Positions 1-64,000 of a DNA stretch of 64,000 nt are shown here, one piece after another. Source of the DNA: a virus (lineage: Duplodnaviria > Caudoviricetes); IMG/VR virus record IMGVR_UViG_2706795949_000001, positions 1 through 64,000 of that record; one strand, written 5' to 3'. The notes beneath the pieces are model-generated. The model was given only the letters and a program-made list of their open reading frames with translations. It was not told the DNA's origin and did no database searches. Both the position numbers and the translations under genes were made by a program. Numbering within the stretch: position 1 is the first letter of the stretch; the number at the start of each line of letters is the position of its first letter.

Positions 1-22
1 ATGGGCCGTTTTTCTACTACTT

Positions 23-225
23 GAAATAGCGGCCACGGAATTTCTCGCGCGCTATTTCCAGCGCGCCCCGTGCTGTGTTGCCTCGTTGTGTCGCGCCCTG
101 TGCAGTGCCGCCCCGCATTTCTGTGCAGTGCCGCCCTGTGCAATTCTGCCCCGTAGAAAATGTGCCCCTAGAAAATGTCTCGCGACAATTCTGCCGATAA
201 CCAGAGTTATCGGCAGTGCAATTCT
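23..225. repeat. Cluster of short repeats at the left end
   Basis: GAAATAGCG/CGCTATTTC inverted pair (23-31, 50-58); CTGTGCAGTGCCGCCC x2 (98-113, 121-136); TAGAAAATGT x2 (154-163, 169-178); CAATTCT x3 (141, 186, 219). Confidence 0.85.
190..217. other. dif-like tyrosine recombinase core site (11-6-11)
   Basis: TCTGCCGATAA-CCAGAG-TTATCGGCAGT: arms are 10/11 inverted around an asymmetric 6-bp spacer; the left arm ends GCCGATAA like the actinobacterial dif XerC arm as recalled. Confidence 0.55.
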
Positions 226-372
226 CACAGCGATACGGGGCACTAGCAGGATCAATACCGATAACTAGTGTGCCGGTTTTTGAAATGAACACAGCGCGCC
301 GGCAAATACGTCAGTCCCCTATTGTTGGGACCATTTTTTTGAAAGGGTGGAATAGCGCGGAAATTCACTCCA

Positions 373-495
373 TCCCGTTCTAGAATATATAGAAAATCTC
401 AACCAGCTAGGGACTGGCATTTAGGTCAGTCTCGTAAATTAACACTCTAGTCTAAGTCCCGTTCTAGAATATATAGAAAATCTCAACCAGCTAGG
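373..495. repeat. 39-bp perfect direct repeat x2, 84-bp period (candidate iterons)
   Basis: TCCCGTTCTAGAATATATAGAAAATCTCAACCAGCTAGG at 373-411 and 457-495, continuing imperfectly downstream. Confidence 0.9.
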
Positions 496-536
496 AACTG
501 GAATTTTAGGTACCATCTAACCAATTAACCCAGACC

Positions 537-560
537 CTAAGCCTCTAAGCCTCTAAGCCT
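537..560. repeat. 8-bp tandem repeat x3
   Basis: CTAAGCCT at 537, 545, 553. Confidence 0.9.
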
Positions 561-694
561 CCAGCCTTTTCGCCTACAGATGCAGACCCCTCTATCTGGC
601 ACTACCTCAATTACTTCCTCCTCCACCCATTACTTATCGCTATCTTCCTACAGGCGAAAGTAGGATAAGGGTGCCCTTACAACAGCAGGTAGGA

Positions 695-740
695 CCCCCT
701 ATATAGGGGGAGAAGGAGTTTTATTATTTTTTTATATACT
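695..740. promoter_or_regulatory. Perfect 16-bp palindrome followed by an AT-rich tract (candidate origin core)
   Basis: CCCCCTATATAGGGGG at 695-710, near-palindrome TAAGGGTGCCCTTA at 666-679, T-rich stretch about 719-738; lies just downstream of the helicase gene. Confidence 0.45.
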
Positions 741-746
741 CTTTCT

Positions 747-782
747 CTCTCTGTCCCCCTCTCTGTCCCCCTCTCTGTCCCC
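747..782. repeat. 12-bp tandem repeat x3 in a pyrimidine tract
   Basis: CTCTCTGTCCCC at 747, 759, 771, followed by C runs to about 808. Confidence 0.9.
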
Positions 783-1149
783 CCTCCCGCGCCCCCTCCC
801 GCCCCCCCGAGGCGTAATCAAATATTAGGAATAGGTAATTAAGAAAAATATGCTCTGACCTGCGGAAACAGGCCAATCTTTTAAAATTTGCCGACCACTT
901 AACTACTGCGATCGCCGACTTACCCCCCCTTTGAGCCCCGTCGGGACTGGCATTCGGGGCCGAGAAATAGCGAATCACACGTTTGTAAGGCAGAATTACA
1001 GGCAGCCGACAGACGGGTCTGGGGTTATTGGCGGAAATGTCGGAGACTGCATGAGGCGTGATTGTTTAGAGACTGGATCGTGACAGTGGTGTGGGGGGTC
1101 TAAACTTGAAGTACAGGCTCTGTCGGTAGTCGGGAATTATTTTGAGCAC

Positions 1150-1187
1150 GAAAAAACCGCCAGCTAGCTAGTTCTGGCGGTTTTTTC
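1150..1187. terminator. Bidirectional intrinsic terminator
   Basis: GAAAAAACCGCCAG-loop-CTGGCGGTTTTTTC with A/T tracts on both sides; follows the helicase stop on the - strand. Confidence 0.85.
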
Positions 1188-1202
1188 TCGCGGTAAATCT
1201 AT

Positions 1203-3224
1203 TCAGTTATTCTTGAGCTGAGCCTGCTGGATTTTCTCCTCCCAGAAATCGTAATGCACCGGATCGACAAACCTGTCGAGCGGCCTGCCTCGTCCCAGCT
1301 TGATGCGCTCGTAGTGCAGAATTACGTCGTCTCGTACTAGCGACTTCAGCAAGAAATCATAGTCCCGCACGGAGTACGTGGCTCCCAGTGACTGAGATAC
1401 CCGCTGCTTGAGCACAGACGGCGTAATTCCCTCGCGGCCCGACTTGACGATGTTTTTCATGATCGCCTTCTGGTGGCGCTCGTCGGAGCTTTCCGCCAGC
1501 GCGGCAATACTCTGCCCGCCGTTGACGTCCACAATCCACTGCACCAGACGTTCAGCCAAATCCAACGCCTGATCCGTGATGTGGTCGGTTTTGTAAAGCG
1601 CACACGCCAGCAGCGTCAGCTTTTTGTACAGCAGGTGTACACGCTGCAAACCATTAATGTGCTCCTTCGGGAAAATGTACTGGTCACAGAACGCGAGAAA
1701 CCGGTCACGCTCATTGACGCGCGCAAATTCCACCGTGCCGCCGTTGTGGGTTTTCATGTCGCTAGCCCACGTCCGGATATCCACCAGATACGGCACGATC
1801 GGGTCCAGGTCGATCGGCTTAATCAGCGCCTGCCGCTTCTTGTGGTTGCCCGGAATAAAGAGCCATCGGTTCAAGAAGCCCGAGGCCGCGTCATTAGTAC
1901 CCGAGAACAGCGTCTCCAAAACCTCTGGCTGCACCGAACTGAGAACCGAGCCAAAAGGCAGGTCCGCCTCGTAGCTGCCGTGCGACAAAGAGCTACCGCC
2001 GACCGTCATACCGCAGTCGTAAATTTCGATCAGCGTAGTTTTGATAGTGCTGCCCTTATTGTCGGCCTTGGTAATCAGCGCGGACAGTTCCTCGAATTCA
2101 ATCAAACCCCTGACAGGATGCACCACCTTCTTTTTCTGCACACGCGGTGCCTTGACGCCCGGAGTTAAGGCCGGAGGCACCGAGCTAGCCGGGTCGTCAC
2201 TTTCGTGGATGAAACTCTTGGTAAGAACTTCACCAGAACCGGGCTGGACCACGCGCTTAATGCCGTCAGTGAACGGATCATCCTTGTCGAATTTGATATC
2301 ATCATGCGCCATCAGGCGTTTGATATACCCCATCGAACGGGACTTTCCAGCACTGGTGGCACCGTTCAGGCACACAAAAATATTGCCGTGTACCGGCGGG
2401 CTGTCGGCAAAAGTCACGTCACGCCCGATCAGCAGGCCCAGCAAGACCATGAAATTCCAGAAGTGGTATTCCTCTGCAATATCATCTTGCGACACCAGCT
2501 CCAGATATTCCCGCATTCCGGTGCCGTTGTCGAGAAAATCCCGCCACGGAAGCTCCGGAACAAACATATCCTCCGGCGACTCGATCCCGAAATCGTACGG
2601 ATTTTCTGAATCGCGGTGAGCACCCTGCACGACCGGCTCCTCGGCGGCAAAACCCGCCGGGAACTGCACCACATTAGTTTTGGAGCGATTTTTCTGGTGA
2701 TCCTGCGTCCGGTACCAATTGCCGTCTGATGCTTGGTGAAATTCCCAGCCAAGGTTCAGCAACTTATTGGCGTCATACACAGCCTGGTGCAGCTTATCTG
2801 CCGGGCAGCTAGTGTCAGCTCTGGCATAACCCTGCTTGTAGGCAATCAGATTAAAAATGTCGCCGCCTGCTTCACAGCCGAAGCATTTGAAAACATTCGT
2901 CGCAGTGTTGATGCTCATGCTGGGATTACGGTCGCCGTTGCTGTGACCGTTCTCGTTAAAACATGAAACCTGCGTCTCGGTGCCGCGCGTATTCAGTACA
3001 GTCTTGCCAGGAAAAAGCCTGCCGTACACTTTGAGCAGGTCGATCCCCTTCAATTCCTCCTTTGCTCCGTCTTTCTGGGTGGTTCCCGCGTTCCCTTTAA
3101 ACTGGGCCAGGGTTGTTCCACCCGCGAGCGCCGCCGTCCCGGCAGAAGCAGGCTCAGGCTGTTTCTGCTGGTCAGAGCGGGGCGTCAGCGCGGTGAAACG
3201 CCGACCGTCGGACGGATCGGTCAT
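1203..3224 (-). CDS. Replicative helicase/primase partner: N-terminal CHC2-like Zn finger plus DUF3987-like AAA NTPase
   Basis: C..H..D..PS......FKCFGC Zn finger, Walker A GATSAGKS, Walker B-like IEFEEL, GFLNRWL; start moved to the ATG at 3224 (ATGA overlap with upstream stop). Confidence 0.75.
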   Translation of the reverse strand: MTDPSDGRRFTALTPRSDQQKQPEPASAGTAALAGGTTLAQFKGNAGTTQKDGAKEELKGIDLLKVYGRLFPGKTVLNTRGTETQVSCFNENGHSNGDRNPSMSINTATNVFKCFGCEAGGDIFNLIAYKQGYARADTSCPADKLHQAVYDANKLLNLGWEFHQASDGNWYRTQDHQKNRSKTNVVQFPAGFAAEEPVVQGAHRDSENPYDFGIESPEDMFVPELPWRDFLDNGTGMREYLELVSQDDIAEEYHFWNFMVLLGLLIGRDVTFADSPPVHGNIFVCLNGATSAGKSRSMGYIKRLMAHDDIKFDKDDPFTDGIKRVVQPGSGEVLTKSFIHESDDPASSVPPALTPGVKAPRVQKKKVVHPVRGLIEFEELSALITKADNKGSTIKTTLIEIYDCGMTVGGSSLSHGSYEADLPFGSVLSSVQPEVLETLFSGTNDAASGFLNRWLFIPGNHKKRQALIKPIDLDPIVPYLVDIRTWASDMKTHNGGTVEFARVNERDRFLAFCDQYIFPKEHINGLQRVHLLYKKLTLLACALYKTDHITDQALDLAERLVQWIVDVNGGQSIAALAESSDERHQKAIMKNIVKSGREGITPSVLKQRVSQSLGATYSVRDYDFLLKSLVRDDVILHYERIKLGRGRPLDRFVDPVHYDFWEEKIQQAQLKNN

Positions 3225-3625
3225 GCGACACCGCGGTTCCGGCGGTGAGCGACGGCTCCGGCGGGGTGAATGCCGGATTCTTCGTTGCGCCTCTGCACGT
3301 AATTCTGCCAATCCTTCTTGCGGCACGCTTTGCACGCCGACTTACGACCATCTACCTTTGTTTTGTCTAGCGAAAAGTATGCCTGGTCTTTCTTTTCGCC
3401 ACACTTGCTGCACTGCTTGAGTTTTCCGGTGATCGTACGCGGGTCCACCGCACCGACCTTTACGAAACCCGGCTTCACGACCGCGTAACTGGAATTGCAG
3501 GTCTTGCAAATGTTCCGGTAGCCGTCTTTTCGGGTTGCGTCACGATTAAAATACTGGATCGGCAGCGTTTCGTGACATTTTGTGCATTCTTTCTCAGTGA
3601 TGTTGTGTTCTGGCTCGTTATTCAC
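3221..3625 (-). CDS. Protein with two tandem Cys4 zinc ribbons
   Basis: CTKC...CKTC and CSKC...CKAC repeats; GTG start with AGGAGG RBS. Confidence 0.75.
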   Translation of the reverse strand: MNNEPEHNITEKECTKCHETLPIQYFNRDATRKDGYRNICKTCNSSYAVVKPGFVKVGAVDPRTITGKLKQCSKCGEKKDQAYFSLDKTKVDGRKSACKACRKKDWQNYVQRRNEESGIHPAGAVAHRRNRGVA

Positions 3626-3659
3626 GGTTTTCCTCCTGTTCTGGCTTGTTTTTACGGGG

Positions 3660-3803
3660 TTATTTGGACATTCTGTGTTCAATTTCAGGGTAAATTCCCA
3701 TTAAACACCGGTCACATGTCTCGGTTTTTGCAGCAGTGTCAGTACATCTCAGCGGCGAATTTCCGCACAGAGCACAGCTAAATAGATCAAAATTGAAGCT
3801 CAT
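3660..3803 (-). CDS. Small 47-aa Cys4 protein
   Basis: CALC...CDRC; TAGGAG RBS upstream of the ATG at 3803. Confidence 0.55.
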   Translation of the reverse strand: MSFNFDLFSCALCGNSPLRCTDTAAKTETCDRCLMGIYPEIEHRMSK

Positions 3804-3822
3804 GAGGGGTTGAACTCCTAAA

Positions 3823-5094
3823 TTATCGCCCGTATTTGTTTGCATGTTGCTGTACATATTCTCCAAATAACATTCTCCTTGCTTCACTTTCTGTCATAGT
3901 CATGTCGCCAGGGGTATGCCCGTCGACAAAATCGCGAATCATTTTCTCTTTTTCGCCTGGTTTATAAACAGAATCATCATCCACATCCGGATCGGCATAA
4001 AAAGTCACCTGTGCGTACCCGGCCAGGACAGACTGTGCGGCACCGCTAGCTGGGTCTGTGCGGGTAATAGTCGCCGGGCCAGGCATTGTTGTGGAAACAA
4101 TATTTACAGCCTGCTGCGGGTAATCGGCCCGATAAAGCCGGTGACCACGCATGGAGCGCTTGGTATGCGGGTATTCAATCAGCCTGACCTTTTCGCTCAG
4201 GTGAATTGTTGCCTCAGCAGCGATGCTGGCCTTATGCAGCGGAGTATTAAGTGTCAGCCGATCAATAGTTAGGTCTTCGCTTTTGAGGTCTTCAATCCTG
4301 CGCAACAGGAGCTTCTTATACAGCTCCGACTCTTTGACGAACTGGGCGTCAAATTTTTGAATCAGCTTCGTACTGAAAGTGACATTTATGTAGGTACTCT
4401 TGCCGGTCAGGGCAATATCGTTGAGCTTGACCCCCGCGACAATCATGTCATCGTCAATATTGCTGACCAGAGTTTCAAGCTGGTTGCTGATATTAGGCGT
4501 AGTATTTACTACAGCTGAGCGTCCTGCGTATTTAAGCGGCGGCACGCTAGGTCCGGTCATTCTATTGGGCAACGCAAGACGATCCACTGTTTCTACGTCC
4601 ACCGTGAGCGGAAAGGCCAGCATTCGCGCACCCTTGCTTGCGGTGGGGATTTCAAGCGTGTCATTATCGGTGGCAGTAATATCGTAGAGTCCGCGTAGAT
4701 CATTAATTTCAATCGGGCTAAGCGGGCTCTGCTGTACCGTATGGAGCATAATCTCCGAGAACATGTGTTCCATGCCAGCCATACCCGGCGCTGTTACTAC
4801 GTTTGCATTATCAATAGCGACGCGGCGCGAGTGCTGTTTGCTGGCAATATAGCAATCCAGCGAACAGTAGAAGCTGTGATAAACCCGGCGGTCGTCGGTG
4901 TTGAAGTCCTCAAAATAGTGCGTGAGGCTCATAAAGTGGTAATCGCTCCCGCTGTAATTAATCAGCGGAAGCGCAAAAATCTCTTCGCCCGTATACACAG
5001 CGAATTCGTCGCACGACCTGCTGTCGCAATGCACCGTGGTGACCTTAATATCGGCCAGGCCCTGTAGGTGTTCGCGCTTAATTTTGATTGCCAT
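3823..5094 (-). CDS. Hypothetical protein (423 aa)
   Basis: Long ORF with CAGGAG RBS inside the replication operon; no motif recognised. Confidence 0.8.
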   Translation of the reverse strand: MAIKIKREHLQGLADIKVTTVHCDSRSCDEFAVYTGEEIFALPLINYSGSDYHFMSLTHYFEDFNTDDRRVYHSFYCSLDCYIASKQHSRRVAIDNANVVTAPGMAGMEHMFSEIMLHTVQQSPLSPIEINDLRGLYDITATDNDTLEIPTASKGARMLAFPLTVDVETVDRLALPNRMTGPSVPPLKYAGRSAVVNTTPNISNQLETLVSNIDDDMIVAGVKLNDIALTGKSTYINVTFSTKLIQKFDAQFVKESELYKKLLLRRIEDLKSEDLTIDRLTLNTPLHKASIAAEATIHLSEKVRLIEYPHTKRSMRGHRLYRADYPQQAVNIVSTTMPGPATITRTDPASGAAQSVLAGYAQVTFYADPDVDDDSVYKPGEKEKMIRDFVDGHTPGDMTMTESEARRMLFGEYVQQHANKYGR

Positions 5095-5108
5095 GATTTC
5101 TCCTGTGA

Positions 5109-5942
5109 TTAAACCTGGTTCAGCAAATTTTCCAGCACCGGCAGCGGCTGGGCTGGCTCCAGGCTGTAATTGCTGTTGTGAGTGTCGATAATAAATCCGG
5201 GCTTGCCAGATTTGCGGTTAATCCCCAGCTCCATCCGCATCAGGTTACCGAATCCGCCTGGCTCTACGCTGTTCTGCTTGGGGAAGACCTCTAGATCGAA
5301 CAGACAGAAAAGTTCGCACGCAGGGTTGCCCTGGAAATTAATCCCGGCGCTGTTCTTGGGCAACCAGAAGTAGCCCATTTCCTTGAGCACCCAGAGTGCC
5401 GCTTCTCGCAAATCGCTAGCCAGGCTGACCTGACCAGGGTGAATAAATCCGTAGACATGCACACCCTTGCTGCCAGAAAACGTAGCCATCGTATGGAATC
5501 CGGCGCGTTCAATTCTGTACGTCAACAACTGCGTCATTGCGGCGAGTTGCCAGCGCAGCCACGGGTCCTGACCGTCGGTTTTGGTCCAGTGTTCGCGAGG
5601 GTTATTGAGCTGCTTGGTATTTTTGGTGGTGAAATCCAAATCGAAGCAGAAGAATTTCGCCTTGTCGCCATTCAGCACATAATGTCCGCACGTGTCTTGG
5701 CCCAATAAATGCCACTCCATCACGCCGTAGGTCCATTCCTTGAAAACCGGCGCAATCGGCGGGTCCGGTTCCTGTGCAAATGTCGGCGCGGGGTTGCAGC
5801 TCGCGCACGGGCACCCGTCGGCGTGCAGCGGCGCGTACCCGCCGTGCTGGCGCTGGATGGCGACCACGTCGGGCCGCGCGATGAGTAGGCGCGAGAGCGC
5901 GCCCTGTAGGTGCCTGTCGCGGGGGTCGAAGAGTAGGGTCAC
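5109..5942 (-). CDS. Archaeo-eukaryotic primase (AEP) family catalytic protein
   Basis: Motif I FDLD, motif II SGSKGVHVY, FPKQ...GFGNLMR as in TOTE-type/phage AEPs. Confidence 0.8.
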   Translation of the reverse strand: MTLLFDPRDRHLQGALSRLLIARPDVVAIQRQHGGYAPLHADGCPCASCNPAPTFAQEPDPPIAPVFKEWTYGVMEWHLLGQDTCGHYVLNGDKAKFFCFDLDFTTKNTKQLNNPREHWTKTDGQDPWLRWQLAAMTQLLTYRIERAGFHTMATFSGSKGVHVYGFIHPGQVSLASDLREAALWVLKEMGYFWLPKNSAGINFQGNPACELFCLFDLEVFPKQNSVEPGGFGNLMRMELGINRKSGKPGFIIDTHNSNYSLEPAQPLPVLENLLNQV

Positions 5943-6105
5943 AGCGGTGAGCCTCCCAGGGTCGAGGGGTTTGGTCCGGTTTGACCAGTCTAGCCTAGTG
6001 AGACCGAGAATGCCAGTCCTTAGACCGGCGAACCGTTGAGTTCTGGTTATCGGCGGTCCGCGAAGAGTTCGCAGGCCCGTCTTTCGCGATCCGTACGACG
6101 TGGGG

Positions 6106-6111
6106 TATAGT
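6106..6111 (+). promoter_or_regulatory. Candidate -10 element (TATAGT), overlapping a divergent TACTAT on the - strand
   Basis: TANNNT hexamers on both strands in the divergent intergenic region; no clear -35. Confidence 0.35.
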
Positions 6112-6117
6112 ACGAAT

Positions 6118-6320
6118 TGCCCCGGCGAGCGGGGGAAACGTCTAAATTGATTCGGGAGTTAGCGGAGTGAGTGCCGCGTCCTTTCGAGTGGGTGTTTAGG
6201 TCCGACCGTTTCCCCAAAAGCTACGGGTGCGCGAGTGAGAGAGGATTTCGGCCCCCAGTTCTAGGCGTCGAAGTATCCCCCCAACCCCCGCTGCCGTCTC
6301 CTGTGCAGCGGGGGTTTTCG
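6118..6320 (+). ncRNA. Candidate structured ~200-nt sRNA or late leader RNA
   Basis: Rod-like hairpin closed by GGGGAAACG (6132-6140)/CGTTTCCCC (6207-6215) with nested stems, a second hairpin about 6244-6278, then a terminator. Confidence 0.4.
6283..6320 (+). terminator. Intrinsic terminator upstream of the late operon
   Basis: AACCCCCGCTGC (6283-6294)/GCAGCGGGGGTT (6305-6316) ending in a T-rich tail. Confidence 0.7.
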
Positions 6321-6377
6321 TGTATCTAGACCAGGTTAGGTCGCCGAATATGCTCGCTCGATGCTACGGTAGCGAGC

Positions 6378-7985
6378 ATGATTCAGTTTCCCGGCGAGAA
6401 GTACCGGTTCTATTACCGGCATGGCCCTATGTCGAAAAATATTCTCAGGGATTTGGGTATAACTCGGTTCTGGCTTTCCACAGAGTCCGACAATAGGTAC
6501 TGGAAAAGTCATACCCCAGATAACTGGGAAGAGCTTATTGACTGTCGCACCCTGCCGCCCAACACGAGTAATCCAAAGACGTGCCCCGACACGGTTTATG
6601 GCGTAAATCCGCGCGGACAGATTCTGACATATGGCGTATGGAGCATGACCAACCATACGGAAATGTCTCTGTACGAAAAGTGCGCGAAATATAAGCATGT
6701 GCTCATCAATTTTGACATGCACAACAAGACTTATGTCGCCAAATACTACAAATTCTACGCCGAGCGTATTCGCTGGATTCTCAACGCACGGGATAAATTC
6801 CCCGGCACGGTGATGATTCACTACGGAGCTCATATTTTCGACGCCGCCTACTGCCTCGGACTGGACGGGTCATTTTCCAAGCTAGTGGCACGGGCGCCTA
6901 TTCAGCGGGTGACCAGACCGGACGGCTCAACAATTGCGTTTGAGACCGCGCTGTCAAAAATGCCGAGCGCGCAGGAAATTCTGGGCGACTGGAAGTATCT
7001 TCTGGAAGATTATCCAACCAAGTCTCTGCCATTCTTTTATTTCAAGATGCAGATGATGATTCCGGAATTTCTTCAGGAATACTATGCTCGTGAAAATATG
7101 ATCCAAGGCTATGAAATAGTCGACTTTGACGAGCACGAGATTTTCTTCGGGTACATTTTCAAGAACTCCAGAATCACGCCCGACAAAGTCTGGGGTCCAG
7201 AAAAGCTCAAGTTTAACAAGCAGGGCTATTACCGTGGCCACGGGCCGCAAGCAAGCAAGCCCAAAGACATGCCGACCATTGTCAAGGGTGATCTCACCAA
7301 GAAATTCACGTGGAACGATGCAACGTTCTGCGATTCCTGTAGTCTTAATTATTGTTGCTTCCTGTACGAGAAGGGGGGTGCTTGTAAAGTGCCTGATTCT
7401 GATGGTGTTCGGTTTTCAAAGAAATTCTCCTCCGGCAACGCGCAAGATATCCTGGACGGCATGGGCATGTTGCTCGAAAAGCGGGCCATGCTGGTGCATA
7501 ACCGCATGAAAGACGCCGAAGACAGTGGCGAGCCTCTTGAAAAAGAGGACACCGCCGCCATGCGTGACCTGTTCAAGGATTCCGCGCAGCTCGCGAAGCT
7601 CCGCGACCCCAATTTGACGCGGCCACAGGTCGCCGTTCAGGTCAATCACAACCAGCACGGCGTGGCTCTGCCGCCGATGCCGGGCCAGGAGGCCATCTCT
7701 GCCGCGCAGCAGATTTCCGACCGGGAATATGCGTCGGCAATCAGGGAACTGGAGGCCCACGGTTTCCAGCGCGAAAAAATCACCCAGCAGATGATCGAAG
7801 AATTTATTCGCACCAAGGGTGAGGTGCTTAATTCACAGCCACAGCTCGGCATGGAAAACCCGTCTGTCTATACTGCCGACGACGTATATGAAGACGCCGA
7901 GCTGGTAGAAGACGACCCCGGAAAGCAGCCCCTCGTTGAGGACAGAATTACCGGAGCCGTCACAACAGTAGAGGAAATTTTCTAA
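6378..7985 (+). CDS. Pre-terminase protein (535 aa); C-terminal Cys cluster and helical region, possibly terminase small subunit function
   Basis: Immediately upstream of TerL; CDSCSLNYCC...C motif; acidic tail; function inferred from position only. Confidence 0.5.
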   Translation: MIQFPGEKYRFYYRHGPMSKNILRDLGITRFWLSTESDNRYWKSHTPDNWEELIDCRTLPPNTSNPKTCPDTVYGVNPRGQILTYGVWSMTNHTEMSLYEKCAKYKHVLINFDMHNKTYVAKYYKFYAERIRWILNARDKFPGTVMIHYGAHIFDAAYCLGLDGSFSKLVARAPIQRVTRPDGSTIAFETALSKMPSAQEILGDWKYLLEDYPTKSLPFFYFKMQMMIPEFLQEYYARENMIQGYEIVDFDEHEIFFGYIFKNSRITPDKVWGPEKLKFNKQGYYRGHGPQASKPKDMPTIVKGDLTKKFTWNDATFCDSCSLNYCCFLYEKGGACKVPDSDGVRFSKKFSSGNAQDILDGMGMLLEKRAMLVHNRMKDAEDSGEPLEKEDTAAMRDLFKDSAQLAKLRDPNLTRPQVAVQVNHNQHGVALPPMPGQEAISAAQQISDREYASAIRELEAHGFQREKITQQMIEEFIRTKGEVLNSQPQLGMENPSVYTADDVYEDAELVEDDPGKQPLVEDRITGAVTTVEEIF

Positions 7986-7987
7986 AT

Positions 7988-10030
7988 ATGACTTCCCCAC
8001 GTAGGCCGGGCAGCAATATTGGTCGGCCGAATAGCGGCAAGCGGGGTGCGCCACGTGCGCAGCATCCAACAGCACTACCCTCGAATAATAATCCAGGACT
8101 GACTAGCGCAGCAGCTAGAATTGAATGGATCAAGAATAATCCGGATTTCGACGAGAAGCCTGCAACCATGCATGAATTTCTCGGACCTAGATATCTGGAT
8201 ATTGACCCGACGCAGAATCCGTTTCTGGGTCCAAATATCGGCATTCGTGACGGCGTCAAAGAGGCACTGATTGAGATTTTCGGCGACAGTATTGACCCGA
8301 GAAGTATCTCGAAAATCAAGCGTGGCATGTTCACCGGCGGTATTGGCGTGGGTAAGTCGACCCTCGCCAGCATTGCGCTGACCTATATGGTGCATTGGGT
8401 TTCGTGTTTGCACGATCCACAGCGATATTTTGGCCTGCTGCCTGGCTCGCGTATTGCGTTTATGCTCATGTCTACCCGTGAATCTCAGGCGCGAGAAGTC
8501 CTATTCGGTGATATTAAGGCGCGCGTAGACACGTGCAAGTGGTTTCAGCAGAACGCTCCGTACGATCCGAAGCTAAAAAAGCAGCTGCATTTCCCCAAGG
8601 ACATTTGGATTCTGCCGGGAAACTCGGCTGAAACGACCTTCGAGGGTTATAACATCCTGTGCGGAATCATTGACGAGGGCGACTCGCACAAAGTCACCGA
8701 TGACAAGGATTACGCAGAAGACGGCTGGAACACCATTCATGGCCGTATTTCATCTAGGTTCACGGACCCCAAGACCAAGGATCACCGGGGTTTGCTGCTA
8801 GCCGTTGGCCAGATGAAAAAGGCCAACGGCTTTATGGCGAAGAAAAAGAAGCAGCTCCTGTCCGACGGAAAGCCAAATCAGCTTGTCGTCGAAATGGCTA
8901 TTTGGGATTCATTGGGCTGGAACAGGTTTCTCAAGGACGACGGAACTCGGGACAGCTTTTTCTTCGACAAGCTCCGGAAAAAGATTGCCAGTCCAGCACA
9001 GATTTTTGCTGGCGGTCAGAATATCCTCGAAATCCCAATGGCATATTATGCCGACTTTGATAACGACCCGATTCGTGCGCTCAAGGACCACGCTGGTATT
9101 CCCCCTGCCGTGGAAGACCCGTTTATTACGCTCGTAGACAGGATCGACGATGCTCAAGATAAATGGCAAGCTCGCTATAAGGATTTTTGGCCCTATGCCG
9201 TTAATTCTAGCTGCGTTATGCCTGAGTTTCATCCTGATTTCCGTGCTACCAATATTCTCAAGCGTGCCGTACACGTTGATATTGCTTACGCTCCTGGTGG
9301 TGACGCTCTTGGTATGGCAATGGGCCACATACCAGAGCTTGTGGAAATTGACGGAGAACTCAAGCCCGTTATCGTTTTCGACTTCCTGCTCCGAATCAAG
9401 CCATCTGGCGGTGATGCGTTGGAATTGGCGACGTTCCGCAAAATCCTGTACCACTTGCGCGATGAACTCAAGTTCAAAATCTCGGTAGTCACGTTCGACG
9501 GATTTCAGAGTCAGGATTCGATTCAGATTCTGCGTAAGAAGCATTTCAACGTGGGCGAAGTCTCGGTGGACCGCAATAAAGCGCCCTACGAGGAATTGCG
9601 CGAGGCTATTTACGAGCGCAGAATTGAATTCCCGAAGTACATGACATATTTAAATCGGGCCGACAGCGACAAGGTCAATATTTCCAGGATAGAACTGTCC
9701 GAGCTGCAAGATACCGGCAAGAAAATTGACCACCCGGAAAAGGGCAGCAAAGACCTTGCTGACGCAATGGCCGGTGTCGTGTACGACCTTATGAGCAATA
9801 TCAGCTTCCGTCGTGGGTCGTCGAAGCCGCAAAAGGCACGCGCCGACCAGGCGGAGGACGAGGCAGAATTCAATATCAAGGATTACGGTGAGTCAATTCC
9901 AATCGACCAGCTCGACGGGCTGGTCGACGCCAAGACGGCTGGGTCGGCATATCCCCGTGCGGAGCGAGCAGGATATGGCCTGCCGGAACTGGAAGCCGAC
10001 CCGTTTGGATTGGGCAAGCTCAGAACCTAG
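7988..10030 (+). CDS. terL: Terminase large subunit
   Basis: Walker A GGIGVGKST, Walker B GIIDEG, nuclease motifs VHVD, FDGFQS, KDLADA. Confidence 0.95.
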   Translation: MTSPRRPGSNIGRPNSGKRGAPRAQHPTALPSNNNPGLTSAAARIEWIKNNPDFDEKPATMHEFLGPRYLDIDPTQNPFLGPNIGIRDGVKEALIEIFGDSIDPRSISKIKRGMFTGGIGVGKSTLASIALTYMVHWVSCLHDPQRYFGLLPGSRIAFMLMSTRESQAREVLFGDIKARVDTCKWFQQNAPYDPKLKKQLHFPKDIWILPGNSAETTFEGYNILCGIIDEGDSHKVTDDKDYAEDGWNTIHGRISSRFTDPKTKDHRGLLLAVGQMKKANGFMAKKKKQLLSDGKPNQLVVEMAIWDSLGWNRFLKDDGTRDSFFFDKLRKKIASPAQIFAGGQNILEIPMAYYADFDNDPIRALKDHAGIPPAVEDPFITLVDRIDDAQDKWQARYKDFWPYAVNSSCVMPEFHPDFRATNILKRAVHVDIAYAPGGDALGMAMGHIPELVEIDGELKPVIVFDFLLRIKPSGGDALELATFRKILYHLRDELKFKISVVTFDGFQSQDSIQILRKKHFNVGEVSVDRNKAPYEELREAIYERRIEFPKYMTYLNRADSDKVNISRIELSELQDTGKKIDHPEKGSKDLADAMAGVVYDLMSNISFRRGSSKPQKARADQAEDEAEFNIKDYGESIPIDQLDGLVDAKTAGSAYPRAERAGYGLPELEADPFGLGKLRT

Positions 10031-10046
10031 AAGTGCATAACCGATG

Positions 10047-10090
10047 CTGTCCTGTGTAGTGTTTTCACTGCACAGGACAGTTTCGCGTTT
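10047..10090 (+). terminator. Hairpin/terminator between terL and portal
   Basis: CTGTCCTGTGTAGTG-TTTT-CACTGCACAGGACAG followed by TTTCGCGTTT. Confidence 0.6.
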
Positions 10091-10157
10091 GCCTCTCTCT
10101 GGTTCAGAGTTTCGCAATTACATGGCGATCCTGTTTTTCTGAAATAGGAGATTATCT

Positions 10158-12023
10158 ATGACCGGGCTTGTTGATAGGTACGGAAATCCACTGAGTTCTG
10201 CGAATTTCGCGCGTCCTAAAAAGGACACCAGTGCTGATCCGATTATTTCCAGCGGAGAAATTGCTCCCGGCTGGAACGTTGAGCGTAAGCGCTACGGTTA
10301 CACAATTCCGTTTGGCGGAACTCTCGCTTTCGATACCAGCAAGTTGACACTTAGTGATTACCGCGCGATGCGCGACCACTACCAGGTCAATTCCAGTTTC
10401 GGAATCCTAAGTTTCATGATCCACCAAATGGATTGGCGCGTGGCTGGTGACCGCAAGGATATTGCCACCCGCGTAGAGGATAATCTCCGGGATATTTGGC
10501 CTTCGCTCGTGCGGTCCATGTCTCAGGCTTTTTGGGCAGGATTCGCGCCGAATGCTACTCAGTGGGAAAACGACGGAGCCAACGGCAAGGTCACGCTCAC
10601 CAAGATTAAAGACCTCCCGCCGGAGGAGTGCGAAGTTAAATGGAAGCAGGTGCCCGCGGCGGGGGATACCGGCAATGGCGGCGTCTCTAATCGCACGCCA
10701 ATTGACCAGCCGCAAGAGGGTACGCTGATTCAGATTCGGGAAAAGCTCGGCGGAAATCACAAGGGGACCGCCAAGATTTTCGACGGAATCATTCAGCACG
10801 GCTACCCGAATATCCCGGTGGGCAACTCGTTCTGGTACCCCATGCAAATGGAGTACGGCAACTACTACGGCAAAAAGCTGCTGAATACTGCCTACCAGAG
10901 CTGGTTTTTCTCGCTGCTGATTCATATGTACTCGAATCGGTATTTCGAGCGATTTGGTGAGCCGACACCGATTGCTCGCGCGCCATACGACGAGGAAATT
11001 GACGTCAACGGCCAGTCGGTCAAGGGCCACAAACTGATGCAGACTTTGGCGCGTCAGTTTAGAAGCGGTGCCGCTGTCGTTCTGCCTAATAACCGGGTAA
11101 TGAACGGCACCGAGGATACCAACATGTTCGAGTACGACATGGAATTCCTCGAATCGCAAATGCGCGGTGCGGATTTCGATCGGTACTTGCAGCGCCTTGA
11201 CGAGGAAATTGCGCTGAGCCTGTTCACGCCTATTTTGCTGAACCGCACCGGTTCGGGCGGCTCATTTAACCTGGGCGTGACGCACATGCAGCTTTTCCAG
11301 TGGCAGGTCAATGCCATCGTGAGCGATATGGTGCAGTACATCAACAAGTACATTATTTCGCCGATGGTTCGACTGAATTTCCCCGGATACAAGGGGCCGC
11401 TTCCTCGTATGGTTTTCCGGTCTCAGGGTCGCACCGATCCGGAAACGTTGCGTGCGGTGGTCCTGGAGGTCGTTCGCGCGGGTGCAGCGAAGCCGGACCT
11501 GGTGGAATTGGGCGACGCTCTCGGTTTGAAGCTCGAAGAAATTGAGCAGATTATCGAGCCTCCGCAGGAGCCTGGAAATGACCCCAACAATCCACAGCCT
11601 GAGGATAAGCCTGTGGATGACAAGCCGGGTGGTCCGCGCAACGGAAATACCAAGACGCCGGATGAGCGCTCGGGTAGACCGGAACGGTCTCGTGCCCCGA
11701 AGGGGAGTGAAAAGCGCGGCAAGCTGGCGGCGGGAATGGCCGACCGGGTGCGGCAGCAGTTCATGGCTGGAAATGCAGAGCCAGACGTTGGCTATTGGAG
11801 TCAGTGGCGCAACTTGCTGCTTGATAATTTCGGTGTCGAAGACGCCGGCATTATTGAAAGCGCATACGACCGGACGGTACGAAATATTGATCGGGCATAT
11901 TCCAGTCTGCGAGGGGCTGGAATTGCTGATCCAGAAATTGTGATGGGTGTTATTAAAGACACTGTAGAAGAAAACCTGCAAGGGGTAATCAGCAATGACA
12001 GCTACGTTGAATCGAAAGCCTAA
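10158..12023 (+). CDS. Portal protein (DUF935/Mu gp29-like)
   Basis: Position after TerL; YFERFGEP and SLFTPILL...GSFNLGVTH motifs. Confidence 0.9.
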   Translation: MTGLVDRYGNPLSSANFARPKKDTSADPIISSGEIAPGWNVERKRYGYTIPFGGTLAFDTSKLTLSDYRAMRDHYQVNSSFGILSFMIHQMDWRVAGDRKDIATRVEDNLRDIWPSLVRSMSQAFWAGFAPNATQWENDGANGKVTLTKIKDLPPEECEVKWKQVPAAGDTGNGGVSNRTPIDQPQEGTLIQIREKLGGNHKGTAKIFDGIIQHGYPNIPVGNSFWYPMQMEYGNYYGKKLLNTAYQSWFFSLLIHMYSNRYFERFGEPTPIARAPYDEEIDVNGQSVKGHKLMQTLARQFRSGAAVVLPNNRVMNGTEDTNMFEYDMEFLESQMRGADFDRYLQRLDEEIALSLFTPILLNRTGSGGSFNLGVTHMQLFQWQVNAIVSDMVQYINKYIISPMVRLNFPGYKGPLPRMVFRSQGRTDPETLRAVVLEVVRAGAAKPDLVELGDALGLKLEEIEQIIEPPQEPGNDPNNPQPEDKPVDDKPGGPRNGNTKTPDERSGRPERSRAPKGSEKRGKLAAGMADRVRQQFMAGNAEPDVGYWSQWRNLLLDNFGVEDAGIIESAYDRTVRNIDRAYSSLRGAGIADPEIVMGVIKDTVEENLQGVISNDSYVESKA

Positions 12024-12285
12024 GACTCGCAATGAACTTCGGTGCAAATGTCGATTTAGGCCGCTTCTTGGAATTTTCGGTCTCGATCACGCGGGACGCG
12101 GATATATCCATATTCTGGTCTATAAGCGCGGTCGGCTATACGGCGAGGTCGTCTGTAAGGATGGCACTGCTGAAATACGATGCCGAGATTGCTACCGATG
12201 GACTCGTATTATCCTGCGCTCGCAGCGAGCAGTTCCCGACGTACCGGAACCCGCCGAGGCAGCCGGATCGGGAAAGAGAGATTGA
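11995..12285 (+). CDS. Small zinc-ribbon protein (Com-like)
   Basis: ELRCKC...EIRCRDC pattern resembling Mu Com-type ribbons. Confidence 0.55.
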   Translation: MTATLNRKPKTRNELRCKCRFRPLLGIFGLDHAGRGYIHILVYKRGRLYGEVVCKDGTAEIRCRDCYRWTRIILRSQRAVPDVPEPAEAAGSGKRD

Positions 12286-12340
12286 CGCGCCGATTCTAAG
12301 CTGGCAGAGCGACGAACATATTCAGTAAGGTGGTGACATT

Positions 12341-13486
12341 ATGAGCCAGACCAAGACAAAGCCGGATCATCTGGTTGTTTTTGCCGGAAACGGCATTAAC
12401 GCTGGCGCAAGTCCGAGCAAAAGACTCTTCGAGCGCGACGGCCAGAAAATCCTGGAAGTAAAGAACGTTCCTGTTTTTCGTTCTGGCACCTTCCGCGACA
12501 GCATGGGATTCCAGCACGAATTCGATGGTTTCGCTATGGAGTCGATGGTCAGAAATTACGACCATCTCAAGGCTCAGGGGATTTTCTCGGACGTTCCGGT
12601 TCGGAATGGTCACCCCAGTCCGTTCACGTCACGAATGCAGGAATTGATCGGCTACGTGACGTCGATGCGGACAGAGGATAGGACCGCACCTCACGATGGT
12701 GCGGAATACACGTACTTGATCGCTGATTTTGAAATCATCGACGAGGACGCTCAGAAAAATATTAACTCCGGTCTCTGGCGAAACCGTTCGTCCGAGATTG
12801 GCACGTACGTCGACAATCGAGAGAATCAGTACGGACCTGCTTTCCTCGGCGTGGCTTACGTAGACATTCCAGCCGTCGAGGGGTTAAATGGCTTCTCGAA
12901 AGCAGGAAATACCGATGAAGCAGTCAGTTTCGTAATGGAGGACGCAATGACCGGAGTCCAGACTCCCCCCGCGCCGGGCGCAACGCCGTTTAGCTTTAGT
13001 CTGGGCGGCCAGACCGGAATTACCGACCCCAAGGTTGTTCAGGATTACATCTCCAGCCTGGAGTCCGAGAAGGCTGATTTCCAGACTCAGCTCAGCACGG
13101 TTACCGGCGAGCGGGATAAGCTGGCGGAATTCAAGCAGTCGATCATTGACGCGGATCGCGTGGCATTTGTCACCGGTCTGGTCGACGGAAACCAGGTTCT
13201 CGCGAGCCAGAAGGATTCCCTGACGACTCTTGCCAAGGGTCTTTCGGATGAGCAGTTTGAAATCTGGAAGAGCTCTTTTGCCGCTGTCGAGTCGAAGGAA
13301 ATTTTCGGCAATCACGGCGGACAGACCTCGAAAAAGCCCGAGTCGGGGGTTTCTCCCGAGGACGCGGATTTCGAGGAAGATAAGAAGATGGTGAAGATTC
13401 TGGCTGGTCGCCTGCCTCACGAGCGTCTTATCGAGACCGACCCGTACAAGTCGGTTATTGCACGTGACCCGAGCTTCAAGGTCTAA
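12341..13486 (+). CDS. Capsid maturation protease/scaffold
   Basis: Position before decoration and capsid genes; H and S motifs (NGHP, RSSEI, GVAYVDIPAV); coiled-coil C-terminal scaffold. Confidence 0.8.
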   Translation: MSQTKTKPDHLVVFAGNGINAGASPSKRLFERDGQKILEVKNVPVFRSGTFRDSMGFQHEFDGFAMESMVRNYDHLKAQGIFSDVPVRNGHPSPFTSRMQELIGYVTSMRTEDRTAPHDGAEYTYLIADFEIIDEDAQKNINSGLWRNRSSEIGTYVDNRENQYGPAFLGVAYVDIPAVEGLNGFSKAGNTDEAVSFVMEDAMTGVQTPPAPGATPFSFSLGGQTGITDPKVVQDYISSLESEKADFQTQLSTVTGERDKLAEFKQSIIDADRVAFVTGLVDGNQVLASQKDSLTTLAKGLSDEQFEIWKSSFAAVESKEIFGNHGGQTSKKPESGVSPEDADFEEDKKMVKILAGRLPHERLIETDPYKSVIARDPSFKV

Positions 13487-13501
13487 GGGAGAATTAAAAA
13501 A

Positions 13502-13969
13502 ATGCCGCACTTTGATAAGCCTGCAATGGGCGTTTCTTCGCCGGTTGGCCGTAAGCAGTACCTGCGGTCCAGTCGGGGAATTAAGTACGAGTCCTACACC
13601 GCTGCTGCCGGTGCATTTACTGCCGAGGACTACATCAACGGAAATGGCGAAACCGAGAAGATCAAGGTTTTGCAGTCCGGTGAGGTGATCGCAAAGATTA
13701 CTTCGGGTCCGAATGCCGGAAAGTACGGCCCCGCTCAGCTCGGTGCCACTGACGGTCGCGCGGACGCCGCGAATTTCGTGGGACTTTCGGAGTCCTACAT
13801 TCCGTGGCAGCTCAATGAGCGCGACGTGGATATCTCGGTCGTTTACGAGGCCACCGCCGTTCAGGCGTGGTGTACAATTCGCGACGCCACTGGTGCGCGA
13901 ATTCCGCTGACCGACACTGTGGCCGATGGTCTGCGAGGCAAAAAGGGCCTCCAGATCACCTTTAAGTAA
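13502..13969 (+). CDS. Capsid decoration protein
   Basis: 155 aa between protease and MCP; SGEVIAKIT.G...GKYGP motif. Confidence 0.7.
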   Translation: MPHFDKPAMGVSSPVGRKQYLRSSRGIKYESYTAAAGAFTAEDYINGNGETEKIKVLQSGEVIAKITSGPNAGKYGPAQLGATDGRADAANFVGLSESYIPWQLNERDVDISVVYEATAVQAWCTIRDATGARIPLTDTVADGLRGKKGLQITFK

Positions 13970-13986
13970 TAAGGAGCCTTTGAAAA

Positions 13987-15156
13987 ATGGCAACAACTGT
14001 TATGGATATGGCTCCTGGCTTTGCTGGGGATTTTGCCTCTAGCGCGGTGCCGCTCAAGGAGCTTATGTCTCGTCGCGTCCATCTGGGCGTTATTCGCGAG
14101 CTGACTCCGCCTGAAAAGCATATCGGTCTCAACTTCATTCCTTTTATGGACGTGGAGGCCGACGACGTGATCCTGGATTACCTGCGTGGTACCGGGTCCG
14201 GTCTGGCTCCCGCCGTTTCGCCGGACGCTGAGGCTGAGCTTTTCCAGCACAGCGATGACGTGACCGGCCAGGTTAAGGCCAGCGTCATCGACTGGCGGCT
14301 GAAGAGTCGGTATTCCACCACCGACATTCACCAGTATTGGGAAGCAAAGCAGGTGATGGAGGACGCGGTTCGTAATGGCTCGACCATTCCGACCACGACC
14401 CTCGGCTCGCTTATTGCGAAGATTGACGCCAAGGTTGGCCGCGATACCGTCGCGCGCAAGACCGCGCTCGATAATCGCATCGAGTGGCTCATCATGACCG
14501 GCCTTTTCAAGGCGCGCATCCAGTACGACGACGGAAAGATGAGCTTCAACGTTCCGTTCGGTCGCCCCAGCGGCCAGCACGAAATCACTAAGGATTACTC
14601 GGGCGACAGCCACGATCCGATTAACGACATTATCGACCAGAAGCAGAGCGCTTTTGATACGCATGGTGTCGACCTCAAGACCATTGTTTGTTCGAGCAAG
14701 TTCGCCAATTCGTTTTTCAAGACGAATAAGTTCCTGCCTCGAACCGGTTTTGCACCGGGTTCCGGTGTCGACCCGAAGTATGTTCTTGAGGGCTGGGGTC
14801 CGCGTGGCGCAATTGAGCTTGTCAAGCGGGAGGCAGAAGTTGATCTTGTTATCAACGACAATGTTTTCCGCCAGCGCAATCCGCTGACCGGCGCAATTCA
14901 GAACGTGCGCTACAACGCGGTCGACGAGGTTCTTTTCCTTCCGGACATGGACCAGCTCGCGGATTACGACGACACGGAACTCGGCTTCGGCAAGATTCTC
15001 ACGTCGCCCCATCCGATGAATAACTTCCAGCCCGGCTGGTACGGCTGGGAGACCGAAACCACGGACCCGTGGGAGCGGTACGTCGGCACCGGAATTAAGG
15101 CGTTCCCGGTGCTGCCGCACATGGAATTGACCTACACCTGGAAGGTCGCACTGTAA
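13987..15156 (+). CDS. Major capsid protein (lambda gpE-like family)
   Basis: 389 aa, position, EWLIMTGL and GIKAFPVL motifs. Confidence 0.9.
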   Translation: MATTVMDMAPGFAGDFASSAVPLKELMSRRVHLGVIRELTPPEKHIGLNFIPFMDVEADDVILDYLRGTGSGLAPAVSPDAEAELFQHSDDVTGQVKASVIDWRLKSRYSTTDIHQYWEAKQVMEDAVRNGSTIPTTTLGSLIAKIDAKVGRDTVARKTALDNRIEWLIMTGLFKARIQYDDGKMSFNVPFGRPSGQHEITKDYSGDSHDPINDIIDQKQSAFDTHGVDLKTIVCSSKFANSFFKTNKFLPRTGFAPGSGVDPKYVLEGWGPRGAIELVKREAEVDLVINDNVFRQRNPLTGAIQNVRYNAVDEVLFLPDMDQLADYDDTELGFGKILTSPHPMNNFQPGWYGWETETTDPWERYVGTGIKAFPVLPHMELTYTWKVAL

Positions 15157-15485
15157 TGGCAGAACGCAAGGCCGACGGCTCGGTTACCAAGCCGTCCGGT
15201 GTCGTGGTGCCGGGTGGGGGAGTCACCCCCGCCCGCGCACCCGGTAGCAATAAGCCGACCGAGGTTGCGCGCACGTCGCCGCTAAAGGTCGGGCCGTCCG
15301 AAAGCCTGGTCGGGGACGCTATTTCCCCTGAGGCCGCATACAACAACAATGGTTTTATCGGCGTCGATCCGATTTACCAGAATGCGGCCAACCCGGCTGA
15401 CTACCCGAAGGATTACACTCCGCCGCCTCCCGAGGAGGAAGGGGAGCCGGAGCCTGATCCGGAGACTCCCCCGGAGACCCCGTAA
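15156..15485 (+). CDS. Hypothetical Pro/Glu-rich head-associated protein
   Basis: Coupled to the MCP stop (TAATG). Confidence 0.7.
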   Translation: MAERKADGSVTKPSGVVVPGGGVTPARAPGSNKPTEVARTSPLKVGPSESLVGDAISPEAAYNNNGFIGVDPIYQNAANPADYPKDYTPPPPEEEGEPEPDPETPPETP

Positions 15486-15532
15486 TAAGAAAAGAAATTC
15501 GGGCACTGCATTATTGATTAAGGGGAAGTGCG

Positions 15533-16051
15533 TTGACTGCTCCATCGCCACCACGGAAATACTGCGAAGCCGACGACCTCATGCTGGGTCAGCTTTCGTC
15601 GGACATTCCGCGTTGGGTCGGTTCTAATTACGACAAGCATATTGAGCTTGGCGCAGAAGAAATCGACATGATGGTGGGGCGCGTTTACGCACTTCCCCTT
15701 AATCTTGTGCCCGGTTCGGCAGAGCAGCTTTTGATGAAAAAGCTGAACCGATTCATCACCACTGGCAGAATTCTTATGGCTGCCAGCTCGGCGCAGGAAA
15801 CCGGAAATGTCCATCGCTACGCACAGTATTTGCTCGCGCAGGCTAATGCCGCGCTCGATGCAATTGTGAAGGGCGAGCTGGTACTTAATGGTCAGACCCC
15901 CGCAGCTGGAACCATTCAAGACTTTGATTCCGGTCCGTCGATTTTTCTTTCGGACCAAGATAGTTTTATTCGTAAATTTTACGGGCACGGGGAAGCGGAA
16001 TTTACTATTCCGCCATCCATGACTGCATTACCGGAACCGGGGGCTAATTAA
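15533..16051 (+). CDS. Head-to-tail adaptor
   Basis: Position; YC..DDL start and helical pattern like Mu gp36-type adaptors. Confidence 0.65.
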   Translation: MTAPSPPRKYCEADDLMLGQLSSDIPRWVGSNYDKHIELGAEEIDMMVGRVYALPLNLVPGSAEQLLMKKLNRFITTGRILMAASSAQETGNVHRYAQYLLAQANAALDAIVKGELVLNGQTPAAGTIQDFDSGPSIFLSDQDSFIRKFYGHGEAEFTIPPSMTALPEPGAN

Positions 16052-16555
16052 ATGGCACTCGCTGCTGGTATCGAATTCCGCAGTCAGCCCGTCGATCGCG
16101 TTATAAGCGAGTTGTCGACCCGGCTTTCCACGCCAATGTTGACAACCTACTTGGGCACTGTTCACGGATATTTTCTCAACAAGTCCGTGAAAATGTTCCA
16201 GGATGAAAAAGATCCTTATGGTAACCGGTGGGCACCGTTGGCCGACTCCACCGTTGCCATGAGGATTTACTTTGGCTACGGTGGCGCGCATCCGATTAAT
16301 GAGCGCACAGGCGGGCTCCGAGAATCTATCACGGGCGCGCCACCGGATATTATTGGTCACTCCGACGGCGTCATCAGCATGGCTTTTCCGCGCCGAGCGA
16401 CGCCGTCAAGCGACCTAATGAAGAAATACGCGCAAGCGTCCGGCCTGGGTAAGGGTCCGGCCAGACGGGTCATCGGCATGAACGAGAAAGACGTGGCGTG
16501 GATTTTGTCCACACTGAATATGTCTCTGTTTATGGGATTGGGTAAGGGCACATGA
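16052..16555 (+). CDS. Virion morphogenesis/tail completion protein (Mu gpG-like)
   Basis: FQDEKDPYGNRWAPLADST...TGGLRESI motif. Confidence 0.75.
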   Translation: MALAAGIEFRSQPVDRVISELSTRLSTPMLTTYLGTVHGYFLNKSVKMFQDEKDPYGNRWAPLADSTVAMRIYFGYGGAHPINERTGGLRESITGAPPDIIGHSDGVISMAFPRRATPSSDLMKKYAQASGLGKGPARRVIGMNEKDVAWILSTLNMSLFMGLGKGT

Positions 16556-17055
16556 TTGATGCAAATACGCTGTGCTTCCCCAACAACGTCGTCGATTTTC
16601 TCGCGATTGCCCTTGAGGGAATTGATCCTGATTCTAGGATCAAGAAGCGTCCTATTGCCGATACCGATGACACGCAGACGATTGCGGTTTTTCCCGTAGC
16701 CTGGTCTCCAAATAATGATTCAATGGAGATGCAAGGTCGCAGAAATGAGCCGACGCTACAGCGCTATGTAATTATGGCTCAGTCATTCATCGCGGATATG
16801 GATGAGGAGCGCGGTATTCGGGCACACTCGCTGCTCGCTGCGCGCGTCCGGCATACGCTTTACCGGGGTGAGGCTGTGGCCCTAAACTTGCCTACGTTGA
16901 AGGTGACGTTTGAAGATACCGCAGGCTCGGTAGAGGAAAGGGTGGCTAGGTGGGGGATAACCGGTCAGGATTACATGAATAATCAGGTGCCTAGTACCGG
17001 TAAAAACCTGTTCCTTTCTACCACTGAAATATTTGTCGAGACCGAGTTCGTTTAG
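16552..17055 (+). CDS. Tail terminator-like protein
   Basis: Position before major tail protein; ATGA overlap. Confidence 0.55.
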   Translation: MIDANTLCFPNNVVDFLAIALEGIDPDSRIKKRPIADTDDTQTIAVFPVAWSPNNDSMEMQGRRNEPTLQRYVIMAQSFIADMDEERGIRAHSLLAARVRHTLYRGEAVALNLPTLKVTFEDTAGSVEERVARWGITGQDYMNNQVPSTGKNLFLSTTEIFVETEFV

Positions 17056-17070
17056 TAAGGAGACAGCGCA

Positions 17071-17403
17071 ATGGCTGTAAGTGACGAGCAGATCGCAGAA
17101 AAGAAGGCTCGTAACGAGGAGAACGCTGAGGAGATTGCTCGACTCAAGCGTGAAATTGCTCAGGCAGAAGCTGCCGAGGCTAATAACATCACCGCCGATG
17201 ACCTGGATCGCGAGAACGCGGTTCAGCAGGCAGAAATTGCACGGCTCCAGGCTGCCGCTGCTGCAATTAACGGACAGAAGAAGTCTCCGGAGCCCGCCGA
17301 GGCGGAAAAGCCGAAGGCAAAGACTGCCGACAATGCCACTGTTTCCGGAGACCAGCGGAATCCGACAAATTTCAGCGGCAAGCCCGCCGAAGGTAAGGAG
17401 TAA
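17071..17403 (+). CDS. Hypothetical coiled-coil protein
   Basis: AAGGAG RBS; Ala/Glu heptads. Confidence 0.7.
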   Translation: MAVSDEQIAEKKARNEENAEEIARLKREIAQAEAAEANNITADDLDRENAVQQAEIARLQAAAAAINGQKKSPEPAEAEKPKAKTADNATVSGDQRNPTNFSGKPAEGKE

Positions 17404-17408
17404 TAGAA

Positions 17409-18440
17409 ATGGGTTTCGGTTCTCAGAGCGGTCAGGTAATTCTGGGTGTGCAGTCGGCACCCGGCGTTACCCGTACCGATCTCGCCACCAAGGGTACCGC
17501 CCTTAAGCTGACCTCCGGTTCGCTTGCTGGTAATCGCGAGCTGCTTACTCCCGATCCTGAAATCGGCGGCAGTCGTTCGATCACCGACGCAAATCTCGGC
17601 CCGGTCAGCTTCTCGGGCGACTACGAAATGTACGTCCGATTCCGCTCGGCGGCGCTTTTGCTGTACGGTGCTCTCGGTGTTGTCGATTCGGACGCGGTGA
17701 CCGGCGCTCCGGCTGACACCGCTTTTGAGCATGTCATTACGGCTACCCCGAATTCGCAGCTTCCGTTCTTCACGATCTACGAGGAAATCTCGAACGATCT
17801 TGAGCGGTTCCTGTATACGGATGCCGTGGTCAACTCGTTCAGCCTGGAAGTTGACGCCGGTGGCTACCTCACTGCCACCGCCGGAATGCTTGCCCGACTG
17901 ATGACCGCCGGGGCGACGAATATCGACGGGACCAGCCTCATCGACAATACGTCGATGGTCGTTGGTACCAACGTTTTCCTGAAGTACAACGGTGTTTCGG
18001 TTCCGGCAAAGTCGTTCGGCCTTTCCATCGTGAATAACGTCGAGGACGACGACCACCGTCTCGGCTCGTTCTTCCTCGGTGACATGACGGCAAAGTCGCT
18101 CGAAGTTACCGGTTCGATGACTCTTCGTCATGATTCCGCCGCAAGGATGCGTCAGGCACTTTTCGGTTCGGCATCGGCGACCCAGATTGGCGGCCTTACC
18201 ACCAAGCAGGGCCTGCAAATTACGATGGAGTCGTATGTCGATATTCCCGGTGCCACCGGTACCAAGTGGAGCATCGACATTAACTGCCCCTTCACCATTC
18301 TCAACCCGTTTGCTTTCGAGCCGTCGGGCGATGACGTTCTGGAGAACGATATCGAGATGACGATGGTGCAGAATGATCCGGCACAGAGCATCATCACTGC
18401 GACGGTTCGCAATGATGTTGAGGACCTGCTCGCCGCATAA
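17409..18440 (+). CDS. Major tail (tube) protein
   Basis: 343 aa, beta-rich, upstream of the chaperones and TMP. Confidence 0.88.
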   Translation: MGFGSQSGQVILGVQSAPGVTRTDLATKGTALKLTSGSLAGNRELLTPDPEIGGSRSITDANLGPVSFSGDYEMYVRFRSAALLLYGALGVVDSDAVTGAPADTAFEHVITATPNSQLPFFTIYEEISNDLERFLYTDAVVNSFSLEVDAGGYLTATAGMLARLMTAGATNIDGTSLIDNTSMVVGTNVFLKYNGVSVPAKSFGLSIVNNVEDDDHRLGSFFLGDMTAKSLEVTGSMTLRHDSAARMRQALFGSASATQIGGLTTKQGLQITMESYVDIPGATGTKWSIDINCPFTILNPFAFEPSGDDVLENDIEMTMVQNDPAQSIITATVRNDVEDLLAA

Positions 18441-18441
18441 A

Positions 18442-18510
18442 TTTTTCCGCGTTGCGTCGGAAAAAGGATTCTCCCCCCGCGAGGCTCCCCCTCACCTTGC
18501 GGGGGGAGAA
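18442..18510 (+). terminator. Two tandem hairpins after the major tail gene
   Basis: TTTTTCCG/CGGAAAAA (18442-18465) and ATTCTCCCCCCGCGAGG/CCTTGCGGGGGGAGAAT (18468-18510). Confidence 0.65.
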
Positions 18511-18570
18511 TTCACCATTATAACTAAATACATTCTGCGAAAATCATTACGCCTATGAAAGGGCAAAAAG

Positions 18571-19182
18571 ATGAGCCTCCCCACGGAGAATACTGTGACC
18601 GACCCTACTTCGTTTGATTACGGCAAGACCCCCGAGGAAATTGCCGCCGATCAGCACGCCGCTTCTCAGGGAATCCCCCAGACTCGCCATGTGTTCATGG
18701 ATTACTGGGGCAAGGATGTCACCGAGAAGTTTTACTTCCCCGGCCAGGAGGGCCTGCCCGAGGAATACAAGCAGTACATCGAATTCAAGCCGATGAATGA
18801 GGGTGCCCGCGCCCGCTTCCAGAAAAAGACCAACCGTGGCGTCGTTATTGAGTCCCGCACTCAGAACGCGCGCATGAGTATGGACCCGGCCAGCGACCGC
18901 CGCGCCCTTTTCGAGGAGTCGGTGATTGATTGGCGTCTGGCCCGCAATGGCACGCTGATGAATTTCAGCCACCACGAGTTCATGCGGTGGGTCGAGACCG
19001 CCAACCCCAAGATCATCGACGAGCTGGAAACCGCAATTCGCAAGTCCAACGAGTGGATGATTAGCGAGCTGTCGTCCGAGGCAATCCGCGAGGAAATCGA
19101 GAACCTTGAGGATCGCTACAAGGAGGCCGTTAAGCGGGAAGAGGCCGAGGGAAATTTCGGCGTCAAGCGCGACAATTCGTAG
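18571..19182 (+). CDS. Tail assembly chaperone (G)
   Basis: Position between MTP and TMP; slippery sequence near its 3' end. Confidence 0.85.
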   Translation: MSLPTENTVTDPTSFDYGKTPEEIAADQHAASQGIPQTRHVFMDYWGKDVTEKFYFPGQEGLPEEYKQYIEFKPMNEGARARFQKKTNRGVVIESRTQNARMSMDPASDRRALFEESVIDWRLARNGTLMNFSHHEFMRWVETANPKIIDELETAIRKSNEWMISELSSEAIREEIENLEDRYKEAVKREEAEGNFGVKRDNS

Positions 19183-19427
19183 AAGGTAAACCGGTAGAAA
19201 ATCCGCACAACGCTATCCGCATGTTTATGATATGCGAAGCGATGAAGTGGAATCACCTGCCGGTTGCCGGAGGGATTTACGATCAAGACCCCGTGTTGAT
19301 GGACAAATTCTTCCACCTATTCGCTGAAAGAGCAGACTTTCAAGCGAAAGAAGCGAAAAAGCGCGAGAACGAGCAAAAAAGAAAATCAGGACGAGGACGG
19401 GTGTCCCGCCCCACGACACGGCGCTGA
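18571..19427 (+). CDS. Tail assembly chaperone GT, -1 frameshift product
   Basis: G GGA AAT TTC at 19149-19158; the -1 frame stays open (FRRQARQF...) into the 19221-19427 ORF with LPVAGGIYDQDP. Confidence 0.85.
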
Positions 19428-19451
19428 CCGTAACGTGGCGGCGGGGCACCC
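19399..19451 (+). other. Stem-loop spanning the chaperone stop, upstream of TMP
   Basis: GGGTGTCCCGCC/GGCGGGGCACCC plus inner CCACG/CGTGG. Confidence 0.55.
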
Positions 19452-19521
19452 GTTGCTTTATGCTGGTCAATACGGAAAAGGACACAGTGGAGGTCCACGT
19501 ACTAGAGGATATTAAATCCCG

Positions 19522-22500
19522 ATGACACCCGCAGAATTGCGAATTCTTGTCACCGTCCGTTCCGCAGAAGCTAAGCGCGCATTAGCCGGTCTCAAAACTT
19601 TGATGGGGCAAATTGCTGCCCAGACCAGCCTTGCTTCTACTGAAATGCGCGGATTCAACGGCACCGTTTCTTCTTCGGTCGTTCCTCTTCGGAACGCCGG
19701 AAAAGAGGCTGCCGATTTGGCGGCGGCACTTTCACTTATTGGCAAGAGCAACGCAGCTAAGACACTTACTGGCATCCATACGGCATCCAGTTCAGCGCAG
19801 CGCAGCATGGGGCTTCTGGCAAAGAATTCCACGTCCGCAGCTACCGGACTGAGTGCCGTTTATACTGGCGCAAGCCGTGCCACGATTGGCATTAATAAGC
19901 TGGTTGTTTCCAGCGGAAAAATTAAGACCGTCGGCGCAGATTTCCAGACTGCCGCGACCGGCGTGAAATCCCTGAACCGATCCCTTGCCACGACGCATAC
20001 GGGGTCGGTTCGTGCTGCCGGTGGCATGGAAACCGCCGCGCTGGCCGCACGCAATCTCGGCGCTGCCGGTGCCGCCGCCGCCGCCGGTCTCGGTGGTGCC
20101 GCCGGTGCCGCCGCCGCGCTCGGGACCGCGACCAAGGCAACCGCCGCCGCGACCGGGGCCGCAACCGCCGCGACCGCTGCCGGTGCCGCCGCGCAAGCGA
20201 CGTTCGCGCAAAGGCTCGCCGCGAGTTCGGACGAGATGCGGAAAAACGGCTCGCGGATGCAGTGGGCTGGTCGGCAAATTGCGCTGGCGTTCACCGCGCC
20301 GGTTCTTTTGGCTGGCGGTATCGCGACCAAGTTCGCGCTTGATCTTGAAAAGCAAATGACACGCCTGGAAAAGGTTTACGGCGACGTAAACGGAAACCAG
20401 GCGCAATACCGCATGGAACTCGAAAAGCTGGGACAGGCTTTCGAGTTGATGAGTAATCGCTACGGTATTGCCCAGGAAGATATTACCGCAATTGGCGCAG
20501 CATGGGCCGAGGCCGGTAAAGAGGGCGCATCCCTCGCGAAGTACACCCAGCTAACCGCTGAGGCCATGATTATCGGCGATATTACCGCCGATCAGGCCGC
20601 GCAGTCGATGCAGGCGCTTTCTCTCCAGTGGGGCATTGGTACGGCTAAATCCAAGACCGCTGGTGCCGAGATGCTGAATATGTCGGACGCCGTTGGCATC
20701 CTGAATATGGCATCGAATGTCACGCAGGCGAGCTACCAGGATTTGATTGACGCAATGTCGCGCACCGGTTCTACCGCGCGCGGCACCGGCCTGACTTTCC
20801 GTGAAACCACGGCGGTCATGACCACGCTGGTTCGCGTCACAGGTTCCGCCGCAACCGCCGGTAATGGCATGAAGTCGATCCTGTCTCGAATGCTGGCCCC
20901 GACGCGCGAAGCCGCCGCCGCAATGGCGGAACTCGGCGCGAGCGAAGAGGCAATTGCCGGATCGAACGACGCCGTCCGGCAAATGGGAATTGACGTAGAC
21001 GATATGGCATGGCGCGCAAAGCCTGCCGGTGATCGTCTGCGTGAAATTGCCAAGCGCTACCAGGAACTGGATATGCAGAGTCAGGCTGACTTTGCCAAGC
21101 CATTTGCTGGCCTGTACCAGATTGACCGTTTCCGTCAGATTATGGCCGACCTTGCCAATGAGCAGGGCAACTATAACAAGGTCATGAAGGAAACTGCCGA
21201 CCTGGAACGAAACCAGCAGCAGTACCAAAAAGAGCTGACAGCGTTCCTGGAATCTAATCCGCAGAAGATGAAAATTGCGGGTCAGATTATCAAGAACTCG
21301 ATGATCGACGTTATTGTTCCGCTTCTGCCGACCATCGTCAAGATCGCTATGGCGATTGCGAAAATGGTGAAGGCATTTTCGGAGCTGCCTCAGGGCACAC
21401 AAAACTTCATCCTTATCGGCCTGGCGCTGCTGGCAATGGTTGGTCCGCTGGCGATTATTATTGCCAGCTTCAAGGTTCTCTTCGGAATTCTTGGTGGCGG
21501 TCTCGCAAAACTTATCGGCTTTTTCACCGTCACAGGTAAAGCCGCCGGTGGTGCAGCGGGCTCGTTCTTCCGGTTTTCCAAGGCCGGTCGCGCCGCCGCA
21601 CAGGCAAACAAGGCGGCTGCCGCCGAGATAGCCGGGTCGGGAAAGGCGGGATTCGGATCGTTCGTTAAATCGGCTGCCGGTGGTGCTCGTGCTGCTGTTG
21701 CATCGTGGGTGCGTGGAATGCGTGGAATTACCACGTCGACCGCCGCCGCCGGTGCTGCAAATGCTGCCGCGCAAACCAAGAACAATGCAATTATGCTGGC
21801 CCGTCTCAGTGGCGGAATGGCGGCAATGCAGGCCGCGCAGGCAAAGGGCGAGGCGGCGCGTCTCGGTGTTATTCGGACCTACGGAAATCTCGCTGCCGTT
21901 CAGGAGCAGGTAAACCAGGCGAAGCGTACCGGCGTGGTTGCTGGTGGCTCTAAGGCGCGGGCTGCTGCCGAGGCCGCTGGAAATGCCAAGCAGGTTACGT
22001 CGACTAACGTCGCACAATACAAGATTCGTGGCGCAGTACAGGCATCTGGTAATTACCAGGTGGCTGCGACCGTTCGTGCCCAAAATGCCATGACTATGGC
22101 AATTATTGCTGGCGGAAATAAGCAGGCCGCTGCTGCCGCTGCTGCTGGTCGAAAGACTGCCGCTGCAAACGCAGCCGGTGCCGCTGCTGCCGGAAAGGCC
22201 AGCAAGGGCAAGGTCAGGGGTGGCGGAATTCTCGGCACGGCACTGACCGCTGCAATGTTTATCCCGCCGAGCCTGTTCAAGAATATTGGCTCGCTTCTCA
22301 AGACCGGGTTTTCGTGGGTCGGCAAAAACATTGGCACACTCTTCAAGAAGATGGGAATTAACTCTGCCAAGAGTTTCGGCCAGTCCCTCGTAAAGGGTCT
22401 CGGTGGCAAGGGTGGCATTATCGGTGCCGCAATTGCCGCTGTCGTGGGCATGTTTGCTTTTGCCTGGGAAGATATCAAGAAGTCGGCAACTCGGATTTTC

Positions 22501-25500
22501 GGTGGAGAATCCAAGGTGCCGGTTCTTGCGCGCCCATTTGTTTTTGCGATTGACGTAATTGTCGCAATGCTAAAGAAGCTGCCCGCCGTTGTGCTGGCGG
22601 TTTTCAAGGCTGTCCTGAATATCATTACGTCCATTGCGAAGGCCGTTTACAAGGCGTTCAGCTACATTAACCCGTTCGCGCGTCACTCGCCGTCGCTGGT
22701 GGAAAATGTTACCAATGGCATGGCAATTGTTACTAGCCAGTTTGGTGATGCTTCCAAGAAAATTCAGGGCGACATGCGCGCCGCGTACGGCGCAATTAAG
22801 CAGTTCGGTTCCGCCACGGCGAACCTGAATGTTCAGTCCGCCGGTATCCAGCGCAACAAGGATATCGACACCCTGAATACTGCCGACCCGAGTGGTGCGG
22901 CTGCTGCGAGCTACCGCGCCCTGGAAAGCCATACCAAGGTTCTTGAGCAGAATTCGATCAAGCTCAATGCTCAGCTGCAAAAGCAGCAGGGAATTGTTAC
23001 CGCGCTGACGAATAAGGTCAAGGCTGCCGACAAGGCAATCGATAAAATGCAGGAGACGATGAGTCTTCTGGAATCCATTGCCGAGGCTACCGGTAAGGCC
23101 CTTTCGGCTGCACAGGAGCAGCTTGATTATTACGCGAATGCCCCGATCAAGGGTATGCGCGCAATGTCTGATGCCATTTTCGAGAATGAAATGGCGCAGA
23201 AGCGTTTCCAGCTCCAAATCATAAAGCTCGAAGAGGCGGGCGAATCGGTCGACGGATTGGCCGATAAGTACGCAGCATTGCAGGGGCAGATTGAAACTCT
23301 GTCCGGCGAGCGAATTGATTTGCAGCAGAAGGGCGCTGGTTCCGACATTTTGTCGACCTACGACAAAATGATTGCTGATCTGAAGGCTCAGCAGAACGAA
23401 GCGCTTTCCGGTCCGTCTACCGAGATCGAGAAGCTGAATAAGTCGCTCGACGAACTCAAGACCAAGGGCGAAATGCTCAATCTTGAGCAGTCGCTGAAGT
23501 TCGATCCGTTGACGCGGCAGATTGACCAGCTCGTTAATTCGGAAAAAGAGCTCGACTTTAATACCATCCGGAACGGAGTTATTTCTTACAAGGCACAGGT
23601 CGAGGGTCTGACCTTTGCGAATAATCTGGCTACCACCGCTGTTACCGCGCAGCAGGCGGCAATTGATGGTGCCACAAAGTCTCGGGACGAGCTGCAAAAG
23701 CGCCTGGACCTGGAAGAGGAAAAGCTCTCCGGAATTCAGGATACCTACCAGCAAAACCAGGACGCACTGGATGCCGTGCGCGAGGCAATGTCTGGCCTGG
23801 TGTCCAGCGCCGATACGGTTATCCAGAAGATCGAAGAGGAAAAGCAAAAGGTCGAAGACCTGAAAAATAGTCTCGACAGCGCCGCCGATGCCGCCCAGGC
23901 ATTCGGCGATACTGGCGTGCATATTCCTCCGCTGGATGCACAGGAAACCGAAGAATCGCTCGACAAGTTCATCGAGGATATCGAGAAGCAGCTCAAGGAA
24001 TCCTTCGGAAATCTTAACCCGTTCTCAGGACTGGGCGAGAAGATCAAGAATTTCTTCAAGGGTCTCGGTCCGAAGATTAAGGGCTGGCTGAACGAGGCCA
24101 TTCCCGCGATTATCAGCTTCATGTACGAGCTGCCCGGTAAAATTGCTGCGGCAATTAGCTACCTGTCCGGCTATATTGGAGGACTTCTGGCTAAGCTGCT
24201 TGTCGGGGCATTGCTGGCGCTGAAGTGGGTTTTCTGGGATTTGCCTCAGATGATTTGGGAGTGGCTGTCTGGAATTGACTGGGGTGCCGTCGGTACCACG
24301 GTGATGGGCTTTATTAAGGGCCTGTTCACCGGTGAGACCTGGGCAAATGTTGGCGAATGGTTGAAGACCTCGGGCAAGGATATTATTCTCGGCCTGCTTG
24401 AGGGAATCGGAAATGCTGTCGCCGGTATTGGTCAGTGGGCCTATGATAATATCGTCGCCCCGTTTGTTCAGGGATTCAAGGACGCCCTGGGTATCGCGTC
24501 GCCGTCGAAGGTTTTCGACGGCTTCGGTGGCGATATTATTACCGGACTGTACAACGGACTCGTCAATACCGTCGGCAACGTTATTACCTGGTTCCGTGAG
24601 CTTCCTGGAAAACTCTTCGAGGCTATCGGTAACCTGGGCGAATTCCTGGGACGCAAGTTCACGGATGCTCTGAACTGGATTAAGGACAACCTGCCGAGTT
24701 GGGCTAGTGGAATTCTCGACTTCTTCCGCAACCTGCCCGACCTTATCAAGGGCGCACTGAGCAAGATTCGCGAAAAGCTCAAGGTGCCGATTGATGCGGT
24801 CGTTAATGTCGTGTACACCAATGGTATCCGGAAAATCTGGAATAACACCGCTGGCAAAATCGGTCTGCCGGAAATGCCTGCCTATGAACCGCACGCCAAG
24901 GGCGGCAGCGTGGGCGGCAGGATAGTCGGACCGGGAACTGGCACGAGCGACAGTATTCTGACGCAGGCCAAGGCTGGCAGTGAGATTTTCACTGCTCGCG
25001 AGGTCAGCAATGCCGGTGGTTTCCGTGGCCTGGAAGCCCTGCTGTTTGGCATGGGCGTCCGTGGCGGCGGTGCCGGTGGCGGAAATATGGTTCCCGTTGC
25101 CCTGAGTAACGGCGAATATAAGCTCGATCCGCGACAGGTCGCGCAATTGGGCGGCAGCGCTGCGGTCAAGCAATTGCGTGCAGCACTGGCTTCCGGTCAA
25201 ATTCCGGGACACGATGTTGGTGGCGTTATCAAAGATATCGCCAGCCTGCCGGGGAAGGCGGCAGGAAAGGCGCTGGATACCGGACGTGGCGCGGCTGCGT
25301 CACTGGTGGAAAAGGCACTCGATCAGCTCGACAAGTTGATCCCGGATTTGCTGACTCCTCCCGGTGGCGACGCCGGTCGAATTCCGCAAGCGACGTTCGA
25401 CAAAATCCGCGATGGTATTGTCACGACGATTCGCGGCTCGGGGCACCGTTTCGGCGGCACCGTGCGAATTCCCCGTATGGCGACGGGCGGAACTGTACCC

Positions 25501-28500
25501 TCGGGCGGCGCTAGCGTCGCCACGGGCAGCACAGCGGCGGTGGCTGGCTCTGCCGGAGCACCGGGCGGCGTCGACCTGGGGACCGGTGCCGGTCTCGCGG
25601 CGGCGGTCGCCGGGAGCACCGACGCGGCGGCGGCAATCTGGGAAAGCTATTATTCTCAGATTGAGACGGAGCAGGTTGCAAATAATACTGCGATGCAGGC
25701 TCAGCAAATTATGACCGATTCGGCCATGCTTGCTCAGCAGACAGCGCAAATTGCAGCACTGACGACGGCGAACACGAATTACCGAGCTGCCGAAGTTGTC
25801 GCTCAGACCGCTTTCCAGTCGCAGGTCCAGGCGTCCGACCTGGCACATAAGAATACGCTGACGACTCAGCTCACGAGTTTTGCAACCGCGCAGACTCAGG
25901 GCTGGGGAGCTTTGCGTACCTCGGTCACAGATTCTGTCACCGGAATGCAGGCAGATATTACCGCCCGCTTCCAGGACATGAATAACAGCATCGTCGATAT
26001 TGTCGAGAACGGAATTAACCCGACTATCGGCAGCTTCGAGGGAATGTTGAATGCTGCGGTTGGCTGGTTTGATAATGCCGCAACGGATATTGGCACGCAG
26101 TGGGCACGCACTTTGCCTGCCGTGCAAGACCCGTCGCGCGCCATTATTAACTCGGTCTACAACGACGGCGTTCGCGTTGCGTGGAGCAAGGTTCACACGT
26201 GGCTCGATTTGCCGGAGCTTGAGCAGTTCGTCGCGCCTTTCGCAAAGGGTGGTTCGCTGGGGCCGGATAAGATGGTCGGCGTTTCGTCGCTGAGTAATCC
26301 GAATAGCCCGAAGTCCGTCCGCAACGGCGGGCCATTGCGTGCTGCCAGCGCGAGCCGTGATTCCACGCTTTTTGCTGGAATGCGCGGTGAGTATGTCCTG
26401 AATAAGAAGATGGTTCAGGGTGCCGGTGGAATTTCTAACTTGGAAGCATGGCGCAAGGCTACGCTTTCGGGCAAGAGTCCGATTCAGACTGGCGGCACGA
26501 TTAATTTCGACGCGGTTCCGGGATTTGCTAACGGTGGCGCGCTCGGAATGACCGCGCGTCGCGAGCATCAGTCGGTGCCCGGTGTTATTCAGGAAGTGCC
26601 GAAGCGACTCAAGCCGTATTACAACCGCGTCTACGATTACGGCGGCGGCGGTCAGGCTGGCCGTGGTTATGACTGCTCGGGTTGGACTGGCGCTGTTCAC
26701 CAGATTCTGACTGGCGGAAATCACGTCGGGCGTATTTGGACGACCGAAGTCAATTTCGGTTCTTACGGCTACAAGCGCGGTAAGGACGGCTATTGGTCGA
26801 TGGGCGTGCATAACGGTGGCGGCGGAATGAATTCGCACACCGCCGGTACGCTCGCCGGAGTTAACTACGAATCCGGTGGCGCACACAATACGTCCACATG
26901 GGGTCCGCACGCTGCGGGCACAATTAATCCGCTCTTCGAGAATCAGTATTACCTGCCCGACCTCGGCGGCAAGTTTATTGGTTCTCCCGGTGGCGGTCCC
27001 GGTGCCGTTTCTATTACGCCGATGTTGCTCGATATGTGGGATGAGCACATGAACGGCGTGAAGAATACGGTCCAGGGTCTCGCTTTTGGCGGATCAATTG
27101 GTCGTAATCCGATGGCAGCTTTTGACAAGTTCAATAAGCTGCGCGACGTTATCAAGAAGAAGGGCGAAGAAAAGGACGCACAGGCAGCAGCCTCCGCGCT
27201 CGCCGAATACGGCCAGGCGGCAGCCGGGTCATATGGCGGTGGCGTGGAGCGGTGGCGCTCGGTGGTTCAGGACGTTCTGCGGATTACGGGAAATCCGTTG
27301 TCGTGGGACGAGCTGACGCTGGCGCAAATGGCTACCGAATCGGGCGGTAACCCGCGCGCAATTAATCTCTGGGACAGCAACGCTCAAAAGGGCACGCCGT
27401 CCAAGGGCCTGATGCAGGTTATTGATCCGACGTTCGCTGCGTACCGTGATCCTCGATTCCCGAATGATATTTGGGATCCTCGGGCAAATATTGCCGCTGG
27501 TCTCAATTGGGCAAAAACCAAGGGCGGACCGCCTGCGGTGTGGGGACGTGGACACGGATACGACGCGGGCGGCTGGTTGCAGCCGGGTATGACTCAGGCC
27601 ATTAATCTCACCGGAAAGCCGGAGGCTATTCTCACGAATACCGACTGGAAGGCGATTTACAAGGCTGCGATGAAGCCCGAGGTCGACGTTAATATGATCG
27701 CCGAAGGCTACGTGCAGGCAATGGAGAAAATCTATGGCCTTAACGTGGACCAGAAGATCGAAAATAGCACTGCCGCTGCGACGCAATACGCATTGCAGGG
27801 GCAGAACGCAAAGTGGAATCCGGTCATTATTGAGCAGGCTCAGGAAACCACAAATGCGGTGCAGACGACGACCAACGCCGTGAAAGACACGACCTCTGCG
27901 GTGTACAAGACGACCGATACTCTCGGTAATGTTCTTGGCGTCAATGAGAAAATGTCTGACCAGCTAAAGGCGATGACAGAGGTGTTGACCACGATTTCGG
28001 GCGTTGGTTCCGGAATTTCGGTTACTGCCAACGAGGACGGCACTTTCGCATACGAGGTTGGATTCAGCGCATTTGTTCCATTGCTGAATGCAGCCGCCGG
28101 ATTGATCGAAAAGCTGCCTGACGCTGAGCCTACTTATGTTTCTTGGGCTGGTACTGGAATTCCGGTTACCAAGGCCATGAAGCAGGAAAAGATGCTCAAC
28201 GATATCTCGAATGGATCGAAGGGTCTTTACTACGCATTCAAGACGATTGCACCGCCCGTGCTTAAGCATGTGGGAATTATTGGTGGTGCGGTCGAGACAA
28301 TGGTTAAGCAGGATAGTGCAGCGTGGAGTTCTGCAATTGCAGCAATTGCCGCCAACAATCCTGCCGGTTATGTCGCCGCTGTCCTCTTGGTGCTAAAGAG
28401 CATCCTCACGCTCCTGCCGCTTATTTTGAACGCAATTATGGATATCGTTCCCACGATGATTCAGTCCATCATCGCGTTCTTCACTAAGTTTGAACCGGAC

Positions 28501-28731
28501 GCAGTTTATGCGTATGGTTCATACGAAGCGGCAAACGATGCTGTCATCAAGCATTCGGCTGCAATTCGGAATGGTGCCACCGGTCCTAATTTCGAGACGC
28601 AAACAATTCAGCAGGAACAGCAGAGCTACAACTTCAATTTCTACGGAGATGTGGTTGTTCCGAATGTGACTAACCAGTCGGGCGTTGACAACCTGGTCAA
28701 TAACCTTCTCGGACTCGCAGGAGCAAAGTAA
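19522..28731 (+). CDS. Tape measure protein (3069 aa) with C-terminal peptidoglycan hydrolase domains
   Basis: Ala/Gly-rich helical TMP; NlpC/P60-like YDCSGW near 26670; lytic transglycosylase ESGGNPRAIN...GLMQV near 27335. Confidence 0.95.
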   Translation: MTPAELRILVTVRSAEAKRALAGLKTLMGQIAAQTSLASTEMRGFNGTVSSSVVPLRNAGKEAADLAAALSLIGKSNAAKTLTGIHTASSSAQRSMGLLAKNSTSAATGLSAVYTGASRATIGINKLVVSSGKIKTVGADFQTAATGVKSLNRSLATTHTGSVRAAGGMETAALAARNLGAAGAAAAAGLGGAAGAAAALGTATKATAAATGAATAATAAGAAAQATFAQRLAASSDEMRKNGSRMQWAGRQIALAFTAPVLLAGGIATKFALDLEKQMTRLEKVYGDVNGNQAQYRMELEKLGQAFELMSNRYGIAQEDITAIGAAWAEAGKEGASLAKYTQLTAEAMIIGDITADQAAQSMQALSLQWGIGTAKSKTAGAEMLNMSDAVGILNMASNVTQASYQDLIDAMSRTGSTARGTGLTFRETTAVMTTLVRVTGSAATAGNGMKSILSRMLAPTREAAAAMAELGASEEAIAGSNDAVRQMGIDVDDMAWRAKPAGDRLREIAKRYQELDMQSQADFAKPFAGLYQIDRFRQIMADLANEQGNYNKVMKETADLERNQQQYQKELTAFLESNPQKMKIAGQIIKNSMIDVIVPLLPTIVKIAMAIAKMVKAFSELPQGTQNFILIGLALLAMVGPLAIIIASFKVLFGILGGGLAKLIGFFTVTGKAAGGAAGSFFRFSKAGRAAAQANKAAAAEIAGSGKAGFGSFVKSAAGGARAAVASWVRGMRGITTSTAAAGAANAAAQTKNNAIMLARLSGGMAAMQAAQAKGEAARLGVIRTYGNLAAVQEQVNQAKRTGVVAGGSKARAAAEAAGNAKQVTSTNVAQYKIRGAVQASGNYQVAATVRAQNAMTMAIIAGGNKQAAAAAAAGRKTAAANAAGAAAAGKASKGKVRGGGILGTALTAAMFIPPSLFKNIGSLLKTGFSWVGKNIGTLFKKMGINSAKSFGQSLVKGLGGKGGIIGAAIAAVVGMFAFAWEDIKKSATRIFGGESKVPVLARPFVFAIDVIVAMLKKLPAVVLAVFKAVLNIITSIAKAVYKAFSYINPFARHSPSLVENVTNGMAIVTSQFGDASKKIQGDMRAAYGAIKQFGSATANLNVQSAGIQRNKDIDTLNTADPSGAAAASYRALESHTKVLEQNSIKLNAQLQKQQGIVTALTNKVKAADKAIDKMQETMSLLESIAEATGKALSAAQEQLDYYANAPIKGMRAMSDAIFENEMAQKRFQLQIIKLEEAGESVDGLADKYAALQGQIETLSGERIDLQQKGAGSDILSTYDKMIADLKAQQNEALSGPSTEIEKLNKSLDELKTKGEMLNLEQSLKFDPLTRQIDQLVNSEKELDFNTIRNGVISYKAQVEGLTFANNLATTAVTAQQAAIDGATKSRDELQKRLDLEEEKLSGIQDTYQQNQDALDAVREAMSGLVSSADTVIQKIEEEKQKVEDLKNSLDSAADAAQAFGDTGVHIPPLDAQETEESLDKFIEDIEKQLKESFGNLNPFSGLGEKIKNFFKGLGPKIKGWLNEAIPAIISFMYELPGKIAAAISYLSGYIGGLLAKLLVGALLALKWVFWDLPQMIWEWLSGIDWGAVGTTVMGFIKGLFTGETWANVGEWLKTSGKDIILGLLEGIGNAVAGIGQWAYDNIVAPFVQGFKDALGIASPSKVFDGFGGDIITGLYNGLVNTVGNVITWFRELPGKLFEAIGNLGEFLGRKFTDALNWIKDNLPSWASGILDFFRNLPDLIKGALSKIREKLKVPIDAVVNVVYTNGIRKIWNNTAGKIGLPEMPAYEPHAKGGSVGGRIVGPGTGTSDSILTQAKAGSEIFTAREVSNAGGFRGLEALLFGMGVRGGGAGGGNMVPVALSNGEYKLDPRQVAQLGGSAAVKQLRAALASGQIPGHDVGGVIKDIASLPGKAAGKALDTGRGAAASLVEKALDQLDKLIPDLLTPPGGDAGRIPQATFDKIRDGIVTTIRGSGHRFGGTVRIPRMATGGTVPSGGASVATGSTAAVAGSAGAPGGVDLGTGAGLAAAVAGSTDAAAAIWESYYSQIETEQVANNTAMQAQQIMTDSAMLAQQTAQIAALTTANTNYRAAEVVAQTAFQSQVQASDLAHKNTLTTQLTSFATAQTQGWGALRTSVTDSVTGMQADITARFQDMNNSIVDIVENGINPTIGSFEGMLNAAVGWFDNAATDIGTQWARTLPAVQDPSRAIINSVYNDGVRVAWSKVHTWLDLPELEQFVAPFAKGGSLGPDKMVGVSSLSNPNSPKSVRNGGPLRAASASRDSTLFAGMRGEYVLNKKMVQGAGGISNLEAWRKATLSGKSPIQTGGTINFDAVPGFANGGALGMTARREHQSVPGVIQEVPKRLKPYYNRVYDYGGGGQAGRGYDCSGWTGAVHQILTGGNHVGRIWTTEVNFGSYGYKRGKDGYWSMGVHNGGGGMNSHTAGTLAGVNYESGGAHNTSTWGPHAAGTINPLFENQYYLPDLGGKFIGSPGGGPGAVSITPMLLDMWDEHMNGVKNTVQGLAFGGSIGRNPMAAFDKFNKLRDVIKKKGEEKDAQAAASALAEYGQAAAGSYGGGVERWRSVVQDVLRITGNPLSWDELTLAQMATESGGNPRAINLWDSNAQKGTPSKGLMQVIDPTFAAYRDPRFPNDIWDPRANIAAGLNWAKTKGGPPAVWGRGHGYDAGGWLQPGMTQAINLTGKPEAILTNTDWKAIYKAAMKPEVDVNMIAEGYVQAMEKIYGLNVDQKIENSTAAATQYALQGQNAKWNPVIIEQAQETTNAVQTTTNAVKDTTSAVYKTTDTLGNVLGVNEKMSDQLKAMTEVLTTISGVGSGISVTANEDGTFAYEVGFSAFVPLLNAAAGLIEKLPDAEPTYVSWAGTGIPVTKAMKQEKMLNDISNGSKGLYYAFKTIAPPVLKHVGIIGGAVETMVKQDSAAWSSAIAAIAANNPAGYVAAVLLVLKSILTLLPLILNAIMDIVPTMIQSIIAFFTKFEPDAVYAYGSYEAANDAVIKHSAAIRNGATGPNFETQTIQQEQQSYNFNFYGDVVVPNVTNQSGVDNLVNNLLGLAGAK

Positions 28732-31320
28732 ATGGGCCGTTATTTCTGGCGCCCGGATTTCGCCGCTGCCGTCGACTACGGAAACGTAGATACCGACGGC
28801 AGCGGCGCTGTCCTTGGTGACAATACTGATTCAACGCGGAAGAAGTATTTTTCTGATTCCGGCAGCATCCTGACGTTTGTTCCACCGTCGCCGAGTGTTG
28901 TTCCGGCGGGGCGCAGCATTATTGCTGTCCGCGCCGGACACCGGCAGACCAACCAGCTTTTGTTCAATGGTTGGCCGCGCACTTATCTTAGGGTGGACGG
29001 TAAGCGGCAGGAAAATACTGTCGTCTATAAGCAGGACGGAAATAGTAGCTCGGTCCGACAGATTCTCGGACCGGCGCTGTACAACCTGAATCTGGTTCCG
29101 TGGACCTGGGCAGACATTAATAAAATGTCTGCCGAGACCGGAGCGGCAATCGGGGAAATCGGTCCTAATAAAAAGAATCGCTGGTGCATCGCTACCGAGG
29201 TATTTATCCAGATTATCTGGAATGACCCGGTACCGACGCCTACCGATCCATACCCTGCGGCGAACCAGACTATCGACACCAGCTCGGTACAGTTCTCGGC
29301 GAAATCTCCTGCACCGCAAGAGGAACAGCCGGTGCAAACTGTGTTCCAGGTATGCCGCGTCAATACGTTCGACAACGATGACGTGCGGTCATTTGTCGGC
29401 GGACTGAACGGCAGTACCGACGCGAATTCACGTAGCTACTACGTGAGCGATCCGCTCGATACCGAGAATGACAGCTACACCGATTTGGGGCCGGGAGACT
29501 GGTACCTCCGTATCAAAAACCGGGACTACCTGGGCAATGAATCGGCATGGTCCGCGGTCACGAAATTCACTGTGGCACACGGTGCTTTGCCGACGCCGAG
29601 CATTACCGACCCGACTGCCGCCGCGACGGTAAACACGCCGTACCGGCCACGCAAGGCGCGAATTGCCGTGCAGCCCGTCGGCGGCAGGCGGGTCGGCGTC
29701 GAGTGGCAGTTCGCGCGGGACGCGGCGTTCACGACTTCCGTTGTGCAGTGGGCGAATACATCCGGCGGCACGTTCGTCGCGAGCGCTGGATTTCCGTTCG
29801 ACATTCAGTACGACCCGAAGCCGAATCCGGCGACGCAGCCTGGCAAAAACGGGCCGACCGTGGCACCGGACGACCCGAGTCAGTATCTCGCGCAAGGCGG
29901 TTGGTATGGGCGCGTGCGGTGTGCCGACGTGTACGGACAATTCGGTCCGTGGTCGTCGGCTGTGCAATTCACGGTCACGCACCCGCCGGTGCCGAATTCG
30001 CTAATCCCAACGGGCGGCGCGAGTTTCGACCAGGCTGAGGCTCCGGTCCGATGGACTTTCGGTGATCCGTGGAATGAGGATTACCAGACTGCATATCGGA
30101 TGCGCGTGTACGACAACGCGATGAACCTTATTCAGGACACCGGAAAGGTGGCAAGCGGGCTTTCGCGTGCCACCATGAACGTCTCTAAGGCGACATATCA
30201 TCGGCAGGTTCTGACGGTGAATATCGACACCTGGGACGCCGACGACGTGCCGTCAAATGCGGGAACGCCGTTGACCGGAACTTTGCTGTTGAGTACCGCG
30301 CCGGTGACGACAATCATTTATCCAGAGGTTGATGACGCCATTCCGTCGGGGCAGCCAAACTTCCAGTGGAGCAATGTATTTGCCGTCAGTGGAATTACCC
30401 AGAAGAGCTTCCGGCTTAGGGTGACCGAAATTTCTTCCGGAACACTCGTGTACGACTCGGGAGTTATTACCAGCGCGGGAACCAGTCACCAGCCGACCCG
30501 GCCTATTCTCAAGAATCTGTTCGGGTATCAGGTTTCGTTGACGATCACCGACAGCGAGGATTTGGCAAAGGAGGTTCGACGGAATTTCTCGACGAACTTC
30601 GATCGTCCCGAAACGGTAACCAGCACAGCCGATCCCAGTCTTTACGACACCGAGGGATACGTTAATGTGTTGTGGCCGACGGGAAATCCCGATCCGTTCT
30701 TCAAGGAATGGCGGATTTACCGGAAGCGCGCTGCTGAACCTGATAACGAATATGTGCTAGCCGGCACTGTGGCAAATCCTGCAATTCGTGAATTCAAGGA
30801 TTGGCTGATTTCCGGTAGCGACGAATTTGTGTATTCCGTTGTGCAGGTGGCGTATCGGTTCGGGTCGCCGGTTGAAAGCGAGCATAGTCCGACCCCGATG
30901 TTCTATATTTATTCGGACTACTACTGGCTGATCGTGCCCACGAATCCGGAGCTTAATCTCAAGCTCACCGGAGTCGGCGGTGATCGTTATACCAGCAATC
31001 AGGAAATGGCTGACTATAACATTATCGGCGGCGGGCGTCGCAGAACATACGGAACTAAATATGGCAAGTCCGGAAACCTGACCGCAAAGGTTCGGCATTC
31101 ACAGGGGCGCACCGCGTCCCGGTTTATTCGGGACTTGCAGCGGGTGGCAGATAATCGTTACTCGCTGTACATGCGTGATCCGTTTGGAAATGTGACCCTG
31201 ATAGCGATTGGCGAGATTTCGCTAGAGCGTATGCCCGGTGTTGGTGACAGCGAATTCGGCGACCTTGATATTCCGTACATTGAAGTGGGCGAGGCCGACG
31301 CGGCTTTCGTCGCACAGTAA
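28732..31320 (+). CDS. Minor tail protein (FN3-like repeats, Dit-like C-terminus)
   Basis: Directly after TMP; repeated WY.R.K...SAWS beta-sandwich motifs. Confidence 0.8.
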   Translation: MGRYFWRPDFAAAVDYGNVDTDGSGAVLGDNTDSTRKKYFSDSGSILTFVPPSPSVVPAGRSIIAVRAGHRQTNQLLFNGWPRTYLRVDGKRQENTVVYKQDGNSSSVRQILGPALYNLNLVPWTWADINKMSAETGAAIGEIGPNKKNRWCIATEVFIQIIWNDPVPTPTDPYPAANQTIDTSSVQFSAKSPAPQEEQPVQTVFQVCRVNTFDNDDVRSFVGGLNGSTDANSRSYYVSDPLDTENDSYTDLGPGDWYLRIKNRDYLGNESAWSAVTKFTVAHGALPTPSITDPTAAATVNTPYRPRKARIAVQPVGGRRVGVEWQFARDAAFTTSVVQWANTSGGTFVASAGFPFDIQYDPKPNPATQPGKNGPTVAPDDPSQYLAQGGWYGRVRCADVYGQFGPWSSAVQFTVTHPPVPNSLIPTGGASFDQAEAPVRWTFGDPWNEDYQTAYRMRVYDNAMNLIQDTGKVASGLSRATMNVSKATYHRQVLTVNIDTWDADDVPSNAGTPLTGTLLLSTAPVTTIIYPEVDDAIPSGQPNFQWSNVFAVSGITQKSFRLRVTEISSGTLVYDSGVITSAGTSHQPTRPILKNLFGYQVSLTITDSEDLAKEVRRNFSTNFDRPETVTSTADPSLYDTEGYVNVLWPTGNPDPFFKEWRIYRKRAAEPDNEYVLAGTVANPAIREFKDWLISGSDEFVYSVVQVAYRFGSPVESEHSPTPMFYIYSDYYWLIVPTNPELNLKLTGVGGDRYTSNQEMADYNIIGGGRRRTYGTKYGKSGNLTAKVRHSQGRTASRFIRDLQRVADNRYSLYMRDPFGNVTLIAIGEISLERMPGVGDSEFGDLDIPYIEVGEADAAFVAQ

Positions 31321-31332
31321 TAGGGAGACACC

Positions 31333-33522
31333 ATGCCGCACCCTCCAAATCGCCTTATCAAAGAGGCATTTCTTAATCCGACAGTAGAAGCTGTTCGTAG
31401 GGTGGAGATATACGAGAACGACGCCGAGACGCCGTGGCATCCCGAAATCTGGGATGAAATCCTGGTCGGAGGAACAGTTAATGTTCAGTCCGACCAGGAT
31501 TCACGGCGCTCTGCCGATTTCGAGTTCTACAACATCGACGGCCTGCTTAATCCTGAGCCCGGTGAATTCTGGTACGACAAAATCATCAAAGCGTACTACG
31601 GCATCGTCACCCACATGGAGGACCGGAGTGGCCGGGTCGTCATTATCGAAGAGGAATCCGCGACCAGTCAGGCGCTGTATTTGAAGAAGCTCCTGAATGA
31701 CGCGGGGATTCTCTATGTCGATTACAACCCGCTGATTTCTACCATTCAGGAACTCGAAGATTACGATATTGTCATCTCGATTTCCGGTGATTACACGCGG
31801 AAGCTCTCGCTGCTGACGCTGGCTTATCAGTCGGGCAAATCGGTGCTGACGTTCGGCTTGAATTCTACGTCAGCACAGTTGCCGCTGTTGATCGGAAATA
31901 CGGGCGCTCAGCGTATTGAGTCTGGGCGTTATTACGAGAATATTGGTTCGACCGATCCGATATCTACCGGCTGGGACGCCTGGAATACAAGGCCGCCGGG
32001 AGTCTCCGGCTGGGGCACCGACGATTTTGAGAGTCTGCCGCTGGGGGCTACAACAAATGGCGAAATAGTCATGTTCGGCGGCGAAAAGGTTTACAAGCAA
32101 TATGGCAACGGTACATATCGTGCATCGCCTGCCATTGCGACGATTCAGGTTAGTCCTGGTGATATTTATTACTTTGAAGCATACGTTTATAAGGTTACCG
32201 CAGGAGCGATTGGTGGCCTGCATTTTGTAGCGAGACAGTTTGAATCCGTTTCCCCCAATGTAGGTCCTTCGTATCCGAATGCTATTTACGTCTTGATGAC
32301 AAATATCCCACAGGGGCAGTGGCACAAGGTTACCGGCTCGGTGACTATTGCTGATGGTAAAACGATATTGCAGCCTTATCTGCAAACGGGCAACGGCGTA
32401 CCGGCTGGCGAAGAAATTATGTGGAAGGGCGTTCATTTCCGAAAGTTTGAGGAGAATCAGCGAACTCGGCCAATTACTGCCACACCGGCACATGCTGTCG
32501 CGCTAGAGCAGAAAAGCACCTTCGGCTACGGCGCACTTATGCGGAGCGATCCGGATTCCGGCGTGTGGGTGCATACTCAGATGGCAGATTTTCGGAGCGA
32601 GGTTTTTGTTACCCAGCAAGATCAGGATAATTTCACAGACTATCTGTTGGCTATTACCAAGCGCGCTGACACCTATGATATTGACCCGACCTGGGAGACG
32701 CAGGTCGGGGAATTTGTCATGGAGGCAATCGCCGACGTGGGTGACGTGATTAATGACTCGGTGAATATTACCGCGCGGGATTACGCAAAACGCTGCCAGG
32801 CCAGCAAGCTCAGCAAGGCGACAATGTTCAAGGCAAATCAGCGCATCGTGGATATCATTAAATCCGTGGCACTGAATGCTGGTGTGCGCAAGCTAAAACT
32901 GCCGGAGACTCTGGCGCTCACTCTCGGAAAAGACACCACCTGGGAACGAGACCAGGAGCGGTGGGCAATTATGAAAGACATTGCCGTCGCAAATAACTAC
33001 GATCTCTGGTTCGACAATGAGGGATATCTCCGCCTCACGCCGCAGAACGACCCGCTGCTGACGCCCGCCACACTCGAACTCACCACCGGGCCACGCGGTA
33101 ACCTCGTCTCGCGCGGTCGGCGCACGTCGGACGCGGGCCTGTTCAACCACGTGACGGCGGTCGGGGAGTCCAGCGCATCCGAGGTACCCCTGGTGTACGG
33201 GGAAGCCGTGAACGACAATCCGGCGTCGCCTAGCTCGGTGCAGAATATCGGCTATCGCACCAAGAACATCACGTCACCGCTAATTACCACCGACGAACAG
33301 GCTCGGGTTCTCGCGGAAACATTTCTCTCGGTGTCCATGCTCGAAGAATTCGAGCTAGACTTTTCGAGTGTTCTTTTTCCGTGGATCGAGGCTGGAGAAA
33401 TTCTCGAAATGAACGAGGACGAGGCGGGCTGGGCTCCGGCTAGATATTTGCTTACCAGTTTGTCTATTCCATTTGATCTTTCGCCCATGTCGGGCACCGG
33501 AAAGCGAGTTACCAAACTATGA
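31333..33522 (+). CDS. Minor tail protein (hub/Tal-like with inserted carbohydrate-binding-like domain)
   Basis: Hub-like N- and C-terminal segments; central ...GQWHKVTGSVT CBM-like insert. Confidence 0.75.
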   Translation: MPHPPNRLIKEAFLNPTVEAVRRVEIYENDAETPWHPEIWDEILVGGTVNVQSDQDSRRSADFEFYNIDGLLNPEPGEFWYDKIIKAYYGIVTHMEDRSGRVVIIEEESATSQALYLKKLLNDAGILYVDYNPLISTIQELEDYDIVISISGDYTRKLSLLTLAYQSGKSVLTFGLNSTSAQLPLLIGNTGAQRIESGRYYENIGSTDPISTGWDAWNTRPPGVSGWGTDDFESLPLGATTNGEIVMFGGEKVYKQYGNGTYRASPAIATIQVSPGDIYYFEAYVYKVTAGAIGGLHFVARQFESVSPNVGPSYPNAIYVLMTNIPQGQWHKVTGSVTIADGKTILQPYLQTGNGVPAGEEIMWKGVHFRKFEENQRTRPITATPAHAVALEQKSTFGYGALMRSDPDSGVWVHTQMADFRSEVFVTQQDQDNFTDYLLAITKRADTYDIDPTWETQVGEFVMEAIADVGDVINDSVNITARDYAKRCQASKLSKATMFKANQRIVDIIKSVALNAGVRKLKLPETLALTLGKDTTWERDQERWAIMKDIAVANNYDLWFDNEGYLRLTPQNDPLLTPATLELTTGPRGNLVSRGRRTSDAGLFNHVTAVGESSASEVPLVYGEAVNDNPASPSSVQNIGYRTKNITSPLITTDEQARVLAETFLSVSMLEEFELDFSSVLFPWIEAGEILEMNEDEAGWAPARYLLTSLSIPFDLSPMSGTGKRVTKL

Positions 33523-36377
33523 GTGATTTGGGCGAGCTTGTTATTGCCGAAAAACTCGACAGATATACTCGGGCGCGAGTGGCTAGCGAGGTTGCAAAAC
33601 TTCGGCCAGCCCCGCGTTATGCTGTCGTTAAAAGTATCAACACGGAAGAATCTTACGCCGAGGTTAGTTACGTCGGCGAAGATTCTGTCGTCAAGGTTCC
33701 GTTCGGAAATATTGCACCTACGGTTGTCGGCCAAGAAGTCCGCATTGAGGGTGTGACTGGCGACCGCTATATTGCGGCGGTTCGCGGCACCTCGAATCTC
33801 GAAGAGGGAATTGAGCAGGCTGGCGTCAATGTCGAAGAGCTGAAAACCAACATCTCCAGCGCACTGCAAGGTGAATATGAAGGTGAAGACACGGCGCTGG
33901 AGGCTCTGCAAAACTGGGCTAGCAATATCGGTGCGAATTTCGAGGATTTGCTTAAGGCGTTCCGTGGGCAATATACCGGCAGCGATCCGTTCCTGTCTGC
34001 AATTCAGGGTGTCGTCTCGGCGTTTGGCGGTTTCGACCCGTCTATCCTGAGCAACCTTTCCATCGGCCACCTGGTAAATAAGCGCGGTCCGAATCTGCTG
34101 GAAAAATACGGCAGCTTCGACGCAGACGTTACTGTCGACGGCGAAGGCATCTGGGTCTGGGACGGCACGGAAGGGCGCACGACAGCCGGGTCGGTAAAGG
34201 CTGCGGGTGACGGCACCGACAAGGTTTTGACCACCGAGGCGTTTGAGGTTGCCGAGGGGCAAAAGCTCGTTGGCTCCACCTACGTGAAATGGTCGGGAGT
34301 CACCGGAACCGGCGATGCTTTTCGGCTGTCCCTGGTGCTGATAAATAATGGCGCGGTAGTCAGCGAAATCAACCTGGACACAATTTCAGCATCTGCCAGC
34401 GGCGGCTGGTCTAAGCTCGACGGCAATTACACGGTACCGTCGGGGGTGACGCATGTCCGGCAGCGGCTCAGCATTACGGATAATGTCACTGCCGGAAATA
34501 TTTGGTTCGATGACTCGGAGCTGTACAAAAATACCCAGAGCCTTCCGCAGCAATGGATTAGCGGACTGGTCGATGGTCTCACCGATATTTGGACCGGCAT
34601 TACCGGGATCGTGGATAATATCCTGTCGAAGCTGGGAATACCCACTGTCGGTAGCATCATGGATCGAATTTTTGATCTTGCCGACGAAATCGGCGACTGG
34701 TTCGATGACCACAATTTCACGGTAGCCAACCTGAGCAATCTGGTTGGCAATTTGCTGTCCGCGCCCGCAACGGTGATCGGGAATATTCCGCGTACCCTGG
34801 TGTCCGGACTGAACGGAATGCTGGACGCGCTGGATAATTTCCTGCTCGGCCTGGCAAATGCAATTCTGTCGGGCATCCGGAAAATCCCGGTGGTCGGCGG
34901 CAATATCGCAGACCGCATTAGTCAGGTGCTCAACGGCGTTCAGCAGGTCACGGAAACGGCCGAAGGCGCAGAAAATGCCGCAATAAATGTTGGCAACCAG
35001 GTGTCGATGGTGCAGCAGATTATCGCCGTGCGCACCGGTGCGCCTATCTGGGAAACCGGACCGGACCCCACCGGTATTGTGAGCTTCCCGTTTTCCACGC
35101 TGGCGCTGGGAACTTTTTCCGGATCGTTCAGCGGAGATTCCGGCAGCACCTCAAATAGCGGTAGCCATAATCACAGCTTCAGTGATTCGGGCAGCACCGG
35201 CACCACTCAGAGCCATAATCACTCTTTCTCGGTGTCGGGAAGCACGTCTAGTACCGGATCGTCGCATACGCATACATTTACGCCGTCAGGCTCGGTGTCT
35301 GTGGCGGAAAATTCATTCTTCGTCAATGCCACGGCAACGTGGGCACCGTGGACCTCGATTCGCTTTCCGTCGGCGGCGGAACGAAAGGTCTTGACGTTTA
35401 TTGCGAAAATGACCGGCACCGTCACCGCGCTATATTTGGATGTGTACAAGCAAGAGGAGGACGGCACCAGCGTTTTCCAGTACACCATGCCGAATATTGC
35501 GGGCAATCTGCTTAATACCTATCAGTATGTTCAGCAGATGCATCCCGATAATGCAGTCATGGCCGACGAGGGAGACGTTTTTGAAATCCAGTTCCGCGTA
35601 GAGGGTAGCGGCTCGGTTCAGATTATCGGCGCGAATTTCCCGTACTTTTCGCCGCTTCCTGGATATCGTCCGTACTCGATTGGCTCAGGTCGAAACCCGT
35701 CTGGCGACCCGGTTCCTGCAAGTATTTCTGGCGGCGCTCGCGACGCAATGTATATGGGGCCAGCGGTGTGGTGCTCGTTTGGTGTTAACCTCACGGCACT
35801 CACCATGCTGCGATTCCTGTACGACGACTTCAATTCCGGATCATTCGGTTCCAACTGGAAGATTTACGGGAAGCTCTCTATATCAAATGGTCGCGTTCGA
35901 TATGGCGGGGGAGTTCTCGACAACAGTGCGGCACGCGGCGTTCGCACGCAGCCTCTGGTTTCCGATAATGTCCGGTCTGAATTTGACGTCATCGTTGATT
36001 CGATGGAAGTTGGTATCGCAATCTGTGGTAATAATACCCTGGAACATGCGATGTGGATTACCATTGAAGACGACGGTATGCATTTCGACACCGGTCCAAT
36101 GTCGGCATCTCGGGTGCGCCGCAAGAGTGTGCCAAATCCTGGCAACGGGCATTACATTGTCGAATATTACCAGTCCACCAATACCTACACGATTTATAAG
36201 GGATACGAGGCCATCCCGGAAAATTTCGTGATGGATTGGACCGACGCGACAAATGTCATCCCGCACGGACCCGGTTACCGCTGGGTGGGCGTCGGTGCTC
36301 GGCGTGCATTTACATCCATGTCCGGCACGCTCGATAACTGGGTTGCCCAGGATATCGACATGACTCCGGAGGAATAA
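33519..36377 (+). CDS. Minor tail protein/receptor-binding fibre (952 aa)
   Basis: Galactose-binding-like domain, helical repeats, Ser-rich HxH repeats, C-terminal beta domain. Confidence 0.75.
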   Translation: MSDLGELVIAEKLDRYTRARVASEVAKLRPAPRYAVVKSINTEESYAEVSYVGEDSVVKVPFGNIAPTVVGQEVRIEGVTGDRYIAAVRGTSNLEEGIEQAGVNVEELKTNISSALQGEYEGEDTALEALQNWASNIGANFEDLLKAFRGQYTGSDPFLSAIQGVVSAFGGFDPSILSNLSIGHLVNKRGPNLLEKYGSFDADVTVDGEGIWVWDGTEGRTTAGSVKAAGDGTDKVLTTEAFEVAEGQKLVGSTYVKWSGVTGTGDAFRLSLVLINNGAVVSEINLDTISASASGGWSKLDGNYTVPSGVTHVRQRLSITDNVTAGNIWFDDSELYKNTQSLPQQWISGLVDGLTDIWTGITGIVDNILSKLGIPTVGSIMDRIFDLADEIGDWFDDHNFTVANLSNLVGNLLSAPATVIGNIPRTLVSGLNGMLDALDNFLLGLANAILSGIRKIPVVGGNIADRISQVLNGVQQVTETAEGAENAAINVGNQVSMVQQIIAVRTGAPIWETGPDPTGIVSFPFSTLALGTFSGSFSGDSGSTSNSGSHNHSFSDSGSTGTTQSHNHSFSVSGSTSSTGSSHTHTFTPSGSVSVAENSFFVNATATWAPWTSIRFPSAAERKVLTFIAKMTGTVTALYLDVYKQEEDGTSVFQYTMPNIAGNLLNTYQYVQQMHPDNAVMADEGDVFEIQFRVEGSGSVQIIGANFPYFSPLPGYRPYSIGSGRNPSGDPVPASISGGARDAMYMGPAVWCSFGVNLTALTMLRFLYDDFNSGSFGSNWKIYGKLSISNGRVRYGGGVLDNSAARGVRTQPLVSDNVRSEFDVIVDSMEVGIAICGNNTLEHAMWITIEDDGMHFDTGPMSASRVRRKSVPNPGNGHYIVEYYQSTNTYTIYKGYEAIPENFVMDWTDATNVIPHGPGYRWVGVGARRAFTSMSGTLDNWVAQDIDMTPEE

Positions 36378-37471
36378 TGCCGTGGTCTCCCTCTGGGCCG
36401 AATAGGCCCAAGCAATTAAAGACCGGTTGGTCGCCCGGCGGCGTTGAATCTGACATTCAACAGCCGTCGGGCGGCTGGCGAAATGTGCCCATTTTTGATG
36501 GGCAGGAAAATGCAATAGCGGAAGACCTGGCGCAGACCAAGGTTGCCGTTCGTGGAACCGAAGGAACAGTAGTCACAGACCTGGCTAGAATTGTCGCCAG
36601 AATGGCGGCTCAGGAAAACGCTATTGCACAGGACGCTGGCAGATTTGGAGCCAGCCAGAAAGGCACAGAAAATGCCGTCGCTCAGGAATTGGCGCGACTC
36701 GGGCTTTATGCAGCGGAAGATTCAGTTGCTGAGAGTCTGGGTGCTCTTAACAAGCTATCACTATCCGGACTGGAATATTCAGCAGCTCAAGACTTAGGTC
36801 TGTTCAACCGAATTTCCGCCATTGGAAACGAGTCCAGTGTTTCCGAGGATATGGCTACGGAGGCGTGGTTTAAGCCCCCCGGCGGCGTCGACAGCACGCT
36901 GGTAACTTATTCCACGGCGGGAACGTTTACCTATACAATCCCAGTGTGGTGCAGATACATTGACGTGATCGTTCTCGGCGGTGGAGGCGGCGGCGATGGT
37001 GCCGGTTGGGCAATCGCGGGGCGCGGCGGTAATGGTGGATATTTCGCCTGGGTGACACTTCAGCGCGGTGTAGATATTCCGTGGACCGCAATTTCCATAT
37101 CCATTACCGTCGGCACCGGCGGTGGCGGAGGCTCTGGTGGCGCAGTTGCCGGTTACGGTGCCACCGGAAATGCCAGTTCGGCCACTATTACCGGGGTTGG
37201 AACAATTACCGGAAATGGCGGTCAGCGAGGAATTGACTCCGGAAAACCCGCGTCACTGCGAACCGGTGGTGGCGTACAGGGCGGTAATGCTAGCTCGGAC
37301 GGAAACTCGAATAACCTGTTGAATCTGAATGGATATCAATATTCTGGTGCCGCGCAGCATAGTAATTCCACCACGCCTCAACCCGCCGCTGGCGGATACG
37401 GCGGCGGCATCGTCTCCGGCAATGGCTCTGTCGGCGGATTAGGACGAGCTTGGGCGCGTGCCCGAGCATAA
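36377..37471 (+). CDS. Glycine-rich minor tail protein
   Basis: YTIPVWCRYIDVIVLGGGGGG motif typical of actinophage minor tails. Confidence 0.8.
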   Translation: MPWSPSGPNRPKQLKTGWSPGGVESDIQQPSGGWRNVPIFDGQENAIAEDLAQTKVAVRGTEGTVVTDLARIVARMAAQENAIAQDAGRFGASQKGTENAVAQELARLGLYAAEDSVAESLGALNKLSLSGLEYSAAQDLGLFNRISAIGNESSVSEDMATEAWFKPPGGVDSTLVTYSTAGTFTYTIPVWCRYIDVIVLGGGGGGDGAGWAIAGRGGNGGYFAWVTLQRGVDIPWTAISISITVGTGGGGGSGGAVAGYGATGNASSATITGVGTITGNGGQRGIDSGKPASLRTGGGVQGGNASSDGNSNNLLNLNGYQYSGAAQHSNSTTPQPAAGGYGGGIVSGNGSVGGLGRAWARARA

Positions 37472-37488
37472 AATAAAGGAGAAACGAA

Positions 37489-37788
37489 ATGGCACTCAAA
37501 GAGGTTCCTTTTGAGGATTACGAGGCCCCTCCTCACGACGGTATTTGGCCCGACAATTTCTTGATTAACAAGGACTGGGTCGACCAGAATGTGAATTACC
37601 AATTCACCGTGCTCCCGAATTCGGGCAGCATGAGCATTCGTCGTCAGGATTCAGAAACAGGCGAGGGCCTTCTTGAGATTAGCCACCTGGCGGTGGCCGA
37701 TCATATCACTACGGTGATTTACCGGATCAATGAAACCGTTCTGATCGAGGATACCGACGTTGAATGCTACGAGATGATTCGAGGTTAA
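37489..37788 (+). CDS. Hypothetical (tail-associated)
   Basis: AAGGAG RBS; position in the tail cluster. Confidence 0.7.
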   Translation: MALKEVPFEDYEAPPHDGIWPDNFLINKDWVDQNVNYQFTVLPNSGSMSIRRQDSETGEGLLEISHLAVADHITTVIYRINETVLIEDTDVECYEMIRG

Positions 37789-37791
37789 TAA

Positions 37792-38157
37792 ATGCCCGTC
37801 ACATATACAGACGCGCACCGGAATGCCGCCGCGATGGCGATAGCCGGGTTGGGAAATAGGGTCGGTCTATATGTCGGCTCGACGCGCGTTGGCACGGTTT
37901 ATGCCGATACGACCTGGGGTGCTGCGGTAAAAATCACCGAGAGCAGCGTGGATAAGGCGCAAACCACGGGATCAAAGGTCACTATTTCTGTTCCAGGTGG
38001 CACGCTGGCAAATGGCTCAATAATCGACCACTACGGAATCCACAACGGCACAACGCTTTTGCGCCGCATTCCGCTTCCACAGTCCGTCGTTGTTAATGAC
38101 GGCTCGCAGGGGTTCGATATTGACGTGACGCCGGTCCTCAAATTCCGAGGAGAATAG
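37792..38157 (+). CDS. Minor tail protein
   Basis: YTDAHRNAAA...YADTTWG...HYGI pattern seen in actinophage tail genes. Confidence 0.65.
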   Translation: MPVTYTDAHRNAAAMAIAGLGNRVGLYVGSTRVGTVYADTTWGAAVKITESSVDKAQTTGSKVTISVPGGTLANGSIIDHYGIHNGTTLLRRIPLPQSVVVNDGSQGFDIDVTPVLKFRGE

Positions 38158-38210
38158 GCACCAGCAGCCTCCGATAGACGCCGACAAGAGTCGACGGATA
38201 CGCTGGGGCC

Positions 38211-38912
38211 ATGCCTACCGTCATCGACTCCGGCTCCTACGTGCCCCCGCCCGCGATCCGCGCGGCGGGGCACGTGGGCAGCTTCGGATACCTCAGCACG
38301 TCGCGACCGGGCGCCAGTTTTTCGGGCAAGCCGATTACCCAGAATTGGGTAGACGACATGAAAAATAATGGCCTGGAAATCATTTCGTGCTGGCAGTACG
38401 GAAAAGATATCACCGCCGACTGGCGGCGCGGATTTAATGGAGGCGTGGCAGATGCGCAAGCAGCCGACCGACGACATAAATCTCTCGGCGGTCCTGAAGA
38501 TGCCCCTATCTATTTCGCTGTCGATAATGACATTGGTCAGCTTGATTGGCGCAGTAGCGTACGGGATTACCTTCGTGGCATTAACTCGGTTATTGGGGTT
38601 GAGCGAACCGGGGTGTACGGACATGACGAATGCTGTCGGTGGGCCGCGCAAGAGGGATTGATTGGCAGAACGCACGACGACAAGACCGGCAAGTTTTACG
38701 CCTGGCAAACCAAGGCGTGGTCCGAGGGGGATATTTTCTCGGGTACTTGCGTATTCCAGAGAATTGTCGACACACAGGCAAATCCTGGTCCGAAAATCAA
38801 CGGCTCAGCCGTTGACGTGAATGACATTTTGAGTCCCGATTACGGCCAGTGGAGCTTTCCGCGCGGAAATTGGGATTTCATTCTGACGCAAATGATGGGA
38901 ACGAGGGACTGA
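38211..38912 (+). CDS. Endolysin, glycoside hydrolase (DUF1906/GH25-like) catalytic protein
   Basis: GYLSTSRPG, WQYGK, IYFAVD, RTGVYG, WQT..WS, VDVN motifs; ends WDFILTQMMGTRD. Confidence 0.85.
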   Translation: MPTVIDSGSYVPPPAIRAAGHVGSFGYLSTSRPGASFSGKPITQNWVDDMKNNGLEIISCWQYGKDITADWRRGFNGGVADAQAADRRHKSLGGPEDAPIYFAVDNDIGQLDWRSSVRDYLRGINSVIGVERTGVYGHDECCRWAAQEGLIGRTHDDKTGKFYAWQTKAWSEGDIFSGTCVFQRIVDTQANPGPKINGSAVDVNDILSPDYGQWSFPRGNWDFILTQMMGTRD

Positions 38913-38913
38913 A

Positions 38914-39270
38914 GTGCAATATAAGCAATTCATTCCAGACGAGCTAATGGAGACCTCGCTTATCGAGGCCACCGAAATGGCTGTAGTAGAAAACCTTCGC
39001 GCAAGTCTGGCCGCCGATGACGACCCGGCTAACGACGATCACGAAATTCAGCTTGACCGCGCTCGCGGAAAAGATGCCCTGGGTCGCAATGGCATTTGGT
39101 TTGTCGGCACCGTGGACGCCGAACCTGAGCCCTATCCGGAGGTGCCTCGCGAAGAATTCGAGGTTGCCGGTGCAGTCAAGGCGCATGACGACGGCTTTGA
39201 ATTGCCGACCGATTACGAGGCGGACGACCCGTATCTTCTTGACCATCTTTACGGAAAGGGGCTGCGGTAA
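38914..39270 (+). CDS. Acidic hypothetical protein in the lysis cassette
   Basis: Tightly coupled between the two lysin genes; very Asp/Glu rich. Confidence 0.65.
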   Translation: MQYKQFIPDELMETSLIEATEMAVVENLRASLAADDDPANDDHEIQLDRARGKDALGRNGIWFVGTVDAEPEPYPEVPREEFEVAGAVKAHDDGFELPTDYEADDPYLLDHLYGKGLR

Positions 39271-39923
39271 TGGCATTCGTTAACGGCCCGCAAATGATGC
39301 GGGATATCGCGAATATGTGTCACGAGCGCTTCGGCACAACCATTGTTTATTCGCCTGGCTGGGAGACTCGCGGAAATGGACAGTCTTGGCCCGCTGGAGG
39401 CCCTAAGGGGTTTGTCGACCATCATACTGCTGGCGGGAATAATATTTATCTTGACCAGAACCTCATCTCCGGGGTTCCTGGACTTAGCGGCCCTCTGTGT
39501 AATTTCGCTGGCCTATACGACGGCGACCTTGCTTTGGTGGCGGCGTATCCGGCGAATCACGCGGGAGCATCGGGAGGATGGGATACTGCACCACTTCCCC
39601 GAACAGGAATGTTCAACCGAGAAGTTCTAGGTATTGAAATGCAGTACCGGGGCACAGAGCCAATGAGCCCCGAGCAATACCAGACACTGCTCGCGGTGAA
39701 TTTCTGTGCCGCCGAGGTTCTTGGGTGGGAAAAGGATTACCGCCGGATCAAGAACCACCAGGGCACGAGTATTCAGGGCAAGTGGGATATGGGGCGCGGA
39801 AATGGCGTCACGTACGACATTAACCAGATTCGTCGGGATATCGCCGCCAAGGGTGGCACCGCCGCAAACGACGACAAGACGTGGGACCGCGTGCTCACGC
39901 AAATGATGGGTACTTCGGCATGA
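39270..39923 (+). CDS. Endolysin, N-acetylmuramoyl-L-alanine amidase (Amidase_2)
   Basis: GWETRG, DHHTA, ANHAG, GIE, NHQ...KWD Zn-amidase motifs; ends WDRVLTQMMGTSA. Confidence 0.9.
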   Translation: MAFVNGPQMMRDIANMCHERFGTTIVYSPGWETRGNGQSWPAGGPKGFVDHHTAGGNNIYLDQNLISGVPGLSGPLCNFAGLYDGDLALVAAYPANHAGASGGWDTAPLPRTGMFNREVLGIEMQYRGTEPMSPEQYQTLLAVNFCAAEVLGWEKDYRRIKNHQGTSIQGKWDMGRGNGVTYDINQIRRDIAAKGGTAANDDKTWDRVLTQMMGTSA

Positions 39924-40156
39924 GTCAGGAAAATCTGCATCCCGCCACACAGGAATTGCTGGGGCATTTCGAGTACGGACACCTGCCGCAGTACCTGCAA
40001 ACGGTGTCGATGTATTTCAGGGACACCGCAGAAACGATGGTCACCAATCTCGGCGAGGGTCCGGAAACGTCCGCAGGTCTGCGAAAGCTGCTTGAAGCAA
40101 AAGACTGCTTTGTCCGACAGGCCGTGAAAAAGATGAAGGAGCACGACGCACAATGA
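39920..40156 (+). CDS. Small helical-hairpin protein (78 aa), possibly Acb2/Tad1-like
   Basis: ATGA overlap start at 39920; HFEYGHLP...GPETSAGLRKLLEAKDCFVR. Confidence 0.7.
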   Translation: MSQENLHPATQELLGHFEYGHLPQYLQTVSMYFRDTAETMVTNLGEGPETSAGLRKLLEAKDCFVRQAVKKMKEHDAQ

Positions 40157-40524
40157 GCGCAAAGGCAGTAGAGGGGCAATTCATGGGCGAGCCAGCAGGC
40201 GGACCGGCAAAGAATCTCGGGTGGCGCGGTCTCGCGCCGCAGCCCGACAATGACGGCAACCGCTGGTCCCAGTTCCGAATTGCCATGAAGTCCGAGGGTG
40301 GCGGAAATGTCGACCGGCAGACAATGGTTGAGGCGCTGGGCACCCTGGTTTTCGAGGCCACGCTCCGCATTAAGGCAGTCACCGACGTGGAAGCGGCCAA
40401 GGCGAAGACCGTGGACGCGAAGCTCGGTGAAACGGTTCTCGGCCACGCAGCAGTTGCGTCGGGCATGGGAATTGCCAACCACGATCTTCTCGTTGAAATC
40501 CGCGACCTACTCAAGTCCAAGTAA
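40153..40524 (+). CDS. Stand-alone lysin A C-terminal (cell-wall-binding-like) domain
   Basis: GQFMG...LGWRGL...QTMVEAL resembles the QLxG...GWxQL...TLVDA motif recalled from mycobacteriophage LysA C-termini. Confidence 0.55.
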   Translation: MSAKAVEGQFMGEPAGGPAKNLGWRGLAPQPDNDGNRWSQFRIAMKSEGGGNVDRQTMVEALGTLVFEATLRIKAVTDVEAAKAKTVDAKLGETVLGHAAVASGMGIANHDLLVEIRDLLKSK

Positions 40525-40539
40525 AAAGGATCACACATA

Positions 40540-40905
40540 ATGACCACCAAAATGCCCGATGAAGGGCAGTTCATCGAGGTCAGAAATCTCGACGGCAAGT
40601 CTGTCGAGATTGTGCGCAATATTCGTGACGTTGTTATCCGCTTGCGCGGAAAACCGTACGAAGAAGGCCAGCGAATGATCGGCTCGAATATTGTTGTTGA
40701 GGCTCGGGTTTATAATAACCAGACTCGACTGTTCGAGACCGATTGGATTAACGTTCCAGCAATGTCTGCCAGTGTTTATGCGGATGCAAATTCGTTTTGC
40801 ACGGCAGACATTCACGTGCATCCGCGTGAGCTAATTAACGTGGAAGCGCTTCTCATGAAAGAGGAGAAATACGATGACGACACCGAATCCGGTGGACCCG
40901 ACTAA
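40540..40905 (+). CDS. Hypothetical protein
   Basis: AAGGA RBS; 121-aa ORF in operon. Confidence 0.7.
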   Translation: MTTKMPDEGQFIEVRNLDGKSVEIVRNIRDVVIRLRGKPYEEGQRMIGSNIVVEARVYNNQTRLFETDWINVPAMSASVYADANSFCTADIHVHPRELINVEALLMKEEKYDDDTESGGPD

Positions 40906-41350
40906 CGATCCGCGTATCCCCGACCTCTCGAACGAGGCAGTAGCCGGACCGAACCTGTTCAATATCCGCACATGGCGTGATGTTATTGCCATGCTGTATG
41001 TGCTGGTGCCGCTGGCGAGCGTCATTCTCGTCAGCTATGGCGTATTCCAGTCCGAGGACGCCGCCGTTTTGGTCGGCGCAATCCTGGGCGTGTTGCAGGT
41101 TATTCTGCAATTTGCCCGCACTGCGGCGTGGGGCCGTCGCATTTTCTACACCGTGTTGCTTGCTGCAAATGCGGTGCTTGTCTGGTGGAAGGTTGTCGAC
41201 CCCGATTTCCTGAGCACCTGGCTCCCACTGATTAACGTTCTGCTCGTCGGTGCGCCCGCCGCAATTGCGGTGCAGAACGTGAATACCTCTGGCGACAATG
41301 TTGTTCCGCTGCGACCGCACGGAAGTGCCGGTCTGGATAACGCTGCATAA
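40874..41350 (+). CDS. Holin-like 4-TM membrane protein
   Basis: Four hydrophobic segments; GAGGAG RBS; downstream of the lysins. Confidence 0.75.
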   Translation: MTTPNPVDPTNDPRIPDLSNEAVAGPNLFNIRTWRDVIAMLYVLVPLASVILVSYGVFQSEDAAVLVGAILGVLQVILQFARTAAWGRRIFYTVLLAANAVLVWWKVVDPDFLSTWLPLINVLLVGAPAAIAVQNVNTSGDNVVPLRPHGSAGLDNAA

Positions 41351-41370
41351 GATCGTCCGAGGGGAATAAG

Positions 41371-41904
41371 ATGAACGCGGAAGCGCCGTACGGCATTCTA
41401 TCTATATGCACAGGAGTAGGTGCATTAGATATTGCCGTGCGGCGCTCTCTGCATAAAAAGGGCATCGACACAGAGTTTGTTGCATTCGTTGAGAATGATC
41501 CGAATTGCAGCAAAGTATTGAGGCACCATTACCCTAATGTTCCAAATCTGGGTGACCTCAAGTCTGTCGGGAATTGGGACGATTACCAGCATGTCAGGGT
41601 AATCACCGCAGGCTTTCCCTGTCAGCCCTTCTCTGTTGCAGGAAACAGATTAGGTGAAAACGATGACAGGTATCTTTGGCCGTTTATCGAAACGGCGATT
41701 CGCACAATTCGACCAGACTACATTTTCTTGGAAAATGTTGCGGGCTTTAGGTCGCAGGGGTTTGGGGGAGTCGCAGCCTCTTTGGCCGCCAACGGGTATG
41801 TTTTTCGATGGCATAGCGTACGAGCTGCTGATATTGGCGCGCCCCACAAGCGAGATCGAGTTTTCATCGTTGCCCGACCTGCTGCCGACACCGGTAGCGT
41901 CTGA
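41371..41904 (+). CDS. C5 cytosine DNA methyltransferase, alpha fragment (motifs I-VIII)
   Basis: CTGVG, AGFPCQPFS, LENV, HKRDRVF; stops after motif VIII. Confidence 0.9.
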   Translation: MNAEAPYGILSICTGVGALDIAVRRSLHKKGIDTEFVAFVENDPNCSKVLRHHYPNVPNLGDLKSVGNWDDYQHVRVITAGFPCQPFSVAGNRLGENDDRYLWPFIETAIRTIRPDYIFLENVAGFRSQGFGGVAASLAANGYVFRWHSVRAADIGAPHKRDRVFIVARPAADTGSV

Positions 41905-42262
41905 CGGCGGCGGTGCCAGCGGATTTGATCCAAAGCGGATTAGGCTCGCTGATTTTCCGTTTCACAGGCTGAATAACTGGGGGAAATATCTTCCCGCTAT
42001 TCAGCGATGGGAAACGGTCACACAGCTTGTGGCACCAAAGCCGCAAGTAATTGATTCACTAGGTCACCGGCAGATTAATCCTGAGTTCGTCGAATGGATT
42101 ATGGGTTTTACGCCGGGACATGTCACCGATCCGGCTATCGGGGCCTCCCGCGCCGCGCAGGTGACGATGCTCGGCAACTCGGTGGTATCCGCCGCCGCAG
42201 AGGACGCATACGATCACTGCCTGGACGCCTGGGAGGACTCCCCGGTGTCTCTAGGTGCCTGA
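41654..42262 (+). CDS. C5 cytosine DNA methyltransferase, beta fragment (motifs IX-X), overlapping alpha in another frame
   Basis: LLPTP, INPEFVEWIMGF, LGNSVV; AGGTGA RBS before the ATG at 41663. Confidence 0.85.
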   Translation: MKTMTGIFGRLSKRRFAQFDQTTFSWKMLRALGRRGLGESQPLWPPTGMFFDGIAYELLILARPTSEIEFSSLPDLLPTPVASDGGGASGFDPKRIRLADFPFHRLNNWGKYLPAIQRWETVTQLVAPKPQVIDSLGHRQINPEFVEWIMGFTPGHVTDPAIGASRAAQVTMLGNSVVSAAAEDAYDHCLDAWEDSPVSLGA

Positions 42263-42277
42263 AGCAAAAGGGAAACA

Positions 42278-42769
42278 GTGGCTATTAAAGATGATTTGAC
42301 CAAGAAGGTCTTCGACTCTCACTCAGGACTATTTGGCATGAAGTATAAAGTAGAACCAGACAGCATTAGCGCGGTACAAAATACTCAGGATACGCTCATG
42401 CTCTACGCGACCTGGGGATTTTTCTACGGCCTGGCGCTCGTCGCACAGCCGGATCAAATCTGGGCATTCGGCTATTACGAAACAGCGAAAATGGTTCCAG
42501 GGTCTCCGGATTCCTGGGGAATCTTCTCTATGATTGGGGGAATATTAATCTTCATCGGCATGATGGTGAGGCCAAAACCGGCGCTGTGTGCAATGGGGTT
42601 GGCCTTTCTGGTTGTCTGGAATTTCTTTTTTGCCTTCAGCTTTTTCCGGGAATACCTCAATGACATGAGCATCGGTTTCCAGCCATGCATCACCTACCTT
42701 GTTCTCTGCCTCTGGGGGATAACTCTCGTGTCTACCTACCGTAAGAGAAATACACATGCCGTACACTAA
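42278..42769 (+). CDS. 4-TM membrane protein (lysis cassette)
   Basis: Four hydrophobic segments. Confidence 0.8.
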   Translation: MAIKDDLTKKVFDSHSGLFGMKYKVEPDSISAVQNTQDTLMLYATWGFFYGLALVAQPDQIWAFGYYETAKMVPGSPDSWGIFSMIGGILIFIGMMVRPKPALCAMGLAFLVVWNFFFAFSFFREYLNDMSIGFQPCITYLVLCLWGITLVSTYRKRNTHAVH

Positions 42770-43202
42770 ATTGCATTTGGATGCCAGAAATCCCTTCGAG
42801 ATTGCGATTATTACTTTCTCGATCTTCTTCTCTTTCATCCAAATCGTTCTCGACCAATACCCCGGCGCTATATACACATTCACCGACGACTTTTATCGTT
42901 ATCTGTGGGCTGGTGCATATCTCCTATCGTCATTAGCTAGTGGCGTAGGAATCTTGCTCAAGCATCATTCTCAAGGCTTGAGCTTGGAGTGTTGGGGTAT
43001 GTATATCATGGGCGGTTCGCTATTTGTTTATGCGATCTGCCTGTTCTCTGTCGGCAAAACAACAGCCCTGTTTGCCGCCGGATTTTTCACGATCATCGCA
43101 GGGGCGTGTTTTGCGAGAGCTATTATCGTTCACAGGGGTTTCCGAAAAATAGCTCGGGGGGACTTTTTACGTCTCGGGGAAGCAGAGAGCAATGAAAAAT
43201 GA
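42756..43202 (+). CDS. 4-TM membrane protein (lysis cassette)
   Basis: Four hydrophobic segments; overlaps the upstream gene. Confidence 0.8.
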   Translation: MPYTKLHLDARNPFEIAIITFSIFFSFIQIVLDQYPGAIYTFTDDFYRYLWAGAYLLSSLASGVGILLKHHSQGLSLECWGMYIMGGSLFVYAICLFSVGKTTALFAAGFFTIIAGACFARAIIVHRGFRKIARGDFLRLGEAESNEK

Positions 43203-43576
43203 ACTTGGACAGCGCACAGTTTTGGGTGCAACTGGCGGTGACACTGCTGTCTACCGGAGGTCTGTTCGGCGGTTATCAGATTTGGAGGGACCGCAAGAAG
43301 GCTGACGCAGAGGCAAAAAAAGAAGATGCCACGGCGGCGGACATAATCCAGGGTTCTGCCGCACGTGAAATCGACCGCATTAATCGGGTGCTCGAAGAGG
43401 AGCGCAAATTATCTATATCCCGTAAACGAGCAGGCGCAAAACTTTATTATCACATGCGCGCCCACGAGGAGTGGGACAGAAAATTACTCAGAAAATTGAG
43501 TGAGGCCGGAATTGAGGTGGAGCTTCCCCCACATCTTGCGTTAACGCAAGAAGAACTAGATGCCCTAGAGATTTAG
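43199..43576 (+). CDS. Single-TM protein with charged coiled-coil (lysis accessory)
   Basis: N-terminal TM followed by a basic/acidic helix. Confidence 0.75.
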   Translation: MNLDSAQFWVQLAVTLLSTGGLFGGYQIWRDRKKADAEAKKEDATAADIIQGSAAREIDRINRVLEEERKLSISRKRAGAKLYYHMRAHEEWDRKLLRKLSEAGIEVELPPHLALTQEELDALEI

Positions 43577-43586
43577 GAGACGCAGC

Positions 43587-43928
43587 ATGGGTGTTCAGGC
43601 TCTACTACAGCCCACACGAATTCAGAACATCGCCATTTATGAGGGCGCTGGCTTGAATTATATCTTTCGTCCGGATCAGGAAATTCCAGAGGGTGCGCTA
43701 GTTTTTATGCGCGCCTATTCCGGCAGAGATTTCAAGGGGCAAAGCTATGTCTCGGTGTGGACGGGGGAACGCACCGTCGACGGGCATTATCGTTTCGAGC
43801 AAGAAGATGACGTGATATACGATTCACGTATTGAGCATGGATCGGCATACAAGATTTACGTGCAGCCAGATATTCATGATCGGTCTACTCGAAAACCAGA
43901 ACAAACAGGAAGGTTCTTAATTCTGTGA
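43587..43928 (+). CDS. Hypothetical protein
   Basis: AGGAG RBS; 113 aa. Confidence 0.7.
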   Translation: MGVQALLQPTRIQNIAIYEGAGLNYIFRPDQEIPEGALVFMRAYSGRDFKGQSYVSVWTGERTVDGHYRFEQEDDVIYDSRIEHGSAYKIYVQPDIHDRSTRKPEQTGRFLIL

Positions 43929-44704
43929 GAACGCTCGTCATAATTTGCCGAGGGATTGGCGAACCACTCGGCACCGGAATGCTATGGAATGTTAAAAAGT
44001 TCCTGCCCGAGGACGTGTTCGATATTATCGAACTGAAGTGGCACGCTGAATACGGCCCGGTTCCCGGCATCATTGGCGATCCGTTTGAAAAGAACCTCGA
44101 AGACGGCGTTTCCCTTTTGCTCGACCTATGCACGAGTGTGTACCGGAACAGAAGGATCGTCGTGCTCGGCTACTCGGGCGGCGCGCAGCTCGCGGGCGAC
44201 GCGCTGGCGATCCTCGCGCGGCGTCCCGGCGACCATAACGTGGTCGGCGGCGTCCTGGTCAGCGATCCGTCGCAGCCCAAGGGCCAGCCGGGAGCCGGTC
44301 GGAAATACGGCATCCGAGGGTCGCGTCCCGTGCCGTCAGGAATTCCGGTGATTTGGTTCTTCGACACCAAGGACGTTATTTGCTGCTGCACACCGGAGCC
44401 CGATTCTCTAATGAGGCTCATTGCGGACGGCAGCGGCGAATTGTCGCTTGGCGGGCCGCGGGCGTGGTCGGGCAGTTTGGCTCGACTCAGGCTCAAGAAA
44501 TTTCAGAAGCACATTATTCCCTGGCGAATGCCAGATAAGATACTCCAGCAATTCAATACAGCGCGCTGGGAAATTGAGGGATATTTATTCAGGGGCGACC
44601 ACACGGAATACTGGAAGCGGACGAATTCCAGAACCGGAAACCAGTATTTCGTAGATATCGCCCGGTGGATTCGGAACGCCTCCGAGTTCACGCCGAGGCG
44701 TTAG
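43925..44704 (+). CDS. lysB: Lysin B (cutinase-like serine esterase)
   Basis: GYSGGA nucleophile elbow, LVSDP, DVICC. Confidence 0.88.
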   Translation: MRTLVIICRGIGEPLGTGMLWNVKKFLPEDVFDIIELKWHAEYGPVPGIIGDPFEKNLEDGVSLLLDLCTSVYRNRRIVVLGYSGGAQLAGDALAILARRPGDHNVVGGVLVSDPSQPKGQPGAGRKYGIRGSRPVPSGIPVIWFFDTKDVICCCTPEPDSLMRLIADGSGELSLGGPRAWSGSLARLRLKKFQKHIIPWRMPDKILQQFNTARWEIEGYLFRGDHTEYWKRTNSRTGNQYFVDIARWIRNASEFTPRR

Positions 44705-44714
44705 CCGGGTCAGA

Positions 44715-44757
44715 CAAAGAAACCCCGTAGCTCAAGTTCAGCTACGGGGTTTCTTTG
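44715..44757. terminator. Bidirectional terminator between the convergent halves
   Basis: CAAAGAAACCCCGTAGCT/AGCTACGGGGTTTCTTTG perfect stem. Confidence 0.9.
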
Positions 44758-44765
44758 TGTGTGAG

Positions 44766-44894
44766 TTATTCGCAGGATGAGAGTTTTGTGGATTCGTGCT
44801 TCCACACGATTTCGAGTCGACCTCGAATTCGCTCGACGAACGGCTTAATTACATCACCGCATCGGTCACAGGTCCGCTTGGATTTCCTACTCAC
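44766..44894 (-). CDS. Small 42-aa protein, not in the ORF track
   Basis: GTG start with AAGGA RBS: VSRKSKRTCDRCGDVIKP...KH...SC. Confidence 0.45.
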   Translation of the reverse strand: MSRKSKRTCDRCGDVIKPFVERIRGRLEIVWKHESTKLSSCE

Positions 44895-44924
44895 AGGATT
44901 CCTTCTTTCTTCGTCATGATCGGG

Positions 44925-45467
44925 TTACAGGACTCGACCGTGCTTGTAGGGTCGAGTGGCGTTGTAGCGCGTCTTGTTGATAAACGCATCCACGAACTGC
45001 TCGATTCCCTCGAAATTCAGGTGGCCGGGATTCTCGCGATCCGTTGCCACCGAATCAGGGATTCTAACAACAGTGTCTGCCAATTCAGTTGACACGCCTT
45101 CCGGCTTGAGAAGTTTTCCATCCTCATTGACCGGCTCCATATAAACGGCATCTTCACCCGACTGTTCCTTATCGTGGTACCAGAGATTTGCCTCACCGCT
45201 CCGGTGTGATTCCAGGGCCTCACTCAACTCGGAATGCATGAGCGCGATTTCCTCGGGAAAACCGCGACCGCTGTCGTGGAAACCCTTGCTTTCCGTGATG
45301 AGCCAGCACGACGTGGCGAGAATTCGCAGAGCGCGGGCAACCTCAGCCGCGCCCTCGTCGGTGAGTGTGCCGGTATGCACGTCGATGTATTCGGGGTCCG
45401 CGCCGTACTTGGCGAAATCCGAGTAGTCGATACCATCAAACGCTTCGCGGGTAGCCTGGTCAGTCAT
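44925..45467 (-). CDS. mazG: MazG-like nucleotide pyrophosphohydrolase
   Basis: EEIALMHSELSEALE...ELADTVVR; start moved to 45467 (AGGAG RBS). Confidence 0.82.
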   Translation of the reverse strand: MTDQATREAFDGIDYSDFAKYGADPEYIDVHTGTLTDEGAAEVARALRILATSCWLITESKGFHDSGRGFPEEIALMHSELSEALESHRSGEANLWYHDKEQSGEDAVYMEPVNEDGKLLKPEGVSTELADTVVRIPDSVATDRENPGHLNFEGIEQFVDAFINKTRYNATRPYKHGRVL

Positions 45468-45858
45468 TGTTTCTCTCCTGATTTCTTTCTTCAATTTCCA
45501 TGCGGACATAAACGAGTGCATCGGCTGTTTCGTCCAATGCGTCGGACAACTGGTTGCGGCCATTATTGGGCTGCAACGGTGTGCCGTATTTGGCGAGACC
45601 GAAATTCTTGCGATTCAGCATTTCGGTCTCTGGATTTCTGTCTAGCACTCGGCAGATTTGCGAGTAAATACTAGCCAGCTTGAAATATAAAATCTCCAGG
45701 CTGTCGTCACTCGCGCCGAGAATCATCCTGCCGCTATGCAAATCCTGGATCACCAGGTCGTGGGCAGATGGACCGTCATTAGGCTCTGGTCGCGGCTGTA
45801 CTGGAATATTATTCTGGCTGCGCAACAAATCGTCTGCATCAGAAACAATGTCACCCAC
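45460..45858 (-). CDS. All-alpha NTP pyrophosphatase-like protein
   Basis: RKNFGLAKYGTPL...DALDETADALVY pattern. Confidence 0.55.
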   Translation of the reverse strand: MGDIVSDADDLLRSQNNIPVQPRPEPNDGPSAHDLVIQDLHSGRMILGASDDSLEILYFKLASIYSQICRVLDRNPETEMLNRKNFGLAKYGTPLQPNNGRNQLSDALDETADALVYVRMEIEERNQERNND

Positions 45859-46387
45859 GATTATTCTCCACGGTAATTGGCACCACCTTGCAGATGACTT
45901 TGTTTTCGGCGGCATCATTAGCCTTGAGCATCTTGAAGATGTTTTCTGCCTGATGCTGTTCACGTACCACGCGGACATTTGCGCCAAGAATATACGTGGT
46001 GTCAATCACCGCATATCCGACCGGGTCTGGGTTGATATCTTCAAGAGATTTCATCAGGTCGTCCAGCGCTTCATCTCTAGGCTTGGGTTCATAAATCTCT
46101 GGCGGCGGAACGTCAAGAGAAATAACGTGCCTATCCGAAATTCCTCTAAGATACTCGCGACGGAACTTCTTTGCCTTACGTTTGTCCTTGCGAGACATTT
46201 CGCCATGCGCCATCGAATACCAGTCGTATTTCTTGGCAACATATACGTCGTTGCATTCGTCGCAAATCCAGAACGTACCCCACGGATAAATAGGCTCGGA
46301 CCAGTGCTCGCCAGTTCTTGTCGGCGGGCTACAGGTGTGCGTGGCCTTGAATACCTCTTTGCTGGTCGGCACCCCAATAATCGGCAC
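45851..46387 (-). CDS. Hypothetical protein (HTC...CDEC Zn motif)
   Basis: ORF in operon; start estimated. Confidence 0.6.
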   Translation of the reverse strand: MPIIGVPTSKEVFKATHTCSPPTRTGEHWSEPIYPWGTFWICDECNDVYVAKKYDWYSMAHGEMSRKDKRKAKKFRREYLRGISDRHVISLDVPPPEIYEPKPRDEALDDLMKSLEDINPDPVGYAVIDTTYILGANVRVVREQHQAENIFKMLKANDAAENKVICKVVPITVENNRG

Positions 46388-46391
46388 AGCG

Positions 46392-47585
46392 TCACTGTCC
46401 CTTCTGCTTAAACTTGAGGCGTGGCGACCACTCTTTATCAATCAGGCCCTGAATTTCCGCTTTCTGATTATCGTCAAGCTCGTTGCCCTTGATGAGCTTA
46501 TCGAGGTCGGCCATATTGAACTTGCCTATCCGCGCCGCGATTTCCGGTCCGACTATCTTCGCGACTGCCGACGGATTCTTTACCGAACGCCGCCCAGTAG
46601 CCAAAATATCAACCTGGTACGTTTGACCCGAATCCTCGTCACGAGCCGCGAGTTTCGTAATGTCTTCTTCACGCGCGCAATCTGTAATAACCTTTTCGCA
46701 ATGGTCGATCAAACTTTGCAGACCCTCTAGTTTTCCCTGTAATGCAGCCCTGGTCAGTAGAGCCTGCTCGGGATCGAGAATCGCCAGGACGCCGCCCTTG
46801 TCGACGTTCTTCTGTAGCTCGGGGCACGTCGCGGAGATGGGGCAGAACCGGCAGCCGGTGCCGAGACGATACGGTGCCTGGTCGCGCTCGGTGGAAAGAA
46901 TGAGCGCGACAGTTTCCTGCATTTCATTCCAGGTCTCGACGCACTCTTCGCGCGTAATATATACCGCGGGCGTCTCGTTGAATCGCAGCAAATCCGCCTG
47001 GACCCAGACACCCTCTGGCTTCAATTCCTTGAATTCGATAAGCGCACACACTGCATAAATCCTGAATTGCAGCTTGTCGCGCACGTCGTCGAATCCCCAG
47101 CGCTGAGACACAGACTTGTAATCGACCACACGAATGGCACGCTCACCATTCGGACCTTCGACAATGTCGCAGCGGTCAAAAATGTAGGTCAACAAAATGT
47201 CGTCAACCTGCGTGGGGGTCCGAGTCTTTTTTTCAGTGCTATAAATCTCGATGCCCGAAAGATCGGTACGTTCATACCAATCTAGCGCGAGCTTCTTTGC
47301 GTCGGTGTAATCCTCGCTGCTGTAGCTGGAATGACCGAATACCTTCATGAATGCTTCATGCAGCAATTCCAGGAAATAATCCTTGTCGTCCCAGGTGTGC
47401 GTCTTGGCAAAATACACAGCCTGTACGAAATTCTCGAAACAGTCGTGGCACACGGTGCCGACCATTCCTCGGGTTGAGCCGGTGGGTGTGGGAATATAGT
47501 CGACGTATTGCGCCGCCCACTTCTGCGGGCACTGATTCCACACCAAAAGCGAACTGGCACTTACTGTGCCGGACGCTGGCCTCAT
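46392..47585 (-). CDS. Cas4/RecB-like PD-(D/E)XK exonuclease
   Basis: SASSL...QCPQKW, FDRCD, VDYKS, QFRIYA, CRFCP...C Fe-S cysteines. Confidence 0.85.
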   Translation of the reverse strand: MRPASGTVSASSLLVWNQCPQKWAAQYVDYIPTPTGSTRGMVGTVCHDCFENFVQAVYFAKTHTWDDKDYFLELLHEAFMKVFGHSSYSSEDYTDAKKLALDWYERTDLSGIEIYSTEKKTRTPTQVDDILLTYIFDRCDIVEGPNGERAIRVVDYKSVSQRWGFDDVRDKLQFRIYAVCALIEFKELKPEGVWVQADLLRFNETPAVYITREECVETWNEMQETVALILSTERDQAPYRLGTGCRFCPISATCPELQKNVDKGGVLAILDPEQALLTRAALQGKLEGLQSLIDHCEKVITDCAREEDITKLAARDEDSGQTYQVDILATGRRSVKNPSAVAKIVGPEIAARIGKFNMADLDKLIKGNELDDNQKAEIQGLIDKEWSPRLKFKQKGQ

Positions 47586-47637
47586 TTATGATCCTCCAAT
47601 TTGAACAGTAATTCTAGGTCGGATTCGTCGTAGCTAT

Positions 47638-47814
47638 TCACTCACGAACTCCTGCCAGAAATCCAAGAGACTCAATGGCGCTTTCCATTTTGTCGCGCAT
47701 AGCCTTGGCGAACTCCTTGAAATCGTCCTGCGTTGCGCCGATGCTGTCCACCGTTTCCACGGTCAGGGTGACGCCCTGTCCATGGAATTCCAGACTCATT
47801 GTTCCGTATGCCAC
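47638..47814 (-). CDS. Small hypothetical protein (58 aa), not in the ORF track
   Basis: VAYGTMSLEFHGQGV...LAGVRE fills the gap between whiB and the exonuclease. Confidence 0.55.
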   Translation of the reverse strand: MAYGTMSLEFHGQGVTLTVETVDSIGATQDDFKEFAKAMRDKMESAIESLGFLAGVRE

Positions 47815-47817
47815 CGT

Positions 47818-48027
47818 TTAAGCCTTTCCAGCCCATATTCCGTGCTTTGATCCGGTAACATTCCTGTAGTCGTCGCAATCATTAAATACAGGGCAGCTAC
47901 CACATATTTCTCGCGCCAGACTTCTCAGGTCCGACCGGCCACGACCGGGGAAGAAAATGTCCTCGTCGGTCGGGCTAGCCGGACCAGAGTCTTTACATGC
48001 GGCAGAATCTTTCCAGGTTTCGTCCAT
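47818..48027 (-). CDS. whiB: WhiB family transcription factor
   Basis: W...AAC, FFP, CGSCPV..DC, GIWAG. Confidence 0.92.
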   Translation of the reverse strand: MDETWKDSAACKDSGPASPTDEDIFFPGRGRSDLRSLAREICGSCPVFNDCDDYRNVTGSKHGIWAGKA

Positions 48028-48095
48028 TTGAAAAAAGGACGTACCATTTACCCCCTCGGGGGCGGGTGCCCCTTCGCCGCATATGCAGTCGTGAT

Positions 48096-48392
48096 TTACT
48101 CTGCCGGTGGGGAAATCGGCGGACTCAATGGTGACGGTACGCCACCAGTAGATTCCGAAAGCTCCGAATTCCTTTCGGGTGACGGTGACTGCTTCGGTTC
48201 GTCTGGAGATTCGTTTGCAGACTCCGGTACAGATGAGTCTTTTGGGGCTTCATCCTCCGTGGTGCCATTTCGCGGAGTGAAATCCTTGAGGCCGCTGTCC
48301 TTAATTTCCCTGGACTTGTCCTCGTCTCCGATAAAAGAGACCGGGTTCATGACTCGCTTGGTATTTGCCTGAGGGGTGGCACGGTTTACCAT
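48096..48392 (-). CDS. Hypothetical low-complexity protein
   Basis: 98-aa ORF coupled to the rusA stop. Confidence 0.55.
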   Translation of the reverse strand: MVNRATPQANTKRVMNPVSFIGDEDKSREIKDSGLKDFTPRNGTTEDEAPKDSSVPESANESPDEPKQSPSPERNSELSESTGGVPSPLSPPISPPAE

Positions 48393-48952
48393 TTGTTATC
48401 TTCCTTCAACTGTTCGATTGAGCCTTCTAGCTCAAATTGCTGTTTTTCCCTAGCCTCGGCGTACAGCTTCTCTACTTCGATCCTGACATCAAGTGGAACG
48501 CTTTCGATCCAATTCGGCAGACCGCCGTTCGCCGATTCCAGTTCACCACGAACCACGAGAATTATCATGGGGACCGTGGTAATTGACTGCTCTGCCTGGT
48601 GGATTCCAACCTTGAGATTGTCCACGTCATCGTGGAAACAAACGCCGGTCAGGGCGTCTTCAACCAGCTTTTGCATGTTGGTGGAGTCAACGCGGTTTTT
48701 GGTCCGCGTGTAGTTCCTCTTGTCCTTGTACTGATCCCGTCGCCGCCACGTGATTATGTCCAGCGCGTACGCCGGTTCCATCATGTATGCACCCTGGCTG
48801 ACGATTTCCTCACGCACCGCGTCCTTGAATGAGGCGCCCTCGGCATCCTGACCAAAAGACACGAATGACTTTTTTCCCTTACGAACGGCACCGGCGGGCG
48901 GGACTTTCCAGGGAAGCGGATTAACCGGGACCGTGAATATCTGCGTTATCAT
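48386..48952 (-). CDS. rusA: RusA-like Holliday junction resolvase
   Basis: VDSTNMQKLVEDALTGVCFHDD catalytic Asp pattern. Confidence 0.85.
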   Translation of the reverse strand: MITQIFTVPVNPLPWKVPPAGAVRKGKKSFVSFGQDAEGASFKDAVREEIVSQGAYMMEPAYALDIITWRRRDQYKDKRNYTRTKNRVDSTNMQKLVEDALTGVCFHDDVDNLKVGIHQAEQSITTVPMIILVVRGELESANGGLPNWIESVPLDVRIEVEKLYAEAREKQQFELEGSIEQLKEDNKW

Positions 48953-49224
48953 AGAAACACATTCACAAATCCGGCGACCAACCCGGCTGCGAGTGCTAGC
49001 AGGCATACCGCGATTGCTGCTGAAATCAGGATGATAATAACCATCGTGAACCAGTAACCGAATTTATAGCTGAAATCCTGGATCGGCTCTGCCGGCTCAA
49101 ATTGCTCGGTGGGGATTTGATCTTCCAGCGGCAAGGAAATCGGCTCGGTATTGACGGCATCCTCTTTGATGAAAGGATTGTGAATCAGCCACTCGGGGAC
49201 GCTATTCCTGTGGGGGTTCGACAT
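48949..49224 (-). CDS. Membrane protein (C-terminal TM)
   Basis: Long hydrophobic C-terminal segment. Confidence 0.7.
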   Translation of the reverse strand: MSNPHRNSVPEWLIHNPFIKEDAVNTEPISLPLEDQIPTEQFEPAEPIQDFSYKFGYWFTMVIIILISAAIAVCLLALAAGLVAGFVNVFL

Positions 49225-49417
49225 ATTTCTCGCCTCCAATTTCAATGACCGTGAGACTGTCCGCTCCGTCGAGTATCTGGAAGAAATCTGAATACTCGGA
49301 TTCGAGGTCGTAAATTACAGCCTCGCGCGGGGTCTTGACATTCTCGGGGTAATAACCCTTGGAAATACCTGGAGTGTAGGTGACCTCCACGAGGAACTTA
49401 ATCGGCTCGTCGCTCAA
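49202..49417 (-). CDS. Hypothetical protein
   Basis: 71-aa coupled ORF. Confidence 0.65.
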   Translation of the reverse strand: MSDEPIKFLVEVTYTPGISKGYYPENVKTPREAVIYDLESEYSDFFQILDGADSLTVIEIGGEKYVEPPQE

Positions 49418-49626
49418 CGTCCTGTTGCCTTTCTCTTGGCTCGTGCCTTCGCCTTCTTTTTCGCCTTGTGGGGAGCTTTTATCTTCTCGCGCTTTTGTGT
49501 TTCGCCGGCGACCAGTGCGATATATTTGGCAATCTCTGCACCGTTGCGCCCCATGATTTCCTGGCGCTTGCCGTCGTGCTTCTCCACTTTGCTCTCCCGT
49601 AGGCTAAATTTCAGTGTGCTACTCAC
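49414..49626 (-). CDS. Small basic hypothetical protein
   Basis: Lys/Arg-rich tail; coupled ORF. Confidence 0.6.
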   Translation of the reverse strand: MSSTLKFSLRESKVEKHDGKRQEIMGRNGAEIAKYIALVAGETQKREKIKAPHKAKKKAKARAKRKATGR

Positions 49627-50756
49627 TAGCTAATATCTCTCAGCGGAGAAATCCACGCCTCGTATCCAGCGCCACCCTGAATATAAGTGAATTTGTTCTG
49701 CTCAGAAACGCCCTGCTCAAAATAAATGGTAGCGTTCGCCCCAATTGCTCGCGACACGGCGTCCCTGACGTAGAGCGCATTCACCGATAATGCGGTGGGA
49801 ATATCGGGTCCGCCGGTTGCGCCAATAACGTCTTGGGCAGACTTTCCGGAATCAGTTCTCATGCTAAAAAGAAGAGAGTCTTTTGCGGCCAGCAAATTAA
49901 CGCGGCCCTTCTCGTCCTTTTTCATGATCTTGAAAATGCGGTCACACACGTCCCGATATTCGTCGGTATTGATGGTGACCTGTCCGGTGTAATCGTTGGC
50001 GTCGGTGCGCTTGAATGCCTGATGAATATTCCGATCAAAGCGAACCACTTCAACCTGGGTAAAATCGTCAGGCGTAATCCCCAGACCCTTATTTGTGGGA
50101 ACCACCAATGAATCCCCCGCGTGGTGAATCACGCCGGTCAGTGCCGACACCGGCACCGTCATGGGCGCGTCGACCAGCGGCGGAATCCCCAGCGGCACCG
50201 ACGCCGCGACGTACCGATTGGTCGCGAGGACGCCGTACCCGTCGAGATAGACGCCGGTCAGCTCGGGCGCGGTGCCATCTTCTTTCGCCGCCGCCCACGA
50301 TACGGCCTCCAGCTTGTCCGAGAGCGACGAAACGGCCACACCCCCCGTCTCGGTATAGGGTGCCCATTCGGGGAAATCAGAATGGCCGATGAGCGGCATG
50401 GTGCCGACGGTCGCGCCACGGGAATGCTCGCGGGTCATGGTCAGGCAGCCGGGTGCGTTTTCGTCATCCAGTTTCACGGTGCTGCCCTGGCCCTTGGGTA
50501 GCGTGTCGATAAATTTCGCGACGTGCGGCGAAATTTTCCAGGTGCCCTTGCCTGATATTTTGAGTCCGGCGACACGCTGTCGATAGAAAATACTGAGGTC
50601 CGTACTGGACACAAATACGTCCCCAGTGTTTTCATCGAAGTCAATAAGGATGCCCGAGGAAAACATCTCGCCCGTTGTATGCGGACTCGGTGAAACTCGG
50701 GCAGCCTTATTCAGCGCGTCGGCGATAGTCGACGTTTCGACAATCGCGTAGCTCAC
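49626..50756 (-). CDS. dnaN: DNA polymerase III beta sliding clamp homologue
   Basis: STDL, DFPEW, ELTGVYL, ATNRY, three-domain length; GTG start with AGGAG. Confidence 0.82.
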   Translation of the reverse strand: MSYAIVETSTIADALNKAARVSPSPHTTGEMFSSGILIDFDENTGDVFVSSTDLSIFYRQRVAGLKISGKGTWKISPHVAKFIDTLPKGQGSTVKLDDENAPGCLTMTREHSRGATVGTMPLIGHSDFPEWAPYTETGGVAVSSLSDKLEAVSWAAAKEDGTAPELTGVYLDGYGVLATNRYVAASVPLGIPPLVDAPMTVPVSALTGVIHHAGDSLVVPTNKGLGITPDDFTQVEVVRFDRNIHQAFKRTDANDYTGQVTINTDEYRDVCDRIFKIMKKDEKGRVNLLAAKDSLLFSMRTDSGKSAQDVIGATGGPDIPTALSVNALYVRDAVSRAIGANATIYFEQGVSEQNKFTYIQGGAGYEAWISPLRDIS

Positions 50757-50899
50757 GTTGAATTCTCCTTGTCTACGAGGACTTTGTTGTGCTTCTTGCA
50801 ATAAGCGACCACAGCAGCATCTACGAGGATTTCTACTTGCTCATCCGAAAGCGCCTTGAATAGATTTTCGACGATGCGAAAATCTTTGTCGCTTGCCAC
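50753..50899 (-). CDS. Small hypothetical protein (48 aa)
   Basis: TAGGAGG RBS before the GTG at 50899. Confidence 0.6.
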   Translation of the reverse strand: MASDKDFRIVENLFKALSDEQVEILVDAAVVAYCKKHNKVLVDKENST

Positions 50900-50907
50900 A
50901 ATTCCTC

Positions 50908-51495
50908 CTAAGTCAGGAATAGGGACTCGACGTAATACTCCAGCTCGTTGCGAGATGCCGTGCAATCATCGAGGACGCGGTGCGTCTTATTGGCGGGCGC
51001 GGCATTTTCAAGCAGTGCAGGCTTGTAGATGCGGGCCATTTCCTTGATGCTCGAAATGTCAATGTTTCGATAATGGAACGCGGCATTCAGGTTCGGCATT
51101 TGCAGCGACAGAAACTGTCGATCAAAATGAATGCTCGAACCGCACAGCGGGAGTTGTACGCGATTTTTCCCCAGTGAGTATTCTTTGAGCCAGTCAATTG
51201 CTTCCGTCTCGACCATCGCCTGGTCCATTCGGATATGGCTGTCGTACTTGCTCTGGATATCCTGGATCAGACCGTTCTCGGTGTGCATATTGAGAACGTA
51301 ATCATTGCCCAGCTCTTTGTGCGACAGGAGATTGACGTGATTGACTGTGTTTGAGTCAGACATAATCCAGCTACGCTCGTCGATCAATTCGAGTCGGGCG
51401 GTGTACAACTGGATGCCCAATTCAATCATGATGTTCTGCTGCGGATCAAGTCCGGTGGTCTCGATATCGAGAATCACGACCTTAGGTTGTGCCAT
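50908..51495 (-). CDS. Oligoribonuclease-like DEDDh exonuclease
   Basis: LDIETTGLD, MHTENGL, GSSIHFDRQFL, FHYRNIDISSIKE, HRVLDD closely match the Orn pattern. Confidence 0.85.
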   Translation of the reverse strand: MAQPKVVILDIETTGLDPQQNIMIELGIQLYTARLELIDERSWIMSDSNTVNHVNLLSHKELGNDYVLNMHTENGLIQDIQSKYDSHIRMDQAMVETEAIDWLKEYSLGKNRVQLPLCGSSIHFDRQFLSLQMPNLNAAFHYRNIDISSIKEMARIYKPALLENAAPANKTHRVLDDCTASRNELEYYVESLFLT

Positions 51496-51745
51496 TTTCT
51501 TCTGCCTCAATTTCTGCTCGGGTGTCGCTGTAAAGTTTCAGCGCCAGGTCAATTACGTCTTGCTTGGGAATTCGCCAGTCTCTGCCGATCTTAATTGCAC
51601 CCGGCAGATACTCGGGGTCTTTTAGCCACAGGCCCAGGGTGCTACGGCTGATGCGGAAAAAATCCTTGACTTCCGTCGCCGTCATTAGCTCCGGCAAATC
51701 CCGGACTAGGTGCTCTGCTCGACCTCGTCGTTGATCGTCATTCAT
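51482..51745 (-). CDS. Excisionase-like HTH DNA-binding protein
   Basis: LMTATEVKDFFRISRSTL...IKIGRDWRIP. Confidence 0.85.
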   Translation of the reverse strand: MNDDQRRGRAEHLVRDLPELMTATEVKDFFRISRSTLGLWLKDPEYLPGAIKIGRDWRIPKQDVIDLALKLYSDTRAEIEAEENGTT

Positions 51746-53259
51746 TTTCCTCTCTTTTCCTTTTCTTCCATCATGGCCTGAGCAATAGCCTTGGCAACGA
51801 GCGGATCGGTCTCGACGATTGAATCGGCAGTCTTTTTCTTGACGCCAAGAATTTCGTCTACACGATCTTCCACGCTGTTCTGGACTTTGTAATCCAGAAC
51901 CTGAATTGCCTGAGTTTTATCCGCACCGATCCGGTGCAACCGGTCTACCGCCTGTTGATTCAGCGGCGGATTAAACAGCAAATCGAGACGCTGACAATAC
52001 CGTGCCGACGTCATATTCAGTCCAACCCCAGCGACCGAATAAATACAGACGATTACTCCTGGCAGTTCATTCTCGGTCCAGGCATCTACGACGCCCTGAC
52101 GATCTTCGGCTTTAATGTCGCCATGCAGCACGTAAACCGGGTATGTTTTCTTTTCGCGAGTCGCCGGGTCTATGTACTTGTTATTGGGATGCTCAAACGC
52201 CTTCAACAGGCGCTCCACATATGCGGCCTGGACCTGTCGCCACTGCGTGAAAACAACCACGCGGTTGCCGTCCTTTACCATATTAATGGCATCCCACTCG
52301 GCGGCATCCAATTTGTCAGAATGGTCTTCGCCGCTTGCTAGCACCGTAGCGGTGGTGCCGGAAATTTGCTTGAGACGCATAAATTTGGTGAGCACGTTTC
52401 CAATATCTTCGGGCTCGCCATTGTCGTCTCGTGAAATTTGCAGATTCTCCAGAACTTCGTCATAAAGTTTCTGCTGCTTCGGCGTCAACCCGACTGCTCG
52501 GGTGATGTACTGGACCTCGGGCAGGTCGAGAACGTCTTTTTTCAGACGGCGGATCATGATTTCCGCCAGCTTTTGATTAAGCTGCATCTCGTTCTTGGTG
52601 GCGATGATTTGCTTATTCTCGTACCCACCGTAGACCGCGTAGTTATTCAGGAATCCATAGTAACTACCCGCCGCCTTAGGCGAAATCATGTACGTGAGCG
52701 ACCAGAGGTCGTTGACATGATTAAGAATCGGCGAACCCGTGAGCAAGAATTTACGAGTAATGGTATCCGCCAGTGCGTGCGCGGATTTTGTTCGCTGCGC
52801 CGTGGGATTCTTGAGCATATGCGCTTCGTCGAAAATCACAATGTCGAACTTGTGCGCCTGTAGAATCTCTAGGTGTGGCTTGACCTGCTCGTAATTAATA
52901 ATCAGGACTCGCGGCCCGGCAACCTGAGTGAATTCCTGGATCACCTTTTCGCGACGCTTCGGCGTTGTGTTGGGCACCACGGTGACATGGATGCAGTCGC
53001 CCATGAAATTCTCGATTTCGTTGAGCCAGTTACGCTTAAGCGTGGTCGGCGCTACGATCAGGAGGCTTTCGCTGCGCTTGAGTACCAGGTCAATTCCATA
53101 GACAGTCAGCGACTGTAGGGATTTTCCTAGACCCATTTCATCAGCCAGCAAAAAACTTTGCATGGCTGCTGCTCGCCGAATTCCTTCGACCTGATGCTGG
53201 TAATACTTGATGGAATCTTTGACGTATGGCTCAATACTGTTCCTGTTTTCCAGGGACAC
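51742..53259 (-). CDS. SNF2-family helicase
   Basis: LADEMGLGKS, DEAH, LTGSP, GVGLN, QAVDRLHRIG. Confidence 0.93.
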   Translation of the reverse strand: MSLENRNSIEPYVKDSIKYYQHQVEGIRRAAAMQSFLLADEMGLGKSLQSLTVYGIDLVLKRSESLLIVAPTTLKRNWLNEIENFMGDCIHVTVVPNTTPKRREKVIQEFTQVAGPRVLIINYEQVKPHLEILQAHKFDIVIFDEAHMLKNPTAQRTKSAHALADTITRKFLLTGSPILNHVNDLWSLTYMISPKAAGSYYGFLNNYAVYGGYENKQIIATKNEMQLNQKLAEIMIRRLKKDVLDLPEVQYITRAVGLTPKQQKLYDEVLENLQISRDDNGEPEDIGNVLTKFMRLKQISGTTATVLASGEDHSDKLDAAEWDAINMVKDGNRVVVFTQWRQVQAAYVERLLKAFEHPNNKYIDPATREKKTYPVYVLHGDIKAEDRQGVVDAWTENELPGVIVCIYSVAGVGLNMTSARYCQRLDLLFNPPLNQQAVDRLHRIGADKTQAIQVLDYKVQNSVEDRVDEILGVKKKTADSIVETDPLVAKAIAQAMMEEKEKRGK

Positions 53260-53261
53260 TT

Positions 53262-53648
53262 TTACCCCTCTCGGAGGATCACTTCGAGAATCTGCTCCGG
53301 ACCATGCTCGGCATTAATGCCCAGTGTCTTGAGCTTGTGATTCAGCGAACCCATTACCATCGACCAGGTGTGCTGCAAATCCAGCATGTGGCTAGAAACC
53401 CCACCATCAGAACAGGCAGGCGCACCGGCAGACGGGTTGAAACGCAAAAGCAGGTAATAAAGAATGCAGGTATCGGGGAGATTTAATTCCTCAACCCACG
53501 AGTCGACAATAAATCCCACCGCCTCGTGCCTCATTCGCTCCCGCTGATCCTTGTCGTGAATCTTGGTGATGTGTTCACGCATCTTGGAAAAGCACTCAGG
53601 ATCGGTGGGATCGAAGATAAACGGCTCATCTGGAGTTTCGTCGGCCAC
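53262..53648 (-). CDS. Hypothetical protein
   Basis: Start estimated at GTG 53648. Confidence 0.6.
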   Translation of the reverse strand: MADETPDEPFIFDPTDPECFSKMREHITKIHDKDQRERMRHEAVGFIVDSWVEELNLPDTCILYYLLLRFNPSAGAPACSDGGVSSHMLDLQHTWSMVMGSLNHKLKTLGINAEHGPEQILEVILREG

Positions 53649-53652
53649 TGTG

Positions 53653-53898
53653 TTATTCCACCTTAGTGATCTTGTATACGGAAAAATGCTGTGCGGTCTC
53701 GTCTTCGAGAACATAATCGTTGGCATCGGTGTTTATGTCATTCTTGACCTTGCCCGCCTCTTCGGGGGTCAAATAAACCCGATCGTCGCCCACGTACAGG
53801 GTTTTCGCTGGCGTGCCATTGAATGATGCATCCTCGGTGGCTGCGACCAGATATCCCTCGGTGAGATTAAATCTCTCACCGGACCAAATTTCTGTCAT
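53653..53898 (-). CDS. Hypothetical protein
   Basis: CAGGAG RBS; 81 aa. Confidence 0.7.
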   Translation of the reverse strand: MTEIWSGERFNLTEGYLVAATEDASFNGTPAKTLYVGDDRVYLTPEEAGKVKNDINTDANDYVLEDETAQHFSVYKITKVE

Positions 53899-53904
53899 GT
53901 ATTT

Positions 53905-54101
53905 TCTCCTGCCAACAGAAAGAGAGTAGAAAGCGGCGGGAATTAGTCGTGCGTAACTCGCTGCATTAATACAGCACTGACGTTTCTTGACTAATCCCCG
54001 CCGCTATAAATCGGTCACCCGTGTCTGGATCGGAGTTCCGCGCCCAATACTCGCCTAGCGCACAAACACAGGTCGTTACCGCGAGTTCGACCGATCCCTT
54101 A
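53905..54101 (-). ncRNA. Candidate structured intergenic RNA (two large stem-loops)
   Basis: 17-bp inverted repeat (53932-53948/53989-54005) with an inner hairpin, preceded by ATCGGTC/GACCGAT and ACCTGTGTTT/AGACACGGGT stems. Confidence 0.45.
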
Positions 54102-54431
54102 TTACTCTACGGGCGACTCGGAATCCTCACCGGGGGTTTCCTCGGCGGGCGTCTCCTCGGCGGGCTCCCCCTCCTCCTTTTCCGGCGCGGTCCAGGTCAG
54201 CTTCTCCTTTTCCTCCGGCTGCTCCGGCTCCCACGGACCCGGCTCGCCATCCGGCCCGTTCGGCACGCCGTAATTCGACACGATCGACGGCGGGCAGGGT
54301 GCGGGGCCGGTCGGCGTCTCGAACGCGCACCGATTTTCCGGCGCGGCGTCGGCGGCACCGACCCCGAAAACCAGGCCAACAGTGGCTGCGGCACCTGCGA
54401 GAATTCCTGCAAACTTCTGGGTCTTGAACAT
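54102..54431 (-). CDS. Predicted secreted Pro/Glu-rich protein
   Basis: Basic N-terminus, hydrophobic core, ADA-AP signal peptidase-like site, two Cys. Confidence 0.7.
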   Translation of the reverse strand: MFKTQKFAGILAGAAATVGLVFGVGAADAAPENRCAFETPTGPAPCPPSIVSNYGVPNGPDGEPGPWEPEQPEEKEKLTWTAPEKEEGEPAEETPAEETPGEDSESPVE

Positions 54432-54505
54432 TTTTTCTTACTCCTGTGTTGATGGGGTGCGAGAGAATTAAACTAACTGCGATTAAAGGGTTTAGAGATT
54501 TAAGG

Positions 54506-54552
54506 AAAAGGCCGGGAGAGCACCCCTCATTTAACTTTATGCTCTCCCGACC
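54506..54552 (-). terminator. Intrinsic terminator after the SSB-like gene
   Basis: GGTCGGGAGAGCA/TGCTCTCCCGGCC stem followed by TTTT on the - strand. Confidence 0.7.
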
Positions 54553-54587
54553 TCTCCTCAGGAAATACTATTCTGAGGCAGAGAAAC

Positions 54588-55250
54588 TCAGAACGGCATT
54601 CCCTTGTTCACGGTCGGCGGTGCGGGCGTTTCCGTTGCCGGTGCCGCCGGTGCTGCCGGTGCTGCGGGCGTCTCCGTTGCGGCGGGCGCGGGAGGTGCGG
54701 GCGGCGCGGTCGGCGCGGCGGGCGGCGGCGTCGGAGCTGCTGCCGACTGCGAGATATTCGAGATGCCGGAATCGGCGGTTCCTCCGGAAACCGAAGTCAC
54801 ACCAGCCCGAATCTGCTCTGCGGTGGGAATTTCACGCTCACGCCGAGTGTCGTCAAACAAATTCGGCTTTGCGTCAACCCACTGCTGCGCGACGGCGATT
54901 TCCTCGTCCGAAAGCGGCTCGACCACAATGTATTCTGCGGTCTGCGCCTTGTTCTTCTTCATGCGAAGTCGAACCGGAAGAGTTTCGCCGACATGATTGT
55001 TCAGGTTGTCCCACACAATGTCATTCATCCACATGACATGAATGAAAACCTCCTGCGTGGTGAGGTCGAGAATGTCGACGTAAATCGCCTTGCCGTCACC
55101 GGCGGGCGAATACTGCGTCTTCATGTTCTCGCGCTTGTCCACGATATTGATGAGCAGCGGGTGTGCCGCTGCCGCAACATCTTTTGCCTTCAAGCGGTCG
55201 CCTTCGATTTGCGAAGTCGGCTCGAAAGTTCCAAGCTGTCCCATTCCCAT
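54588..55250 (-). CDS. Putative ssDNA-binding protein
   Basis: Beta-rich N-terminal domain, Pro/Ala linker, terminal PF; GAGGAG RBS; function inferred. Confidence 0.45.
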   Translation of the reverse strand: MGMGQLGTFEPTSQIEGDRLKAKDVAAAAHPLLINIVDKRENMKTQYSPAGDGKAIYVDILDLTTQEVFIHVMWMNDIVWDNLNNHVGETLPVRLRMKKNKAQTAEYIVVEPLSDEEIAVAQQWVDAKPNLFDDTRREREIPTAEQIRAGVTSVSGGTADSGISNISQSAAAPTPPPAAPTAPPAPPAPAATETPAAPAAPAAPATETPAPPTVNKGMPF

Positions 55251-55382
55251 TTTTGTTTTCTCCTCTGTTGCGGTTTTTCCTTGCCCTTGGTACGCGGTGT
55301 GGGTCACCGCAGACCACCGGGGACTCCCGGCTGGCGAACTTGACGCTACCTGATGGTAGCGAGTGATAGCAAGCGGGACTTG

Positions 55383-55751
55383 CTAGACCTTGGCCTGGTT
55401 ATCGGCGGACTCGGTATTTTTGTCTGCGATTTCCGACATTTGCTGGTGAATTGCCTCGATGCCCCGCTCCTTTGCGGTGGCAATGAATCCCCCTACCAGC
55501 TCGGCGAATTCCTCGATGGTGCGCGCCTGGACACGCTGAATAATGATCCTGCTTTCAATTGCGTTAATCTTGTCAGCATCATTTCCCGCCTCGGGGTGAT
55601 AACCCTCGTGGAGCATCGTCAATTCTGACTCGTAATGCTCAATGGTGGTCTTGGATTCGTTGGAGGCGCGACTCATCCATGACTCAATCATATTGAGTAT
55701 GGCTCGATCTTCCCTGCCCTGATTTCGCTTTCGTGCATCTCGTGCTGACAT
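55383..55751 (-). CDS. Hypothetical helical protein
   Basis: 122-aa ORF in operon. Confidence 0.7.
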   Translation of the reverse strand: MSARDARKRNQGREDRAILNMIESWMSRASNESKTTIEHYESELTMLHEGYHPEAGNDADKINAIESRIIIQRVQARTIEEFAELVGGFIATAKERGIEAIHQQMSEIADKNTESADNQAKV

Positions 55752-55754
55752 TAA

Positions 55755-56576
55755 TTACCCCTTCGGTGTGAGTGCTGAAAATTTGCCGGTAGGCTTTCCG
55801 CCGAGCGCGGGCAGGTTAGCCGGGTCGTGGAATTCCTTCTTGATACGCCGCATCCAGTAGGTATAAATCGGATAGTACCCCTCTGGATTTTCCCCAACCT
55901 TATTGAACCGGGGGCGCGTAAAAGTTATCTTACCCTTCTGTACCGGTTCGACTGAGAGATTGACGACGAACCGGAACGGGTAATTGCTGAGCCGAATCTC
56001 GTTGCGGATGAATTCCTTGTACACAGTAATGCCGCTCTGCGTTAAATCCAGAACAACCGGCTTAGCGGTAGGGCTATCTATCGGCATGAGTGGCACATAC
56101 CAGTGCGGCTGGCACTGCGCGGAATGCTTTCCGTCGGTGGACCACTTAGTAAATGGACACGTGGAGCAATCCAGGCGATCGGTCTTTTTTGCTGGCACGC
56201 CTTTTTGGTTAGCGTAATCATGCCACGGAAAATTCGCCTGAGGGTTACCCCATTCGCCATCCAGAGAAATACACTGCTTGCCTTTGCTGGCGATTTTTCC
56301 GGCGTCAGCCTTGGTAGGATTGTCGTCCCTTTTGGGCCACATCTGGCGCGTCCGCACGAGACCGAGCATGACGCACTGGATTTTCTTGGGCAGCTCTTCG
56401 CCGTCCACTACGGCAGACTCTGAGACTGTGTCGTCGAGAAATTCGCACCGCGGACCGGCGGACGACCGAAAAGATGACGTGTCATGGTCAATATAAATTC
56501 GGTCGTAGCCGTTGATTTGCTTTCCGGCAGGCTTGGTGGTGGTGGGCTTGAAATTACTGTTGAAATTAAGTCCCAT
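55755..56576 (-). CDS. Hypothetical replication/recombination-region protein with Cys motifs
   Basis: CISLDG...CSTCP...CQP pattern recalled from phage replication-region proteins. Confidence 0.55.
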   Translation of the reverse strand: MGLNFNSNFKPTTTKPAGKQINGYDRIYIDHDTSSFRSSAGPRCEFLDDTVSESAVVDGEELPKKIQCVMLGLVRTRQMWPKRDDNPTKADAGKIASKGKQCISLDGEWGNPQANFPWHDYANQKGVPAKKTDRLDCSTCPFTKWSTDGKHSAQCQPHWYVPLMPIDSPTAKPVVLDLTQSGITVYKEFIRNEIRLSNYPFRFVVNLSVEPVQKGKITFTRPRFNKVGENPEGYYPIYTYWMRRIKKEFHDPANLPALGGKPTGKFSALTPKG

Positions 56577-57024
56577 CCTGGTCCCACCCGAACCTTCCGA
56601 ATTTAGCTTGATTCTTCTTCTTGCGCTTGTTTTGCCGGTACAGCTCGGGCAGGCCCTTTTGGAAAGCTCCTACCTCGAAAGAAAAGAACCGGCGCGGCTT
56701 GAAAGCGGACTTCGCAAATCCGATCTCTTCCCATTTTTCCAGGATGCCCCACACCGCACCAGAGCTACACGGTTTTCCGTCCAGCTTCTGCACTTCGTGA
56801 GCAATGTATTCCGCGGTGGGCACGACCTCCGAGAAATGGTTCACGAACCAATCCTTGACGACATACTCGACCAGCATTTCCAGTTCACCGCGTGCTCGGC
56901 GACCTGATTCGGTCTCAGGAAACTTCGGTACCGGTGGCACGGTTTTCCCGTCCCACGCTTCGGCGAGTGTGGGAATCCCCTTGTCGGTGAAACTAAAAAC
57001 CGGGTCAGGCTTTCGGGGGCTCAT
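56566..57024 (-). CDS. Hypothetical protein, possible winged helix
   Basis: Start moved to 57024; helix-turn-helix-like middle, basic tail. Confidence 0.55.
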   Translation of the reverse strand: MSPRKPDPVFSFTDKGIPTLAEAWDGKTVPPVPKFPETESGRRARGELEMLVEYVVKDWFVNHFSEVVPTAEYIAHEVQKLDGKPCSSGAVWGILEKWEEIGFAKSAFKPRRFFSFEVGAFQKGLPELYRQNKRKKKNQAKFGRFGWDQDGT

Positions 57025-57268
57025 TATTTTGCTTCCTTCCGAGCACCTGATAATCGAAATCAGGGCCATAAATCACGAGTTCGTCATCGACCTTGCATAT
57101 GTAAATCTTTTCGCCAGGTTTCATGACCAGCTTTCGGTCCGCTACTTCTACCAGAAATTCCCTGAATTTCTGTAGGCAGAAACTTTCTGGACCGGTCGCC
57201 AGTAACCTGACTTTGCCACCCAGGCTTTCGGCAATTAATTTATGCGTATTGACACCCAGCCTGTTCAT
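57005..57268 (-). CDS. Hypothetical protein
   Basis: 87-aa coupled ORF. Confidence 0.65.
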   Translation of the reverse strand: MNRLGVNTHKLIAESLGGKVRLLATGPESFCLQKFREFLVEVADRKLVMKPGEKIYICKVDDELVIYGPDFDYQVLGRKQNNEPPKA

Positions 57269-57276
57269 GGCTTACC

Positions 57277-57675
57277 TCACTTTGCTGGTGCTTGGTCAAT
57301 AACTACAGGGAACAAACTTAGGACGCCGATTCGATATCCACCGGTCTTGATATCGTAGGTCTCGTTTTCCTTGAGCTGAGACCACCGATCCCACGAATTG
57401 AATCCACCGGCGAAGCTGTCTTCGACGTCAAAAGTTCCGCAGCTCGTGGTGAGCCGGTAGGTGCGGGAGGTGTTTCCCTCGGTTGAGCTGTATAGAATAT
57501 CCTTATTCTGTACCGTGCAATCGCTGTGCCACGTCTGATTCATGTATCCCCAGCGCATCCAGGTCACAATAAATGTGACAATGATGGCGACCACAATAAA
57601 GATTCCCGCACCTATTGCAATCAGCGGAGCGTAATCGCGAATCCAGCTGAACGATCGGTTGAAAAAGTTACGCAT
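57277..57675 (-). CDS. Membrane-anchored exported protein of a common actinophage family
   Basis: N-terminal TM then CTVQNKD...TSCGTF.VEDS...GYRIG. Confidence 0.75.
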   Translation of the reverse strand: MRNFFNRSFSWIRDYAPLIAIGAGIFIVVAIIVTFIVTWMRWGYMNQTWHSDCTVQNKDILYSSTEGNTSRTYRLTTSCGTFDVEDSFAGGFNSWDRWSQLKENETYDIKTGGYRIGVLSLFPVVIDQAPAK

Positions 57676-57677
57676 TG

Positions 57678-58022
57678 TTATCCCCACTTAATTTGATCTT
57701 TGAGTGCATCAAGAATGATGACAAGTTTTCCAGCAGTAATCTTCGCCTTGCTCAGGCGTCGAACGCTAGTGCTCAATATAATCAGAATGGCGCCAATGAA
57801 ATAGACTGGCTCCCACCATTGCCACCAGCTGAATTTTATGTTGACCAGTAGCGCTATGATTCCAAAAATTACGGTGAACCGTATGCACGCCCGCTCTATG
57901 CCCAGAGATTCGTCAATCTCCTTGACGCTCTTTTTCGCGAACTTAATTTCCTTGTCGAGCCATTCGCGAGCGCTTTTTCTTGACTCGGGGTCGTACGGGT
58001 TGTACTCAAACGGCTCGGTCAT
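57678..58022 (-). CDS. 2-TM membrane protein
   Basis: Two hydrophobic segments. Confidence 0.7.
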   Translation of the reverse strand: MTEPFEYNPYDPESRKSAREWLDKEIKFAKKSVKEIDESLGIERACIRFTVIFGIIALLVNIKFSWWQWWEPVYFIGAILIILSTSVRRLSKAKITAGKLVIILDALKDQIKWG

Positions 58023-58375
58023 TTTGCGTGACTCCCCGGTCCGTAATTTTCAGGATCGAGCTTGTCCCAATCCTCGTACATCTTTTTAAGCCTCTTGGTG
58101 AGCCTGTTGGTGGTACTCGATGCACAGTGCCTGCCATAGGCTGCATTTGTGGCACGCTCGTAGAGTTCAAAGTTATCTAGGCTGGAGATAATTACCACGC
58201 CTTCGTAATCCGGATACTTGGGATTTATCGTCAGCTCAATGCATCCGAGACCGTTTGGTCCGCCGTGGTTTTTCACTACTCGATACACCCGGCCCGACAC
58301 GGTATTTTGGATCGTGTCATTAATGAGTATGTCATTAAAGTCGAGTGGCTTCTTTTTTGCGCGTCCTAATCTCAT
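58019..58375 (-). CDS. Hypothetical protein
   Basis: Coupled ORF downstream of the recombinase. Confidence 0.65.
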   Translation of the reverse strand: MRLGRAKKKPLDFNDILINDTIQNTVSGRVYRVVKNHGGPNGLGCIELTINPKYPDYEGVVIISSLDNFELYERATNAAYGRHCASSTTNRLTKRLKKMYEDWDKLDPENYGPGSHAK

Positions 58376-59172
58376 GCGAAATTCACTCCATTCCGTACCC
58401 GACTATCGGCGAGTCCGAGGTATTGCTGTGTCTGTGCCACCGAGCTGTGTCCGAGCAGACGCTGAACCAAAACCAGGTCGCGGCTACTCTGCTCATACAA
58501 TTCGGTGGCGAATGTGGCGCGAAGGTCGTGGCTGGTAATGCTGTCGCCGTTGCCGTGACGCACGCCAATATTCGAGAATGCTTCGGTGATCTTTTCTCGT
58601 GCCCACCGATCCTGTAGGCCGACCATCTTTTCGCGGGGATTCTTCGGGGCGCACTCCAGAAGAATTGCTTCCAGCTCTGTGCTCACCGGAATAACGCGAG
58701 TCTTTCCGCCCTTGCCGGTAATCCTGAGAGCCTGCGCGGCGCGGTCCCAGCTCTGGCCGGTCACTGCCAGCGACTCCGCGACCCGCAGCCCCGCCAGCGC
58801 GCCGAGAGCGATGAGCAGTCGCACGCGGCGGTCCGTGACAGTCCCTAGAACCGCCCTGACGACCACGATGCCGCCTGGTACCGGGTGCGGGGTAGGCGCG
58901 CCTACCGTGGGCAGCTTGTAGGCGCACAGGGCGGCGTCGGCGGCGGCGTCCCCGGTGAACCGGGTCCAAGCCTTGAGCGCGGCGGTGCGGGATTTGAGCG
59001 TGGCCGGACTGGCTCCGGAATTCCGCGATTCGATGAGCCATTCGATGGGGTCGGCGTAATTCAGGTCGAGAAACTGGCGAACGATGTTCGTGTAAATACG
59101 AACCGTGTTCTTCGACTTGCCGACGCGAAAAAGGCTGGCTTCAAAATTATCAAGCGAGTGAGAATTATTCAT
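58372..59172 (-). CDS. Simple (Xer/Cre-type) tyrosine recombinase without arm-binding domain
   Basis: GLRVAE, GKGGK, HDLRATF, LLGHSS, QQY catalytic R-K-H-R-H-Y set; only 266 aa. Confidence 0.92.
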   Translation of the reverse strand: MNNSHSLDNFEASLFRVGKSKNTVRIYTNIVRQFLDLNYADPIEWLIESRNSGASPATLKSRTAALKAWTRFTGDAAADAALCAYKLPTVGAPTPHPVPGGIVVVRAVLGTVTDRRVRLLIALGALAGLRVAESLAVTGQSWDRAAQALRITGKGGKTRVIPVSTELEAILLECAPKNPREKMVGLQDRWAREKITEAFSNIGVRHGNGDSITSHDLRATFATELYEQSSRDLVLVQRLLGHSSVAQTQQYLGLADSRVRNGVNFA

Positions 59173-59261
59173 GGTGAGTGAGTCCCCGTGAGTGAGTGAG
59201 GTCTAGCAGGTCCGATGAGGCCACGCTACCGGCGTTCCCCTTTAATTGCAAGTTACCGGCA

Positions 59262-60179
59262 CTAGGTGCCGTTCCAGCCCAGGTCAACGCGGTCCCACGG
59301 TCCCGGCGTGTGGGCCAGGAACAGGGCTGACCGCCCCGTCAGGCGCTCCGTGACCCGCGACGGTCCCTCGGGGTCCACCAGGGCAGAGGGATGCACAGAG
59401 ACGTTCATAAGGGCCGGGTCCAGGTCGAGTTGTCGCAAGGCTTGTTCCACCATCGGTGAAATGTTTCCGTGGTGGCGGAATGCTCCGCTATCGAGAATCT
59501 TTCCCTCGCTGGAAAACATATCGAGCCATGCCGAACGCAGCGCATTAAATGTCACCATGCCAAGCGGAAACATTCCAAGGTAAAATTCATCACCGTCGGG
59601 ACTAATATAGTTGTACGAGTAAATCTGGTCCGACGTTTCTGTAACAGACACTGGCGCAAAAATTCCCAGACTCGGGATAATCGGCAACATAAAATTGTCC
59701 AACTCCATAAGCGGCGCGCATCCCGTGTCGTGGAGTGCGGCGGGCCAAATGAAATTATCCAGCAGAATATTGTGCAGAATAGACACCGTCTCAAGGCGCG
59801 CCACTGAATGCTTTACTGCCGAGTCTTGCTGATCTGGCACGGCAAATACGATACTGCCGAACTCCGGTTCGTTATATTCCGTGTCGTGCCACTTATGCAC
59901 CGTCTTGGTATTTACCATGACCACGGACTCGTGGATATCATGCAACACGGTAACCAGAGGCTCGGCTTTAAGTGTCTCGTCGTACTCGAAATACAGAATA
60001 CCGTTGGCGCTCGCCAATCGAGACAGCGTATTGCTGTGCAGATATTCCCGCTTGGAATTCTTGATTGCCTGAGTGCCGTACCCTTGTGCAGACATAATCG
60101 CGCCAGCGATAGGCGGGTTGTTACGTGTTTGCGTCAACGCGGAGACCAGGATATCCCCGGCATCCATAGCTCGTGCCAT
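59262..60179 (-). CDS. Hypothetical protein (305 aa)
   Basis: TAGGAG RBS; no motif recognised. Confidence 0.75.
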   Translation of the reverse strand: MARAMDAGDILVSALTQTRNNPPIAGAIMSAQGYGTQAIKNSKREYLHSNTLSRLASANGILYFEYDETLKAEPLVTVLHDIHESVVMVNTKTVHKWHDTEYNEPEFGSIVFAVPDQQDSAVKHSVARLETVSILHNILLDNFIWPAALHDTGCAPLMELDNFMLPIIPSLGIFAPVSVTETSDQIYSYNYISPDGDEFYLGMFPLGMVTFNALRSAWLDMFSSEGKILDSGAFRHHGNISPMVEQALRQLDLDPALMNVSVHPSALVDPEGPSRVTERLTGRSALFLAHTPGPWDRVDLGWNGT

Positions 60180-60181
60180 GA

Positions 60182-60535
60182 TTATTCTCCTAGCATTCCG
60201 AACACTCGGAATATGTCGATGGTTCTCTGTAGTTCGCCAATATCATTATCGAGCGGTTCATTTGCGGGAATCACCGCCCCAGCCGAAATTTCCGCTTTTT
60301 TACTTGAGCGCGGCTGTGGTGCGGGTGCTGGCTGAGGCTCTGTCCCAGCCGAAATTTCCGCTTTTTTACTTGAATCCGGCCCAGCCGGAGCCGGTCGCGT
60401 GGGCAGGTTAAATCTGTTCGCGACCGGCTCCGGAGCGGCGGAATTCTTTCGGGGCTTACTCGGCACCTTTTTCTCGGGACTGCCCTTTTGCCGGCTCGGC
60501 TCTGACGGAATTAATCCACCAAACAAATCAGTCAT
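60182..60535 (-). CDS. Low-complexity protein with an internal duplication
   Basis: SSKKAEISAG x2; coupled to both neighbours. Confidence 0.55.
   Translation of the reverse strand: MTDLFGGLIPSEPSRQKGSPEKKVPSKPRKNSAAPEPVANRFNLPTRPAPAGPDSSKKAEISAGTEPQPAPAPQPRSSKKAEISAGAVIPANEPLDNDIGELQRTIDIFRVFGMLGE
60278..60373. repeat. 30-bp perfect direct repeat x2 with a 36-bp spacer
   Basis: CCCAGCCGAAATTTCCGCTTTTTTACTTGA at 60278-60307 and 60344-60373. Confidence 0.9.
60385..60433. repeat. 15-bp perfect inverted repeat with a 19-nt loop
   Basis: CCGGAGCCGGTCGCG / CGCGACCGGCTCCGG. Confidence 0.9.
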
Positions 60536-60777
60536 CAGAAAGGCATCCCGTGTCCGGTGCGCTTGCGCACCTTATTCAAGTCCTGGTACCAGAAAAATTT
60601 CTCTTCCGGCAGCCTGTATCTCGGAAAATTCACTGTGAGATTGAGCCTGCCGATATCAATAACCAGTGTCTGCTCCCACCAGTTCACTGCGAATTTGCCC
60701 GGACCGCCACAGGCCGGACAGGATTTCTCGAACCTATCTCGTGCCACGAATTTGCGCACTTCGATTCGCTTAATCAT
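60535..60777 (-). CDS. Small hypothetical protein (CPAC motif)
   Basis: Start moved to ATG 60777. Confidence 0.55.
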   Translation of the reverse strand: MIKRIEVRKFVARDRFEKSCPACGGPGKFAVNWWEQTLVIDIGRLNLTVNFPRYRLPEEKFFWYQDLNKVRKRTGHGMPF

Positions 60778-61177
60778 CGGTATACATTCCCCTCCTGTTG
60801 ATGAAATCTTCCCGCTCACGAGCCAGTGAAATTTCCTCAATGGAAATACACTCAGTATTCAGGCATCTAAGTATAAAGTCCATGCGCTTCTGTTCATCTT
60901 TAAGGCCATCAATTTCGTGGGCGCATCTCACGTGAACCCTAGCCTTTGAGAGGCCCTCCATTCTTCCTGAGTATTCCGCGACTCGGCATGAATACTCGAA
61001 GAATCTAATGTCCAGCATGAAGCTCAGTTTTTCGGTGGCCGACTTAAATCCGTCAGGATCGTCGCGCATGGTGAGCGCCTTCTTGATGATTTTCCAGCGC
61101 AAATCAAGCGTATTGCTGTCCAGAAATCTCCAGTACCAATGCTTGGTCTTTGTGAATATTCCGGTTCTAATGCTCAT
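60770..61177 (-). CDS. Hypothetical protein
   Basis: ATGA-coupled 135-aa ORF. Confidence 0.65.
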   Translation of the reverse strand: MSIRTGIFTKTKHWYWRFLDSNTLDLRWKIIKKALTMRDDPDGFKSATEKLSFMLDIRFFEYSCRVAEYSGRMEGLSKARVHVRCAHEIDGLKDEQKRMDFILRCLNTECISIEEISLAREREDFINRRGMYTDD

Positions 61178-62019
61178 GCCGTCATTCCCAATACTTCCTT
61201 GACCTGCTCCTCGCCGATCTTAAATGTCTGTGCAATCTGGATCACACTAAACCCAGAGGCATGGACACTCTTGATTGACGCCACAATTCCAGGGTCGACG
61301 GGGCCAGCATTGCTGGGCGGTGTCACGACAGGGACAGCCGGTGCCGGTGCCGCCACAGTTTGTGTTCCAGATTTCTTCGGTGCTGGCGCTGGCTTTTCCT
61401 CTGGAACAGGCTGTGGCTTTTCTTGCGCCGCAGGGATAGCCGTATCCGTAAAACCCGGCGTCGGCGGCATCTCCTGTCCGGAAACGCTGGCCTGGTAGCG
61501 CTCCATTGCCAGCATGACAACTTCGTCGGAAGTCTGGAAATACGGATGGCTGGCAATCTGAATCGCAATTGCCAGACCTCGACCCGCCGCAGTCTTTGCG
61601 GTCTTGTCGACCATGTTTTCCAGGAAATCGCACAGCTCTTCCTGGGTCTGAACTTCATTAATTCGGTTCGGGTCGGCAGCGGCACCTTCCCATTCCATTG
61701 CCTGCTTCATGTAATTATCCAGCTCAAGCCACAGCTGCTGAATAATGGTCGGTGCCATCGGGTTTCTCCTTTTGTCGTGAAAGTTCTTGTGATGCTCGCC
61801 CATATAATCCCACTGGACGATGGGTCGTGCTGTGTAATCGGCAGGCCACTTACACATGGGGCAATCCATTGCTACCGCAACTTGACCGGGCACTGATATT
61901 CCTCCGCTTAGGTGCTCGGTATCACCGAGTTTGTGCCACCACCGATGCTTGGGTTTCTCGAACCTGAAATCAGAATCCGGAAACCATCCACTACAGGTGA
62001 GGCATATTTGTTCAGCCAT
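61174..62019 (-). CDS. Hypothetical protein with N-terminal Zn motifs and C-terminal HTH-like segment; strong internal start at 61758
   Basis: CLTC, CPMC...H..H; AAGGAG RBS before the in-frame ATG at 61758; C-terminal VIQIAQTFKIGEEQVKEVL. Confidence 0.6.
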   Translation of the reverse strand: MAEQICLTCSGWFPDSDFRFEKPKHRWWHKLGDTEHLSGGISVPGQVAVAMDCPMCKWPADYTARPIVQWDYMGEHHKNFHDKRRNPMAPTIIQQLWLELDNYMKQAMEWEGAAADPNRINEVQTQEELCDFLENMVDKTAKTAAGRGLAIAIQIASHPYFQTSDEVVMLAMERYQASVSGQEMPPTPGFTDTAIPAAQEKPQPVPEEKPAPAPKKSGTQTVAAPAPAVPVVTPPSNAGPVDPGIVASIKSVHASGFSVIQIAQTFKIGEEQVKEVLGMTA

Positions 62020-62311
62020 AAGGCCCATGCTTCTTATATGCGTGGTGCTGGAACCTCGCAATAGTGGACCGCTCACCGCATTCTCCGCATATCCAGCCAA
62101 CCGGCAGGCGGAAGAACTGGATATATCCACCTGCCACCAGCGGTGCCATGATCCGCACGGTTTCCACCGGGTCAGCCCTGTGACGCATTTCTTTTCTGGT
62201 GAGCGTTAGTTCTTCTTGCTTAGTGAGGCGCTTCACCGCCGTGTAGATATTATTCACTGACTTCTCCCGAAAGTCGGTTGTACCAGTTCCAGAACCAGCT
62301 CTTCTTTTCAT
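62012..62311 (-). CDS. Hypothetical protein with C-terminal C2H2-like finger
   Basis: CGEC...H...H; start estimated. Confidence 0.55.
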   Translation of the reverse strand: MKRRAGSGTGTTDFREKSVNNIYTAVKRLTKQEELTLTRKEMRHRADPVETVRIMAPLVAGGYIQFFRLPVGWICGECGERSTIARFQHHAYKKHGPYG

Positions 62312-62648
62312 GGTTCCTTTCCCGCCGGTAATGGTTTCCCCACCTTTCATCATCAATGACAATAAAGGCGTGCGACATGCACAACTTGATCGGCACTCCT
62401 TTATTGTCGACGAATACATATCCGGCGTTATTCTTGCAGCGGTGCTTTTCGATTACCGCCCTCCGCTTTTCCTCGGATACGCCGCTGTCATCCTTGAAAA
62501 TCGCATACATGGGCAGCTTGCCGTATTTGATTTGCTCACAGCGTGCCTTTTCTGCTGTCGCCGGATACTCCGCAATTCTCGGCGCGGAAGCCAGATATTC
62601 TTTTCTGGTCCTGATAATCAGGCTGATCGGCTTTAGGTTATTAGCCAT
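62250..62648 (-). CDS. Hypothetical protein with Cys/His motifs
   Basis: CAGGAG RBS before ATG 62648. Confidence 0.6.
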   Translation of the reverse strand: MANNLKPISLIIRTRKEYLASAPRIAEYPATAEKARCEQIKYGKLPMYAIFKDDSGVSEEKRRAVIEKHRCKNNAGYVFVDNKGVPIKLCMSHAFIVIDDERWGNHYRRERNHEKKSWFWNWYNRLSGEVSE

Positions 62649-62940
62649 TGGTTTCTTCTCCTGTATAATCAACTGGGATACATGACGCCTGCCGCTCATC
62701 TATCCAGTCCAATTCGTTGCGCTGATCGAGGACCGCGAGACATTCCCGGTCCACATGAATTCCGTATTCGATGATCGGGTCTTTCGCGGCGTAATCTCGC
62801 GCCTCTAGAATCGTGTCGAACACGGGCGATTTCTCGTCCGGCTGCACCTCCTCGGGGTCGCTCGCGAAACCCATGACCGCCGTGTACTTGCCAGCAATAG
62901 CCGGGTGTTTGCATATGCGCCAGTAATTGTCGGCGGACAT
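62641..62940 (-). CDS. Hypothetical protein
   Basis: AAGGAG RBS before ATG 62940. Confidence 0.7.
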   Translation of the reverse strand: MSADNYWRICKHPAIAGKYTAVMGFASDPEEVQPDEKSPVFDTILEARDYAAKDPIIEYGIHVDRECLAVLDQRNELDWIDERQASCIPVDYTGEETNG

Positions 62941-62944
62941 TGTG

Positions 62945-63205
62945 TTACTCCTTCTCGCTGGATTCTTTGCCGCAGGATTTGCACACGTAGACAATTTCTA
63001 CGCGCTGTACCGGCGTGCCGACGCCGCCTGTGCCTTGTGGCGGAATTCGCGTCGGCGGGTCAATGTAGTAGCCATCTGCCTGTGCGCGAGTCATATCACT
63101 GGCACATTTCTTGCACATTTTCGGCCCGCCGCAGCGTGCCTTGCCTCTGTCTTTTCGCGGGTACACGTGACCGTGTCCGCCAGGCACTGCCGGTGGAATT
63201 CTCAT
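62945..63205 (-). CDS. Small Zn-binding protein
   Basis: H...RCGG..MCKKC and CKSC motifs. Confidence 0.65.
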   Translation of the reverse strand: MRIPPAVPGGHGHVYPRKDRGKARCGGPKMCKKCASDMTRAQADGYYIDPPTRIPPQGTGGVGTPVQRVEIVYVCKSCGKESSEKE

Positions 63206-63423
63206 GAGTGAAACCCCTTGTCTACTTTGGCCTTTGTGTTATACGGCTCGTCGACTTTCAGGCTCGGAAATCCCAGCTCTCCGAGCTTTTCTTTTACTGC
63301 GCGCTTGATCGCCTTTTCAATTGTTACCTCCGGCACCAATTGATTGGCCTTGATATAGTCGCCGTACGCGCCCATCCACTCTTCTTCAAGAACCTCCACC
63401 GTCACTATTGTCGTGACCCGCAT
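63202..63423 (-). CDS. Hypothetical protein
   Basis: Start estimated at ATG 63423. Confidence 0.55.
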   Translation of the reverse strand: MRVTTIVTVEVLEEEWMGAYGDYIKANQLVPEVTIEKAIKRAVKEKLGELGFPSLKVDEPYNTKAKVDKGFHS

Positions 63424-63871
63424 GATTTTCTTCTTGCTGCTCTCCGAGGGCACTTCGGATTCCCTTTCTAAACTCCATGACCATCTCGACAATTTCGCTG
63501 GAATTCAGGTTGAATACTCCACCGTGGCGACTATATAGCTCACCCATGCAGAATCCTCGTGAAAAGAATTCCGCAAGCTGCCTGGTAATGTATATCTTGA
63601 CGGCAAGTATTTCTTCACCGGAGCACGTGATAAAATACTCTTTGTTCCTGTTGACCATTTCCTGAAAAACGCGCTCACCTGCCGCATGGAGAATGAGCGT
63701 ATACAGCGATACATCTCGTTCTGTCAGCGGTGTGATAATCATGTCAAGAACCTGGTCGGTCGACCACTCGAATTCTCCGGCCTTTTCGTGTGAGAGTTTT
63801 ATGGCGGGCTGTGCCAATAATTCTCTCTCCATTTCGCTTGGCGCCGGAAACATATTATCTGCGTATGTCAT
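63386..63871 (-). CDS. Hypothetical protein
   Basis: AAGGAG RBS; 161 aa. Confidence 0.7.
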   Translation of the reverse strand: MTYADNMFPAPSEMERELLAQPAIKLSHEKAGEFEWSTDQVLDMIITPLTERDVSLYTLILHAAGERVFQEMVNRNKEYFITCSGEEILAVKIYITRQLAEFFSRGFCMGELYSRHGGVFNLNSSEIVEMVMEFRKGIRSALGEQQEENHAGHDNSDGGGS

Positions 63872-64000
63872 GACTCGTCTTTCTCCTTGACTACTTCTCC
63901 GTCAATAACGATGCCGTGCGCCATAATTCCGAACATGGTCAGAATTATTTGTTCATACGAGTCGGGGTCTTGCATGAATTCTTCGCCCCAGCACATCTGA
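63868..64000 (-). CDS. Partial CDS (3' end), truncated by the window edge
   Basis: Open frame ...MCWGEEFMQDPDSYEQIILTMFGIMAHGIVIDGEVVKEKDES* with ATGA overlap. Confidence 0.6.
   Translation of the reverse strand, partial: QMCWGEEFMQDPDSYEQIILTMFGIMAHGIVIDGEVVKEKDES

Follow-up and report, generated by a model that had tools for sequence, protein, structure and literature searches.

Which DNA does the tyrosine recombinase of a phage considered virulent act on? Gordonia phage Jumbo (cluster DF3; host G. terrae 3612; 78,302 bp with a 370-bp direct terminal repeat; Pope 2017, PMC5559632, Table 1) raises this question, as it belongs to a group that has been called virulent and whose recombinase was left without an assigned function or target (PMC5559632, PMC4563357). 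The integrases of the CX and DF phages have no N-terminal domain, are encoded among the right-arm genes, and have no identifiable attP (Pope 2017, PMC5559632). For the GordTnk2 group, no lysogens were found, and the protein was described as XerC-like and probably "a general recombinase during replication" (Liu 2015, PMC4563357). We addressed the question in the first 64 kb of the 78,302-bp Jumbo record (hereafter, the window), near the left end of which a sequence-only reading had singled out a dif-like palindrome. That reading proposed that the phage recombinase, or host XerCD, acts there to circularize incoming DNA, resolve multimers, or integrate at host dif. Positions of the features discussed below are collected in the table.

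Table. Features of the Jumbo window considered in this analysis, with positions counted from the first letter of the window
Feature	Position	Strand	Remarks
Left copy of the exact 370-bp direct terminal repeat	1..370		Holds the palindrome, an extra half-site, iteron-like repeats, and the T-rich box
Core palindrome CTGCCGATAA-CCAGAG-TTATCGGCAG	191..216		Two inverted XerC-type arms and a 6-bp asymmetric spacer; candidate recombination core site
Isolated half-site TACCGATAACT	255..265	+	39 bp right of the core
T-rich box GTCCCCTATTGTTGGGACCATTTTTTTGAAAGGGTGG	314..350	+	Ends ~20 bp before the inner repeat boundary
Primase-helicase, first gene	1203-3335	leftward	Profile matches
Inverted exact 13-nt copy of one arm and spacer, GCCGATAACCAGA	6042..6054	-	Intergenic, flanked by the leftward replication module and the late operon
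239-aa protein whose Pro/Ala-rich tail ends in MPF	54588-55307	-	In 9/10 site-bearing and 0/4 site-less genomes; nearest profile to the recombinase
Xer-like tyrosine recombinase, 266 aa, without arm-binding domain	58372..59172	-	Pfam, NCBIfam, and PDB matches

Window positions 190-217 read T-CTGCCGATAA-CCAGAG-TTATCGGCAG-T, which the sequence-only reading had described as an 11-6-11 site with near-symmetric arms. The palindrome is real, but the eleventh pair is an unpaired T/T; the inverted repeat is perfect either as 11-4-11 (CTGCCGATAAC/GTTATCGGCAG, as called by the repeat finder) or as 10-6-10. With inverted arms of about 11 bp, a 6-bp center, and inner ATAA/TTAT, it has the arm and spacer layout of a dif-type core. 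It also lies in non-coding DNA, as had been claimed, with no convincing open reading frame across positions 1-1200. The unique part of the genome contains seven perfect inverted repeats with arms of at least 10 bp and a spacer of 3-8 bp, against 0.4 expected under a first-order Markov null. Several of the others have long G+C-rich stems and look like terminators; the palindrome is followed by no T run and drew neither a terminator call nor an Rfam match.

Half-sites accompany the core in all four DF lineages compared, with one or two within ~100 bp, although their positions and orientations differ. Further afield, ~0.002 chance matches are expected for the 13-nt copy at 6042-6054; its second arm is poor and it has no counterpart in Camerico, while the same intergenic gap in phage GMA3 holds a TCGATAA half-site. 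The relevance of this copy is uncertain. We also considered whether CCGATAA motifs scattered through the genome form a stoperator-like system and rejected this idea: the 23 occurrences in Jumbo (8.5 expected from base composition, 13.7 from a third-order Markov model) fall mostly on the coding strand, and the excess is probably largely compositional. Relative to the third-order model, CCGATAA is ~1.3-1.9-fold enriched in the DF-type phages Jumbo, Camerico, GMA3, and GordTnk2 and 1.2-fold in Orchid, and it is not enriched in a clade of relatives that lack the palindrome.

The location of the palindrome bears directly on what it might do. Computed from the record, the ends of the Jumbo genome form an exact repeat of 370 bp, and the left end opens like that of its relative Camerico, a likeness that supports the start of the record being a physical genome end. 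The sequence-only reading had suggested determining the genome ends to see whether the site lies in a terminal redundancy, and it does, inside the experimentally defined 370-bp repeat. There are therefore two direct copies of the palindrome on virion DNA, the second, identical one being at genome positions 78123-78148 in the right terminal repeat, outside the window. We computed the repeat lengths of relatives from their sequence records as well. In all five recombinase carriers with defined ends, the palindrome is inside the repeat (Jumbo, 370 bp; Camerico, 316 bp; Orchid, 249 bp; Trogglehumper, 330 bp; Reynauld, 362 bp); Monty and Neoevie, which carry no recombinase, have repeats of 191 and 161 bp, respectively, and no palindrome.

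The repeat holds a second shared element, a T-rich box resembling GGGAnnnATTTTTTTGnAAGGGG, found at window positions 314-370 and at equivalent positions in relatives with and without the recombinase. Its distance to the inner repeat boundary is ~20 bp in carriers and non-carriers alike, and the boundary itself ends in CTC in six of seven genomes and in CGC in Camerico. Carriers and non-carriers of the recombinase both have the box, so it probably does not belong to the recombination site and serves instead in packaging or terminal cutting (or as a terminator); we regard it as a candidate terminase-cut signal in the formation of the repeat. The Jumbo box also scores as a weak terminator. A regular expression for the box yielded nothing useful on metagenomic relatives, in which it is too diverged for a pattern.

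Other repeats populate this end of the genome. Iteron-like direct repeats lie to the left of the palindrome at positions 98-151 and 153-184 (CTGTGCAGTGCCGCCC, three copies; TAGAAAATGT, two copies), and their sequence is not kept in Camerico. Directly after the terminal repeat come two 50-nt direct repeats, and three copies of the motif GGGACTGGCATT occur in this part of the window (373-506 and 943-954); the same region of GordTnk2 contains the similar motifs GGGACTGGCAT and GGGACTGGAAT. Positions 690-810 comprise an A+T-rich run followed by a pyrimidine tract of CTCTCTGTCCCCC repeats. The A+T-rich run is a candidate replication-origin unwinding element, and an A+T-rich block beyond the repeat is also found in relatives of both clades. 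A promoter scan of positions 1-1300 found none, and the Rfam search gave no more than two microRNA matches, both sub-threshold and located at 703-754, at a distance from the palindrome.

The sequence-only reading had paired the palindrome with a 266-aa recombinase lacking an arm-binding domain, a description that our searches bear out. The protein matches the Pfam Phage_integrase family (PF00589) at 67.3 bits against a cut-off of 27.1, and PHROG integrase families match it at 1e-25. Its best solved structure is archaeal XerA (PDB 4a8e), whose residues 12-273 align with residues 6-263 of the phage protein; because this alignment spans the full length, no arm-binding domain is present. Ten aligned phage homologs all keep R130, K154, H215, R218, H242, and Y251; these residues fall in motifs aligned with XerA. 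The protein thus satisfies what defines a simple two-domain tyrosine recombinase, namely, a profile match, the R-K-H-R-H/W-Y residues, and core-binding and catalytic domains only. The top NCBIfam models are XerC (TIGR02224; 90.4 bits, cut-off 335) and XerA (NF040815; 89.9 bits, cut-off 220). With scores below these equivalog cut-offs, the recombinase is Xer-like but not an orthologue of XerC or XerA, and it is ~31-33% identical to the Xer-type proteins of host Gordonia.

If the palindrome serves this enzyme, relatives that carry the gene should conserve the site. Each of the 10 recombinase-carrying isolate genomes compared has a palindrome, alike in geometry and position, in the non-coding DNA past the 3' end of the primase-helicase gene and upstream of the T-rich box. 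The core, CCGATAA-N6-TTATCGG or a lineage variant of it, is likewise found in at least seven metagenomic relatives, where CCGATAG variants occur among the sites. Isolates with the palindrome include DF phages and a relative (Jumbo, Camerico, GMA3, and GordTnk2/Gmala1), CX phages (Orchid and RobinSparkles), and Rhodococcus phages (Perlina, ReqiDocB7, and Trogglehumper); the Rhodococcus phages Reynauld and Mbo2 share an imperfect variant, GCGGAWA-N6-TAWTCGC. Orchid, a phage of the G. terrae strain that Jumbo infects, has variant arms (TCGATAA/GCGATAA), as does Trogglehumper (CGCATAA).

When 18 lineages are stacked on the center of the site, 7 conserved base pairs, exactly 6 variable ones, and 7 further conserved ones emerge. 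The next three positions outward are lineage specific and mostly symmetric (ctg/cag, gta/tac, tga/tca, gcg/cgc, ggc/gcc), and the flanks beyond the outer arm positions cannot be aligned between lineages. Judged from sequence alone, this pattern is as expected if one protein reads both arms. The spacer is asymmetric in every lineage stacked, so the site has a direction, and in Perlina and ReqiDocB7 pairing ends at ATAA/TTAT, leaving six unpaired bases as in dif.

To collect helicase loci from IMG/VR, a nine-sequence alignment was needed, which returned 47; a single protein recovered only Gmala1. All 14 near-complete metagenomic relatives encode the recombinase, and in seven, or about half, of those near-complete carriers no CCGATAA-type palindrome was recognized within 4 kb of the helicase. 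An exact scan of IMG/VR for CCGATAAC-N4-GTTATCGG gave 18 matches, of which only GMA3 and Gmala1 are relevant; we set the others aside as terminators or chance matches on unrelated contigs.

The converse also holds: collinear relatives that lack the recombinase lack the site. Neoevie, Monty, RoyalG, GTE7, and TIN3 encode no homolog, and none has a CGATAA-type palindrome in the corresponding region. To compare profiles, every Jumbo open reading frame was searched against 13 whole genomes. By tblastn, the recombinase alone is present in nine of nine site-bearing genomes and in none of four site-less ones, and near-matches are mostly antisense artifacts inside conserved genes or genes with incomplete distributions. 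An iterative search with 140 Jumbo genes gave the same answer (10/10 site-bearing genomes, Jumbo included, and 0/4 site-less). A small helix-turn-helix protein (51482-51745) that appeared clade specific by tblastn was rejected as a binder of the site after the iterative search detected homologs in all four site-less genomes. The gene with the profile nearest to that of the recombinase encodes a product that looks, by eye, like a single-strand-binding protein (54588-55307).

In a tree of concatenated TerL, portal, capsid, and helicase sequences, the four site-less genomes form a single clade (100% support), sister to Perlina and ReqiDocB7 under midpoint rooting. The co-occurrence of gene and site is accordingly a single event, a joint loss under that rooting, and cannot be counted as repeated independent evidence. 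Homologs of the terminase subunits, primase-helicase, and primase of the site-bearing phages are encoded by the site-less clade too. Because this clade has these genes, as well as the A+T-rich block after the repeat, packaging and origin functions do not seem to need the palindrome, which is an extra element of recombinase carriers only; the T-rich box is common to both groups.

The arms of the palindrome resemble a host sequence. The proposed dif of Frankia is CACGCCGATAA-TGCACA-TTATGTCAAGT (PMC3025954), and this, along with Gordonia genomes, confirms the XerC arm end GCCGATAA that the sequence-only reading had given for actinobacterial dif. The pattern GCCGATAA-N6-TTATGTCAAGT occurs in more than 120 actinobacterial genomes, including Gordonia and Rhodococcus, nearly always as a single copy. 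Allowing up to two mismatches, it is matched in 60 of 61 Gordonia genomes, most commonly as GCCGATAA-GATACA-TTATGTCAAGT and near mid-chromosome in most complete genomes. Several Gordonia genomes (G010, G012, G015, G027, and G047) contain 2-5 extra dif-like sites with different spacers, some of them close together or on small contigs; these may mark plasmids or other elements that use host Xer.

Aligned with host dif, both phage arms reproduce the host XerC arm at nine of nine bases (TGCCGATAA); with flanks, the Gordonia arm is TATGCCGATAA and the Jumbo arms are TCTGCCGATAA and ACTGCCGATAA. The XerD arm, TTATGTCAAGT in Actinobacteria, is missing from the phage site, where the right arm TTATCGGCAG is instead a second XerC-type arm, and the phage spacer CCAGAG is unrelated to the host GATACA. 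The symmetric arrangement GCCGATAA-N6-TTATCGGC was found in none of the 61 Gordonia genomes.

We propose that the phage's own recombinase uses the palindrome as its core site to circularize incoming DNA, and we put the probability of this reading at roughly 0.45. What we observed directly is the site itself, its presence in both repeats, the agreement of its arms with the host XerC arm, its conservation across relatives, and its loss together with the gene; binding, the positions of cleavage, and the role itself are inferred. The interpretation offered by the sequence-only reading is supported overall, each computational check having been favorable, and its mechanism remains an inference in the absence of binding or recombination data. 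Besides this lack of experimental evidence that the recombinase binds or recombines DNA, several points weigh against the proposal. The gene is not beside the site but ~19 kb from its right copy; the genes for Cre, XerS, XerH, and TnpI adjoin their sites. Related repeat-ended phages manage without gene and site, so the module is not essential to this type of genome. Further weaknesses are that the co-occurrence amounts to one evolutionary event and that many near-complete metagenomic carriers showed no recognizable site in the 4-kb flank. The sites of Reynauld and Mbo2 are imperfect, and another dimeric DNA-binding protein would give the same pattern of conservation.

The last of these points invites the explanation that the palindrome is bound by such a protein, unrelated to the recombinase, for example, a replication initiator, a packaging factor, or a transcription regulator. 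A variable center of fixed length and scattered half-sites are also typical of helix-turn-helix dimers and origin-binding proteins, the palindrome lies between the genome end and an A+T-rich, pyrimidine-rich block by the replication genes, and the recombinase gene is far away. However, no other Jumbo gene has a matching phyletic profile: the helix-turn-helix protein has homologs where the site is absent, the near-match at 54588-55307 looks like a single-strand-binding protein, and the terminase and replication proteins are common to the site-less clade. Nor is a nine-base identity with the host XerC arm, combined with the dif spacing of 6, attributable to chance. We regard this explanation as unlikely but deserving of attention. 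Similarly doubtful is the possibility that enzyme and site are correctly paired but serve another role, acting on a single site per unit in replicating DNA to resolve multimers or reshape concatemers, with the position in the repeat being incidental. The evidence that pairs gene and site applies equally here, and the extra half-sites of DF phages recall the accessory sites of TnpI/IRS. In Tn4430, accessory sites of this system impose resolution selectivity. A general recombination role in replication was, moreover, suggested by Liu et al. 2015 (PMC4563357). What this explanation leaves unaccounted for is that, in every genome with defined ends, the site falls in the short repeat and not in the ~800 bp of adjoining non-repeated non-coding DNA; resolution of concatemers to monomers would also oppose packaging from concatemers.

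Two further explanations are, in our view, highly improbable. Host XerC, with or without XerD, could act on the site, either integrating the phage at host dif or recombining its copies, and the near-identity of both arms to the host XerC arm (TCTGCCGATAA vs. TATGCCGATAA) invites this idea. Yet there is no XerD arm, and the phage spacers are unlike GATACA; Orchid, Trogglehumper, and Reynauld/Mbo2 have different arms, although Gordonia and the sampled Rhodococcus genomes all have the same host arm. A site that drifts with phage lineage against a fixed host arm makes host XerCD alone an unlikely user, and the site has been lost along with the phage gene in phages of the same host. Integration at dif, which the sequence-only reading had allowed for, is disfavored by the missing XerD arm and unrelated spacer and by the absence of lysogens in a group reported as virulent (PMC4563357). 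Our searches of host genomes add to its unlikelihood, as no prophage relatives were found and the 61 Gordonia genomes hold no symmetric site. A TerL relative (52% identical to that of Jumbo) was detected in 1 of 401 host-family genomes, on an 8,332-bp contig of a 2.1-Mb assembly. The contig probably represents part of a related phage, binned with the bacterial sequences, and not a prophage. The annotation of Camerico shows replication and recombination genes around the recombinase and no repressor or partition genes, and the phage does not meet the definition of an IMEX, which would be found integrated at host dif and would carry a dif-like site on which host XerCD can act. The palindrome could, alternatively, work as a structure, a DNA cruciform or a DNA or RNA hairpin that primes replication or is a substrate for a junction-resolving nuclease. 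In favor of this, the single strand folds stably (centroid hairpin, z = -4.0), changes at the outer arm positions compensate one another from lineage to lineage, and relatives encode endonuclease VII or RusA-like resolvases. A purely structural role does not explain why the inner 7 bp are kept in sequence, and not just in pairing, between unalignable flanks, or why isolated half-sites, unable to form hairpins, exist. In Perlina and ReqiDocB7, pairing stops short at the dif-like boundary, and the palindrome has no Rfam match or terminator tail.

Returning to circularization by the phage recombinase, we can outline how it might proceed, a scheme inferred from the anatomy of the site and by analogy to Cre/loxP. 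A dimer of the recombinase would occupy the palindrome, one monomer on each of its identical arms; these arms have a conserved inner part of 7 bp (CCGATAA) and an outer part of 3-4 bp that is lineage specific but symmetric. The two direct repeat copies on the injected linear genome would synapse, and strands would be exchanged across the 6-bp asymmetric spacer. One repeat unit would be released and the rest closed into a circle that retains one repeat, the outcome that Cre/loxP achieves for P1. This circle would be the form that replicates, and the repeats would be remade by terminase when DNA is packaged. The extra half-sites of the DF phages may serve as accessory sites.

By function, the proposed module would be like Cre/loxP and the single-recombinase Xer systems, and by the tests made here, it is a member of neither family. 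In phage P1, Cre/loxP cyclizes terminally redundant injected DNA, and only some headful-packaged genomes carry two loxP copies. Like Cre/loxP, the Jumbo module would pair a single phage tyrosine recombinase with a palindromic core site whose spacer is asymmetric, and two direct copies of the site are carried on packaged linear DNA, a condition met in Jumbo and four relatives, although cyclization itself is inferred. Unlike loxP, with its 13-8-13 arrangement, the Jumbo site is 10/11-6-10/11 and lies in a short fixed repeat, so that every virion would carry two copies. The Jumbo gene is away from its site, the group is reported to be virulent, which leaves no plasmid-prophage role, and Cre gave no match to the recombinase among solved structures at E ≤ 1e-3.

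The near-symmetric arms suit one protein, as in XerA/dif, XerS/difSL, and XerH/difH. The 6-bp spacer is shared with XerA/dif and classical dif, and XerA (4a8e) is the best structural relative by sequence. The Jumbo enzyme, however, comes from a virulent phage and not a chromosome and scores far below the family cut-offs, and its site is in a terminal repeat instead of a replication terminus, with gene and site apart. With actinobacterial XerCD/dif, the phage site has in common the XerC arm TGCCGATAA, ATAA/TTAT, and the 6-bp spacing; it differs in having no XerD arm and an unrelated spacer, and the enzymes are only ~31-33% identical.

The nearest published phage analog that we found is in Tyrovirus, Bacillus phages with ~284-bp terminal repeats whose gp50 is Xer-like and has a putative 11-6-11 attP (PMC9703825). 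These phages, too, have short terminal repeats; their Xer-like recombinase is expressed, though not from a lysogeny module, and a conserved 11-6-11 palindrome has been put forward as the site on which it acts (PMC9703825). In contrast to Jumbo, the Tyrovirus site is directly downstream of the gene and not in the repeat, and Tyrovirus is considered temperate (PMC9703825). In the literature searched, we found no description of a site in the terminal repeat of the phages studied here.

A more tentative extension of our proposal is that the pair represents a clade-wide, Cre/lox-like cyclization module of virulent repeat-ended actinobacteriophages, spanning the DF and CX phages, their Rhodococcus relatives, and many uncultured ones. 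An enzyme derived from Xer would act on a site present in both terminal repeats, making each genome a ready substrate upon injection; as the site imitates the host dif XerC arm, host XerC might bind it too, compete for it, or be recruited to it. A candidate target in the repeat turns the open question of what this recombinase does into a direct experiment. If confirmed, the pair would be a compact recombinase and site native to Actinobacteria, with natural spacer and arm variants that could be orthogonal genetic tools in Gordonia, Rhodococcus, and mycobacteria. It would also be an example of short fixed terminal repeats that house a recombination site and would explain how a repeat-ended virulent phage circularizes its DNA without relying on homologous recombination.

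What the first reader, a model, noticed from the sequence alone, without database searches (positions are those of the whole stretch)
38211..40524. Putative modular multi-subunit endolysin: two separate enzymes share a C-terminal docking tag, and the binding domain is its own gene
Seen: the glycoside hydrolase ends W-D-F-I-L-T-Q-M-M-G-T-R-D and the unrelated amidase ends W-D-R-V-L-T-Q-M-M-G-T-S-A. They share 14 identical nt (ACGCAAATGATGGG at 38886-38899 and 39897-39910). Neither carries a cell-wall-binding domain. The 123-aa ORF at 40153 begins with a matching helix (VEGQFMG) and continues LGWRGL...QTMVEAL. Known (recalled): mycobacteriophage LysA C-terminal domains read roughly ILxQLxG...GWxQL...TLVDA, and heteromeric lysins exist (PlyC; CTP1L and Lys170 via internal starts). 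Inference: each enzyme kept only the first helix of this domain as a tag that plugs into an oligomer of the free domain, giving a plug-and-play holoenzyme with two catalytic activities. I know of no description of such a shared-tag system in actinophages.
Basis: partly seen in the sequence, partly recalled or inferred. Interest (0 to 1): 0.8.

Follow-up and report, generated by a model that had tools for sequence, protein, structure and literature searches.

The report
Shared docking tag on split phage lysins
In this Gordonia-type phage, two unrelated cell-wall-cutting enzymes each end in the same short peptide, which copies the first helix of a small, separately encoded lysin domain; the pattern recurs in every related phage checked, so the enzymes probably plug into that domain to form one multi-enzyme lysin, although binding has not been tested.

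Summary
The glycoside hydrolase (38211-38912) and the amidase (39270-39923) both end in W-D-x-h-L-T-Q-M-M-G-T-x-x-stop. The 123-aa protein (40153-40524) starts with a helix carrying Q-F-M-G.

The 14-nt identity is not remarkable in itself, because Met codons force most of it. The peptide is what matters.
- **Specificity:** in 1817 six-frame ORFs from the window and 22 related loci, a C-terminal Q/H-h-h-G tag occurs only on lysin subunits that lack this domain, plus one small acidic protein. All of these lie just upstream of the gene carrying the domain.
- **Spread:** it sits on three unrelated enzyme folds in at least six lineages.
- **Controls:** it is absent when all domains are fused, and absent from lysins that use LGFP-type domains.
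- **Selection:** the linker before it varies freely and its third codon positions vary, so selection acts on the peptide.

New here: 13 of 14 fused enzyme-domain genes in relatives have an in-frame ATG or GTG with a Shine-Dalgarno core 6-10 codons before the motif. The free domain is therefore probably always made, as in the known two-product endolysins.

No binding test was possible, and the domain has no known fold or function. I found no published description. Other agents in this scan noted the same pattern on other genomes. I rate it a new variant of a known kind, interest 0.6.

The parts
38211..38912 (+). Lysin A subunit 1: Rv2525c-like (DUF1906) glycoside hydrolase, 233 aa, with no binding domain
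   Evidence: PF08924 E 1.7e-38 over residues 15-184. phrog_13480 endolysin E 2.8e-119. The syntenic Camerico gene 32 is annotated 'lysin A, glycosyl hydrolase domain'.
38871..38909 (+). C-terminal tag of the hydrolase (W221 to D233): W-D-F-I-L-T-Q-M-M-G-T-R-D
   Evidence: Translation. It forms a conserved island after a variable linker in 8 hydrolase homologues that are 38-73% identical to the window's. It is the top hit of the tag HMM.
38914..39270 (+). Small acidic protein (118 aa, pI 4.2) between the two enzymes. Its C-terminus is tag-like, with His in place of Gln (L-L-D-H-L-Y-G-K). It is a possible third client or a regulator.
   Evidence: phrog_18568, function unknown. Syntenic acidic proteins in 8 relatives all end h-x-x-H-[LM]-h-x-K. 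It matches the loose tag regex but not the Gln-tag HMM.
39270..39923 (+). Lysin A subunit 2: N-acetylmuramoyl-L-alanine amidase (Amidase_2), 217 aa, with no binding domain
   Evidence: PF01510 32.9 bits against a cut-off of 26, residues 45-175. phrog_880 endolysin E 9.4e-48.
39882..39920 (+). C-terminal tag of the amidase (W205 to A217): W-D-R-V-L-T-Q-M-M-G-T-S-A
   Evidence: Translation. It is conserved after a variable linker in 9 amidase homologues that are 48-83% identical to the window's, including the Woes/TIN/GTE7 group.
39920..40156 (+). 78-aa insert gene (phrog_5120) between the amidase and the stand-alone domain. It is probably not part of the lysin and is a variable 'moron' slot.
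   Evidence: phrog_5120 E 1.9e-34. Its homologue lies after the domain gene in Camerico (gene 36). The slot holds an HNH endonuclease in GMA3 and an unrelated 88-aa gene in GordDuk1.
40153..40524 (+). Stand-alone lysin C-terminal domain (CTD, 'hub'), 123 aa. Its function is unproven; I propose it acts as an oligomerising and/or wall-targeting module.
   Evidence: phrog_18341 E 1.3e-66, and a match to the C-terminal part of phrog_6985 endolysin (183-274 of 278). tblastn hits the C-termini of fused LysA proteins in 106-118 phage records. AF2 with a 31-sequence MSA gives pLDDT 79.1 and pTM 0.58. No PDB sequence or fold match.
40159..40191 (+). N-terminal motif helix of the CTD (A3 to E13, with the core Q-F-M-G). 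This is the element that the tags copy.
   Evidence: Predicted helix at residues 3-11. Q9 and G12 are nearly invariant across 31 family members. These CTD N-terminal motifs are the best non-self hits of the tag HMM, ranking 8-11 of 1519 frames.
40874..41350 (+). Holin of the same cassette
   Evidence: PF23809 32.4 bits against a cut-off of 27; phrog_565 holin E 1.2e-35.
43925..44704 (+). Probable lysin B (cutinase-like esterase). It has no tag, so it is not predicted to be a client of the hub here.
   Evidence: Weak Cutinase and Abhydrolase_6 hits below the cut-offs. It is syntenic with Camerico gene 44, 'lysin B'. Its C-terminus does not match the tag regex.

Best explanation
The cassette encodes a split lysin A whose parts probably reassemble after translation.

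**The hub.** The 123-aa C-terminal domain (CTD) is made as a free polypeptide. It acts as a shared hub that probably oligomerises, and it may also target the cell wall.

**The clients.** The hydrolase and the amidase have no such domain. Each carries, after a flexible linker, a 13-residue amphipathic peptide at its extreme C-terminus: W-[DN]-x-h-x-x-Q-[MLF]-[MLF]-G-x-x-x-COOH. This peptide mimics the CTD's own first helix ([DE]-V-x-x-Q-[FL]-[MLR]-G). The proposal is that the tag docks on the CTD where, or in the way that, that helix packs. Several catalytic activities would then share one hub.

**Relatives.** One enzyme is fused to the CTD there. A conserved internal start is predicted to make extra free CTD as well. 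Any further enzyme that lacks the CTD carries the tag.

**Shown:** the sequence pattern, its specificity, its conservation, its co-occurrence with this domain family, and the internal start signals.

**Inferred:** physical docking, oligomerisation, stoichiometry, and any role in targeting or timing.
For: 1. **Same tag on unrelated folds.** It sits on the Rv2525c-like hydrolase, on Amidase_2 and on an M15-type peptidase. The phages are the window, GMA3, Camerico, GordDuk1/Gmala1, Perlina, Nocardia NC1, Yvonnetastic, the Woes/TIN4/GTE7/Eggsie/PokyPuppy/Demosthenes groups, and two metagenome contigs, L021 and L022.
2. **Specificity.** A C-terminal regex hit 32 of 1817 six-frame ORFs. Every hit was a lysin subunit lacking the CTD, or the acidic protein, and lay immediately upstream of the CTD gene. 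None of the other 1785 ORFs matched.
3. **Co-occurrence.**
   - Every enzyme lacking the CTD that lies next to a gene for this CTD has the tag.
   - Phages with one all-fused lysin carrying this CTD (ReqiDocB7, CoffeeBean) have no tagged enzyme.
   - Homologous hydrolases fused into LGFP-type lysins (Paries, Orchid, Shagrat), and the P19 hydrolase, have no such motif in the CTD-less enzyme or at the fused-domain junction.
4. **Selection on the peptide.** A linker of variable length and sequence precedes a conserved W...Q-x-M-G island, at only 38-53% overall identity in the more distant lineages. Third codon positions of Gln, Gly, Thr and Leu vary.
5. **Mimicry.** An HMM built from 17 tags found the CTD N-terminal motifs of four phages as its best non-self hits, ranks 8-11 of 1519 frames. 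Q9 and G12 are nearly invariant in the CTD family.
6. **The free CTD is probably always made.**
   - 13 of 14 fused genes have an in-frame ATG or GTG with a GGAG/GAGG core 6-10 codons before the Gln. The rate at other in-frame ATG/GTG codons is 12 of 143.
   - Wherever Val replaces Met at that position, the codon is GTG, in 6 of 6 cases.
   - The predicted product starts like the stand-alone CTDs.
   - Two-product endolysins that multimerise through the binding domain are established (PMC9430671, PMC4777826).
7. **Co-expression.** The five genes from 38211 to 40524 abut or overlap at their stop and start codons, which is consistent with co-expression.
Against: - There is no interaction data of any kind.
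- The CTD has its own copy of the helix, so it is unclear which site a tag would occupy.
- The individual HMM E-values for tag against CTD motif are weak (0.6-3). The support comes from rank and from a repeated position in homologous proteins, which are not independent observations.
- The tag is amphipathic and could bind membrane or another partner instead.
- The lineages are related phages, giving roughly 6-8 independent comparisons at most.
- The CTD's function is unknown. The only fold similarity is a generic helical hairpin with Z of 5 or less.
Confidence: 0.55

Rival explanations
1. Common third partner. The tag and the CTD's first helix do not bind each other. Each binds the same outside partner, such as the cytoplasmic membrane, a holin, a host chaperone or export factor, or a wall component. 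Every lysin polypeptide therefore needs one copy.
For: Every lysin polypeptide in these cassettes, fused or not, carries exactly one copy of the motif. By my helical-wheel reading of the sequence, the tag is an amphipathic helix with a W-I-L-M-M face, as membrane-targeting helices are.
Against: In fused proteins the motif always lies 5-14 residues before the G-W start of this one domain family. It never accompanies LGFP-type lysins in phages of the same hosts. That ties it to the CTD rather than to a general host partner.
Confidence: 0.2
2. Regulatory tail. The tag is a degron, an autoinhibitory peptide, or the binding site for the small acidic protein, and it keeps the enzymes inactive until the holin fires. 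Its likeness to the CTD helix would be incidental or inherited.
For: A conserved acidic protein (pI about 4.2) lies next to the tagged amidase in both large groups, and it ends in a related H-[LM] motif. Extreme C-terminal peptides often serve as degrons (general knowledge).
Against: Perlina, NC1, Yvonnetastic, L021 and L022 have tagged enzymes with no clear acidic-protein homologue beside them. This reading also does not explain the strict link to the CTD family.
Confidence: 0.1
3. Evolutionary scar or recombination junction. The tags are what is left after 3' truncation of former enzyme-CTD fusions, or they are conserved boundary sequences that help modules shuffle at the DNA level. They have no role in the protein.
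For: Fused and split forms interconvert among relatives. Mobile genes (an HNH endonuclease and small ORFs) sit at exactly this junction. The 14-nt identity within the window could support recombination.
Against: Conservation is at the amino-acid level with synonymous variation. The adjacent linker has diverged freely while the tag has not. The tags share Trp at -6 and a fixed distance to the C-terminus, which the CTD helix lacks. A neutral scar would not persist on three enzyme folds at 38-50% identity.
Confidence: 0.08
4. Translation signal. The 3' end of each gene is conserved because it holds the ribosome-binding site of the tightly coupled downstream gene.
For: The last codons, for example GGA-ACG-AGG-GAC, are purine-rich and lie 4-12 nt before the next start codon.
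Against: The conserved Trp and Q-M-M-G core lie 12-40 nt upstream of the stop, too far for a Shine-Dalgarno site. Third positions vary. The downstream genes differ between lineages.
Confidence: 0.03

Closest known systems
Two-product endolysins with an internal translation start (CTP1L, CD27L, Lys170, phi2638A and Ms6 LysA types; PMC9430671, PMC4777826, PMC12203907)
   Same: In these systems the binding-domain polypeptide is also made on its own and joins the full-length enzyme in a hetero-oligomer. The fused relatives of this cassette carry a conserved in-frame ATG or GTG with a Shine-Dalgarno core exactly at the start of the CTD.
   Different: In this window the domain is a separate gene, and neither enzyme contains it. 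The proposed attachment is through a 13-residue C-terminal peptide rather than through domain-domain contacts. No sequence or fold relation to those binding domains was detected.
PlyC of streptococcal phage C1 (PlyCA catalytic subunit plus a PlyCB octamer, encoded by two genes; from my own knowledge and as cited in reviews found)
   Same: The catalytic and binding subunits are encoded by separate genes of one lysis cassette and form a holoenzyme with more than one catalytic activity.
   Different: PlyC has one catalytic chain carrying both activities, and it docks through a dedicated internal domain. Here two or three separate enzymes each carry the same short terminal tag. There is no sequence similarity to any PDB chain at E up to 10. 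The hosts and the phage lineage also differ.
Split lysin A genes of Gordonia phages (PMC5559632, PMC9671378, PMC4524720)
   Same: This cassette is an example. The relatives' genes are annotated 'lysin A, glycosyl hydrolase domain', 'lysin A, N-acetylmuramoyl-L-alanine amidase domain' and 'lysin A, protease M23 domain'.
   Different: Those papers record the split and say its significance is unknown. In what I read of them (term searches, not the whole text) I saw no mention of a shared terminal peptide, of the stand-alone C-terminal domain as a partner, or of internal starts.
Dockerin-cohesin assembly of cellulosomes (analogy only, from my own knowledge)
   Same: The logic is the same: unrelated enzymes carry a common small terminal module that plugs them into a shared scaffold.
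   Different: There is no homology, and Pfam found no dockerin or cohesin. The tag is far shorter than a dockerin, and scaffold binding is unproven.

Membership tests
Split lysin A cassette of actinophages | Peptidoglycan-hydrolase domains that sit in one LysA elsewhere are encoded by separate adjacent genes next to a holin | tested here: met
   PF08924 hydrolase, PF01510 amidase and PF23809 holin all lie within 38211-41350. The same hydrolase is the N-terminal domain of 580-590-aa LysA proteins in Paries, Orchid and Shagrat.
Rv2525c-like glycoside hydrolase (PF08924 / DUF1906) | Pfam score above the gathering threshold | tested here: met
   133.2 bits against a cut-off of 27.2.
Amidase_2 (PF01510) | Pfam score above the gathering threshold | tested here: met
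   32.9 bits against a cut-off of 26.
Two-product (internal start) multimeric endolysins | An in-frame internal start codon with a ribosome-binding site between the catalytic and C-terminal domains | tested here: met
   Met in the fused relatives: 13 of 14 genes, against 12 of 143 at other in-frame ATG/GTG codons. In the window itself the same product comes from a separate gene.
Two-product (internal start) multimeric endolysins | The short product is actually made and oligomerises with the full-length enzyme | not testable with these tools
   This needs protein analysis (N-terminal sequencing or MS, SEC-MALS). No multimer prediction was available.
PlyC-type two-gene holoenzyme | Sequence similarity to PlyCA or PlyCB | tested here: not met
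   phmmer and profile searches of all PDB chains at E up to 10 returned no PlyC chain.
PlyC-type two-gene holoenzyme | Fold similarity of the hub to PlyCB | tested here: inconclusive
   Foldseek and VIA-align found no convincing match. The best Z was 5.0, on a helical hairpin only.
PlyC-type two-gene holoenzyme | A stable complex between the separately encoded catalytic and binding subunits | not testable with these tools
   This needs co-purification or a structure.
Known cell-wall-binding domains (LGFP, PG_binding, LysM, SH3 and others) | The 123-aa protein matches a curated binding-domain family | tested here: not met
   No Pfam family at E up to 0.1. Only PHROG lysin families match. Wall binding remains an assumption.

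The most novel reading that the evidence does not exclude
A dockerin-like peptide code for phage lysis. A 13-residue C-terminal helix lets any peptidoglycan hydrolase, and perhaps a small acidic regulator, be recruited non-covalently to an oligomeric hub domain of a new fold. Phages of Gordonia, Rhodococcus, Nocardia and Tsukamurella could then swap catalytic modules freely while keeping a single targeting and assembly module. The fused, internal-start and fully split forms would be interchangeable states of one system.
Probability: 0.5. Interest if true: 0.75.

Novelty: new variant of a known kind. Interest (0 to 1): 0.6.

Why it matters
Heteromeric endolysins are known in only two forms: PlyC, and single genes with internal starts. 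In both, assembly goes through whole domains. A short transferable tag that recruits unrelated enzymes to a shared hub would be a third way to assemble a lysin.

It would answer a question the Gordonia phage literature leaves open, namely why lysin A is so often split (PMC9671378). It would also give an obvious handle for engineering multi-activity lysins against mycolic-acid bacteria: add the tag to an enzyme and supply the hub.

In addition, it corrects annotation. The stand-alone domain is labelled 'peptidase' or 'hypothetical' in public records, yet it has no catalytic domain. The hypothesis can be tested directly with ordinary co-expression and phage-engineering experiments in Gordonia terrae.

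Tried and rejected
- **DNA repeat as the signal:** rejected. Two Met codons force most of the 14-mer, and by my arithmetic about 8 exact 14-mer pairs are expected by chance in 64 kb. A third near-copy at 39288-39301 (2 mismatches) encodes P-Q-M-M-R in the amidase N-terminus and is probably chance.
- **Link to mycobacteriophage LysA C-terminal domains:** not reproduced.
  - tblastn with three different family members found only Gordonia, Rhodococcus, Tsukamurella and Nocardia phages, up to E = 1 with one query and 1e-2 to 1e-3 with the others.
  - phmmer against 1.84 billion representatives gave only 12 hits.
- **Known fold or function for the 123-aa domain:** nothing found.
  - Pfam: no hit.
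  - PDB by sequence: none for the single protein; the profile search gave only weak matches to unrelated proteins, best E 0.086.
  - Foldseek against PDB: no match.
  - VIA-align wide search: Z of 5 or less, on a helical hairpin only.
  - ESM Atlas: uninformative, because its own model is poor.
  - BFVD: returned only family members.
- **First AF2 run:** it used 6 sequences and was unusable (pLDDT 52). The second run, with 31 sequences, gave pLDDT 79, but no coordinates or PAE were available, so I could not read the helix's contacts.
- **Prophage copies:** none found in one genome per species of the genome collection.
- **Gene context of six metagenomic stand-alone homologues:** I used a metagenome scan instead, which gave two loci.
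- **Acidic protein as a true tag bearer:** the Gln-tag HMM does not retrieve it, and BLAST between the two groups' acidic proteins is not significant (E 0.27). I kept it only as a side note.
- **Lysin B as a client:** its C-terminus carries no tag in this window.
- **One script with hand-typed tags:** I rebuilt the tag set from the loci instead.
Full report
**What is there**

The window is a 64-kb piece of a roughly 78-kb Gordonia-type siphophage (contig length). Its nearest public relatives are Camerico, GMA3 and the GordDuk1/Gmala1/GordTnk2 group.

After the tail genes lies a lysis cassette of tightly abutting plus-strand genes:
- 38211-38912: an Rv2525c-like glycoside hydrolase, 233 aa (PF08924, E 1.7e-38).
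- 38914-39270: a 118-aa acidic protein of unknown function (phrog_18568).
- 39270-39923: an Amidase_2 enzyme, 217 aa (PF01510, 32.9 bits against a cut-off of 26).
- 39920-40156: a 78-aa gene (phrog_5120).
- 40153-40524: a 123-aa protein with no Pfam hit. It matches phrog_18341 and the C-terminal third of phrog_6985 'endolysin'.
- 40540-40905: a 121-aa gene.
- 40874-41350: a holin (PF23809).
- 43925-44704: a probable lysin B.

**Checking the observation**

The DNA identity carries little weight. Two Met codons and the first two bases of Gly force most of it, and by my arithmetic about eight exact 14-mer pairs are expected in 64 kb by chance. The real observation is at the peptide level: two unrelated folds end in W-D-x-h-L-T-Q-M-M-G-T-x-x, and the 123-aa protein begins with a helix that carries Q-F-M-G.

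**Is the tag more than chance or a scar?**

I translated the cassettes of 15 named phages and two metagenome contigs. The tag has this form: W or another aromatic or hydrophobic residue, two to five residues, then Q, two hydrophobic residues and G, then two to four residues and the stop. It is present on the following proteins:
- the hydrolase and the amidase of GMA3, Camerico and GordDuk1/Gmala1;
- the hydrolase of Rhodococcus phage Perlina, Nocardia phage NC1, and contigs L021 and L022;
- the M15-type peptidase gp47 of Yvonnetastic;
- the amidase of Woes, TIN4, GTE7, Eggsie, PokyPuppy, Demosthenes and four further members of that large group.

Four further results bear on this.
- **Specificity.** A regex for the tag at the C-terminus matched 32 of 1817 six-frame ORFs from the window and 22 loci. 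Every match was one of these enzymes or the acidic protein, and none of the other 1785 ORFs matched.
- **Linker against tag.** In alignments, the catalytic domain is followed by a linker with no conservation and variable length, and then by the conserved W...Q-x-M-G island. This holds even at 38-42% identity for the distant hydrolases and 48-53% for the distant amidases.
- **Codons.** Third codon positions of Gln, Gly, Thr and Leu differ between phages, so selection acts on the peptide and not on a DNA site.
- **Tag-specific features.** The Trp six residues before Gln, and the chain ending just after Gly, are common to tags on different enzymes but absent from the domain's own helix. That argues against a passive remnant.

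**Link to the stand-alone domain**

The 123-aa protein is homologous to the C-terminal domain (CTD) of LysA proteins in 106-118 phage records from Gordonia, Rhodococcus, Tsukamurella and Nocardia hosts. In those records it is fused to M23, Amidase_2 or GH19 domains. The family is small, with 12 representatives at 50% identity among 1.84 billion proteins.

In all members the domain begins with [DE]-V-x-x-Q-[FL]-[MLR]-G, 5-14 residues before an invariant G-W, and Q9 and G12 are nearly invariant. An HMM built from the 17 distinct tags was searched against 1519 stop-to-stop frames. After the tags themselves, it ranked the CTD N-terminal motifs of Yvonnetastic, Perlina, L022 and ReqiDocB7 next, at ranks 8-11. 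The individual E-values are weak (0.6-3.2).

The co-occurrence is clean:
- Every enzyme that lacks the CTD and lies beside a CTD gene has the tag.
- Phages whose single lysin already contains the CTD (ReqiDocB7, CoffeeBean) have no tagged enzyme.
- The homologous hydrolases built into GH-amidase-LGFP lysins (Paries, Orchid, Shagrat), and the P19 hydrolase, have no such motif.

**A new supporting point: internal starts**

In the fused relatives, an in-frame ATG or GTG lies 6-10 codons before the motif's Gln, with a GGAG or GAGG core 4-14 nt upstream, in 13 of 14 genes. In 8 of those it is the only such site in the gene. At other in-frame ATG/GTG codons the rate is 12 of 143. Wherever the residue at that position is Val, the codon is GTG, in 6 of 6 cases. 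The predicted short product starts just like the stand-alone CTDs, with M-S/A-x-A-x-D/E-V.

Free CTD is therefore probably made in every phage of this family, either from its own gene or from an internal start. That is the hallmark of the known two-product endolysins, which multimerise through their C-terminal domain (PMC9430671, PMC4777826).

**Structure**

AF2 with 6 sequences failed (pLDDT 52). With 31 sequences it gave pLDDT 79.1 and pTM 0.58. The predicted elements are:
- helix 3-11, which is the motif;
- a beta-hairpin at 13-24, around the G-W;
- helices at 40-44, 58-70 and 79-85;
- a long C-terminal helix at 95-122.

Foldseek found no PDB match. The wide structural search gave only helical-hairpin similarities with Z of 5 or less. 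BFVD returned only family members. The domain is thus not assignable to any known binding or oligomerisation fold, and 'cell-wall binding' remains an assumption. No multimer prediction or coordinates were available, so the central claim, that the tag binds the CTD, is untested.

**Mechanism I favour (about 0.55)**

The CTD is a free, probably oligomeric hub. Enzymes join it either covalently, in the fused forms, or through the C-terminal tag that mimics the hub's first helix. The result would be one complex with two or more bond specificities.

**Rivals**
- The motif binds a common third partner such as membrane or holin (0.2).
- It is a regulatory tail or a site for the acidic protein (0.1).
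- It is a scar or a recombination junction (0.08).
- It is a downstream ribosome-binding site (0.03).

The evidence for and against each rival is given in its own section.

**Comparison with what is known**

Split lysA genes in Gordonia phages are published, but their significance is described as unknown. In what I read of those papers (term searches, not the whole text) I saw no mention of a shared terminal peptide or of the CTD as a partner. Searches for heteromeric or separately encoded endolysins returned only the PlyC and internal-start systems.

This looks like a new variant of the heteromeric-endolysin idea, in phages whose genomes are already public. After I had reached this reading, a look-up showed that other agents of this scan had reported the same pattern on other genomes. 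One of those notes extends it to mycobacteriophages and lysin B. I could not confirm that for this domain family, and the lysin B in this window has no tag.

**Limits**

There is no experimental or multimer evidence.

Noticed in passing
window 38914-39270; also L007:2509-2829, L008:1584-1910, L020:2512-2835, L027:1045-1365, L028:1027-1353: A small acidic protein (106-121 aa, pI 4.1-4.5) lies immediately upstream of the tagged amidase in both the window group and the Woes/TIN group. It always ends in a tag-like h-x-x-H-[LM]-h-x-K motif, with His where the tags have Gln. It could be a third client of the hub or an inhibitor or chaperone of the lysin. Homology between the two groups' proteins is not significant by BLAST (E 0.27).
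   Followed up: partly
L004-L008, L014, L017-L022, L027, L028 (fused enzyme-CTD genes of relatives): A conserved in-frame ATG or GTG with a Shine-Dalgarno core lies at the start of the C-terminal domain in 13 of 14 fused lysin genes. This predicts that these annotated single-product lysins make two products. The records I fetched do not annotate it.
   Followed up: yes
window 40153-40524 and its homologues in GMA3, GordDuk1, Gmala1 and GordTnk2: RefSeq labels the stand-alone C-terminal domain 'peptidase', and phrog_18341 carries the same label. No peptidase domain is detectable. The label probably spread from homologues fused to M23.
   Followed up: partly
window 39920-40156, compared with L001:7638-8120, L002:4374-4595 and L003:3724-3990: The slot between the amidase and the CTD gene is a variable insertion site. 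It holds a 78-aa phrog_5120 gene here, an HNH endonuclease in GMA3 and an unrelated 88-aa gene in GordDuk1. The phrog_5120 homologue sits after the CTD gene in Camerico. By eye, the GordDuk1 88-aa protein resembles the window's 121-aa ORF at 40540-40905.
   Followed up: no
window 41371-41904 and 41654-42262: A C5-type DNA methyltransferase appears to be split into two overlapping ORFs in different frames. Camerico and GordDuk1 have similar two-part annotations. This could be a frameshift, a programmed shift or a true split.
   Followed up: no
P0012 (183 aa, from the protein collection, Pfam): A database protein joins an N-terminal NADPH-dependent FMN reductase domain (PF03358) to the C-terminal two-thirds of this lysin domain. 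It may be an assembly chimera or the junction of a prophage remnant.
   Followed up: no
window 39288-39301: A third near-copy of the 14-mer (2 mismatches) encodes P-Q-M-M-R at residues 7-11 of the amidase. The peptide is conserved in the four window-group amidases. It is probably part of the catalytic fold and a chance likeness.
   Followed up: partly
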